From: Rubrobacteraceae bacterium
GTDB taxonomy: Bacteria; Actinomycetota; Rubrobacteria; Rubrobacterales; Rubrobacteraceae
Reading direction: 5' to 3'
Length of the DNA stretch: 34,855 bases
Assembly (NCBI GenBank): GCA_035947015.1
Contig: DASZKL010000277.1
Coordinates: 1-34,855 of the forward strand
Under the pieces are notes generated by a model, which searched no databases, had not been told where the DNA came from, and saw nothing but the letters and a program-made list of their open reading frames with translations. Shown piece by piece: positions 1-34,855 of this stretch. The translations under genes were made by a program, and so were the position numbers. The stretch's first letter is position 1; each line of letters starts with the position of its first letter.

Positions 1-87
1 GCCAAGGGCCAGCCTCTCCGGAAGGTGCACCGCGACGAGATCTTCGACGCCCTTTTCGAGGAGATAGAGCAGGATGGACGTAAGTAG
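1..87 (+). CDS. 3' end of an unidentified CDS (5' part outside the window)
   Basis: Frame 1 is open from base 1 to TAG 85-87 (..AKGQPLRKVHRDEIFDALFEEIEQDGRK*). 22 of 28 codons end in G/C, like the confident genes. It is too short to assign a family. Confidence 0.35.
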   Translation, partial: AKGQPLRKVHRDEIFDALFEEIEQDGRK

Positions 88-90
88 GCT

Positions 91-551
91 TCAGGCAAAG
101 TAGGCGTTCTCGAGCTCGTAGTCGAAGCCGCAAGCGCGGCGGGTGGCCTGGGGTTTCACCGTTCCTGAATACTGGAAGTGGGTTTTGCTCCTTCGAGTTC
201 TCGTGGCTCAGGCGGGACCGGGCGCGATCGCCGAGACCGGCACGAGCGCGACGCGCAGCGGCATCGGATCGCCTCCAAGGTTCTGAGATCCGAGAAGGCT
301 CGCTTCATCCGACGAACTGGCGTGAGGCGCTCAAGCACGGACCTTTTGCGCTGAACGTCGTGCACGTCGAAGCGAAAGCCGAGGGAGTCGCCGTAGCCGT
401 GGAGTACCTCGCTATCGGAGTAGCTGCCGGCCTCGACGACTTCGCTCGAGCAGACCTCTGGCTCGTGGAGCCGCGCGGCAAACCCGACAGGCGCGGATAG
501 CTGTGGCTCAACAATGCGAGACTTGCGGCGACATAAATCCTCACGACACAA
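91..551 (-). pseudogene. Possible decayed or frameshifted ORF (unknown family)
   Basis: The ORF-track frame (156-551) has very high GC3 only across about 330-480 (..FAARLHEPEVCSSEVVEAGSYSDSEVLHGYGDSLGFRFDVHDVQRKRSVLERLT..). Downstream, the high-GC3 signal moves to a second frame (..DPMPLRVALVPVSAIAPGPA*, stop 208-210), then to a third (VKPQATRRACGFDYELENAYFA*, stop 91-93). No single frame is coding-like throughout and no family was recognised. Confidence 0.3.
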
Positions 552-625
552 GAATGCGCCGCCGTCATCGCGACGAGGGGTTCCTGAGGCCTGAAACCCC
601 TAGCCTGCAGGCGAAGCCCGGCCCC

Positions 626-653
626 TTGTAACCTACATACTCTGCGATATAAT
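626..653 (+). promoter_or_regulatory. Sigma-70-type promoter of the rimP-nusA-infB operon
   Basis: TTGTAA (626-631), 16-nt spacer, TATAAT (648-653). The -10 lies inside the perfect inverted repeat CTGCGAT-ATA-ATCGCAG (642-658). Confidence 0.45.
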
Positions 654-671
654 CGCAGTTGCTGCACGAGA

Positions 672-704
672 GCAAGGGGTCTGCCAGGACCCGTTGCTTT
701 TTTT
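672..704 (+). terminator. Intrinsic-terminator-like hairpin plus T7 in the rimP leader (candidate attenuator)
   Basis: GCAAgGGGTC-tgccag-GACCCgTTGC (672-697; 9 bp with one G.G mismatch) is followed directly by TTTTTTT (698-704). It sits between the predicted promoter and the rimP start. Confidence 0.5.
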
Positions 705-718
705 ACGGTTTGGAGAAG

Positions 719-1174
719 GTGAGAGCGACGGCGAGGCTGGAGAGGTTGGCGCAGGTAGTAGAGGGCTCGCTCCCTGGGGGGACCGAGCTCGTGGAGGCCC
801 GTTTCTCGGCGGGTCCTGTGTTGACGCTGCTCGTAGACCGGGAGGACGGTCCGGTGGATCACGAGTTCTGCTCGCGCGTCGTCTCCGCCGTCTCGCCGGC
901 TCTCGAGGCCGAGGGGTATGACGGTTCCTTCGAGGTCTCGTCGCCGGGCATAGAGCGTCCGCTGACCAAGCCAGAGCACTTCCGGCGCTTCGTGGGGCGG
1001 GAGGCCAAGGTCCGCACCACAGACCCCGTGGAGGGGCGCCGGAACTTCACCGGCATCATAGAGCGGGCCGGTCAAAGAGAATTCGTACTAAAACTCTTAG
1101 AGGGGGGAGGAGAGGTGGAGCTGCCGTTCGGCTCCGTCTCTCGCGCGCACCTCAAGGAGGACATATACAGATGA
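719..1174 (+). CDS. rimP: Ribosome maturation factor RimP
   Basis: RimP-like sequence (..EGYDGSFEVSSPGIERPLTKPEHFRRFVGREAKV..). The stop overlaps the nusA ATG (ATGA at 1171-1174). The ORF-track start TTG 659 is 6 nt after the -10 and upstream of the terminator hairpin, so GTG 719 (or TTG 710) is preferred. The start remains uncertain. Confidence 0.85.
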   Translation: MRATARLERLAQVVEGSLPGGTELVEARFSAGPVLTLLVDREDGPVDHEFCSRVVSAVSPALEAEGYDGSFEVSSPGIERPLTKPEHFRRFVGREAKVRTTDPVEGRRNFTGIIERAGQREFVLKLLEGGGEVELPFGSVSRAHLKEDIYR

Positions 1175-2307
1175 ATACTGCATTGTTGTCAGCGCTGCAC
1201 GAGATAGAGACGGACAAGGGCATCCCTTTCGAGACGGTGAAGGGGGTGCTCGAGGAGTCCCTGCTCGCGGCCTACGAGAATAGGGAGGAGGCTGTCGAGG
1301 GCGCCGTGGTCGTCCTGGACCGGGAGACTGGCGACCTCAGGGTGATGAAGGACGGCGAGGATGTAACCCCCGACGACTTCACCCGCATAGCCGCCCAGGT
1401 AATGCGCCAGACTTTCTACCAGCGCCTCAACGAGGTGCACAGCGCGCAGCTCCTCGAGGAGTACGGCGGGCGCATGGGCGAGGTCGTCACCGGCATCGTC
1501 CAGCAGGCACACCGGCGGATGACGCTCGTGGATCTAGGGAGGGTCGAGGCGCTCTTGCCGGCCAGCGAGCAGGTTCCCAACGAGCGCTACGAAAACGGCC
1601 AGCGGCTCAAGGTGTACATTCTGGAGATTCGGGAGGCCGGCCGGGGCCCGAGCTTGACGGTGAGCCGCCGTCACGAGGGCCTGCTGCGGGAGCTCTTCAA
1701 GCTGGAGGTGCCGGAGATCTACGACGGGCTCGTCGAGATCAAGGCCGTGGCGCGCGAGGCGGGTCTGCGCTCGAAGGTCGCCGTGTGGTCGAACGAGTCG
1801 GGGATAGACCCGGTTGGGGCGTGCGTCGGTCCCCGGGGCAGCCGCGTGCGAGCGGTAGTATCCGAGCTCCGGAACGAGAAGATAGACATTATTCAGTGGG
1901 ACCCGGAACCAGCACGCTTTATCGCGAAGGCGCTGAGTCCCGCGCGCGTGCGCGAGGTCTACCTGGATGAGGACGAGCGGCAGGCCGAGGTCATCGTGCC
2001 CGACGACCAGTTGTCGCTGGCTATCGGCCGCGAGGGTCAGAACGCTCGCCTCGCCGTCAAGCTGACCGACTGGAAGATAGACATAAAGCCCGAGAGCCAG
2101 GCCGTAGAATACGAGGATGAGGAGGAGGATTGGGAGCCCGACGAGGACTCGTCGATGCACCGCTGCCGCGCCGTCCTCTCCAATGGCCGGCGGTGTGCGA
2201 ACATGGCGCTCTCCGGCTCTCTCTTCTGTGGCATCCCCTCGCACCAGGCGCAGGCTGCGCAGTTCGAGGGCATGGTGGAGGGCCAGCAGGGGGTAACGGA
2301 TGAGTAA
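1171..2307 (+). CDS. nusA: Transcription termination/antitermination factor NusA with an atypical Cys/His C-terminal tail
   Basis: NusA N-terminal, S1 and two KH regions (..GEVVTGIVQ.., ..GIDPVGACVGPRGSRV.., ..LSLAIGREGQNARLAVKLTDWKIDI..). Lies between rimP and infB. Tail motif is H-x-C-x9-C-x10-C-x4-H. Confidence 0.95.
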   Translation: MNTALLSALHEIETDKGIPFETVKGVLEESLLAAYENREEAVEGAVVVLDRETGDLRVMKDGEDVTPDDFTRIAAQVMRQTFYQRLNEVHSAQLLEEYGGRMGEVVTGIVQQAHRRMTLVDLGRVEALLPASEQVPNERYENGQRLKVYILEIREAGRGPSLTVSRRHEGLLRELFKLEVPEIYDGLVEIKAVAREAGLRSKVAVWSNESGIDPVGACVGPRGSRVRAVVSELRNEKIDIIQWDPEPARFIAKALSPARVREVYLDEDERQAEVIVPDDQLSLAIGREGQNARLAVKLTDWKIDIKPESQAVEYEDEEEDWEPDEDSSMHRCRAVLSNGRRCANMALSGSLFCGIPSHQAQAAQFEGMVEGQQGVTDE

Positions 2308-4450
2308 GCGTGTTTACGAGATAGCAAGAGAGCTGGATCTAGATACAAAAGAGGTGATCGGCCGCCTCAACGAGGCCGGCGTACAGGTAAAGCACCACTC
2401 CGCATCGGTAGAAGACCCGGTCTACGAGAGGGTATTCGGGGATGGGACCGACGGGCAGAACGGCCGGACGGAGGCTCAGGAGGCCGAGGCTAGGGAGGCT
2501 CGCAACGAGGCCGAGCGCTCGGGGCACGGCGCCACCATAGCGGCAGCCCCTGCGGAGGAACCCGTGAGCACGCCGGAGAAAAAGGAGAAGAAGCGGCGTC
2601 GGGTAGTCATAGACGCCAGCGCCACAAGTCGGACCCCCCGCCCGACGGTCGCTCCGGCTGCCCCCAAGGAGCCAGAGAAGGCCCCGGTCGAGGAGAAGCC
2701 GGTGGAGAAGGGCGGGGTGCGCGTTGAACCCGGGGCTTCGGTCAAGGACCTCGGCGACGCTCTGGGCGTTCCTCCCACCCAGATCATCAAGGTGCTCATG
2801 TCTCTTGGTGAGATGAAGACCCTCACCCAGACGCTCTCGGCCGAGGAGATAGAGCTCGTCGCCGAGGAGCTCGAGGTGGAGGTCGAGATCGGGGCCGTGG
2901 AGGAGCCCGCGCCGGAGGAGGTCGCACCGGACGACAGGCCAGAGGATCTCGTCGAGAAGCCTCCGGTTGTCACCGTCATGGGGCACGTTGACCACGGGAA
3001 GACGAGCCTTCTGGATCGCATCCGCAGCGCGAACGTCCAGTCTGGGGAGGCCGGGGGTATCACGCAGCACATCGGGGCGTACCAGGTCGGGAGCGGCGGG
3101 AAGAAGATAACCTTCATCGACACGCCGGGCCACGAGGCGTTCACCGAGATGCGCGCCCGCGGGGCGAAGGTGACGGACATAGTAGTCCTAGTCGTCGCCG
3201 CCGACGACGGCGTCATGCCACAGACCCTGGAGGCCATAGAGCACGCCCGGGCCGCGGGCGTGCCCATAGTGGTCGCCATCAACAAGATCGACATCCCGAA
3301 TGCCAACCAGGACAGGGTTATGGGAGAACTCGCCGAGCAGGGTCTCACCCCTGAGGCGTGGGGCGGCGAGACGGTTTCGGTGCCGGTCTCGGCCAAGACC
3401 GGGGAGGGGATCGACGAGCTGCTCGAGAACATCCTCGTCGTGGCAGAGCTCGAGGATCTCAAGGCCAACCCACAGGCGCCCGCGAACGGGTACGTGATCG
3501 AGGGCGAGCGCGACCCTGGCCGCGGGCCCGTGGCGACGCTTCTGTTGAACAGGGGCACTCTCCACAAAGGCGACGCTGTGCTCGCCGGCACAGCCTACGG
3601 CCGGGTACGGGCGATGCTCAACTACACGGGTACGCGCGTTACGGACGCCGGGCCGGGTAGCCCCGTGGAGATCCTTGGCCTCTCGGGGGTCCCCGAGGCC
3701 GGAACCCGCTTCGAGGCCGTCGACCACGAGCGGATCGCACGTGATCGGGCGCAGCAGGCAGAGGCCGCTATGAGGCGCCAGGAGCTCGCCCAGCAGGGAG
3801 GAACGCGCCGGACGCTCGAGGAGCTCCTCGGCGAGGGCGGCACGCAGGACCTCAACCTCGTCGTCAAGGCGGACGTGGCCGGCTCGGTCGAGGCGCTCAA
3901 GGAGGCTCTCGCCAGGCTCTCCACCGGAGAGGTGCGGGTCAACGTCGTAAGGAGCGGAGTCGGCGCTATCGCCGACTCCGACGTCATGCTCGCCTCGGCG
4001 AGCGACGGGATCCTTCTCGGCTTCAACGTCAGGCCTACGAACAATGCCAAGCAGGTCGCCGAGAGGGAGGGCGTGGAGATCCGGACCTATGACGTGATCT
4101 ACAAGGCCCTCGAAGAGATCGAGGCCGCCATGCGGGGAATGCTCGCCCCCGAGACCGCAGAGAGAGAGACGGGAACTGCCGAGGTGCGCGCGACTTTCCG
4201 CGTGCCCGGCACTGGCACGGTAGCGGGCTGCTACGTCACCGGCGGCGAGATCTCGCGCAACGACCGCGTACGCATAGTACGCGACGGGGTCGTTGTCTAC
4301 GAGGGCAACATCTCCTCCCTCAAGCGCTTCAAGGACGATGTCCGTTCGGTTCGCGAGGGCTTCGAGTGTGGTGTCGGCATCGAGAACTTCAACGACGTGA
4401 AGGAGGGCGACGTTTTGGAGTTCTTCGAGGTCGTCGAGGTCCCCAGGTAG
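2300..4450 (+). CDS. infB: Translation initiation factor IF-2
   Basis: IF2 N-domain ([13 protein letters not shown]..) and GTPase motifs [24 protein letters not shown]. The ATG overlaps the nusA stop by 8 nt. Confidence 0.97.
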
Positions 4451-4465
4451 CACTAGAGAGCCTTT

Positions 4466-4747
4466 TTGTTCTGCGCCGTTAGGCTGGAGCTGGAGCTCCC
4501 CTTCGCCTCCAGCTTGAAGGAAAAACGCCAGACGCTCCGCTCCATAAAGGATAGGCTGCGCCGCAAGAACGTCTCCGTTGTGGAGACGGACAACCAGGAC
4601 CGCTGGCAGCGCGCGACGGTGGAGCTGGCCGTGGCGGCGGTCTCGTTGAGCGCCGCAGAGGAGAAGCGCGAGGAGATCCGGCGCGCCCTTCTCAACTACG
4701 AGGAACTGGCGATCGTGGAGTGGCGCGAGGAGTTCGTAAAGCTGTGA
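4466..4747 (+). CDS. DUF503 (YlxP-like) family protein
   Basis: ..LELELPFASSLKEKRQTLRSIKDRLRRKNVSVVETDNQDRWQRA.. matches the DUF503 pattern as I recall it. It occupies the usual slot between infB and rbfA. TTG start. Confidence 0.8.
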   Translation: MFCAVRLELELPFASSLKEKRQTLRSIKDRLRRKNVSVVETDNQDRWQRATVELAVAAVSLSAAEEKREEIRRALLNYEELAIVEWREEFVKL

Positions 4748-5100
4748 GCGGGCGTGCGCGCAGGGTGGAGTCCCAGATGCTCGAGATCGTCGGTGAGGAG
4801 GTCACAACGCTCTCTGACCCGAGGATCCAGGGGCTCGTCACGATTACCGGCATTCGCGTGAGCCCTGACCTCGCGAACGCGACGGTCTTCTACAGCGTCC
4901 TCTCGAGGGGTAGCGCCGCGGAGGCTCGGGCAGGCCTGCAGAGCGCGGCCGGACGCATCCAGGCCGCTGTCGGGGCGCAGACCCGCCTGAAGCGGACGCC
5001 CCGGCTCCGCTTCGAGCCGGACCCGGTCGTGGAGCAGGCAACCAGGATAGAGAGCGCTCTGAGGGAGGTAAGATCGGATGACGACGCGCACGAGGAATAA
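4744..5100 (+). CDS. rbfA: Ribosome-binding factor A
   Basis: ..RARRVESQMLEIVGEEV.., ..LKRTPRLRFEPD.. GTG 4744 overlaps the DUF503 stop (GTGA). The ORF-track start at 4720 would lie inside the upstream gene. Confidence 0.9.
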   Translation: MSGRARRVESQMLEIVGEEVTTLSDPRIQGLVTITGIRVSPDLANATVFYSVLSRGSAAEARAGLQSAAGRIQAAVGAQTRLKRTPRLRFEPDPVVEQATRIESALREVRSDDDAHEE

Positions 5101-6043
5101 CACAACGCGCGAGGTTGCGGTGTTCTTGAAGACGCTGGACCGCGTCGCGGTCACGACGCACGTTGGCGCGGACGGGGACGCCATAGGTGCCTCGGCGGCG
5201 CTCGTTAGCCTGATGCGCGCTCTGGGTGCAGCGGCGATCTTCTGCCACGCAGAAGAGGTGCCGAACTACCTAAGGTGGCTCTTGCCAGACGAGTCCTTCC
5301 GCGAGCTTCCCGAAGGCTACGATCTCCTCGTCGTGGACACCTCGAGGGCCGATAGGACGGGGGTACCGATCCCAAAGTCCGGGGCGCGCCTCAACCTCGA
5401 CCACCACGAGGACAACCCGCTCTACGCCGAGTTCAACCTGGTAAACGCTCGCGCCGCGGCGAGCGCGGAGATCGTCGCCGACCTCTACGCCGAGCTTGAC
5501 ATCCCACTCGATAAGTACGCCGCCGAGGCGCTCTACGCCGGCATCAGGACCGACACGGGCGACTTCCGCTTCAGGAACATCTCCCCAAGGGCGCACGAGC
5601 TCGTCGCCGACCTTCTGCGAGCCGGCGTGGTCCCGGCAGAGGTGCACGAGCGGATCAACCGCCGCGGGAGCATCGAACAATTGAACATCGTGGGTGTCTC
5701 TCTGGCGAACGCCCGCCGCTACGGGGAAGCGCTCATCTCTACCGTCGACAACGACGACTACGCGCGCACCGGGGCCACCGAGCTAGACTCCAAGGAGGCC
5801 ATAGACCAGCTACGCGCCGTCGCCGGCGTCGACGTGGTGGCGCACCTGCGCGAGGTGCCCGAGGGCACCAAGGGATCGCTGCGCTCCGAGACGGTAGACG
5901 TGGGTGAGATCGCACGCCTCTTCGGCGGCGGCGGGCACAAGCTGGCCGCTGGCTACACGAGGCGCGGCATGCGACCCCACGAAGCAAAGGAGGAGCTGCT
6001 GGGAATCCTCGCCGACCGCCTGGATCTCGGGGGAGCGCGATAA
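5078..6043 (+). CDS. nrnA: DHH-family phosphoesterase (NrnA-like oligoribonuclease / pAp phosphatase)
   Basis: DHH motifs HVGADGDAIGAS and LNLDHHEDN, plus DHHA1 motif GGGHKLAAG. This is the usual position after rbfA. Confidence 0.85.
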   Translation: MTTRTRNNTTREVAVFLKTLDRVAVTTHVGADGDAIGASAALVSLMRALGAAAIFCHAEEVPNYLRWLLPDESFRELPEGYDLLVVDTSRADRTGVPIPKSGARLNLDHHEDNPLYAEFNLVNARAAASAEIVADLYAELDIPLDKYAAEALYAGIRTDTGDFRFRNISPRAHELVADLLRAGVVPAEVHERINRRGSIEQLNIVGVSLANARRYGEALISTVDNDDYARTGATELDSKEAIDQLRAVAGVDVVAHLREVPEGTKGSLRSETVDVGEIARLFGGGGHKLAAGYTRRGMRPHEAKEELLGILADRLDLGGAR

Positions 6044-6918
6044 CCGAGCGCGCCCCAATAGGCGCCCTTCTCCTCGACAAGCCGCCAGGTATCACGAGTG
6101 CGCGCGCGGTCTCGAAGGTCAAACGCCTCCTCCCGAAGAAGACCAAGGTTGGGCACACCGGCACCCTCGACCCTATGGCCTCGGGGCTCATGGTGATCCT
6201 GATCGGCCGCACAACCCGCCTCTCCCGCTACCTCACCGCCCTGCGCAAGGTCTACACCGCTACCGCCCGTTTCGGCGCCGTCTCCGACACGCTTGACGCC
6301 GAGGGCAACATAACCCGCATCGACACCCGGATGCCCGACGAGGGCGACCTGCGGGCCGCCCTTGGGGAATTTACAGGCGACATCCGCCAGGTTCCGCCGA
6401 TGGCCTCCGCCCTCAAACGCGAAGGCACCCGCCTCTACGAGCTCCACCGTCGCGGCGTGAGCGTTGAGCGCGAAGCTCGTCAGGTGGTCGTCCACTCCCT
6501 GACGCTCGTCGGGACCGACCCGGCGGCGCGGAGCGCCACCTTCGAGGTCTCCTGCAGCAGCGGAACCTACGTCAGAACCCTCATCTCCGACATCGCAGAG
6601 CACCTGGGTACCGGCGCCTACCTCACCGCCCTGCGCCGCACCCGGGTCGGCCACCTGAGCGTCGGGGAGGCCGTCGAACCCGATAAACTAGCCCGAGCCG
6701 GCATTCGTAACCGCATAATACACGCAAACGTGGTGATCTCGCACCTACCTGCGGTGGAAGTGGATGAGGAGGGAGCCCTGGCGGTGCGCAGCGGTAGGGT
6801 GCTCCATGTGGGTAGGATAGAGGGCAGTTTTCGGGTTGAGCGGGAGGGAGAGTTGCTCGCCGTGTACAGGGGTGCTGGCGAGGCGGCGAAGGCTGAGGTC
6901 GTGTTGTGCGGGGGGTAG
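6040..6918 (+). CDS. truB: tRNA pseudouridine-55 synthase TruB (start codon non-canonical or uncertain)
   Basis: ..GALLLDKPPGITSARAVSKVKRLLPKKTKVGHTGTLDPMASGLMVIL.. The catalytic GTLDP Asp is encoded upstream of the first ATG/GTG/TTG (6175). The frame is open from 5908 but holds only ATA codons (6040, 6058) as table-11 initiators. GGGGGAG (6029-6035) precedes ATA 6040, which overlaps the nrnA stop (ATAA). Confidence 0.85.
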   Translation: MTERAPIGALLLDKPPGITSARAVSKVKRLLPKKTKVGHTGTLDPMASGLMVILIGRTTRLSRYLTALRKVYTATARFGAVSDTLDAEGNITRIDTRMPDEGDLRAALGEFTGDIRQVPPMASALKREGTRLYELHRRGVSVEREARQVVVHSLTLVGTDPAARSATFEVSCSSGTYVRTLISDIAEHLGTGAYLTALRRTRVGHLSVGEAVEPDKLARAGIRNRIIHANVVISHLPAVEVDEEGALAVRSGRVLHVGRIEGSFRVEREGELLAVYRGAGEAAKAEVVLCGG

Positions 6919-7802
6919 TGGTGGCTCTGGGCAACTTCGACGGGGTACACCTCGGGCATCAGGCGGTCATGCGGCGTGCGGTGGAAGAGGGGAGGAGGAG
7001 AGGAGCGAGGGTCGTGGCGGCGACCTTTGATCCCCACCCGCGAGCGATCTTGGGGCCGCGGGTGCAGCCCAAGCTCCTCACGACGCTCGAGTTGCGGCGG
7101 GAGGCTCTGCTGCGCTACGGCGCGGACGAGGTAAGGGTCATACGCTTCGACCAAGAGCTCTCCAAAAAGAGCCCTAAGGAGTTCGTCGGGGACGTGCTCG
7201 TGGGCGAGATCGGGGCGGAGGCCGTAGTGGTCGGGGAGAACTTCCGGTTCGGGCACAGAGCTGCCGGTGACGTAGCGGAGCTGGAGCGGCTCATGCGCTC
7301 CTACGGTGCGGAGGTCTTCGCGGTCGCGGTCGAGGACGAGGCGGGGAAGGGGGGGATCAGCTCGACGCGCATCCGGGAGCTCGTCGCGCAGGGCGAGGTA
7401 GGTCTGGCCGCGAGCCTCCTGGGGAGGCCGTACGTTCTCAGGGGTGAGGTGGCGGTCGGCGACCGGCGGGGGAGGATTCTAGGCTTCCCGACAGCGAACG
7501 TGGTGCCGGATCAGGCCGTCGTCGTACCCGCCCGGGGCGTGTACGCGGGGTTCGTGCGCGTGGGGAAGGCCCTCTACCCGGCTTGCACCAACGTCGGACT
7601 GGCCCCGACCTTCGAGCGCGGCGAGAGCCGCGTCGAGGCCTACCTCATCGACTTCGAGGGAGACCTCTACGGGCGTGTGGTGGACGTCAGCTTCGTGCGT
7701 AGGATAAGGCCAGAGAAGAGGTTTTCGGGCGTGGAAGAACTCAAAGAACAGATAGCGCGGGATGTGGAAGCGGCCCGGAGAATAACGAAAGATACGATTT
7801 GA
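6906..7802 (+). CDS. ribF: Bifunctional riboflavin kinase / FMN adenylyltransferase
   Basis: ..ALGNFDGVHLGHQ.., ..GENFRFG.., ..GFPTANV.., ..RVEAYLIDFEGDLYG.. GTG start overlaps the truB 3' end. Confidence 0.93.
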   Translation: MRGVVVALGNFDGVHLGHQAVMRRAVEEGRRRGARVVAATFDPHPRAILGPRVQPKLLTTLELRREALLRYGADEVRVIRFDQELSKKSPKEFVGDVLVGEIGAEAVVVGENFRFGHRAAGDVAELERLMRSYGAEVFAVAVEDEAGKGGISSTRIRELVAQGEVGLAASLLGRPYVLRGEVAVGDRRGRILGFPTANVVPDQAVVVPARGVYAGFVRVGKALYPACTNVGLAPTFERGESRVEAYLIDFEGDLYGRVVDVSFVRRIRPEKRFSGVEELKEQIARDVEAARRITKDTI

Positions 7803-7865
7803 TGCATGTGGTAGCATATAGCGTTGAATAGGTTGAGATAGAGAGAAAAAGAGGAGAAAAAGAAG

Positions 7866-8132
7866 TTGGCGGTAGTTGAGAACAAAGAGGAGCTAATACA
7901 GGAGCACCGGACGCACGATGGCGATACGGGATCGCCGGAGGTGCAGGTTGCGGTGCTTACGCGGCGCATAGCGCATCTCACTGAGCATCTGCGCGAGCAC
8001 AAGCACGATTACCACTCGCGGCAGGGCCTGCTCAAGATGGTCGGCAGGCGCCGTCGGCTGCTCAAGTACCTGCAGAAGAAAGACGTCGAGCGCTACAGGG
8101 CGCTAATCGCCAAGCTCGGCCTGCGCCGTTAA
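7866..8132 (+). CDS. rpsO: 30S ribosomal protein S15
   Basis: ..[48 protein letters not shown].. TTG start preceded by a purine-rich GAGGAG leader. Confidence 0.95.
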
Positions 8133-8188
8133 GTACCGGTAGCACGGTTCGGGCGAGAAATTCGAGAAGCAAGAGGAGAGAAAAGAAT

Positions 8189-10245
<2,057 letters not shown>

Positions 10246-10249
<4 letters not shown>

Positions 10250-11514
10250 GGTCGGTGACCGATCCCAACATCGGTAAGAAGGAGCTTAAGGGGGGCCTGA
10301 GGGTCTTATCCGAGCCTCTCGAAGAGGCTACGAGCGTCTCTTTGGGGGTCTGGATCCGGGCCGGCAGCCGCGACGAGGCAGACCAGGTTGCGGGCATCTC
10401 CCACCTGATGGAGCACATGCTCTTCAAGGGAACCCCCGAAATGGACGCTCTGGGCGTGGCGCAGGCTTTCGAGGCGATCGGTGCCCAGGAGAACGCTGCG
10501 ACCGGCGAAGAATACACAGTTCTCTACGCCCGATTCCTGCCCGAGCACCTGGGACGGGCCCTCGACATCATGAGCGATATGGTGCTTCGCCCAACCCTCG
10601 CCGACCTCGAGCGCGAGCGTGAGGTGATCGTCGAGGAGATAAGGATGTACGAGGATCGCCCCGACCAGATGGCCGACGAGTACCTCTCGTCCCTGATCTT
10701 CCACGGCGACTCCCTGGGACGCCCGATCATCGGCTCCGCCGAGACCGTTCGCGGAGTGGGCTACGAAACCCTGAGAACTTTTCACGAGAGCACCTATACA
10801 GCCCCGAACGTCTTCGTGGTAGCGGCTGGCAAGCTCGAGCGGGCGGAGCTCGAGCGGATGGTCGAGGAGAAGTTCTCGGATCTACCCCAGGGCGAACAGT
10901 TCGTTCGGGACGCAAGCCCAGAGCCCCCCGAAAGTCGCTTCTTCTACAAGCACAAGGAGACCGAGCAGTACCACGTCTCCCTTGGTTCCCTGGGCATCCC
11001 GGCCAAGAGCGAAGATCGCTACGCGATGGCGGCTCTGAACAACGTGCTCGGCGGCGGGATGAGCAGCCGGCTCTTCCAGGAGGTGCGGGAGAAACGCGGG
11101 CTCGCCTACGCGGTGTACTCCTACCACCAGGGCTACTCGGACGCCGGTGCGATCAAGACCTACGTCGGGTCCACAACCGGCAACGTCGAAGAGGCAGTGA
11201 AGGTTATCGCAGAGCAGCTGCATAAAGTTCAGGAGGAGAGGGTCAGCGAGGAGGAGTTGGACCGCACGAAGCAACAGCTCAAGAGCTCGACGCTTCTCGC
11301 CCTCGAGAGCACCGCGGCGCGGATGAACCGCATCGGAAGAAGCATCATAACGGGGACGGAGCTCCTGACCACAGAGGAGATCGCCGCCCGCATCGAGGCC
11401 GTCAGTACGGATGACATACAGCGCCTTGCCAGAGACCACCTGAACCTCGACCACATGTACCTCTCCGCCGTAGGTCCTAAGGAGGTCGACCTCGGAAGGC
11501 ACTTGAGTAGTTAG
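10246..11514 (+). CDS. M16-family (pitrilysin/insulinase-like) zinc peptidase
   Basis: HxxEH zinc motif in ..GISHLMEHMLFKGT.. TTG start overlaps the pnp stop (TTGA). pnp followed by an M16 peptidase is typical actinobacterial synteny. Confidence 0.88.
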
Positions 11515-11560
11515 GCTACAGGCTCCAGGCAATAAGGCTGATGTCTGAGGCCTGTAGCCT
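11513..11560 (+). repeat. 11-bp inverted repeat (long hairpin) between the peptidase gene and rnj
   Basis: AGGCTACAGGC (11513-11523) pairs perfectly with GCCTGTAGCCT (11550-11560), with a 26-nt loop. It starts at the peptidase stop codon and ends 6 nt before the AGGAGG of rnj. No T-tract follows. Confidence 0.5.
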
Positions 11561-11581
11561 CCACATAGGAGGTATTTCGAA

Positions 11582-13243
11582 CTGCTAGACGACAAGACCC
11601 TACAGGTTGTGATCCTGGGAGGGTTGGACGAGATCGGCAAGAACATGACCGCCGTGCGTCAGGACAGCGGCGTGATCCTGGTCGATGCCGGCCTGGCCTT
11701 CCCTGACGAAGAGATGCCTGGCATAGATCTAGTCCTGCCGGACTTTACCTACCTCAGGGAGCACCCGGACGAGATCCGGGGGATAGTCCTCACCCACGGG
11801 CACGAGGACCACGTCGGGGCCCTCCCTTACGTGCTCCGGGAGTTCGGCGTCCCGGTCTACGGGACAAGGCTCACGCTTGGGCTCGTGCGGAGCAAGCTTC
11901 AGGAGTTCGGCATAAAGAATGCCGACCTGCGCGAGGTCGATGCCGGACAGAGGATCGAGGTCGGCGGCTTCGGCGTGGAGTTCATAGAAGTCAACCACTC
12001 CATCCCCGGCGCGGTCGCCATCGCTATCCGCACCAAGGCCGGCCTAGTCGTATTCTCAGGGGATTACAAGATAGACTTGACGCCGATCGAGGGTAGCCCG
12101 ATGGACCTGGGGCGCCTCGCAGCCCTTGGCGACGAGGGCGTGCTCGCGTACTTCGGAGACTCTACCAACAGCGAACGACCAGGTTACGTACCCTCCGAAC
12201 GCCTGGTTGGGGAGACCTTGAACGAGATCTTCGAGCGGACGGAGGGCAGGATCATCGTCGCCTCCTTCGCCTCGCACATACACCGTATCACCCAGGTGGT
12301 CGAGGCGGCGAAGAACCACAACCGGTTAGTTGGCCTGACGGGGCGCTCCATGATCCGCAACGTCCACATCGCCCGCGATCTGGGATACCTGGATCTGCCC
12401 GATACGATGCTCGTGGACCAGCGGGACATCAACCAGATCCCCGACGGCGATATCGCCGTCCTTACCACCGGTGCCCAGGGCGAACCTTTGGCGGCCCTCT
12501 CGCGCATCGCGAGCGGCACCCACCGCACTATCGAGGTCGGCCCTGGGGACGTGGTGATCATCGCGGCGCACCCTATCCCCGGTAACGAGCGGGGGGTCTC
12601 GCGCACAATCAATAACCTCATGAAGCGTGGCGCCGAGGTCTTCTATAGCCCTCTGCTGCCAGTTCATGTCTCAGGGCACGCCGCCCAGGAGGAGCAGAAG
12701 CTCGTACTCTCCCTCCTAAAGCCCCGATACCTTGTGCCCGTCCACGGCGAGTTTCGTCACCTCAAACACCACGCAGAGACGGCGATGAGGCTCGGGATCC
12801 CAGAGGAGAACATCCTTCTGCTCGAGAACGGTGGAAGGGTCGAGTTCAGTAACGGAGAGGGTCGCCGCCTGGATAACGTGCCTGCAGGCATGTTCCTCGT
12901 GGATGGGGGCGGCGTGGCAGATACCTCAGAGGCGATCATGCGCGAGCGGCAACAACTATCGGAGGAGGGCATGTTCATCGTCGTCGCCCGCCTGAACGCC
13001 CAGTCCGGCGAACTCCTGGGGCCGCCTGACGTGATCTCACGCGGCTTCGTGAGCTCGCAGGGCGCGAACGGCCTCGTCGAAGAGTCCATAGATGTCGTCC
13101 GCCGTACCCTCGAACGAACCGCCAGCCGACACGTCACGGACTGGGGCGAGCTGAAGAACGCCATCCGGAGGGATCTCTCCACCTTCCTCTCCCAGCGAAC
13201 CCGCAAGCGTCCCATCATCTTGCCGCTAATAGTAGAGGTCTAA
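11582..13243 (+). CDS. rnj: Ribonuclease J
   Basis: ..LGGLDEIGKNM.., metallo-beta-lactamase motif HGHEDHVGALPY, beta-CASP region. The ORF-track start GTG 11609 has no Shine-Dalgarno. CTG 11582 sits 9 nt after a perfect AGGAGG (11567-11572), and the frame opens only at 11558. The start is therefore either 11582 or 11609. Confidence 0.92.
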   Translation: MLDDKTLQVVILGGLDEIGKNMTAVRQDSGVILVDAGLAFPDEEMPGIDLVLPDFTYLREHPDEIRGIVLTHGHEDHVGALPYVLREFGVPVYGTRLTLGLVRSKLQEFGIKNADLREVDAGQRIEVGGFGVEFIEVNHSIPGAVAIAIRTKAGLVVFSGDYKIDLTPIEGSPMDLGRLAALGDEGVLAYFGDSTNSERPGYVPSERLVGETLNEIFERTEGRIIVASFASHIHRITQVVEAAKNHNRLVGLTGRSMIRNVHIARDLGYLDLPDTMLVDQRDINQIPDGDIAVLTTGAQGEPLAALSRIASGTHRTIEVGPGDVVIIAAHPIPGNERGVSRTINNLMKRGAEVFYSPLLPVHVSGHAAQEEQKLVLSLLKPRYLVPVHGEFRHLKHHAETAMRLGIPEENILLLENGGRVEFSNGEGRRLDNVPAGMFLVDGGGVADTSEAIMRERQQLSEEGMFIVVARLNAQSGELLGPPDVISRGFVSSQGANGLVEESIDVVRRTLERTASRHVTDWGELKNAIRRDLSTFLSQRTRKRPIILPLIVEV

Positions 13244-13260
13244 ACATAGACCTCTACTAT
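13229..13260 (+). terminator. Stem-loop at the rnj stop codon (possible terminator or stabiliser)
   Basis: AATAGTAGAGGTC-taaacata-GACCTCTACTAT forms a 12-bp perfect stem with the TAA stop in the loop. The downstream sequence is only moderately T-rich (atgttgtagttg). Confidence 0.4.
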
Positions 13261-13305
13261 ATGTTGTAGTTGACGTTGAATTGCAGGCTTATGCTTTAGA
13301 CTTAG

Positions 13306-15576
13306 GTGGTGGCTAACCGCAAGCGCGCGCCTAGTAGAAAGCCGCGGAAGAAGGGCTATAGCAGCAGGGGGCCCCGCAGATGGGGCGGGCTTCTATTGCG
13401 GGCACGGGACCGCGCCGGGGAGATAGTGACCCGGGAAGTGGTAGGGGTCGTGCTGCTCGTCGCTGGTGTGTTCTTCAGCGCCGCGTTTCTGAGCGGAAGT
13501 GGGGCGTTTCTGGGAGAGGCGGGCCTCGTTGCGGTGACGCATCTGCTGGGCATAGCCGGTCTCTCTCTAGCTCCGCTCGCCGCGGTCGCTGGCCTACTGC
13601 TCCTTCTGGGGCGCCTGCCTGGCCGCCGAGCACTAGGGGCCGGGCTACTGCTGGTGGCGGGCGCGACGACGCTCACGTCTGCGCTGCCGCGGGAGTTGCG
13701 CTTCTCCAGCGAGTACTACGCAGAGGCCGGGGGCCTTCTCGGGAGCGGTGTCTACGGCGCGGTCCACTGGGCAGGGGGCGCGATCGGGGCGGCGCTTGTA
13801 CTCAGCCTGCTCTACGTTGTAGGTCTCTCTTTGCTCACCGGCGTCAGCCCCGTGTCCGCCTTCGTCGCGGTTAAAGGTTGGGGTGAGGCGCTTCTGGCAT
13901 GGTTGCGTGAGAGACGCAGTTCGGGGAAGAGGCCCGCCGGTGGCGGGGGAGATCGGGGCGAGAAGCGCCGGAGCGAGAAGCGTGGTAGCGAGAAGGCTGG
14001 GGTGCGCGACCTGCACGCGGAGATCGCGGAGCCCCGCGGCGGGGACGGGTTCGCGACTGAGGAGCTCGAGGTGGTGCTGCCGGTGCGCCGGGATGCGGTC
14101 CCGTTCGCCGGGGGGAATGAAGAGATACCTGGGGAGTATGTCCCGCCTTCTCCCTCCGTTTTGAGCTTGGGTCGTGGGGACCCTGAGCACGACGCCGAGG
14201 AGACCAGCCGCAGGCTCACGAAGGCGCTATCGGACCTCGGGGTCGAGGCGCAGGTGGTCAGGGCGGTCGTCGGGCCGCGGGTGACCCGCTACGAGCTTCG
14301 CCTAGGGAGCGGGGTCAAGGTGGGCAAGGTGCGTAACCTCCAGCAGGACATAGCCTACGCTCTGGCTGCGACCGAGGTGCGGATTCTCGCTCCCATCCCG
14401 GGCAAGAGCGCCGTCGGCGTGGAGGTGCCCAACACTAGACCGGCGAAGGTCACCCTTGGCGACGTCTTCCAGGAATATCCTGAGGGCAACGACTGGACGC
14501 TGCCTGTGGGTCTGGGGAAGGACATATCCGGCCGGGCGGTCTTCTTCGACCTCGCCGATATGCCACACCTGCTCGTCGCAGGGACCACAGGCAGCGGCAA
14601 GAGCGTCTTGCTCAACTCACTTCTCACCTCGTTGCTTCTGACTACCGACCCCCGCCAGGTCAAGATGGTGCTCGTAGACCCCAAGAGGGTCGAGCTCACC
14701 CACTTCGCGCGCATCCCGCACCTCATCACCCCGGTGGTCACCGACGTCAAGAAGGCGGCGAACGCGCTCACGTGGGCTGTCTCCGAGATGGAGCGGCGCT
14801 ACGAGGTGCTTGAGAGGACGGGGGCCCGGTCGCTAGAAGGCTACAATGCCAGGAGCGAGACTAACATGCCCTACGTCGTCATCGTCATAGACGAGCTCGC
14901 AGATTTGATGATGGCTGCGGCTGCCAAAGTCGAGGATTCCGTTATCAGGATCGCCCAGAAGGCCAGGGCGGTTGGCCTCCACCTCGTCGTCGCGACCCAG
15001 CGACCCAGCGTGGACGTCATAACCGGCATGATCAAGGCCAACGTCCCTAGCCGCATAGCGTTCGCGGTCTCGAGCCAGGTGGACTCGCGTGTGATCCTGG
15101 ACTCCCCGGGCGCCGAGTCCCTGCTCGGGATGGGCGATATGCTCTTCAAGCCGGTCTCTGCCGCGCGGGCCTCGCGCGTGCAGGGCGCCTTTATCTCCGA
15201 GGAGGAGGTGGAGCGGGTGGTCTCGGCGACGGTCGAGGCGGGCAAGGGGCGTGTAGAGGCTAGCTACGTCGAGGAGGTGACGGAGCCGAAGAACCACCCC
15301 AAAGAGACCGAGGAGCCCGATGATGAACTCCTTCCTGAGGCGGCGAGCTTCGTCGTCGCCACCCAGCAGGCTTCGGTGAGCGCCGTACAGCGGCGTTTCC
15401 GGGTCGGATACTCCAGGGCGGGTAGGATCATCGACGCCCTAGAGCGCAAGGGCGTTGTCGGCCCGTATGAGGGGTCCAAGAGCCGGGCGGTGGTGGCGAC
15501 GGAGATGGAGGTAGAGGCTATCTTCGGCGCGAGCGGCGATGGCTCCGCGACGGAGGATACAGGGCAAGACTGGTAG
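13306..15576 (+). CDS. ftsK: DNA translocase FtsK/SpoIIIE
   Basis: N-terminal transmembrane segments, Arg/Glu-rich linker, motor domain with Walker A GTTGSGKS and Walker B VVIVIDELADL, and gamma winged-helix (..ASVSAVQRRFRVGYSRAGRIIDALERKGVVGP..). Confidence 0.95.
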   Translation: MVANRKRAPSRKPRKKGYSSRGPRRWGGLLLRARDRAGEIVTREVVGVVLLVAGVFFSAAFLSGSGAFLGEAGLVAVTHLLGIAGLSLAPLAAVAGLLLLLGRLPGRRALGAGLLLVAGATTLTSALPRELRFSSEYYAEAGGLLGSGVYGAVHWAGGAIGAALVLSLLYVVGLSLLTGVSPVSAFVAVKGWGEALLAWLRERRSSGKRPAGGGGDRGEKRRSEKRGSEKAGVRDLHAEIAEPRGGDGFATEELEVVLPVRRDAVPFAGGNEEIPGEYVPPSPSVLSLGRGDPEHDAEETSRRLTKALSDLGVEAQVVRAVVGPRVTRYELRLGSGVKVGKVRNLQQDIAYALAATEVRILAPIPGKSAVGVEVPNTRPAKVTLGDVFQEYPEGNDWTLPVGLGKDISGRAVFFDLADMPHLLVAGTTGSGKSVLLNSLLTSLLLTTDPRQVKMVLVDPKRVELTHFARIPHLITPVVTDVKKAANALTWAVSEMERRYEVLERTGARSLEGYNARSETNMPYVVIVIDELADLMMAAAAKVEDSVIRIAQKARAVGLHLVVATQRPSVDVITGMIKANVPSRIAFAVSSQVDSRVILDSPGAESLLGMGDMLFKPVSAARASRVQGAFISEEEVERVVSATVEAGKGRVEASYVEEVTEPKNHPKETEEPDDELLPEAASFVVATQQASVSAVQRRFRVGYSRAGRIIDALERKGVVGPYEGSKSRAVVATEMEVEAIFGASGDGSATEDTGQDW

Positions 15577-15601
15577 CTTTTGTGATACGCTTTTAGGCGT
15601 C

Positions 15602-16477
15602 ATGGACTACGAGCAAGGTACCTTCCAGTCCCTTAACGGCGACGCCAAGATCGGTCAGATCTTGGAGGCGACTCGTAAAGAGAGAGGCCTCACCCTCGAG
15701 GAGGCCGAACACGCCACCAAGATCCGCAAGCGCTACCTCGTCGGCCTCGAGCGCGAGGACTACGGTGCGCTCCCCGACGCCGTCTACGCTCAGGGTTTCC
15801 TAAAGACCTACGCGAATTATCTAGGCCTCGACGGAGATGAGCTCTCGCGCGAGTTCAAAGACCGCAGGAAGCCGAGACGGGAGCGCGGGATCTCCTACGG
15901 CGCGCCTAAGAAGAGCGAGTTCGACCAGCCCCTGATCAACCCCGGCGAGCTGGGTTCGGCTCGGAGGCGCAAGACCGTCTTGGGGACCACGATCCTTACC
16001 TTGCTAGTGGCTCTCCTCGTGCTCGGTGCCGTTGTGGGCGCGTTGTACTACGTGGGACGGGGGGTTCAGATCTCAGGCGAGAATCCCGCTCCTTCCAAGT
16101 CCTCCGAGGGGCGGGCCGCCGATGGCTCGAAGCCCGAGGCCGGAGGAGCGCCCGAGAAGGGCGCACAAGAGGACGCGCCCGGTGAGGGATCCGGTGGCTC
16201 GAACGCGGCCGGGACGGGTGAAGCCGACTCTTTGACCGTCGTGGTGAGCGTCGAAGGGTCAGCCTCGTGGTTGAGTGTCCTCGCCGACGGGACCCTGGCG
16301 TACGAGCAGATCGCGCAGCCAGGCTTCTCGCAGACCTTCGAAGCGCAGCGCGAGATCAGCATAAGGACGGGTAACGCGGGCGCGGTCGGGGTCGAGGTGA
16401 ACGGTCAGGAACTTGGCAAGCTCGGCGAGAGCGGCGAGGTTCTTACCCGGGATTTCACCTTGAAGAGCGCATCCTGA
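15602..16477 (+). CDS. RodZ-like protein (XRE-type HTH, one TM helix, DUF4115-like C-terminal domain)
   Basis: ..IGQILEATRKERGLTLEEAEHATKIRKRYLVGLEREDY.., TM ..TILTLLVALLVLGAVVGALYYV.., C-terminal ..WLSVLADGTLAYEQIAQPGFSQTFEAQREISIRTGNAGAVGVEVNGQ.. ATG 15602 is preferred over ORF-track 15539, which overlaps ftsK. Confidence 0.75.
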   Translation: MDYEQGTFQSLNGDAKIGQILEATRKERGLTLEEAEHATKIRKRYLVGLEREDYGALPDAVYAQGFLKTYANYLGLDGDELSREFKDRRKPRRERGISYGAPKKSEFDQPLINPGELGSARRRKTVLGTTILTLLVALLVLGAVVGALYYVGRGVQISGENPAPSKSSEGRAADGSKPEAGGAPEKGAQEDAPGEGSGGSNAAGTGEADSLTVVVSVEGSASWLSVLADGTLAYEQIAQPGFSQTFEAQREISIRTGNAGAVGVEVNGQELGKLGESGEVLTRDFTLKSAS

Positions 16478-16508
16478 GAACCCGCCCGAAAAGCGCATGA
16501 TATGCTCC

Positions 16509-16537
16509 TTGGGAGCCCGCCCCCCCTACAGTATAAT
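16509..16537 (+). promoter_or_regulatory. Sigma-70-type promoter upstream of recA
   Basis: TTGGGA (16509-16514), 17-nt spacer, TATAAT (16532-16537). About 50 nt upstream of the recA start. Confidence 0.45.
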
Positions 16538-16587
16538 CGTTTGCGGTAGATGCCGATTATTGGCAAGGTCTCTTTTTGGAGGATGCA

Positions 16588-17655
16588 TTGGATAAGAGCA
16601 AGGCCATAGACGCCGCCGTTACGCAGATAGAGCGGCAGTTTGGGAAGGGCTCCATCATGCGCATGGGCGACGAGGGGCCGCGGAAGGTAGCCTCGATCTC
16701 CACGGGCGCCCTGGCCCTCGACCTGGCCCTTGGCGTCGGCGGCGTCCCAAGGGGCCGCATCATCGAGATCTTCGGCCCCGAATCGAGCGGCAAGACCACC
16801 CTCGCATTGCACATCATCGCCGAAGCCCAGAGAGCCGGCGGCCTCGCCGCTTTTGTGGACGCCGAGCACGCCATCGACCCCACCTACGCTAGGGCCATCG
16901 GCGTGGACCTCGAGAACCTCTACTTCTCCCAGCCGGATAACGGCGAACAGGCCCTAGAGATAGCCGATACCCTGGTGCGCTCGGGCGCCCTCGATGTCGT
17001 TGTGATCGACAGTGTAGCCGCGCTCGTACCTCGAGCTGAGATAGAGGGTGAGATGGGAGATTCTCACGTCGGGCTTCAGGCCAGGCTCATGAGCCAGGCT
17101 TTACGCAAGCTCTCGGGCTCTCTCTCGCGCTCAGGCACGACCGCCATCTTCGTCAACCAGCTAAGGGAGAAGATCGGGGTCATGTTCGGTTCGCCGGAGA
17201 CGACACCCGGCGGGCGGGCGCTCAAGTTCTACTCCAGCGTGCGTCTGGACATTCGGCGCATCGGGGCCCTGAAGATCGGCAACGACACGGTCGGCAACCA
17301 GACGCGGGTCAAGATCGTCAAGAACAAGGTAGCGCCACCGTTCAAGACTGTGGAGTTCGACATAATGTACGGCGAGGGCATCTCCAAGGAGGGGAGCCTG
17401 CTCGACATCGGCATCGAACACGACGTGATCCAGAAGTCGGGCGCCTGGTTTGCCTATGGCGACGAGCGCATCGGCCAGGGTCGCGAGAACGCGAAGCAGT
17501 TCTTGAAGGAGAACGACGAGGTGCGCGAGCAGATCCTCAGCGACCTCTACGGGAAGCTCGGCCTAGGGAACAAGCCTTCGCCTGACACTCAGGAGGAGGA
17601 AGAGGAGGAGTCTCCAGAGCAGCGCCCCGTGGAGCCGGCCGAGCAGATCCTCTAG
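16588..17655 (+). CDS. recA: Recombinase RecA
   Basis: ..[16 protein letters not shown].., Walker [10 protein letters not shown], ..FVDAEHA.., acidic C-terminal tail. TTG 16588 lies 5 nt after GGAGG (16578-16582). In-frame TTG 16576 (ORF track) overlaps that Shine-Dalgarno. No intein. Confidence 0.97.
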
Positions 17656-17661
17656 TACCCA

Positions 17662-18282
17662 ATGCCCGAGATAACGGGCGTGCGGGAGCGCCGGGGCAAG
17701 GCGCGTATATTCGTCGACGGCGAGTACTGGGCTGAGATAGACGCAGGGGTAGCGGTGGAGCGCGGCCTTCGCGAGGGGGCTGCGCTCAGTCGCGAGGAAC
17801 TCGACGAGGCACGGATAGCGGGTGAGAGGGCGCTCGCCATGAGCCGCGCGCTCGACTTCTTGGGGTACCGTGCCAGGTCCGAGAAGGAGGTCCGCGACAG
17901 GCTTCGGCGCTACCGCTACGGCGAGGAGACTGCCGAAGGCGTGATCGGTCGCCTCAAGGAGCTTGGTTACCTCGACGATGAGGACTTCGCCCGTCTTGTT
18001 GTGCGCGAGAAGGCGCGCAGGTATGGCCCGAGGCGGGTCTCGGCCGAGCTGCGCAGGAGCGGTGTGGACGCCGAGATCGTGCGCGAGGTGGTAGATGAGG
18101 AGTTCGCCGACCGCTCCGAGCTAGAGGAGGCTCGATCTGTCGCCGCACAGCGGTATAATAGGGGAGGATCCTACGCCGAAGCGCGCAGGGTCTACGGATT
18201 CCTGGTGCGCCGGGGGTACTCGGTTGAGGTGTGCGCCGAGATAGCACGCGAGTACCGAGAGGCTTCAGGGGCCGAAGAATAG
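17662..18282 (+). CDS. recX: Recombination regulator RecX
   Basis: Immediately downstream of recA. Helical-repeat sequence typical of RecX (..ALDFLGYRARSEKEVRDRLRR.., ..VIGRLKELGYLDDEDFAR..). Confidence 0.88.
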   Translation: MPEITGVRERRGKARIFVDGEYWAEIDAGVAVERGLREGAALSREELDEARIAGERALAMSRALDFLGYRARSEKEVRDRLRRYRYGEETAEGVIGRLKELGYLDDEDFARLVVREKARRYGPRRVSAELRRSGVDAEIVREVVDEEFADRSELEEARSVAAQRYNRGGSYAEARRVYGFLVRRGYSVEVCAEIAREYREASGAEE

Positions 18283-18335
18283 ACAAGAGAGCTTGATACC
18301 GGCCCGCTGCGTTTGGGCCCGTTGGAGGAAAACTC

Positions 18336-19880
18336 GTGAATGTTCTGTTGCTGGTCCTGGACCTGGCCGTAGGGCTCGCCGTCGGCACGGTCTTGGGCTT
18401 TCTGCTTTGTAGGTCGCGACTGGGGACCCGTCAAGCCCAGGCGCGCGCGGACGCGCGCACTATCATCGAGGATGCCAACCGCGCCGCAGAGACGACGCGC
18501 CGCGAGGCTGAGCTTGAGGCTAAGGAGGCAGCGTTACGCATTAAGGATGAGGCCGAGGCCGAGGCGCGAGCCCGTCGCGCGGAGATCACCCGCATCGAGG
18601 AACGCCTCGACAACCGCGACACCGCCCTCGACAGTCGCGAGGAAGAACTCGATGAACGCCGCCGGCGGCTCTCGGAAACCGAGGAGACGCTGCGGCGCAA
18701 AGAAGATGAGCTGAAGTCCATTGAGGCGGAGCACCTGAGGGCCTTGGAGGAGGTCTCGGGCCTCACCAGGGACGAGGCAGAGTCGAGGCTCTTCGCGGGG
18801 CTCGAGGTGGAGTTAGAGGACCAGCTCGGACGCCTCGTGCGCGACCGCACGATGGAGGCCGAGGAGAGGGCGGACTCGGAGGCGCGCCGCATCGTCTCCA
18901 CCACGATGGAGCGGATCGCCTCGGACCTCACCTCCGAATCGACGGTGAAGGCGATCGCGCTCCCCTCCGACGACATGAAGGGCCGCATAATAGGGCGGGA
19001 GGGGAGAAACATCCGCGCGTTCGAGGCCGCAACCGGCGTCGACGTGATCATAGACGACACCCCAGAGACTGTTGTCATCTCATGCTTCGACCCCGTAAGG
19101 CGCGAAGTGGCGCGCGTGGCGATGGAGCAGCTCGTGCAGGACGGCAGGATCCACCCCGGCCGCATAGAGCAGATCGTCTCAAAGGCGAAGAAGGACGTCG
19201 AGAAGGAGATGAAAGCGGCGGGACGCCAGGCACTCTACGACGCCAAGATCTCCGGCGGCATGCACGGGGACCTCCTGCGGCTCCTCGGGGCGCTGAAGTA
19301 CCGCACCTCCTACGGCCAGAACGTGCTCTCCCACTCGGTCGAGGTCGCCAACCTCTGCGGCATGATGGCCCAGGAGCTCGGAGCCAACGTCAAGGTCGCC
19401 CGCCGCGCGGCGTTGCTTCACGACGTTGGCAAGGCCATAGACCACGAGGTCGAGGGAACGCACGCCTTGATCGGCGGCCGCTTCGCCAAGAAGAGCGGGG
19501 AATCCGACGACGTGGTCCGTGCCATAAGCGCCCACCACCACGAGATCGAGATGGAGACCGTCGAGGACGTGCTCGTCGCCACCGCCGACGCCGTCTCGGC
19601 ATCCCGACCCGGCGCCAGGCGCGAGACTACCGAGATCTACCTCGAAAGGTTGCGCTCTCTCGAGGATATCGCCCTCGGCCACCGCGGCGTAGACAAGGCA
19701 TACGCCATCCAGGCCGGTCGGGAGATTCGGGTCATGGTCCAGCCCTCCGAGGTCGACGACCGCATCGCGGCCAAGCTCGCCTACGACATCTCCAAGCAGA
19801 TAGAGAGCGACCTCGAGTACCCCGGCCAGATCAAGGTAACCGTCATCCGTGAGAGCCGCGTGAGCGAGGTTGCCAGGTAA
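18336..19880 (+). CDS. rny: Ribonuclease Y
   Basis: N-terminal TM helix, Glu/Arg-rich coiled coil, KH domain (..GRIIGREGRNIRAFEAATGVDVIIDD..), HD domain (..AALLHDVGKA..). GGAGGA lies 6 nt before the GTG. Confidence 0.95.
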   Translation: MNVLLLVLDLAVGLAVGTVLGFLLCRSRLGTRQAQARADARTIIEDANRAAETTRREAELEAKEAALRIKDEAEAEARARRAEITRIEERLDNRDTALDSREEELDERRRRLSETEETLRRKEDELKSIEAEHLRALEEVSGLTRDEAESRLFAGLEVELEDQLGRLVRDRTMEAEERADSEARRIVSTTMERIASDLTSESTVKAIALPSDDMKGRIIGREGRNIRAFEAATGVDVIIDDTPETVVISCFDPVRREVARVAMEQLVQDGRIHPGRIEQIVSKAKKDVEKEMKAAGRQALYDAKISGGMHGDLLRLLGALKYRTSYGQNVLSHSVEVANLCGMMAQELGANVKVARRAALLHDVGKAIDHEVEGTHALIGGRFAKKSGESDDVVRAISAHHHEIEMETVEDVLVATADAVSASRPGARRETTEIYLERLRSLEDIALGHRGVDKAYAIQAGREIRVMVQPSEVDDRIAAKLAYDISKQIESDLEYPGQIKVTVIRESRVSEVAR

Positions 19881-19892
19881 GGGGAACCTCAG

Positions 19893-20798
19893 GTGGAAGG
19901 TCCCTACCGCGACCTCGGATCCGGCTTCGCCCGCCTCACGGGCCCCGAAGGGGCACGCCGCGGACCCTCGCGCCTCCACTACGTCGAGGACGCCCTCCTC
20001 GAACTCCTGCGCAACGCCCGAGACGCCGGCGCTCGCAGCGTCTTCGTCGCCTCCAGCCTGAAAAACCGCCGCTACCGTACCCTGACCGTCCTCGACGACG
20101 GGCACGGCTTCCCGGATACCCACACCGCCCTGATCTTCGAGCCAGGCGTGACAACCCGCCACCTTAGCCCCGTCCTCGACGACACAGACAAAGCCCCGCA
20201 CGGCGCGGGCCTCTCGCTCTACCACATCAAGAACGCCGCCGTCAGCGCCGAAGTCCTCTCAACCTCCTCTCCCACCTCCATTAAGGTAACGTTCGATACC
20301 CACACCCTCCCCGAACGCGCCCTGCAGTCCCCCTCCCGCCCCTCCCACACGAACCTCCTCGCCACCCTCCAGAACTTCTCCTCAAGAGATATAAGCCTCT
20401 ACTACGCCTCCCCCGCACGTATCCTCGCTACCCTTCTAAATAACCACATAATACCCTGGCCGCCTACGAGAGGCGAGCTGGGGGAGAGGGCAACGGCGCT
20501 GGGTCTCGAGGTCTCTCTGAGGACGGCGCAGAGGGTGTGGAGTGGCGAGATTTCACCTGTCGGCCGCGTCGCCGACGAGGAGGGGAGGGCGGTGAGGTCG
20601 GAGAGCGTGAGGGGAAGGGGAGTGGGCGATGGGCCGGTGCTCGTGATCGGTGAGGAGGACGAGCGTGGCATCGCGGATATACTTAGGCGGGCGGCGAGGG
20701 CTGGCTACCTGGAGTTGGGGGAGGTCGAGCTCCGGAGCCGTCCGGGAGAGATCTCTGTGAGAGCCCGCATCTACGAGCCGGAGGACGAGTATGAGTGA
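19893..20798 (+). CDS. Uncharacterised GHKL-superfamily (MutL/HATPase_c_3-like) ATP-binding protein
   Basis: N-box ELLRNARDAGA, G1 box VLDDGHGF, G2-like HGAGLSLYHIKN, then about 170 aa with no motif I recognise. GTG 19893 lies 7 nt after AAGGGGA. Its stop overlaps the miaB ATG by 8 nt. Confidence 0.7.
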   Translation: MEGPYRDLGSGFARLTGPEGARRGPSRLHYVEDALLELLRNARDAGARSVFVASSLKNRRYRTLTVLDDGHGFPDTHTALIFEPGVTTRHLSPVLDDTDKAPHGAGLSLYHIKNAAVSAEVLSTSSPTSIKVTFDTHTLPERALQSPSRPSHTNLLATLQNFSSRDISLYYASPARILATLLNNHIIPWPPTRGELGERATALGLEVSLRTAQRVWSGEISPVGRVADEEGRAVRSESVRGRGVGDGPVLVIGEEDERGIADILRRAARAGYLELGEVELRSRPGEISVRARIYEPEDEYE

Positions 20799-22140
20799 CG
20801 CCGCAGGGACACCACCGACCGTGGCCCCGATACAGCTCTCCAGAAAGCTGCGTGGGGGCTTGGGAGCCCCCGGCGCTTCGGAGGGCACGAAGACCGCGTG
20901 CATACGTACCTTCGGCTGCCAGATGAACGTACACGACTCCGACCGTATGCGGCGCATGATCCTGGACGCTGGCTACGCTGAGGTCCATGCATATGAGGAG
21001 GCCGACCTCGTCATCCTCAACACCTGCTACGTGCGCGAGAACGCCGTTGACCGCGTCCGCGGCCATCTCGGGGAACTCAACCGCCTCCGCAGAGAGGGCC
21101 GCGTCAAGAAAATAGCCCTTACCGGTTGCATCGGCGCCTCCGACGAATCCTCAGAACTCCAGCGCCGCTACGGTATAGATCTCGTCCTGGGCACGCATAA
21201 TACATATGAGCTCGCGGAGTTCGTCGGGCTCCCGACGATGCGGGAAGCTTACACGCCAGATCTGCCCGGCACGGAAGGCGAGCACAGCGCGTTCATCACG
21301 ATCATGACGGGGTGCAACTACCAGTGCAGCTACTGCATCGTGCCGACGGTGAGGGGGCGCATGATCTGCCGTCCGATGGCGAACGTTTTGGAAGAGATCG
21401 AGAGGCTGGTTGAGAGCGGGACCGGCTACGTAACGCTTCTAGGGCAGACGGTGGACGCGTGGAGGCATGAGGGCAAGCGGTTCTGTGACCTGCTTGAGGC
21501 TGTAGCCGAGCGGGCCCCGCGCGTGTGGTTCACGACCAGCCATCCCTCTAACATGGAGGATCGTACGCTGAGGCTCATCGGGGAGAAGGAGACCATCGTA
21601 AAGCGGCTGCACCTCCCCGTGCAGTCAGGCTCCGATCGGATGCTCCGGCTCATGCACCGCGGTTACAAGGCGGAACGGTACCGGCGCAAGATCGAGGTTT
21701 TCAGGGAATCGGTCCCTGATGGAACGCTTAGCACCGACATAATTGTCGGCCACCCCAAGGAGACGGAGGAGGACCACGAACAGACCCTCAAGCTTGTCGA
21801 GGACTGTGGCTTCGACTCAGCCTACATCTTCAAGTTCTCCCCGAGAAAGGGGACAGAGGCTGCGGAGCTGGAAGGCACCGTACCCGCGGATGTCGTGGGA
21901 CGTCGTTTTCTCGAGGTGCTAAGGGCCGTGGAACATAACGCCTTCGCGCGCAACCAGCGCAAGGTCGGGGCCACTGAGGAGGTGTACGTCCGGCACGGGA
22001 GCACCGAAGACGGCAGGGCCATAGGCGAGACGTGGAGCGGGCACGCGGTGCACGTGGGTACGAGCGCCGCGCCCGGTCAATACGTGAAGGCCAGGATAAA
22101 GTCCGCGGGACCACACGTGTTGTACGCCGAGGAAGCCTGA
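20791..22140 (+). CDS. miaB: tRNA-i6A37 methylthiotransferase MiaB
   Basis: UPF0004 domain (..IRTFGCQMNVHDSDRM..), radical-SAM motif GCNYQCSYCIVP, C-terminal TRAM-like region. Confidence 0.93.
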   Translation: MSDAAGTPPTVAPIQLSRKLRGGLGAPGASEGTKTACIRTFGCQMNVHDSDRMRRMILDAGYAEVHAYEEADLVILNTCYVRENAVDRVRGHLGELNRLRREGRVKKIALTGCIGASDESSELQRRYGIDLVLGTHNTYELAEFVGLPTMREAYTPDLPGTEGEHSAFITIMTGCNYQCSYCIVPTVRGRMICRPMANVLEEIERLVESGTGYVTLLGQTVDAWRHEGKRFCDLLEAVAERAPRVWFTTSHPSNMEDRTLRLIGEKETIVKRLHLPVQSGSDRMLRLMHRGYKAERYRRKIEVFRESVPDGTLSTDIIVGHPKETEEDHEQTLKLVEDCGFDSAYIFKFSPRKGTEAAELEGTVPADVVGRRFLEVLRAVEHNAFARNQRKVGATEEVYVRHGSTEDGRAIGETWSGHAVHVGTSAAPGQYVKARIKSAGPHVLYAEEA

Positions 22141-23009
22141 CGGACGCCCAAAGAAAGAAGGCTCTCGTCGTTTGCGGGCCGACGGCGAGCGGGAAGAGCG
22201 AGCTCTCGGACGCGCTGGCAGAGGAACTGAGCGCTGCGCACGGCTGCCACGTTCCCACCCTGATAGTCGACTCCATGCAGGTGTACCGGGAGATCCCTAA
22301 GATAACCAACCAGGCTAGGCGGCGCCCAGCCGAGCTCGCCGGTATCGTCTCCGTCACGAAAGATTGGACCGTCGCCCGCCACAGGGTGCGCGCCGAAGAG
22401 ATAATAGCTGGGCTGGATGTACCGTTCGTTCTCGATGCCGGAACCGGGATGTACCTCAACGCGATACTGCTCGATATCCCCCTCGCACCCAAGGTTGAGG
22501 CCGGCACCAGATCTCTCGCGCAGGAGATCACAGCCGGCGCGTCCAACCCGCGGCGCGCTTCGAGGGCGAAGGAGTTAGAGCTCGCTGGCGCCCCCGACCG
22601 GGACTCGATTTGGGACGGGGCTCTCCGCTACGACGCGACCGTGATCTACCTGCGCCCCAAGAGGGAAGCACTCGACACCGCTATAGCGAACCGGTCGCAA
22701 AAGATAGTGCGCGAAGGCCTCGAAGAAGCGGCCAAACTCAGAGGGCTCCTCGAATCAGGCGCGAGGGTCAACGCATCGGTCAGGGACGCTATCGGTGTGC
22801 GAGAGCTGCTCGACCACCTATATGGAGAGACGACCATTGAGGCAGCAGAGAACCGGGTCGCCACACGGACGCGACAGTTGGCGCGGCGCCAGACCCGGTG
22901 GTTCGACAAACTCTGCCGCACCCTTGGGGCACGCGCCGATATTACGGTCGCCGAAGGCCCGGTCGAAATCGATCTCTTGAATTATATGCATGGTAGAATA
23001 GGCACATGA
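22137..23009 (+). CDS. miaA: tRNA dimethylallyltransferase MiaA
   Basis: P-loop ..VVCGPTASGKSELS.. and ..DSMQVYREIPKITN.. The expected N-terminus begins at CTG 22137, which overlaps the miaB stop (CTGA) and follows GAGGAAG. The only canonical in-frame start (GTG 22032) would overlap miaB by 109 nt and add 35 Arg-rich residues. Confidence 0.9.
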   Translation: MTDAQRKKALVVCGPTASGKSELSDALAEELSAAHGCHVPTLIVDSMQVYREIPKITNQARRRPAELAGIVSVTKDWTVARHRVRAEEIIAGLDVPFVLDAGTGMYLNAILLDIPLAPKVEAGTRSLAQEITAGASNPRRASRAKELELAGAPDRDSIWDGALRYDATVIYLRPKREALDTAIANRSQKIVREGLEEAAKLRGLLESGARVNASVRDAIGVRELLDHLYGETTIEAAENRVATRTRQLARRQTRWFDKLCRTLGARADITVAEGPVEIDLLNYMHGRIGT

Positions 23010-24250
23010 GAGAAGAGAGAGCAATTCTGGTGGGGGCCGGGGGGGCGCGCCACATGGCCGAGCTTGGGAGGCTGGCCACCACGCTTGGCATGGAGGTCGC
23101 GGGTGTCCTGGAGCAGGGCCGCATGGACGGGACCGGCTATCTGGGTCGCGGCAAGCGCGATGAGCTCCGCGCCCTCGTGGAGAGGCTCGGGGCACAGTTC
23201 GTGGTCGCAGACGACGAGCTCACGGCTTCGCAAGCGAGGGTGCTAGAAGGGTCTGCAGGGGCTGCGGTTGTGGACAGGACGGAGTTGATCATCCGCATAT
23301 TCGAGGCGCACGCCAGGGACGCCGCCAGCCGCCTCGAAGTGGAGCTTGCGGACCTCGAGTATCGACTGCCAAGGGTGAAGGGGAGAAGCCCGGAGTTGAG
23401 CCGCCTGGGGGGTGGTGGGGTCACGACCAGGGGTCCCGGTGAGCAGCAACTCGAGTACGACCGGCGCGCGATCCGCAGGCGGATGGAGACCATAAACCGC
23501 AAGCTCCAGGAGGAGAAGGCCGCGCGGGGGGTACGCGGGGCGAGGCTCAAGAAGGAAGGTCCGCCCACCGTCGCTCTTGTAGGCTACACGAACGCGGGCA
23601 AGACGACGATCCTGAACGCGTTGAGCGGGGCGGGTAGGTCCACGAAGGACAAGCTCTTCGAGACACTCGAGACAACGACGCGGCTTGTCGAGGGGAAGAG
23701 TGGCGACGGGCGCAACGGTGCGCGACCGGACTTCGTGGTGACGGACACGGTGGGATTCATTCGGAAGCTCCCCACACAGCTCGTCCACTCCTTCGCCTCG
23801 ACGCTAGAGGCGACGCACGACGCGGACGTGAAGGTACTTTGCGCCGACGCCTCGAGCGCAGAGCTCGAGGAGGAGATAGGGACTGTAGCACGGACCCTCT
23901 CCGAGACTCTCGGCAACGGATCGGATCCGGGGTCCACGATACTCTGCCTCAACAAAATGGACCTCGTCTCCGAGGAGCGTGAGGGGGAGCTCAGGCGGGA
24001 CTACCCCGGGGCTGTGATGATAAGCGCCCTCCTGGATGGTTGCGATGCGCTGCTGGAGGAGATCTACCGCACCATAGCCTCCGGGCGAGAGAGGATGGAG
24101 GTCCTGATCCCTCACGCCGAGTACGCGGCGGCGAGCCGCCTCTACGGCACGGCCGAGATCCACGCCCAGGAAGATAGGGAAGCCGGCCTGTGGATGGACG
24201 TGAGCCTGCCGCGCTCGGCCTCGGCGAAATACGCCCCATACAGAGTTTGA
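23006..24250 (+). CDS. hflX: GTPase HflX
   Basis: HflX N-domain plus G-motifs GYTNAGKTTILNAL, TDTVGF, NKMD. The ATG overlaps the miaA stop (ATGA). Confidence 0.93.
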   Translation: MREERAILVGAGGARHMAELGRLATTLGMEVAGVLEQGRMDGTGYLGRGKRDELRALVERLGAQFVVADDELTASQARVLEGSAGAAVVDRTELIIRIFEAHARDAASRLEVELADLEYRLPRVKGRSPELSRLGGGGVTTRGPGEQQLEYDRRAIRRRMETINRKLQEEKAARGVRGARLKKEGPPTVALVGYTNAGKTTILNALSGAGRSTKDKLFETLETTTRLVEGKSGDGRNGARPDFVVTDTVGFIRKLPTQLVHSFASTLEATHDADVKVLCADASSAELEEEIGTVARTLSETLGNGSDPGSTILCLNKMDLVSEEREGELRRDYPGAVMISALLDGCDALLEEIYRTIASGRERMEVLIPHAEYAAASRLYGTAEIHAQEDREAGLWMDVSLPRSASAKYAPYRV

Positions 24251-25020
24251 CGGAGGAGATAATCAGGCTATACCCGCTACCTGCGCAGGCGCTCGCAGCG
24301 GGAGGCATATACGAAGACCTGGAACTTCCGCCTCCGGGCCAAAGAGACCCCTCGAGACCTTATGTGATCATGAACATGGTCATCACCTTGGACGGCAGGA
24401 CCGCCGTAGAGGGCAGGTCCTCCCGAATCGGGAGCTCTACCGACCGCCAGACGATGCGAACGCTCCGCTCCAAAGCGGACGCCGTGATGATCGGGGCCGG
24501 CACCCTACGCGCCGAGAAGCTCTCCCTCGGGCTCGACGATCCCGCCGGGCGGCATCCCCTGGCCCTTATAGTCACGAACTCGGGGAATATCCCGCTCGAG
24601 AGCAACCTCATCGTCCCAGAAGGGCAGGAGATTATGGTGATAACTAGGGAGGGCGCCACCTTCAGCTATGGCGATCAGCGCGTGCTCTGCGTCTCCGCAG
24701 ACACTGACGGCAACCTCGACCTCCGAGAGGCGCTGGAGGTTCTCAAATCCCAGATGACCGTAGGGCTCCTCCTCGTCGAGGGCGGCCCGAGGCTGAGCTA
24801 TTCCCTTATCTCCCAGAACCTCGCCGACGAACTCTTTCTGACCCTCGCCCCGAAGCTGCTAGGCGGGCCCGTCGCCGAGAGCCGGGCTATCCTCAACGGC
24901 CCGTACCTGCCGCCGCAAGACGTCGGCCTCCTCTCTGCACACCTCGCCGGCGAGGAGCTCTTTCTCAGATACGACCTGCGCCCACCCCACGCGCATGGCA
25001 ACAGAGCGAAAAACACATAA
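24247..25020 (+). CDS. RibD_C / dihydrofolate-reductase-like family reductase
   Basis: ..YVIMNMVITLDGRTAVEGRSSRIGSSTDRQTMRTLRSKADAVMIGAGTLRAEK.., ..LLLVEGGPRLSYSLI.. TTG 24247 overlaps the hflX stop (TTGA). The ORF-track start at 24190 lies inside hflX. Confidence 0.8.
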   Translation: MTEEIIRLYPLPAQALAAGGIYEDLELPPPGQRDPSRPYVIMNMVITLDGRTAVEGRSSRIGSSTDRQTMRTLRSKADAVMIGAGTLRAEKLSLGLDDPAGRHPLALIVTNSGNIPLESNLIVPEGQEIMVITREGATFSYGDQRVLCVSADTDGNLDLREALEVLKSQMTVGLLLVEGGPRLSYSLISQNLADELFLTLAPKLLGGPVAESRAILNGPYLPPQDVGLLSAHLAGEELFLRYDLRPPHAHGNRAKNT

Positions 25021-25093
25021 TACTCATCAAGGGCAACATATGGAGCCACGCACTCACTGCACCACAACCCCAGCTCAGTAGGCAAAGAACAGG

Positions 25094-25125
25094 AAAAAGC
25101 TCTCCTGCCGCAAGAGCGGCAGAGC
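25094..25125 (-). terminator. Rho-independent terminator read on the minus strand
   Basis: Minus strand reads GCTCTGCCGC-tctt-GCGGCAGgAGAGC, followed by TTTTT. The core 7-bp GC stem is CTGCCGC/GCGGCAG (plus-strand coordinates 25105-25122). There is no T-tract in the plus-strand direction. Confidence 0.55.
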
Positions 25126-25402
25126 AGCCTAGATTGTCCTGTGCCAGGCGTGGGACCATTGCGTGGGGCATTGTTTGCCTCAGCAGTCCTGCAACCGGGT
25201 AAATCGTTTCCTCCTGCTCAAGCGCACACCCAGACGCAGCGCAGTAACTAGATTTCCGCCATGGTGAGCTCCAGTGCAGACACTCTCCCTGGCGAGGAGA
25301 CTACCGTACCTGCTAGGAAACGGCGGGATCTAGGTGCAAGATCGTAGATCTCATCGACCAGTTCTGTGAGCGGAGTCGGTAGATCACGTGCACACAGTAT
25401 GA

Positions 25403-25430
25403 ACTTCCGAGAATTCCCGTTATGCGAAGT
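25403..25430 (+). other. Candidate dif (Xer chromosome-dimer-resolution) site
   Basis: ACTTCCGAGAA-TTCCCG-TTATGCGAAGT has the 11-6-11 dif architecture. Against B. subtilis dif as I recall it (ACTTCCTAGAA-TATATA-TTATGTAAACT), the left arm matches 10/11 and the right arm 8/11. The right arm is also 8/11 to the E. coli XerD arm TTATGTTAAAT. The central hexamer is atypically GC-rich. Confidence 0.5.
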
Positions 25431-25743
25431 TCATCGGAATCGCACAGCCCTTCACGCACTATATTTCTGAAATAGGGCTCCTAAGATCACGCTAGGCCCG
25501 CAATGTGCATGTCCAGAGCCTCAGCACTAGTACTTGTAAGAGTAGTGTCCTTACAACCCAACGAAGTTCTCCCTCGAAGACCGGTTGCCTTCGGGCCAGC
25601 CACGCTATTCTCCCTACTCCCAAACCTTCCCCGATCTGCTACGATACCTGTGCGAGAGCTGATCTGCGCTGGCCTAAGTGTGTGCCTACTTCTTAGCTCT
25701 GCGTATGCGTTAGTTGCCACCGTAATGTGCGAAGGAGAACGAA

Positions 25744-26697
25744 CTACAGGGGGAGCGTATTATATTGATATGCTCTGGTGGCGAGCTCTTCGGCGCGCCT
25801 GATGTAGCGCATTGTGGTCTTTGGGTCGGAGTGGCCAAGGAACTGCTGGATGACGAGCAGAGGTGCTTCGTTCATAGCCATGTTGGTGCCGACGGTGTGC
25901 CGGATCGAGTGCGGGGAGATGGCCTTGGTTATGCCGGCGGCGCGGACGTACTTCTTGACTATGTTCTGTACGGAGCGGGTTGTTAGGGGTTTGTCCTTAC
26001 CGACCCTGGAGACAAAAAGGGGCTTGCGGGCGTCGAGGTGGGAGTTGAAGCTGCGACCCGAGAGGAAGACGAACTTCTGGACGAGTCGCCAGAGCTCCGG
26101 CGAGAGCGGGACGTTCCGGATCTTGTCCCCCTTCCCACGGATGCGCAGAAGGACCTGGTCGTTGCCCGCCTCCTGGAAGTCCCCGACACGGATGTCTACA
26201 ACCTCGGCTTCGCGCAGTCCGCCCCCTGCCGTAACGGCCAGGAGCACGTAGTCGCGGTAGTTGGCGGCGCGCGCCGCGCTCAGCATGCGCGAGAGCTCGT
26301 CCTCCGTGAGGACGTTGTAGGAAGAGTCCTGGCGCACTCTAGGGCTCTTGGCGAAGAACCGCAGGGCTTCGGGGTTCACGGCGGTGGCGCCGGCCATGTA
26401 GGTGAAGATCAAGAACCGCCGCAACACAGCGAGCTTCTTCGCCGCCGTAGCCGCCGAGTACGTCTTTATCAAGTGCTCCCGATAGAGAGAGATGTCCTCC
26501 GCGGTGATCCCCCCCAACCCCTTCCCTATCTTCTTCCCTATATAAGTGACGAACATGCGAAGCTCCGTATTATAGGTTTTTATAGTCTGAGGGCTGGTGA
26601 GGGTGCGCAAGTAGACGGCGATGAGGCGTTCGGCATCGACGGGGTAAGCAGGGTGTGTCTCTCCCAGGGGTTCGGGGAGGTTATTGGGCTGGGTCAT
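25744..26697 (-). CDS. Tyrosine site-specific recombinase (XerC/XerD-like / phage-integrase family)
   Basis: N-terminal SAM-like core-binding region (..TSPQTIKTYNTELRMFVTYI..). Catalytic residues are all present: R in GGLREAEV, K in RGKGDKIRNVPL, HxxR in HSIRHT, H/Y in LGHSDPKTTMRYI. GC is lower than neighbours (34/60 in 25801-25860). ATG 26697 is preferred; GTG 26748 is possible. Both overlap the apt 3' end. Confidence 0.88.
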   Translation of the reverse strand: MTQPNNLPEPLGETHPAYPVDAERLIAVYLRTLTSPQTIKTYNTELRMFVTYIGKKIGKGLGGITAEDISLYREHLIKTYSAATAAKKLAVLRRFLIFTYMAGATAVNPEALRFFAKSPRVRQDSSYNVLTEDELSRMLSAARAANYRDYVLLAVTAGGGLREAEVVDIRVGDFQEAGNDQVLLRIRGKGDKIRNVPLSPELWRLVQKFVFLSGRSFNSHLDARKPLFVSRVGKDKPLTTRSVQNIVKKYVRAAGITKAISPHSIRHTVGTNMAMNEAPLLVIQQFLGHSDPKTTMRYIRRAEELATRAYQYNTLPL

Positions 26698-27232
26698 CGT
26701 AGGTGATGAGCGATATGACTTCGTATGGAGCGAGACGGGCGCGACCACTCAGGTAGGAGAGCTCTATGAGGAAGGCGACGCCGGCAACGACGCCGCCGGC
26801 GTTCTCGACGAGATCGCACATGGCCCTTGCGGTTCCGCCGGTAGCGAGCAGGTCGTCAGCGACGAGGACGCGGGTACCGCGCGGGATGGCATCGACGTGG
26901 GCTTCCAGGGAGTCGGTTCCGTACTCGAGCTCGTAGGTGGCAGAGATGGTCTCGCGGGGGAGCTTGTTAGGCTTGCGGGCGAGGATCAGGCCCTTGCGGG
27001 CGCGGTAAGCCAGAGCGGTGCCGAGCACGAAGCCCCGTGCCTCGGCGGAGAGGATACGGTCATAGTCGAGGCCGTAGGTGGCGAGGGCGAGCGCGTCAAC
27101 GGCGGCGTGAAGGGCTTCCCCGTTCTCTATAAGGGGGGTGATGTCCTTGAAGGAGATACCGGGGCTTGGGAAGTCGGGGACGGTGCGGATGTTGCGCTCG
27201 AGGTCGCGGATAATCTCGCGGGTGCGATCCAC
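26681..27232 (-). CDS. apt: Adenine phosphoribosyltransferase
   Basis: ..IRTVPDFPSPGISFKDITPL.. and PRPP-binding motif VLVADDLLATGGTA. GTG start. Confidence 0.93.
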   Translation of the reverse strand: MDRTREIIRDLERNIRTVPDFPSPGISFKDITPLIENGEALHAAVDALALATYGLDYDRILSAEARGFVLGTALAYRARKGLILARKPNKLPRETISATYELEYGTDSLEAHVDAIPRGTRVLVADDLLATGGTARAMCDLVENAGGVVAGVAFLIELSYLSGRARLAPYEVISLITYDDPAQ

Positions 27233-27241
27233 GCTCGTCCT

Positions 27242-27943
27242 CTAAGGGGCGAAGGTCTCGATGACGTTGGCCATCATCAGCTCCTTCATGCGCGAGTCCA
27301 CGGCGGCAAGGTGGCGCGCCTTGTTCATCGCGTCGGCGACGCGCTGCTCGTCTCCGCTGCGGAGCTCGGGGTTGAGAATCTGCTTGAACATAGCGGCCTC
27401 GCGGTCTACGGCGGCCATGATGCCGCGCAGGTGGCGAGGCTGGATCGCGTACCTGGCCATCTCGAGGGCGAGGCGGGCAATCTCTGCGTCTCTTTGGGTC
27501 AGCTCGCCGGTGCGGCCGATAACGCCGACGGCTACGAGATCGTCCACGAAACGCGACTCGGTCTCCAGGACGTCGGCGAGTTCCTCGCGGGTGTAGGTCC
27601 TGTCTTCGAGGACCCGCGAGAGCTCGCCGGAGGAGGAATCCCTGGTAGTGACGGGAGCGCCGCCCTCGATCCGCTTCTTGATGACCTTGAGAGGCAGATA
27701 CTCCTTGTCCTGGAGCGTCAGGATGTACCTCAGGAGCTCGATGTCCTGGTTGGAGAAGAGCCTGTAGCCGCCGCGGGTGCGGCTCAGGTTGATCAAGCGC
27801 CGCCGCTCGAGGTAACGTATCTTGCTAACCGACAGGGTCGGAAACTCCGGCTTGAGGCGCGCGACGACCTCGCCAATCGTGTAGCTATCTTTGGTAGCGC
27901 CTTCGGTTATCGCCTCGCCGTCCCTGGTGCCGCCGTTCTCCAC
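27242..27943 (-). CDS. MerR-family transcriptional regulator (FtsR/Rv1828-like two-domain type)
   Basis: MerR HTH ..YTIGEVVARLKPEFPTLSVSKIRYLERRRLINLSRTRGGYRLFSNQDIELLRYIL.. plus a second helical domain. It lies directly downstream of an FHA gene, as in the actinobacterial garA-ftsR neighbourhood. Confidence 0.8.
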   Translation of the reverse strand: MENGGTRDGEAITEGATKDSYTIGEVVARLKPEFPTLSVSKIRYLERRRLINLSRTRGGYRLFSNQDIELLRYILTLQDKEYLPLKVIKKRIEGGAPVTTRDSSSGELSRVLEDRTYTREELADVLETESRFVDDLVAVGVIGRTGELTQRDAEIARLALEMARYAIQPRHLRGIMAAVDREAAMFKQILNPELRSGDEQRVADAMNKARHLAAVDSRMKELMMANVIETFAP

Positions 27944-27985
27944 TAGCCCTCACCCCTATCCTCTCGATGTGTGTCCGCCGATGTT

Positions 27986-28438
27986 CTAGGCGAACACGAA
28001 CTTGAACCGATACTTGCCAATCTGGATCTCGTCGCCGTTGCGCAGATCGACCGCATCCACCCTCACCCGGTTGACGTAGGTCCCGTTGAGACTCCCGACG
28101 TCGCGTATCCTGTAGCCATGGTCGCCGCGCTCGATCTCTGCGTGCTTCCTGGAGACGGTGACGTCGTCGAGGAATATGTCGCTCTCGGGGCCGCGCCCTA
28201 CGGTGATTGTCTCCTCCCCGATGTCGTGCATCCGCCTGCCCGCGGTGCCCTCAACCTGGTCGAGCTCTATGAGCGACGCCCCATCGCTTGCGACCGCCGG
28301 AGGTGCCTCATCCCCCTCCTCTTCGAAGGCAGGTGCGTACGAAGCCGTGGTCTGCCCCTGATCCAACTTCGTCCCGCACTCGGAGCAGAACTTCATCGTC
28401 GGGGTGACCTCGGCGCCGCAATTGGGACAGACTTTCAC
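27986..28438 (-). CDS. Zinc-ribbon plus FHA-domain protein
   Basis: N-terminal CPNCG..x11..CSECG zinc ribbon. C-terminal FHA domain (..TVGRGPESDIFLDDVTVSRKHAEIERGDHGYRIRDVGSLNGTYVN..). GTG start overlaps the upstream stop (GTGA). Confidence 0.88.
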   Translation of the reverse strand: MKVCPNCGAEVTPTMKFCSECGTKLDQGQTTASYAPAFEEEGDEAPPAVASDGASLIELDQVEGTAGRRMHDIGEETITVGRGPESDIFLDDVTVSRKHAEIERGDHGYRIRDVGSLNGTYVNRVRVDAVDLRNGDEIQIGKYRFKFVFA

Positions 28439-28695
28439 TGGCCTCCCTCTTCGCCCAGCAACACGCGCGCCAGCTCCTCTGGCGAGAGGGCGACCGAGCC
28501 CCGGCGGACGAGTTCGGCCCGCATGAGGTTTATCCTGCCTCGCAGAAGCTCCCTCCTGTAGCTCACGGCCCGCTCCTCCTCCACCAATCCCCCGAGCGTG
28601 TCTCTGAGCTCCTCCTCGGACAGAGCGGTGAGGTCCTCGGCGCTCTCCCAGTCGAAGCTACCAGTCTCCCCCCTCGTCCCGCCGTGCTCACTCAT
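28435..28695 (-). CDS. Small acidic coiled-coil protein, possibly RsiG-family-like
   Basis: An 86-88 aa helical protein (..LSEEELRDTLGGLVEEERAVSYRRELLRGRINLMRAELVRRG..). It contains E-x3-S-x2-R-x3-R-x3-N, resembling the RsiG c-di-GMP motif E-x3-S-x2-R-x3-Q-x3-D. ATG 28695 is preferred over TTG 28701 because a TATACT -10 ends 7 nt upstream of the ATG. Confidence 0.6.
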   Translation of the reverse strand: MSEHGGTRGETGSFDWESAEDLTALSEEELRDTLGGLVEEERAVSYRRELLRGRINLMRAELVRRGSVALSPEELARVLLGEEGGQ

Positions 28696-28702
28696 AAGCA
28701 AG

Positions 28703-28749
28703 AGTATAGCTTCGCGTGAACCTGAAGTACAGTCTTAGATGACTATACT
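28703..28749 (-). promoter_or_regulatory. Intergenic inverted repeat with an embedded -10-like TATACT (possible leaderless promoter for the small ORF)
   Basis: The minus strand reads ..gcTATACTcttgcttATG. The -10 (plus-strand coordinates 28703-28708) is 7 nt from the ATG and there is no Shine-Dalgarno. Arms AGTATAG (28703-28709) and CTATACT (28743-28749) form a 7-bp inverted repeat across the whole intergenic gap. The -35 is weak (TGTACT). Confidence 0.3.
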
Positions 28750-31257
28750 TTAATCTTGGCCGTCTATGAGGGACCGGACGAGCTCGACGTACTCGCCCAT
28801 GAGCTCTCTGGGGCGCACGCCGTCGTCTCCATCGGGCTCCGCGTAGACGTAGAACAGCGGGTTATCTGGGTCAGGGAGCATCAGGATCCAGCCACCCTCG
28901 ACGTTCAGCTTGACGCCGTCGGTCAGGATGGCGTCCGGGTCGCCGCCGAACCTCTCGGCCAGGCCCCGCATCACGCGGCCCTTTGCCGCCCACGGGCACT
29001 CGAGCCGCTCGCGTGCGACGTTGCCGAAGCTCGCTCCGAACTTCTCGCGCGTACGCGAGAGGGGCTCGTCCCGGAAGGCTTCGAGGGCGCGGGCCAGGGT
29101 CATGAAGCAGTCGGGGGCAGGGAGGAAGGTCGGGAAGATGTAACGCCCATCGCCGAGGCCGGCAAGGTCGGCGCTAGCTCCCGCGGCCTTTATGGCGACG
29201 TTTCCAAGGCCGGTGCGGCTCGTCTCGACGGTGCCACCGCCCTCCTCGACCAACTCGGCGTAACCGTGGCTGAGGTTGACCGGGAGCACAGCCTTTTGCG
29301 GATGCAGCCGATCCATCAGACATGCGAGCATCACGTCCGGGGGGACGAACTCGCCGCGATCATCCACGAACTGAACATCCTCTCCCTTGGGCCCAACGAC
29401 GCATCCGAAGGCCGCCTCTACCGTAGGTACTATGCGCCTGACCCTCTCGAGGCTCTCCTCCAGGTTCAACCTCGCACCGTCGCCGGCGACGTTCGCGTTC
29501 GCAAAGCCCTCCATGACGACGGCGTTAATGCCGAGCCTGGAGAATACGCGGCTCGCCACCAAGCTAGCCACGCCGCCGGAGAAGTCCACGACCACAGTGG
29601 CTCCGGAGACCTTCTCGCGGTTCGCGGCGCGCTCGAGGCGCTCCACGTACTGCTCGACGGCACGGCCGGGGAAGATCAGCTCCCCCACGTCCCCTGCGTA
29701 GGCGCGCCTGTACTCCTCGCGCACGAAGTACTTCTCGACACCGCGCTGGTCGGATTCGGTCATGGGGGTCGCGTCGGCGGCGAAGAACAGTATCTCCACG
29801 TCGTCAGGGTCCTCGCCCGCGCGCACGTGGGCCCCGGCGGAGGACTTGCCCGCAAGCACGTCGTGTCGCACCACGCCCGCGTGAGCCGCCCTTAGGTCGC
29901 GGACGTTCACGCCGGTACCCAGAATGGCTGCGGTCATGGCTCTCTTGGCGACCAAGGCTGAGGAGGATGAGTCGCGCCCCAGTGTGACCACCGCGCCCGG
30001 ATCCAGCGTGGTACCGAAGGAGGATGCCAAGCGAATGACGAACTCGGGTGTAAGGTCCACGTTGAACTTCCCGGTCACGATGCCGCCCTTGAAGACGGTG
30101 CGAAGTCCCATAGTCTCGTAGATCAGGGACTGCGTGATGTTCGCCCCGCTCTCTATGGTCTTGTGCGGGTAGACCTTGACCTCCGGGGAGATCGTCGCCC
30201 CCTCGCCGACTATGACGTCGTCGCCCAAAGAGCTGCGCTCCAGGATGCGCGCGCGGGCCTGGACGTAGGAGTTGCGCCCGACGAGGGTGTCGATGAGCTC
30301 CGCACCCTCGCCGATGTAGGTACCCTCTGCGACGATGCTGCGCTCGAGGGTGGCCCCTGCCGAGACGACCACGTTGCTACCGATGACGGTGTAGGGGCTG
30401 ATCTTGGCCCCCTCGTATATCCGCACGTTGTCGCCGATGACGACGGGTCCTTCTAAGTCCTCGTCATCGACCTGCGCTCGCCTCCCGACGTAGATGTTCT
30501 CCCGAAGTCTCGTCCCCGGCGGCCTCACCCCCTGCACCCTCCCGTCAAGGACGTCGCGCTGGGCCGAGGCGTACTGCTCTAAGGTGCCAATGTCCTCCCA
30601 GTAGGCGTCCGTCACGAAGCCGTAGATGGGCCTGCCCATGTCCAGCAGCTTCGGGAAGAGATCCTTGGAGAAGTCGTACTCTCCCTCCTCGGGGTCTGGC
30701 ATCTCGTCCATCACGGAGGGCTCGAGCAAGTATATTCCGGTGTTGACGGTGTCGGAGAAGACCTGGCCCCAGGCCGGCTTCTCCAGAAAGCGCGAGATAC
30801 GCCCGTCCTCCTCGGTGATGACTATCCCGAAGTCCAACGGGTTCTCGACGCTCTTCAAGACCATCGTGGCCTCCGCGCCCATCTCCTCGTGGAAGCTCAC
30901 GACCCGCGAGAGGTCCGCGTCGGTTAGGGCGTCACCGCTGATAATCAAGAGACGCTCGCCATGGAGATCGAGCTGCTGCTCGGCCATCTTTACCGAGCCT
31001 GCAGTGCCGGCCGGGGCGTCCTCTATCGAGTAGCGCATGTTCACACCCCAGTCGGAGCCGTCGCCGAAGTAGTCCTGTATCTCATCCGGCATGAACTGCA
31101 GAGTCACGCCGATGTCGGTGAAGCCGTGGCGCGCGAGGAGGTTTACGATGTGCTCCATGCACGGCAGGTTGGCTATCCGTATCATGGGCTTGGGCTGGTT
31201 GCTTGTCAGCGGCCTCAGGCGGGTCCCCTGCCCGCCGGCCATGATGATCGCCTTCAT
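28750..31257 (-). CDS. Sugar-1-phosphate nucleotidyltransferase (GlmU/ManC-like, with left-handed beta-helix) fused to a PGM/PMM-like domain lacking catalytic motifs
   Basis: N-terminus MKAIIMAGGQGTRLRPLTSNQPKPM (intact NTP-transferase signature), followed by hexapeptide repeats. The C-terminal 450 aa or so align by eye to the four PGM/PMM domains, but TASHNP is RAGEDP, DGDADR is GPKGED, GEESGH is GDGRYI and RPSGTEP is LPDPDNP. Confidence 0.85.
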   Translation of the reverse strand: MKAIIMAGGQGTRLRPLTSNQPKPMIRIANLPCMEHIVNLLARHGFTDIGVTLQFMPDEIQDYFGDGSDWGVNMRYSIEDAPAGTAGSVKMAEQQLDLHGERLLIISGDALTDADLSRVVSFHEEMGAEATMVLKSVENPLDFGIVITEEDGRISRFLEKPAWGQVFSDTVNTGIYLLEPSVMDEMPDPEEGEYDFSKDLFPKLLDMGRPIYGFVTDAYWEDIGTLEQYASAQRDVLDGRVQGVRPPGTRLRENIYVGRRAQVDDEDLEGPVVIGDNVRIYEGAKISPYTVIGSNVVVSAGATLERSIVAEGTYIGEGAELIDTLVGRNSYVQARARILERSSLGDDVIVGEGATISPEVKVYPHKTIESGANITQSLIYETMGLRTVFKGGIVTGKFNVDLTPEFVIRLASSFGTTLDPGAVVTLGRDSSSSALVAKRAMTAAILGTGVNVRDLRAAHAGVVRHDVLAGKSSAGAHVRAGEDPDDVEILFFAADATPMTESDQRGVEKYFVREEYRRAYAGDVGELIFPGRAVEQYVERLERAANREKVSGATVVVDFSGGVASLVASRVFSRLGINAVVMEGFANANVAGDGARLNLEESLERVRRIVPTVEAAFGCVVGPKGEDVQFVDDRGEFVPPDVMLACLMDRLHPQKAVLPVNLSHGYAELVEEGGGTVETSRTGLGNVAIKAAGASADLAGLGDGRYIFPTFLPAPDCFMTLARALEAFRDEPLSRTREKFGASFGNVARERLECPWAAKGRVMRGLAERFGGDPDAILTDGVKLNVEGGWILMLPDPDNPLFYVYAEPDGDDGVRPRELMGEYVELVRSLIDGQD

Positions 31258-31808
31258 CTAGCCTCACCTCCGCCCACGATGCGCCGCACACTCCCAACGT
31301 ACATGAGCCCCGCCACAATGGAGAGCCCGAAACCCGCATAGAACATGATCTCTCCCACCACCGTCCCCGGCATTACCACGACGAGGGCCACTGCGCCCAT
31401 CAGCACGGCCGTCGCCGCCTTGCCTACCCGATTGACCCGAATCTTACTCCCCACCACGAGGCTTCCGAGGAGCGCCAGGAGGTCCCGTCCGACGAGTACG
31501 GCGACGGCCCAGGCCGGCAGGAGCCCCCTTATGGCGAGCACCACCGCAACGCTCGAGAGCATGAGCCGATCCGCCAGCGGGTCGAGGATCTGACCGAGCC
31601 GGGTCGGCCCGGCCCGGCGCGCAAGCCTCCCGTCGAGGAAGTCGGTTGCGGCCGCCAGCACGAAGAACGCCGCCCCGAGTACGTCCTCGCGAGCGAGCAG
31701 CAGCGCCACCACGACCGGAACCATGAAGAGGCGCGCGAGTGAGAGGGCGTTGGGCACGGTGAATACCCGATCTCCAAGGCCTCCTCGTACGTCCTCCGGT
31801 CGCCTCAT
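31254..31808 (-). CDS. CDP-alcohol phosphatidyltransferase (PgsA / actinobacterial eukaryote-type cardiolipin synthase-like)
   Basis: Signature D-x2-DG-x2-AR-x8-G-x3-D-x3-D in ..ATDFLDGRLARRAGPTRLGQILDPLADRL.. Multiple TM helices. Its stop overlaps the downstream gene start by 4 nt. Confidence 0.88.
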   Translation of the reverse strand: MRRPEDVRGGLGDRVFTVPNALSLARLFMVPVVVALLLAREDVLGAAFFVLAAATDFLDGRLARRAGPTRLGQILDPLADRLMLSSVAVVLAIRGLLPAWAVAVLVGRDLLALLGSLVVGSKIRVNRVGKAATAVLMGAVALVVVMPGTVVGEIMFYAGFGLSIVAGLMYVGSVRRIVGGGEAR

Positions 31809-31812
31809 CCCT

Positions 31813-33108
31813 CTAACGGCTGCTCTTAACCCTCATCCTTACGCTCACCCCCCACAGATCATACCGCTCCCGCAGCGCGTTCTCCACGTAGCGCAGGTAC
31901 GATTCGGGGACGACCTTTGGCCTGGTGGCGAAGAGGGTAAACCTGGGGGGCGCCACTCCGGTCTGGGTCGCGTAGCGTATCTTGACCCCTCTGGGCGGCG
32001 CGCTGCGGGCAACGAGCTCGCTGATGAACTCCGCGACCTCGTGGGTGGGGAGGCGCCGGTGATACGCCCGGTGTATGCCGGCGGCGAAAGGCAGCACCTT
32101 CTCTACACCGGCGCCGGTGAGCGCAGAGACGGAGATCGCCCGCGGCTTGAGGTCGGTCATCCGCGCCCCGACGACATCCCCTATCTCTTGGAGCCTCTCG
32201 GGCCCTACGAGGTCGCGCTTGTTGATCACCACCCCACACGAAGAACCAGCCTCCTCTATCTGGCGCGCGATCCGCAAGTCCCCCGCAACGAGACCCTCCA
32301 CCGCATCAACGACGAGCAGCGATACATCGGAACGCCGGATTGCCTCAACCGTCCTTAGAGACGAATAGTACGGCACGCCCCTCGCTTGCCTCACGTTCTT
32401 GCCCATCCCAGCGGTATCCAGCAGGAGGTATCGCTGCGCTCCACCCTCTACTTCCCCGGCAACGGCGTCGGTGGTGGTGCCGGGCACCTCCGAGACGACC
32501 GCTCGCTCGGAGCCCAGCAGACGGTTCATGAGCGTGCTCTTCCCCACGTTGGGCCTCCCAACGATGGCCAGCCGCGGCAACCCATCCTCCTCCACAGGCT
32601 CCGACGCAGGAAGCAGCGACACAACGACGTCGAGCAGGTCCCCCACACCTATGCCGTGCAGCGCGGAGATGGCATGAGGCTCACCCTCACCTAGAGAGTA
32701 AAACCTATAGCGGTCGGCATCATCGGCGGGGTTATCGAGCTTATTGACGGCGAGGACGACCTTGAGATCCGGCGCCTTGCGAAGTTCGCGCGCTATCGCG
32801 GCGTCGGCCTCCGTGGGACCCACCCTGGCGTCTGCGAGGTGGACGACCACGTCCGCCTCCTGCACCGCGACCCTCGCCTGCAGCGTGACGAGCGCCTCGA
32901 GTCCGACCCGAGCTCTAGGTTCCATCCCGCCGGTGTCAACCAGAGTGAACTCTTTGCCAGCCCACTCTGCGCGGCTGTAGCCCCGGTCTCTCGTCGTCCC
33001 CGGCTCCTCCGAGACCACCGCCCCGCGGCGCCTGAGGATACGATTCACCAGGGAGCTCTTGCCCACGTTGGGGGCACCCACTATCGCCACCACAGGGATC
33101 TGGCCCAC
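31813..33108 (-). CDS. der: Ribosome-associated GTPase Der (EngA)
   Basis: Two tandem G domains (GAPNVGKSSLVNRI; GRPNVGKSTLMNRL) plus a KH-like C-terminus. GTG 33108 lies 1 nt after the plsC stop. ORF-track start 33156 would overlap plsC. Confidence 0.93.
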   Translation of the reverse strand: MGQIPVVAIVGAPNVGKSSLVNRILRRRGAVVSEEPGTTRDRGYSRAEWAGKEFTLVDTGGMEPRARVGLEALVTLQARVAVQEADVVVHLADARVGPTEADAAIARELRKAPDLKVVLAVNKLDNPADDADRYRFYSLGEGEPHAISALHGIGVGDLLDVVVSLLPASEPVEEDGLPRLAIVGRPNVGKSTLMNRLLGSERAVVSEVPGTTTDAVAGEVEGGAQRYLLLDTAGMGKNVRQARGVPYYSSLRTVEAIRRSDVSLLVVDAVEGLVAGDLRIARQIEEAGSSCGVVINKRDLVGPERLQEIGDVVGARMTDLKPRAISVSALTGAGVEKVLPFAAGIHRAYHRRLPTHEVAEFISELVARSAPPRGVKIRYATQTGVAPPRFTLFATRPKVVPESYLRYVENALRERYDLWGVSVRMRVKSSR

Positions 33109-33109
33109 T

Positions 33110-33742
33110 CTAGGCTCGTTTCTCGGGCAGCGCGTAGATGGTGCGCAGTATCTCATCGGCTAAGAGCCGGTAGCCCTTCCCGCCCTTGGTCGTGTTATCG
33201 ACCGTCGTCGGCTCGCCGATATAGACGCGGAACTTCTCCCCGCGCAGCCTCGCGGCGGGGGTCGGGACCTTGTCCGCTAAGACGGGCAGGACCGGGGCGC
33301 CGCTGCGGGCGGCGAGTAATGCGGCCCCGCTCTTCGCCTCCACGGAGACGCCCTCCTTCCGACGGGTTCCCTCGGGGAAGATGCCCAGCGTGCGACCCTC
33401 TGCGAGAAACCCGAGGGCGGTGCGCAGGGCGGCGCGGCCACCGCCCTGCCGATCTACGGGGAAGGTGCCCAGAAAATAGAAGAGCCGCCCCCCGAGCGGG
33501 AAGTTGAACAGCTCCTTCTTCGCCATCCACCTGACACGCCTGGGGACGGCCATCGAGACGAAGACGGGATCGAAGAACCGGCGGTGGTTGGCGGCCACGA
33601 TCAGGGGCCCCTTCTCCGGCACCCTCTGGGTTCCGTGGACCTCGAACCCCAGGAAGATGGCACCCAAAGTGCGTAAAACCCACCGGAAGAGGCGGTATCT
33701 CGGGGACATGTCGTTGCGGCCCCAGCCCCTCAGGACAGACAA
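33110..33742 (-). CDS. plsC: 1-acyl-sn-glycerol-3-phosphate acyltransferase
   Basis: H-x4-D motif in ..VAANHRRFFDPVF.. and the FPEGTR motif. TTG 33742 is preceded by AAAGGGG. ATG 33709 is an alternative start. Confidence 0.88.
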   Translation of the reverse strand: MSVLRGWGRNDMSPRYRLFRWVLRTLGAIFLGFEVHGTQRVPEKGPLIVAANHRRFFDPVFVSMAVPRRVRWMAKKELFNFPLGGRLFYFLGTFPVDRQGGGRAALRTALGFLAEGRTLGIFPEGTRRKEGVSVEAKSGAALLAARSGAPVLPVLADKVPTPAARLRGEKFRVYIGEPTTVDNTTKGGKGYRLLADEILRTIYALPEKRA

Positions 33743-33745
33743 ACT

Positions 33746-34402
33746 CTACGCCCCTTTCTGGAGGCCGCGCGCGAGCTCCAGGACCCGCGAGCTGACCTCC
33801 TCCAGGCTCAAGGTGGTCGTATCGAGTATCACCGCATCCGCGGCAGGTCTGAGAGGGGAGGTCGTGCGTTCGGAGTCCTGGCGGTCACGCCTATTCATGG
33901 CCTCCCGGATACGGTCGAGCTCGGCCTCGCGCCCGGTCTGGTGCGCCCTCCTGCGCGCCCTCTCTTCGGGCGCTGCGGAGAGGAATATCTTGAGCTCCGC
34001 GTCGGGCAGGACGACCGTTCCGATGTCCCTGCCCTCGACGACCGCTCCCCCCTGCTCGCGGGCCCTACGGGCCGCCTCCCGCTGCACATCGAGGAGCACG
34101 GCCCTTACTTCGGGCTTCGCCGAGACCGTCGAGGCCGCCGCCGACACCTCCGGGGTGCGCAGCTCCTCCTCGGGGATAGCCGTGCCGTCGACACGCGCGC
34201 CCTCCCCGTCCAGCGAGACGCGCCCGGAGATTTCGGCCAGTGACGCCCCATCTTCGAGGTCGACGCCATCCCTGAGCGCAAGGAGTGCAACTGCCCGGTA
34301 TGCGGCCCCGGTGTTCAGGTCCACCACCCCGAGCTCCTCGGCCACCGTCCGCGCGACCGAGCTCTTGCCGCTCCCTGCCGGACCGTCTATAGCTACCAAC
34401 AC
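33746..34402 (-). CDS. cmk: Cytidylate kinase
   Basis: ..VAIDGPAGSGKSSVAR.. P-loop and ..EGRDIGTVVLPDA.. GTG start overlaps the aroA 3' end by 10 nt. Confidence 0.93.
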   Translation of the reverse strand: MLVAIDGPAGSGKSSVARTVAEELGVVDLNTGAAYRAVALLALRDGVDLEDGASLAEISGRVSLDGEGARVDGTAIPEEELRTPEVSAAASTVSAKPEVRAVLLDVQREAARRAREQGGAVVEGRDIGTVVLPDAELKIFLSAAPEERARRRAHQTGREAELDRIREAMNRRDRQDSERTTSPLRPAADAVILDTTTLSLEEVSSRVLELARGLQKGA

Positions 34403-34855
34403 GCTAGCCGCCCCACGTCATCGAGAAAGCCTGGATACGAGACCGCCGAGGCCCCCATATCCTCGACCTCGACCCCCTCGCGGGAGGCGAGGCCAGCCAC
34501 CCCCAAGCCCATCGCGAGACGATGGTCCCCCCGGCTGCTGGCCCTCCCGCCCCTCACGCCACCCCCTCCCCGCACCACGAAGCCGTCCTCGCGCTCCTCA
34601 ATCTCGACCCCGACCTTGCGGAACTCCTCGCAGACGGCGGATATCCTGTCCGTCTCCTTGAAGCGTAGCTCACCTGCGCCCTTCACCACCGTCTCGCCCT
34701 CGGCAAACGCCCCGACGAGCGCCAGGAGCGGCAGCTCGTCCACCGCGCCGGGTACATCCTCAGCACCGACGCTGATACCTCTTAGCTTCGAGGCGCGCAC
34801 AACCAGCTCGCCGACCGGCTCACCTATCCTGTCCTCCCCGACCTCCGAGGCCTCC
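34393..34855 (-). CDS. aroA: 3-phosphoshikimate 1-carboxyvinyltransferase (EPSP synthase), C-terminal part; 5' end outside the window
   Basis: ..VDELPLLALVGAFAEGETVVKGAGELRFKETDRISAV.., ..GDHRLAMGLGVAGL.. The frame stays open to the window edge beyond the ORF-track start. Confidence 0.9.
   Translation of the reverse strand, partial: EASEVGEDRIGEPVGELVVRASKLRGISVGAEDVPGAVDELPLLALVGAFAEGETVVKGAGELRFKETDRISAVCEEFRKVGVEIEEREDGFVVRGGGGVRGGRASSRGDHRLAMGLGVAGLASREGVEVEDMGASAVSYPGFLDDVGRLACW

Follow-up and report, generated by a model that had tools for sequence, protein, structure and literature searches.

The window analyzed here is a stretch of 34,855 bp from a member of the Rubrobacteraceae (GenBank assembly GCA_035947015.1, contig DASZKL010000277.1). 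Two arrays of genes converge within it on a non-coding gap, with the following features.

Plus-strand array, from its start to ftsK: rimP, nusA, infB, rbfA, DHH, truB, ribF, pnp, M16 peptidase, RNase J and ftsK (Pfam/NCBIfam)
13306..15576, plus strand: ftsK, DNA translocase (Pfam FtsK_SpoIIIE 3.2e-60, FtsK_alpha, FtsK_gamma 1.5e-25, 4TM region)
Plus-strand array, after ftsK: rodZ-like, recA, recX, rny, miaB, miaA, hflX and RibD_C reductase, ending at 25020 (Pfam/NCBIfam)
24190..25020, plus strand: RibD_C-type pyrimidine reductase, the last gene of the plus-strand array (Pfam RibD_C 6.9e-33)
25021..25743, no strand: ORF-free island of lower GC content between the converging arrays (GC and coding-signal analysis)
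25104..25123, minus strand: terminator-like hairpin followed by a T run (consensus scan alone)
25403..25430, plus strand: predicted dif site of 28 bp, ACTTCCGAGAA-TTCCCG-TTATGCGAAGT (conservation and dif matrix)
25403-25413, plus strand: left arm of the predicted dif, ACTTCCGAGAA, resembling a XerC arm
25414-25419, plus strand: central hexamer of the predicted dif, TTCCCG
25420-25430, plus strand: right arm of the predicted dif, TTATGCGAAGT, resembling a XerD arm and nearest the recombinase
25744..26700, minus strand: Xer-like tyrosine recombinase of 318 aa, with its ATG start at 26700 (Pfam Phage_integrase 2.2e-33 and Phage_int_SAM_1)
26681..27232, minus strand: apt, adenine phosphoribosyltransferase, directly upstream of the recombinase (NCBIfam apt equivalogs above cut-off)
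Minus-strand array, recombinase side: recombinase (25744-26700), apt, ftsR and FHA/Zn-ribbon (Pfam/NCBIfam)
Minus-strand array, remainder: NTP-transferase/PGM fusion, pgsA, der, plsC, cmk and the 3′ end of aroA (Pfam/NCBIfam)

The initial annotation described a switch of gene orientation at the gap, and this is borne out. The identified genes from 659 to 25020 all lie on the plus strand and those from 25744 to the end of the window all lie on the minus strand; bases 1-658 contain ORFs only, none with a family match. The recombinase is the last gene of the minus-strand array, and overlaps apt at its stop codon by 20 nt. Comparison of synteny shows that the convergent arrays are conserved in related genomes. 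The adjacency of apt and the recombinase is kept in all Rubrobacteraceae loci, and on the far side of the predicted dif the relatives retain the order ribD_C / hflX / miaA / miaB / rny / recA, with ribD_C lying 10-60 bp from the site in most of them.

The 723-bp island is about twice the length of the next largest gap in the window. Its GC content is 54.2% (56.0% to the left of the predicted dif and 52.7% to the right), whereas the window as a whole has 64.5% and the four genes that flank the island have 60.6-65.7%. The contrast thus has the direction initially reported, but the values given (45-53% against 65-72%) overstated its magnitude. The reported lack of coding signal stands, the ORFs of the island (99 aa or shorter) having third-position GC fractions of 0.46-0.59, against 0.77-0.81 for real genes. 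A small protein encoded in the island was considered and rejected; the ORFs lack the third-position GC signal and are not conserved among relatives. No tRNA or tmRNA was found in the island, and a non-coding RNA was likewise rejected, with no Rfam match at gathering or permissive thresholds (four matches with E >1 are attributed to chance). The hairpin at 25104..25123, on the far side of the predicted dif, is the sole candidate of its kind downstream of the recombinase operon. When the island was compared by blastn with 43 Rubrobacteraceae loci only 25400-25432 aligned, with an identity of 94-100% over 31-33 nt in about 25 loci; the remaining intergenic DNA could not be aligned. At the same position in relatives there are variable accessory genes between the recombinase and the site, including FemAB-like, glycosyltransferase, ABC and MFS genes. 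Apart from the predicted dif, the island is non-functional, fast-evolving filler, terminus DNA that turns over rapidly.

A dif site is defined here as two 11-bp imperfect inverted arms flanking a 6-bp central region (PMC2958812). The initial annotation anticipated a dif in this gap, and a candidate with the canonical 11+6+11 architecture, resembling the bacterial dif consensus, is found at 25403-25430; the palindrome continues outward to GA...TC, spanning 25401-25432. Three independent lines support the assignment, i.e. the element is the sole conserved non-coding element over the 43 loci, it is the best match to a dif matrix, and it recurs on replicons that have no integrase. The matrix was made from 31 published dif sites and scanned over 69,656 window positions. 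The element on the plus strand ranks first of these, with a score of 10.4 against 3.7 for the runner-up, or 18.8 against 4.5 for the next when the arms alone are scored, and the match takes in the inner motif TTATG / GA(G/T)AA. The runner-up, at 25010-25037, is not conserved and was discarded as a candidate. There is one copy of the site in the window even when three mismatches are allowed, and none is expected in shuffled sequences.

Among the relatives the arm pattern is exact in 18 loci and present with one to five mismatches in 12 more, with one site per locus. Sites of the window type, which we call class A, lie between the recombinase and ribD_C/hflX; all chromosomal examples, from 22 genome loci and 5 metagenome contigs, share this arrangement and a single orientation. 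Recombinase and site are separated by 314 bp in the window and by 0.1-3.6 kb in 30 genome loci; the longest separation, of about 14.6 kb, is in a metagenome contig of the L009 type. In seven loci (L002, L003, L009, L011, L012, L017 and L036), each with 0.85 kb or more of downstream sequence, the available DNA showed no site. No second site or half-site was found in any of the chromosomal loci searched. A second class of site, class B, has the form [AG]TTTCCGAGAA-N6-TTATCGGAAA[TC] and includes those of R. marinus and R. taiwanensis. As judged from its sequence, the conserved element at 25403-25430 together with the adjoining gene is a genuine dif/Xer module.

The recombinase is complete, as originally read, with the Phage_integrase and SAM-like N-terminal domains and an intact catalytic set. 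All six residues of the set R, K, H-x-x-R, H, Y align with those of XerD, which we take to be R148, K172, H244, R247, H270 and Y279. Of all the NCBIfam models XerA (NF040815) gave the best score, although at 150.6 this is below the cut-off of 220. The cut-offs were also not reached for XerC (TIGR02224; 142.9 against 335.15), XerD (TIGR02225; 139.3 against 329.6), the actinobacterial-type XerC model NF002331 (73.4 against 371) or the XerS equivalog (76.4 against 267). On these scores the protein cannot be called a canonical XerC or XerD; IMG labels the family 'XerD'. The closest solved structures are XerD (1a0p, 3.8e-21) and XerA (4a8e, 1.6e-20), and there is a weak partial match to XerH (5jjv, E = 1.2e-6) in the catalytic domain only.

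In a single pairwise alignment, of sequence rather than structure, the segment SQRAQQMT of XerD faces SRVGKDKPLT in the recombinase, so that on this basis the RQ-type segment through which XerD contacts FtsK-gamma appears to be absent. The GKDKP segment of the recombinase resembles RKDK of P. abyssi XerA; the RQ-type and XerA motif classes are taken from PMC2958812.

The suggested comparison with related genomes finds the recombinase syntenic in all 43 loci (L001-L043). This synteny and the overlap with apt, found in every relative examined, dispose of the possibility raised earlier that the gene is a prophage integrase. A second paralogue of the recombinase, with 80% nucleotide identity, is present 7 kb downstream in locus L003. 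The nearest full-length relative outside the Rubrobacteraceae, P0129, has 43% identity and is surrounded by mobile-element genes, i.e. HTH_17, DUF3987 and a second integrase. In PLSDB nothing close to the recombinase was found, identity not exceeding 30.5%.

The recombinase and the site diverge together. In the recombinase tree, genomes with class A sites and genomes with class B sites group in different clades, and locus L032, which has a variant class A site, forms a branch of its own. Four residues separate the recombinases of the two classes, including Q245/N246 in one and R/Y in the other. Identity between the two arms of a site is 8/11 in class A, where the asymmetry at 3/11 positions is strictly conserved, and 9-10/11 in class B. 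In the 31 published dif sites it is 4-7/11, the genomes there having been predicted on the basis of XerC/D.

Several observations bear on the position of the locus in the chromosome. Within the window the maximum of the cumulative GC skew falls near 27.5 kb, 2 kb away from the gap, and on either side the strand that runs toward the site is richer in G than in C (+0.056 and +0.053). This local skew is weak and confounded with gene orientation, and is approximately zero over the 10 kb on the recombinase side in most relatives. In the complete chromosome of R. marinus the site is at about 2,115,939 of 4,156,492 bp, i.e. 50.9%, which places it at the terminus on the presumption that the record begins at the origin. 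There is a single site in the window and in each locus, and the local skew peak and the convergence of genes agree with its lying at the terminus. From its position in R. marinus, the conserved gene convergence and the local skew peak we infer that the locus probably lies at the replication terminus or close beside it.

The initial annotation placed ftsK about 10 kb away; it lies 9.8 kb from the site, and its product has the gamma domain. By analogy with the systems of E. coli and L. lactis, FtsK is presumed to activate and position recombination at dif. Candidates for polar octamers that orient FtsK were rejected, the most skewed words being AT-rich promoter-like boxes that track gene orientation. 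Since all the genes point toward the site, the polarity of replication is inseparable from that of transcription.

The same arms are found outside the chromosome. They are carried by 80 metagenome contigs, 21 of which are small replicons that encode a Prim-Pol or DUF3854 Rep protein and have the site between HTH_17 and HTH_3 genes. One of these (L109) has a period of 5,774 bp with 100% wrap-around identity, and when the unit is read through Rep is the only ORF longer than about 190 aa. A tblastn search of the small-replicon contigs with the recombinase gave no match; the 21 carry a mimic of the host dif without a recombinase of their own. Some of their central hexamers are chromosomal (TTACCG) and others are private, and a phage-like contig (L125) has the same arms with a different central hexamer. 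No integrated small replicon was found beside a chromosomal site, nor were there Rep or HTH homologues in the 43 chromosomal loci. An IMEX-type insertion between recombinase and site was considered and rejected, as there was no second site or half-site and there were no mobile-element genes. Scanning IMG/VR for both classes of site gave no matches, and in PLSDB the Prim-Pol Rep has no close relative, with up to 37% identity at the N-terminus only. Because the small replicons are known only from metagenome contigs, their host is assigned from the site.

We consider it very likely that this is the dimer-resolution locus of a Rubrobacteraceae chromosome, and that the predicted dif is the substrate of the adjoining recombinase. 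After replication FtsK located at the septum would pump DNA toward the site, where protomers of the recombinase would occupy both arms of two sister dif sites. Strand exchange would then occur at the edges of the central hexamer via a Holliday junction, so that a chromosome dimer would be converted into monomers. In Xer/dif systems generally, cells that lose this recombination form filaments.

The palindrome might instead be the operator of a dimeric regulator such as an HTH protein, next to the recombinase by coincidence. Conserved half-sites with a variable spacer are equally typical of operators, and in the small replicons an HTH_17 gene and an HTH_3 gene flank the site. Yet the chromosomal site lies between converging gene ends with no promoter that would need regulation, is the best match in the window to the matrix of published dif sites with its inner motif included, is linked in every case to the recombinase and has diverged together with it, and is at mid-chromosome in R. 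marinus; an operator is therefore very improbable. We find it scarcely credible that the pair is the integrase and attachment site of a mobile element, or an invertible switch, unrelated to segregation. P0129 does sit among mobile-element genes and variable DNA adjoins the recombinase gene. Against this, there is no tRNA in the island, no locus has a second site or half-site, the variable DNA contains the accessory genes listed above in place of mobile-element genes, and every relative has the recombinase, whose gene overlaps apt.

A different question is whether the predicted dif serves two recombinases, the adjoining protein being a divergent XerC- or XerD-like partner while a second Xer paralogue encoded elsewhere acts on the other arm. 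Two recombinases are the bacterial norm (PMC5357621), the arms of class A sites retain their conserved asymmetry, L003 shows that paralogues of the recombinase can exist, and the IMG label would fit a XerD. However, the protein scores equally poorly as XerC and XerD (143 and 139 bits, where about 330 would be required) and seems to be without the XerD-type segment at the FtsK-gamma contact, the arms of class B sites are more alike than those of published dif sites from XerC/D genomes, and a preprint (10.1101/542381) found no Xer-subgroup proteins in Rubrobacteria. We regard a second recombinase as unlikely. Since the protein departs from both canonical XerC and canonical XerD and the arms are unusually symmetric, one recombinase probably acts on both arms, giving a self-contained xer-dif module like XerS/difSL, XerH/difH, XerL/dif and Sulfolobus XerA. 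The gene is linked to the site, at a distance of 314 bp in the window, as would be expected of such a module. The analogy with single-recombinase systems drawn initially is provisionally favored by the arm symmetry and by the preprint. Tentatively, the Rubrobacteraceae could be without XerC/D and resolve dimers by means of one XerA-like enzyme whose gene adjoins a near-palindromic dif, the module possibly having been captured from an element. Prim-Pol plasmids lacking an integrase, and one phage or more, would exploit the enzyme through dif mimics, with private central hexamers determining whether a replicon recombines with the chromosome or with another replicon. Capture is suggested by the nearest outgroup recombinase being borne by a mobile element.

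We found no published work on dif or Xer in Rubrobacter, and the genus is missing from the dif catalogue in the tables of Kono et al. (PMC3025954) and from the supplements of PMC8138268. The pairing of a predicted dif with an adjacent Xer-like recombinase appears not to have been reported before for Rubrobacter, and provides a testable candidate for dimer resolution in a deep-branching, radiation-tolerant class of actinobacteria. If a single recombinase is used, this would be a further independent lineage in which XerC/D has been exchanged for a linked xer-dif module, and one in which the canonical 11+6+11 layout is kept. It would then probe the order of strand exchange by one protein on slightly asymmetric arms, and allow one to ask whether control by FtsK-gamma persists. 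In practical terms the 28-mer should flag the terminus in fragmented Rubrobacter MAGs, and ties otherwise orphan small plasmids and a phage to the Rubrobacter host group.

The XerCD/dif systems of other Actinomycetota (Frankia, Mycobacterium; PMC3025954) share the 28-bp 11+6+11 layout. At 9/11 positions the right arm TTATGCGAAGT agrees with TTATGTCAAGT of the Frankia alni dif (Kono et al.), and the left arm has the CCGA-AA core. By contrast, the Rubrobacter recombinase fails the XerC and XerD models, the arms of the site are alike at 8-10/11 rather than 4-7/11 positions, and the recombinase gene is beside the site rather than elsewhere in the genome. The small replicons resemble plasmid Xer sites and IMEXs (cer, psi, pdif modules, CTX-phi, LME-1) in being without an integrase and carrying a copy of the host arms; those of the Rubrobacter type are known from metagenome contigs alone, and their role in integration or multimer resolution is putative.

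XerL/dif of the Legionellales (PMC9765430) is also a distinct single-recombinase system of a lineage thought to be Xer-less, with linked plasmids, and its dif was uncovered through a mobile element carrying a dif mimic (PMC9765430). XerL is proteobacterial, the likeness considered here is that of the system, and no integrated element is seen in Rubrobacter. XerH/difH of the Campylobacterota (PMC2731167, PMC3325230, PMC5241119) relies on a single Xer, its site consists of a hexamer between two highly conserved inverted repeats, and gene and site are usually linked, but the arm sequences are unlike those of Rubrobacter and the protein match is weak (5jjv). In the XerS/difSL system of streptococci and lactococci (PMC1914069, PMC2965235) a lineage-specific recombinase gene likewise lies beside a dif-like site at the terminus, with FtsK present. 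However, the 31 bp of difSL include a central region of 11 bp, against 6 bp in the 11+6+11 Rubrobacter site, the Rubrobacter protein scores 76 bits against the XerS cut-off of 267, and the distance from gene to site in Rubrobacter varies from 0.1 to about 15 kb.

Archaeal XerA/dif (PMC2958812) differs in that the Rubrobacter score is below the XerA cut-off of 220, and the host is a bacterium having FtsK with a gamma domain while archaea are without FtsK. Nevertheless XerA is the top NCBIfam model for the Rubrobacter protein, which has a K-D-K segment where XerD has the RQ-type. The near-palindromic arms are like those of the Thermococcales dif, the Sulfolobus site is close to xerA, and XerA works without a partner in vitro (PMC2958812).

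The genes of the window form two convergent arrays (identified by protein family scans) that are separated by a gene-free island at 25021-25743. The principal features are:

659-25020, plus strand: array comprising rimP, nusA, infB, rbfA, a DHH protein, truB, ribF, pnp, an M16 peptidase, RNase J, ftsK, a rodZ-like gene, recA, recX, rny, miaB, miaA, hflX and a RibD_C reductase (ribD_C)
13306-15576, plus strand: ftsK, with the gamma domain present
25403-25430, plus strand: dif, with left arm ACTTCCGAGAA (25403-25413), central hexamer TTCCCG (25414-25419) and right arm TTATGCGAAGT (25420-25430)
25744-26700, minus strand: tyrosine recombinase, complete, 318 aa, likely start ATG at 26700
25744 to the window end, minus strand: array comprising the tyrosine recombinase, apt, ftsR, an FHA/zinc-ribbon protein, an NTP-transferase/phosphomannomutase fusion, pgsA, der, plsC, cmk and the end of aroA
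6715, 20448, 21197 and 25017, plus strand, and 25757 and 26567, minus strand: heptamer ATAATAC, found also in L013, L015, L021, L022, L033 and L039

The convergence of the arrays on an ORF-free interval, proposed in the initial annotation, is confirmed by the family scans and by third-position GC, which is 0.46-0.59 in ORFs of the island against 0.77-0.81 in real genes. The island is 723 bp long, about twice the size of the next largest gap in the window, and neither tRNA nor Rfam searches gave a match within it. Its GC content (54.2%) is lower than that of the window (64.5%) and the flanking genes (60.6-65.7%), as had been noted, but the percentages originally given therefore overstate the contrast.

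Scanning the recombinase against species-representative genomes gave 43 loci with 69-84% protein identity. All 43 are from Rubrobacteraceae, including the complete Rubrobacter marinus chromosome (L033) and R. taiwanensis (L039), so that the window is a segment of a Rubrobacteraceae chromosome. A single 835-aa ORF at 28750-31257 on the minus strand, joining a sugar-nucleotidyltransferase with hexapeptide repeats to a phosphoglucomutase/phosphomannomutase, is kept across all the related loci.

The predicted dif beside the recombinase is borne out by an element at 25403-25430 that is conserved in relatives. On blastn of the island and short flanks against the 43 loci, 25400-25432 aligned with 94-100% identity over 31-33 nt; the only other part to align was the recombinase gene's final ~50 nt, and the remaining intergenic DNA aligned to none of the 43. 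The element has 11-bp inverted arms and a 6-bp centre, fitting the definition of dif (PMC2958812). Allowing up to three mismatches the 28-mer occurs once in the window, and not at all in shuffled sequences. Eighteen genome loci have the arms exactly, and 30 have them when variants of one to five mismatches are included, at one copy per locus; no stray half-sites were found in the related loci. A matrix was constructed from the 31 in-register sites published by Kono et al. (29 Actinobacteria, 2 Acidobacteria) and scored at every window position on both strands. The element ranked first of 69,656 positions, scoring 10.4 (runner-up 3.7), or 18.8 (runner-up 4.5) when the arms alone were used. The right arm is identical at 9 of 11 positions to the Frankia alni arm TTATGTCAAGT, and the left arm at 10 of 11 to the B. 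subtilis dif arm ACTTCCTAGAA. The 3.7-scoring runner-up, GTTGCCCTTGATGAGTATTATGTGTTTT at 25010-25037 on the minus strand, lies within the island in the opposite orientation to dif and overlaps the stop codon of ribD_C; it is a weak match that is not conserved in relatives, and may be a chance occurrence or a decayed half-site.

Comparison across related genomes revealed a family-wide gene order, in which the recombinase gene reads toward dif from one side and ribD_C, hflX, miaA, miaB, rny and recA, in that order outward, read toward it from the other. The order recombinase-dif-ribD_C is also present in metagenome contigs, and the orientation of the window-type dif is constant in every case. 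The interval between dif and the stop codon of the recombinase gene varies: it is 65 bp in L032 and 314 bp in the window, reaches 3.6 kb among the genome loci (L005), and is about 14.6 kb in the metagenome contig L146. The intervening DNA in relatives encodes FemAB-like proteins, glycosyltransferases, UDP-sugar enzymes and ABC and MFS transporters, with no mobile-element genes. Many MAG contigs (L001, L008, L010, L018, L025, L035 and others) stop 0-400 bp past the recombinase stop codon, suggesting that short-read assemblies regularly break here because of strain-level variation around dif. The variable spacer and the contig breaks fit a plastic terminus region.

In R. marinus dif lies at ~2,115,939 of 4,156,492 bp (50.9% of the chromosome), which is the antipode of the origin if the record begins at the origin; the chance of falling this near the midpoint is ~2%. 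On either side of dif in the window, the strand that reads toward it is richer in G than in C (+0.056 and +0.053), and cumulative GC skew peaks near 27.5 kb. The locus is thus likely, though not certain, to lie at the replication terminus: in most relatives the skew is near zero over the recombinase-side 10 kb, and throughout the loci it is confounded with gene orientation.

The Xer-like recombinase anticipated at the island edge is indeed complete. Counted from its likely ATG, the gene shares 20 nt with the stop-codon end of apt, and in an alignment with E. coli XerD the R, K, H-x-x-R, H and Y of the protein coincide with the catalytic residues. It scores far under every curated Xer equivalog cut-off (XerA 150.6 against 220; XerC 142.9 against 335; XerD 139.3 against 330; XerS 76 against 267). 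The automatic IMG family name is 'integrase/recombinase XerD'. The best solved structures are XerD (3.8e-21) and P. abyssi XerA (1.6e-20), while XerH is a weak match. The 'SQRAQQ' segment of XerD is replaced by 'GKDKP', similar to the 'RKDK' of XerA (motif classes in PMC2958812). Among 1.84 billion representative proteins there are 46 homologues with E <= 1e-30. Outside the Rubrobacter cluster, the closest full-length protein has 43% identity and the others have <=40%, and none of the nine nearest single-module outgroups tested reaches an Xer equivalog cut-off. The gene for the 43% homologue (L198, 5189-6169) adjoins HTH_17, DUF3987 and a second integrase, a mobile-element context that hints at a possible origin of the Rubrobacter gene. 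Many of the distant homologues (P0148, P0150, P0154, P0167 and about 25 others) are 620-750 aa long and carry a tandem pair of tyrosine-recombinase modules; P0148 exceeds both the XerC and XerD cut-offs, suggesting fused XerC-XerD proteins.

ATAATAC, often as CATAATAC or TATAATAC, occurs six times in the window against 0.36 expected. Over 436 kb (window and loci) there are 152 copies on the gene-sense strand and 2 on the opposite strand (82 and 0 for CATAATAC), at conserved positions within coding DNA. There are two in the recombinase gene, each as TAT AAT ACG (Tyr-Asn-Thr), and one at each island edge pointing toward dif. The heptamer looks like a -10-type promoter box retained against GC-rich codon bias.

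The dif arms are found on other replicons, which indirectly provides functional support for the Xer/dif reading. Scanning metagenomes for arms of the window type (class A) gave at least 120 contigs, of which 80 were examined. Fifteen are chromosomal by their flanking genes, and about 20 more matched variable chromosomal flanks and have the chromosomal hexamers TTCCCG or TCCCCG. A further 21 are small circular replicons of ~5-6 kb (L109, L132, L095, L112, L123, L124, L128, L136, L150 and 12 more), each with exact Rubrobacter dif arms. L109 repeats itself with a 5,774-bp period (100% identity) and L132 with a 4,954-bp period (94%), and several others wrap around. They encode a Prim-Pol/PriCT or DUF3854 Rep and a DUF6788 protein, with HTH_17 just before dif and HTH_3 just after. 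None carries a recombinase gene; in the L109 unit there is no ORF greater than ~190 aa besides Rep, leaving no room for one. The hexamer is TTACCG, also a chromosomal variant, in 19 of 24 sites. PLSDB held no close relative (Rep <=37% identical, N-terminus only), and no integrated copy was found at any chromosomal dif. Further contigs have the same arms with different hexamers, including a 10-kb phage-like contig (L125; portal protein, major head protein and primase) with arms at 8404 (oriented) and the private hexamer CGCCGG; neither class of dif was found in IMG/VR. In L137 two direct sites (202 and 4851, oriented coordinates) bound different DNA; this resembles a head-to-tail junction, at dif, of two related DUF3854-Rep elements and is possibly an Xer-made co-integrate. 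In L090 direct sites at 1348 and 2902 with differing hexamers also bound different DNA, 1.5 kb apart with no ORF between. Elements that borrow the host Xer system are well known (cer, psi, pdif modules, CTX-phi and LME-1).

The arms of dif bear on how many recombinases act there; they are identical to each other at 8 of 11 positions in class A. Class B sites ([AG]TTTCCGAGAA-N6-TTATCGGAAA[TC]; R. marinus, R. taiwanensis, L013, L020, L028, L029 and L031) reach 9-10 of 11, against 4-7 of 11 in 31 published dif sites (genomes predicted on the basis of XerC/D). Near-identical arms were described by Cortez et al. for single-recombinase XerA sites (PMC2958812). Class A and class B genomes separate in the recombinase tree, L032 with its variant class A site branching apart, and four residues discriminate the two classes of protein. 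This is consistent with a cognate recombinase-dif pair, the co-divergence being a single split in the tree. We consider it more probable than not that one recombinase serves both arms. A two-recombinase system with a partner so far unseen is rather unlikely, yet the arm asymmetry of class A is strictly conserved, and the MAG L003 has recombinase copies at 10001-10957 and 17891-18787, the second 7 kb downstream with 80% nucleotide identity, both points that count against a single protein. The L003 copies flank thioredoxin/MauE, DUF6065, glycosyltransferase and UDP-galactopyranose mutase genes. The second is divided by tblastn into two adjoining pieces, which may reflect a frameshift or sequencing error, and no dif was found in the 10 kb of L003 sequence examined. 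The second copy may be a paralogue or belong to a transferred module, or the assembly may be chimeric.

That the palindrome is instead the operator of a regulator is very improbable, given that it lies where two gene ends converge, is picked out by the dif matrix and co-diverges with the recombinase. Least probable is an integrase and att site of a mobile element, against which stand the universal synteny of the recombinase, the overlap of its gene with apt, and the lack of a tRNA or second site. The initial interpretation of the locus is supported.

By analogy with the E. coli, L. lactis, H. pylori and L. pneumophila systems, FtsK would act at the septum as it closes, translocating DNA toward dif, and recombinase protomers would fill each arm in a pair of sister dif copies. 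The dimer would then be resolved, via a Holliday junction, by paired exchanges of strands where the central hexamer meets the arms, with the order of cleavage set by the slight arm asymmetry. Retention of the gene beside dif would allow the pair to be co-inherited as a module.

In a preprint classifying tyrosine recombinases the Xer subgroup is stated to be present in all classes but a few, with Rubrobacteria among the exceptions (10.1101/542381); Rubrobacter is not included in the published dif catalogue (Kono et al., PMC3025954), and our literature search found no publication on either dif or Xer in Rubrobacter. This locus supplies a dif/Xer module for a lineage in which none had previously been described. 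The architecture of its site is canonical and the arms are unusually symmetric; its recombinase fails the membership tests for XerC, XerD, XerA and XerS.

Follow-up and report, generated by a model that had tools for sequence, protein, structure and literature searches.

A 28-bp sequence lying between two convergent gene blocks is very probably the dimer-resolution (dif) site of a soil Rubrobacteraceae bacterium. The stretch of DNA analysed (34,855 nucleotides, hereafter called the window) is bacterial chromosome of about 64% GC from an uncultured soil member of this family. We give a probability of about 0.6 to the more specific reading, drawn from sequence comparison, that the element at 25400-25433 (core 25403-25430) is the Rubrobacteraceae dif and would be recombined by the product of the adjacent recombinase gene, with a single recombinase species being favoured. 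Features expected of a dif site are present, i.e. two inverted arms of about 11 bp round a short centre, a single copy, conservation with diverged flanks, and a genome that encodes, here in the adjacent gene, an Xer-type tyrosine recombinase with an intact active site. The original prediction of a dif-like site is supported by the uniqueness and the conservation of the sequence, by its recombinase neighbour in a convergent region, and by its location at 50.9% of the one complete chromosome among the matches.

All the genes of the window to the left of the site are on the plus strand, and all those to its right are on the minus strand (Table 1); the site falls inside the gap of 723 bp and 55% GC that separates the two blocks. 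The recombinase gene ends 314 bp from the site, while ftsK, whose product includes a gamma domain, is located about 10 kb away. A separate terminator-like hairpin was noticed in the same gap at 25099-25123. The arrangement der ... FHA - ftsR - apt - xer - variable interval - RibD_C gene - hflX - miaA - miaB is conserved among orthologous contigs. In view of this housekeeping operon context (ftsR-apt-xer), the recombinase gene is not part of a mobile element. A phage attP site beside a phage integrase gene was considered and rejected, because no match to phage DNA was found in the window and the neighbours are housekeeping genes (miaB, miaA, hflX, apt, ftsR, der, cmk, recA and ftsK). Since many relatives have a FemAB-like or another gene between the site and xer, the site is to be described as near the convergence point rather than at it.

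Table 1. Coordinates of the site and of the surrounding genes in the window.
Feature	Position	Strand	Remarks
Left arm, ACTTCCGAGAA	25403-25413	+	10/11 identical to the XerC arm of B. subtilis dif
Centre, TTCCCG, presumed strand-exchange region	25414-25419	+	boundaries taken from the 11-6-11 model
Right arm, TTATGCGAAGT (reverse complement ACTTCGCATAA)	25420-25430	+	reverse complement identical to the XerC arm of H. ducreyi dif
Full conserved element, TGA-ACTTCCGAGAA-TTCCCG-TTATGCGAAGT-TCA, 34 bp	25400-25433		from information content, 64 sites
pnp, M16 peptidase, RNase J	left block, up to 25020	+	
ftsK	13306-15576	+	FtsK_alpha, FtsK_SpoIIIE, FtsK_gamma (Pfam; gamma 89 bits); NCBIfam FtsK
RodZ-like gene, recA, recX, rny	left block	+	
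miaB, miaA, hflX	left block	+	
RibD_C-type reductase gene	24190-25020	+	
Xer-like tyrosine recombinase gene	25744-26697	-	317 aa; ORF extendable to 26748
apt	right block	-	its last 17 bp overlap the start of the recombinase gene
ftsR, FHA protein	right block	-	
Nucleotidyltransferase/phosphomutase fusion, CDP-alcohol phosphatidyltransferase	right block	-	
der, acyltransferase, cmk, aroA	right block	-	

Read directly from the window, the 28-mer has the sequence, the coordinates and the 11-6-11 layout that had been claimed for it, and the outer repeats, ATGAACTTC (25399-25407) and GAAGTTCAT (25426-25434), are exact reverse complements over 9 bp. It should be noted that an inverted repeat of this length and spacing is expected to occur a few times by chance in 35 kb, and therefore means little alone. 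The B. subtilis dif sequence used for comparison, ACTTCCTAGAATATATATTATGTAAACT, agrees with the supplement of Kono et al. (2011). The identities quoted from it were also accurate: the left arm matches B. subtilis at 10/11 positions, and the right arm matches the XerD arms of both B. subtilis and E. coli at 8/11. To call the right arm 'XerD-like' is uninformative: when reverse-complemented, the arm reads ACTTCGCATAA, exactly as the XerC arm of Haemophilus ducreyi dif does, and both arms therefore look XerC-like.

The resemblance to known dif sites, on the other hand, is significant. Over the two arms the identity to B. subtilis dif amounts to 18/22, and nothing else in the window matches the B. 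subtilis and Moorella dif arms as well as the site does, its 4 mismatches over 22 positions comparing with 8 at the next-best position. None of 300 windows simulated with a Markov-1 model equalled the 4-mismatch match, and the site pattern, when up to 3 mismatches were allowed, was found at this one place in the window, while 100 shuffled versions gave no match. Similarity to the dif sites of E. coli, Frankia and M. tuberculosis was no better than chance in this window (7-9 mismatches). The centre TTCCCG is conserved and GC-rich, which is atypical for dif and counts against the dif reading. A GC-rich centre is not disqualifying, however, considering that the predicted dif sites of M. tuberculosis and Acidimicrobium have the centres GCGACA and GCGGTA, respectively (Kono et al., 2011).

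The set of loci compared comprised 80 metagenome loci retrieved via the recombinase protein, plus others, and contained 64 distinct sites. Orthologous loci were found through the recombinase protein at 75-87% identity; exactly one site was present in every locus reaching the RibD_C-type reductase gene, and the loci without a site all stop short of that gene. As the dif prediction implied, the 28-mer is strongly kept in relatives, while its flanks are not. Among the 64 distinct sites the information content is near-maximal in the stretch running from -2 to +31 of the 28-mer, where each position has about 1-2 bits, and falls to about 0 beyond these limits, and BLAST matches between loci span only some 36-45 bp around the site, with flanks that are unalignable. 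Because the information is confined to this interval, the functional unit appears to be 34 bp long. The conserved element thus extends the 28-mer by 3 bases on each side, and the family consensus is YSA-ACTTCCGAGAA-TTCCCG-TTATGCGAAGT-TSR.

Within the family, the left arm is invariant except for the replacement of C by T at position 2. The centre varies little (the variants are TTACCG, TCCCCG, TTCCCA, TTACAC, TTTCAC and TGTCAA), and the right arm is variable at its positions 4-6, where TGC, CCG, TCG, TAC and TGA occur; in 11 of the 64 sites these three positions mirror the left arm (TTATCGG). Arm positions 1-5, 8, 10 and 11 are dyad-symmetric in 60-64 of the sites. Positions 2 and 27 covary, with C2/G27 in 59 sites and T2/A27 in the other 5; the T2/A27 covariation may reflect a single evolutionary event. 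Two parts of the arms are asymmetric: positions 9/20 in 64/64 sites, with G at arm position 9 on the left and T on the right, and positions 6-7, which differ between the arms in 52/64.

The site has the opposite orientation with respect to its flanks in the clade of R. marinus, R. taiwanensis and others, as it does in one more contig, a point to be set against the dif reading. The orientation of E. coli dif is not known to be critical for its function; the inversion nevertheless deserves notice. In four soil metagenome runs, unitigs break and depth rises at the site, and differing left flanks join there. A recombination signal in these soil-metagenome contigs was considered and rejected, as the pattern fits a sequence common to co-occurring species and is not evidence of recombination.

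A degenerate pattern, AYTTCCGAGAATNNCNNTTAYNNGAAR, was scanned over 185,579 species genomes, for which about 2 chance matches were estimated. The scan returned 54 matches, 33 of them in assemblies of Rubrobacter, Rubrobacteraceae or unclassified Actinomycetota. Each of these 33 assemblies has one site, always in the neighbourhood hflX - RibD_C gene - site - xer. The many equally good matches that would have refuted the prediction are therefore not seen: the site occurs once in the window and once per assembly. The only complete chromosome among the pattern matches, that of R. marinus SCSIO 52915 (4,156,492 bp), has its one site at 2,115,939 (50.9%), with genes on the plus strand on the low-coordinate side of the site and on the minus strand on the other. 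This position would agree with a location at the terminus, provided that oriC is near the start of the record. A flip in GC skew was also considered as independent proof of the terminus and was rejected, since coding-strand composition accounts for it in full. Third-position skew on the coding strand is negative to the left and to the right of the site alike, and gives no independent support for a terminus.

The neighbouring gene encodes a 'simple' tyrosine recombinase of 317 aa (Pfam Phage_int_SAM_1 and Phage_integrase), in which the catalytic residues R, K, H-x-x-R, H and Y all align with those of E. coli XerD. Its orthologues have 317-321 aa, and the linkage of xer to the site holds in every locus reaching far enough. 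Among the NCBIfam models, the best match is to XerA (NF040815; 150.4 bits, below the cut-off of 220), and the scores for XerC (TIGR02224; 142.7 bits), XerD (TIGR02225; 139 bits) and XerS (76 bits) are likewise below the respective cut-offs of 335, 330 and 267. The XerH chain 5jjv matches with 31.7 bits in the catalytic region only, which does not place the protein among XerH-like recombinases. XerA proteins in the PDB match the recombinase about as well as E. coli XerD does, and the only source label for the protein is a generic pipeline name, 'integrase/recombinase XerD' (JGI).

The recombinase has hundreds of close homologues, nearly all of them metagenomic, of which the best 120 are 83-98% identical to it, and the exact protein was found only on soil-metagenome contigs (up to 32 kb). 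Its clade is one 50%-identity cluster among 1.84 billion representative proteins; only 46 representative proteins match at E <= 1e-30, and full-length relatives are 43% identical at best. The ten closest full-length relatives outside the clade fail all the Xer equivalog cut-offs. The nearest of them (P0145) is encoded in a mobile-element-like locus in which no similar site was found, and this context therefore says nothing about the function of the recombinase studied here. Judged from its sequences, the clade is isolated, lineage-specific and Xer-like.

The following mechanism may be proposed. Homologous recombination would join sister chromosomes into a dimer, and the two copies of the site would meet at the closing septum. 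The Xer-like recombinase (25744-26697, minus strand) would bind both dyad-symmetric arms, and four subunits would synapse and exchange strands across the 6-bp centre via a Holliday junction, yielding two monomers. FtsK, through its gamma domain, would probably deliver the sites and trigger the reaction, and is therefore a candidate activator and positioner of recombination at the site. If there is a single recombinase, the conserved G/T asymmetry at arm position 9, together with the asymmetric centre, could set the order of strand exchange; arm asymmetry is known to fix this order for XerS and XerH (PMC5357621). What we infer in this scheme from the comparisons above is that the recombinase binds the site, where it cleaves, that it depends on FtsK and resolves dimers, and that it has no partner recombinase.

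That both arms are served by one recombinase species, the arrangement known from XerS/difSL and XerH/difH, is favoured by several considerations. The outer arms are identical and covary, and each of the two arms is similar to arms of the XerC type. Gene and site are linked, and such linkage is regarded as a likely hallmark of single-recombinase Xer systems such as XerS and XerH (PMC5357621). Finally, the literature hints that canonical Xer proteins are absent from Rubrobacteria. A preprint (10.1101/542381) describes its Xer subgroup as missing from Rubrobacteria and proposes that class-specific simple recombinases may substitute, although its published version does not name Rubrobacteria; Rubrobacter is also absent from the dif table of Kono et al. 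(2011), which is restricted to genomes with XerCD orthologues. In the searchable literature we found nothing linking Rubrobacter to a dif site. The site and its gene would form a lineage-specific Xer-like/dif module of Rubrobacteraceae, probably operating with a single recombinase and not described in the literature searched. The wider proposal, that Rubrobacteria possess an undescribed, lineage-specific single-recombinase Xer system characterized by an isolated clade, a gene-linked 34-bp dif, two XerC-type arms and a conserved GC-rich centre, is a tentative one, to which we give slightly less than even odds.

The asymmetry of the arms at the strictly conserved positions 9/20, and in most sites at positions 6-7, might also be the mark of two different enzymes. 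The site would in this case be a dif worked by the classical two-recombinase pair, the adjacent gene being a diverged xerC or xerD and its partner, encoded elsewhere, acting on the other arm. Most bacteria, other Actinobacteria included, use XerC and XerD (PMC5357621); JGI pipelines name the protein 'XerD', and the window covers only 35 kb of the genome. Nevertheless, we consider such a pair unlikely. The recombinase reaches 139-150 bits with the XerA, XerC and XerD models, whose cut-offs are 220-335, and shows no preference among them, and the failure of its ten closest outside relatives at every cut-off points the same way. In addition, the outer positions that usually separate XerC from XerD binding are those that are identical and covary here, and both the tight linkage of gene and site, typical of single-recombinase systems, and the literature hints about Rubrobacteria argue against a pair.

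A comparison with known systems shows a mixture of likenesses and differences. The site shares with the CodV/RipX-dif system of B. subtilis and the XerC/XerD-dif systems of Proteobacteria its 28-bp 11-6-11 structure, its single copy, its mid-chromosome location and the presence of an FtsK with a gamma domain. It differs from them in the linkage of gene and site, in having two XerC-like arms, and in its recombinase, which falls below the XerC and XerD equivalog cut-offs. Neither an AT-rich centre nor the canonical XerD arm TTATGTnAAnT is found: the GC-rich centre TTCCCG is conserved, and the right arm is TTATGCGAAGT in the window, with TTACCGG, TTATCGG, TTATACG and other variants in the relatives.

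The XerS/difSL system of streptococci and lactococci resembles the present one in having a chromosomal site, near the terminus there and probably so here, that is linked to its own Xer-like gene, with FtsK present. Both sites have arms that form an imperfect inverted repeat, and the left half of difSL, TTTCCGAAAA, resembles the A(C/T)TTCCGAGAA found here (PMC5357621). However, difSL is 31 bp long with an 11-bp centre, as opposed to an 11-6-11 structure inside a 34-bp block; XerS has about 356 aa, as opposed to 317, and the recombinase cannot be classified as XerS; and the gene-site distance in the present family varies from 65 bp to more than 3.6 kb. XerH/difH of Helicobacter and Campylobacter and the archaeal XerA/dif likewise rely on a single simple recombinase and near-palindromic arms, and difH is near xerH (PMC5357621), which is comparable with the gene-site linkage seen here. 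XerH is larger (about 355-362 aa), and the arm sequences of both systems differ from those of the present site; XerA, besides being archaeal, is reported to be FtsK-independent, and the recombinase scores below the XerA cut-off.

Predicted dif sites are available from the same phylum for Frankia, CACGCCGATAA-TGCACA-TTATGTCAAGT, and Acidimicrobium, ..GCCGAGAA-GCGGTA-TTCTGTCAAGT (Kono et al., 2011). With these actinobacterial sites the element shares CCGA(G/T)AA in the inner left arm and ..AAGT at the right end, and the centres are GC-rich in Acidimicrobium and M. tuberculosis (GCGACA), as here. The similarity to the Frankia and M. tuberculosis arms is not above chance in the window (7/22 mismatches). 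Plasmid multimer-resolution modules of the Cre/loxP type of organisation also have a recombinase gene beside a dyad-symmetric core, and this likeness leads to the pattern matches found outside Rubrobacter.

Most of these matches are not random, and the palindromy of several exceeds what the pattern demanded. On Methylobacterium contigs (one of them labelled plasmid) and in a Chitinophagaceae MAG, a different Xer-like gene, itself beside parA, is found at 40-670 bp from the core ACTTCCGAGAAT..C..TTATCGGAAGY. The recombinase-site-parA unit of Methylobacterium has the organisation of a plasmid multimer-resolution module. The parA-linked recombinase is about 27% identical to that of Rubrobacteraceae and is below all the Xer cut-offs. 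Here, too, independently of Rubrobacteraceae, the core type goes together with simple tyrosine recombinases, which shows such cores to be recombinase targets. Methylobacterium-type cores share ACTTCCGAGAAT..C..TTATCGGAAG with the site studied here, but the position of the recombinase genes beside parA, and the presence of these genes in more than one copy per genome, contrast with the single-copy housekeeping context of the Rubrobacteraceae site. For six matches in alphaproteobacterial MAGs, no recombinase gene was found within the flanking 8 kb examined.

The occurrence of the same core type with recombinase-parA modules on plasmid-like contigs, together with the mobile-element context of the nearest relative of the recombinase, suggests another possibility, namely that the sequence is a recombination site with a different role: an attB site or integration hot spot, or the target of a domesticated resolvase, derived from a plasmid or another element, that has nothing to do with dimers. 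The contents of the xer-site interval could be interpreted in the same way. Among the loci, the site is usually 7-60 bp past the stop codon of the RibD_C gene, and between 65 bp and more than 3.6 kb separate it from xer; many species have a FemAB-like gene in this interval, and MFS, ABC-transporter, HNH or Crp genes also occur there. These are, however, ordinary chromosomal genes, and the FemAB-like one, which is the commonest, is 72-94% identical among the loci carrying it. No second or degenerate site flanks the interval at up to 6 arm mismatches, and no element junctions were seen, in the loci examined; moreover, xer overlaps apt within a conserved housekeeping gene order. An improbable role of this kind is also not needed to account for the variable cargo, which is no argument against dif because known dif sites are themselves integration hot spots (PMC5357621); being a hot spot for integration and being a dif site do not compete as explanations. 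An IMEX-like insertion that left a second degenerate site was rejected on the same two grounds, the failure to find such a site at up to 6 arm mismatches and the ordinary nature of the cargo genes. Remnants of the interval genes of relatives were searched for in the intergenic DNA of the window, and none was found.

Least probable of all, and very improbable in our opinion, is a palindrome bound by a protein other than a recombinase (a Ter/RTP-like site, a terminus-organizing site or an operator) or acting as an RNA hairpin or terminator: the dyad symmetry, the location at a probable terminus and at the 3' end of a gene, and a minus-strand RNA that folds slightly better than shuffles (z = -2.2) could be accommodated, but 25399-25434 has neither a T-run nor a match resembling a terminator or a promoter, the 'loop' of the hairpin (inner arms and centre) is conserved as much as its 'stem', which fits a protein site better, Ter/matS-type sites occur in several copies per genome as opposed to one, and this reading would not explain why the site has an 11-6-11 layout, matches known dif arms and is always linked to a tyrosine recombinase gene. 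An intrinsic terminator, operator or structured RNA at the site was rejected for want of a consensus match, a T-run, more than a weak fold or an Rfam or tRNA match, and Rfam and ARAGORN searches likewise gave no match to an ncRNA or tRNA in the intergenic gap.

A dif site, probably served by the recombinase encoded beside it, would be of interest for several reasons. Dimer resolution is near-universal, yet a few bacterial classes, Rubrobacteria included, have been reported to be without a recognizable Xer (preprint 10.1101/542381); the element and the adjacent gene provide a concrete candidate site and a concrete candidate enzyme for this class. With 64 natural variants the site is defined down to the single base, so that its binding and cleavage, and any dependence on FtsK, can be tested directly. 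In practical terms, the site may be used as a terminus marker for Rubrobacteraceae MAGs. Cassettes based on dif and Xer have been used for marker excision in other bacteria, and the present site and recombinase could possibly become a marker-excision tool for the radiation- and desiccation-tolerant Rubrobacteraceae.

If the single-recombinase reading is true, Rubrobacteria would represent a further independent solution to dimer resolution beside XerS, XerH and XerA, and the presence of the same core on recombinase-parA modules of Proteobacteria and Bacteroidota would hint that there has been exchange between the resolution systems of plasmids and the dif systems of chromosomes. With two XerC-like arms and one strictly conserved asymmetric position, the Rubrobacteraceae site may offer a natural case for studying how one recombinase orders strand exchange.

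In relatives of the window species, the interval that adjoins the putative dif site and separates it from the gene of the Xer-like tyrosine recombinase (xer) can be as short as 65 bp and in other cases exceeds 3.6 kb. A conserved FemAB_like gene of about 380 aa (PF04339) is often found in it, while other relatives have MFS, ABC-transporter, UDP-glucose-dehydrogenase-like, HNH or Crp-family genes there; none of these is present in the window species. In the clade with sites of the ATTTCC...GGAAAY type, the site is reversed in orientation with respect to xer and the RibD_C gene, and the same inversion was seen in one main-clade contig. Wherever the flanking genes of loci with an inverted site are visible, their order is the same as elsewhere. 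An exact copy of the Rubrobacter-type site, flanked by the usual bases, was also present in a 2089-bp contig labelled as a Pyrinomonadaceae MAG (L097), which is probably a mis-binned Rubrobacteraceae contig.

In soil metagenome runs (X1-X5), the unitigs of the assembly end at the site, the word depth at the site rises 2-8 fold, and several distinct left flanks connect to it, which is what a conserved 34-mer common to co-occurring Rubrobacteraceae species would be expected to produce. In one low-depth soil contig, position 25433 is joined straight to 25745, which places the site directly past the xer stop codon.

Coordinates of features in the window and in comparison loci
Feature	Sequence	Position	Remark
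Terminator-like hairpin	window	25099-25123	T-run on minus strand (A-run on plus)
Genes ftsK to hflX	window	13306-24250	
Region of unitig breaks, X1-X5	window	25311-25512	
xer/apt overlap	window	26681-26697	17 bp
88-aa ORF	window	28435-28701	minus strand
xer-site interval	L023	3964-6008	
xer-site interval	L087	2270-5705	
xer-site interval	L001	6976-7524	
xer-site interval	L003	7171-7875	
Inverted site	L116	3939-3965	R. marinus
Inverted site	L115	401-427	R. taiwanensis
Inverted site	L136, L070, L082, L102		
Inverted site	L059	1495-1522	main clade
Module core	L094	4414-4440	
Module core	L103	1708-1734	
Module core	L128	4445-4471	
Module core	L100	2285-2311	
Module core	L089	2298-2324	
Module core	other Methylobacterium loci		

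Outside Rubrobacter, a core of the site type, ACTTCCGAGAAT..C..TTATCGGAAGY, was found at a distance of 40-670 bp from the gene of another Xer-like tyrosine recombinase, and this gene adjoins parA. The encoded recombinase is about 27% identical to that of the window and scores under every Xer cut-off. These core-recombinase-parA modules occur on Methylobacterium plasmid-type contigs, twice in Methylobacterium sp. E-065, and in one Chitinophagaceae MAG; they seem to be plasmid multimer-resolution modules of a kind not yet described. Sites of this type that are nearly palindromic, e.g. TTTACTTCCGAGAATGACGATTATCGGAAGTCAT, were also observed in six Alphaproteobacteria MAGs (L098, L111, L114, L121, L129 and L131), with no tyrosine recombinase detectable in the 8 kb searched.

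In the window, a GC-rich hairpin lies between the convergent gene blocks, about 80 bp past the RibD_C stop codon, and may terminate transcription from both sides. The start of xer overlaps the end of apt, as it does in the orthologous loci L001 and L003, and this arrangement suggests that xer is co-transcribed and translationally coupled with a purine-salvage gene. A small ORF separates the nucleotidyltransferase fusion from the FHA gene; in L001 and L003 its place is taken by an anti-sigma-like gene of the RsiG family (PF22802). The putative dif has ftsK, a RodZ-like gene, recA, recX, rny, miaB, miaA and hflX within about 12 kb on one side and, on the other, ftsR, which is a division regulator, and an FHA/zinc-ribbon protein, so that the presumed terminus is unusually rich in genes for recombination and division.
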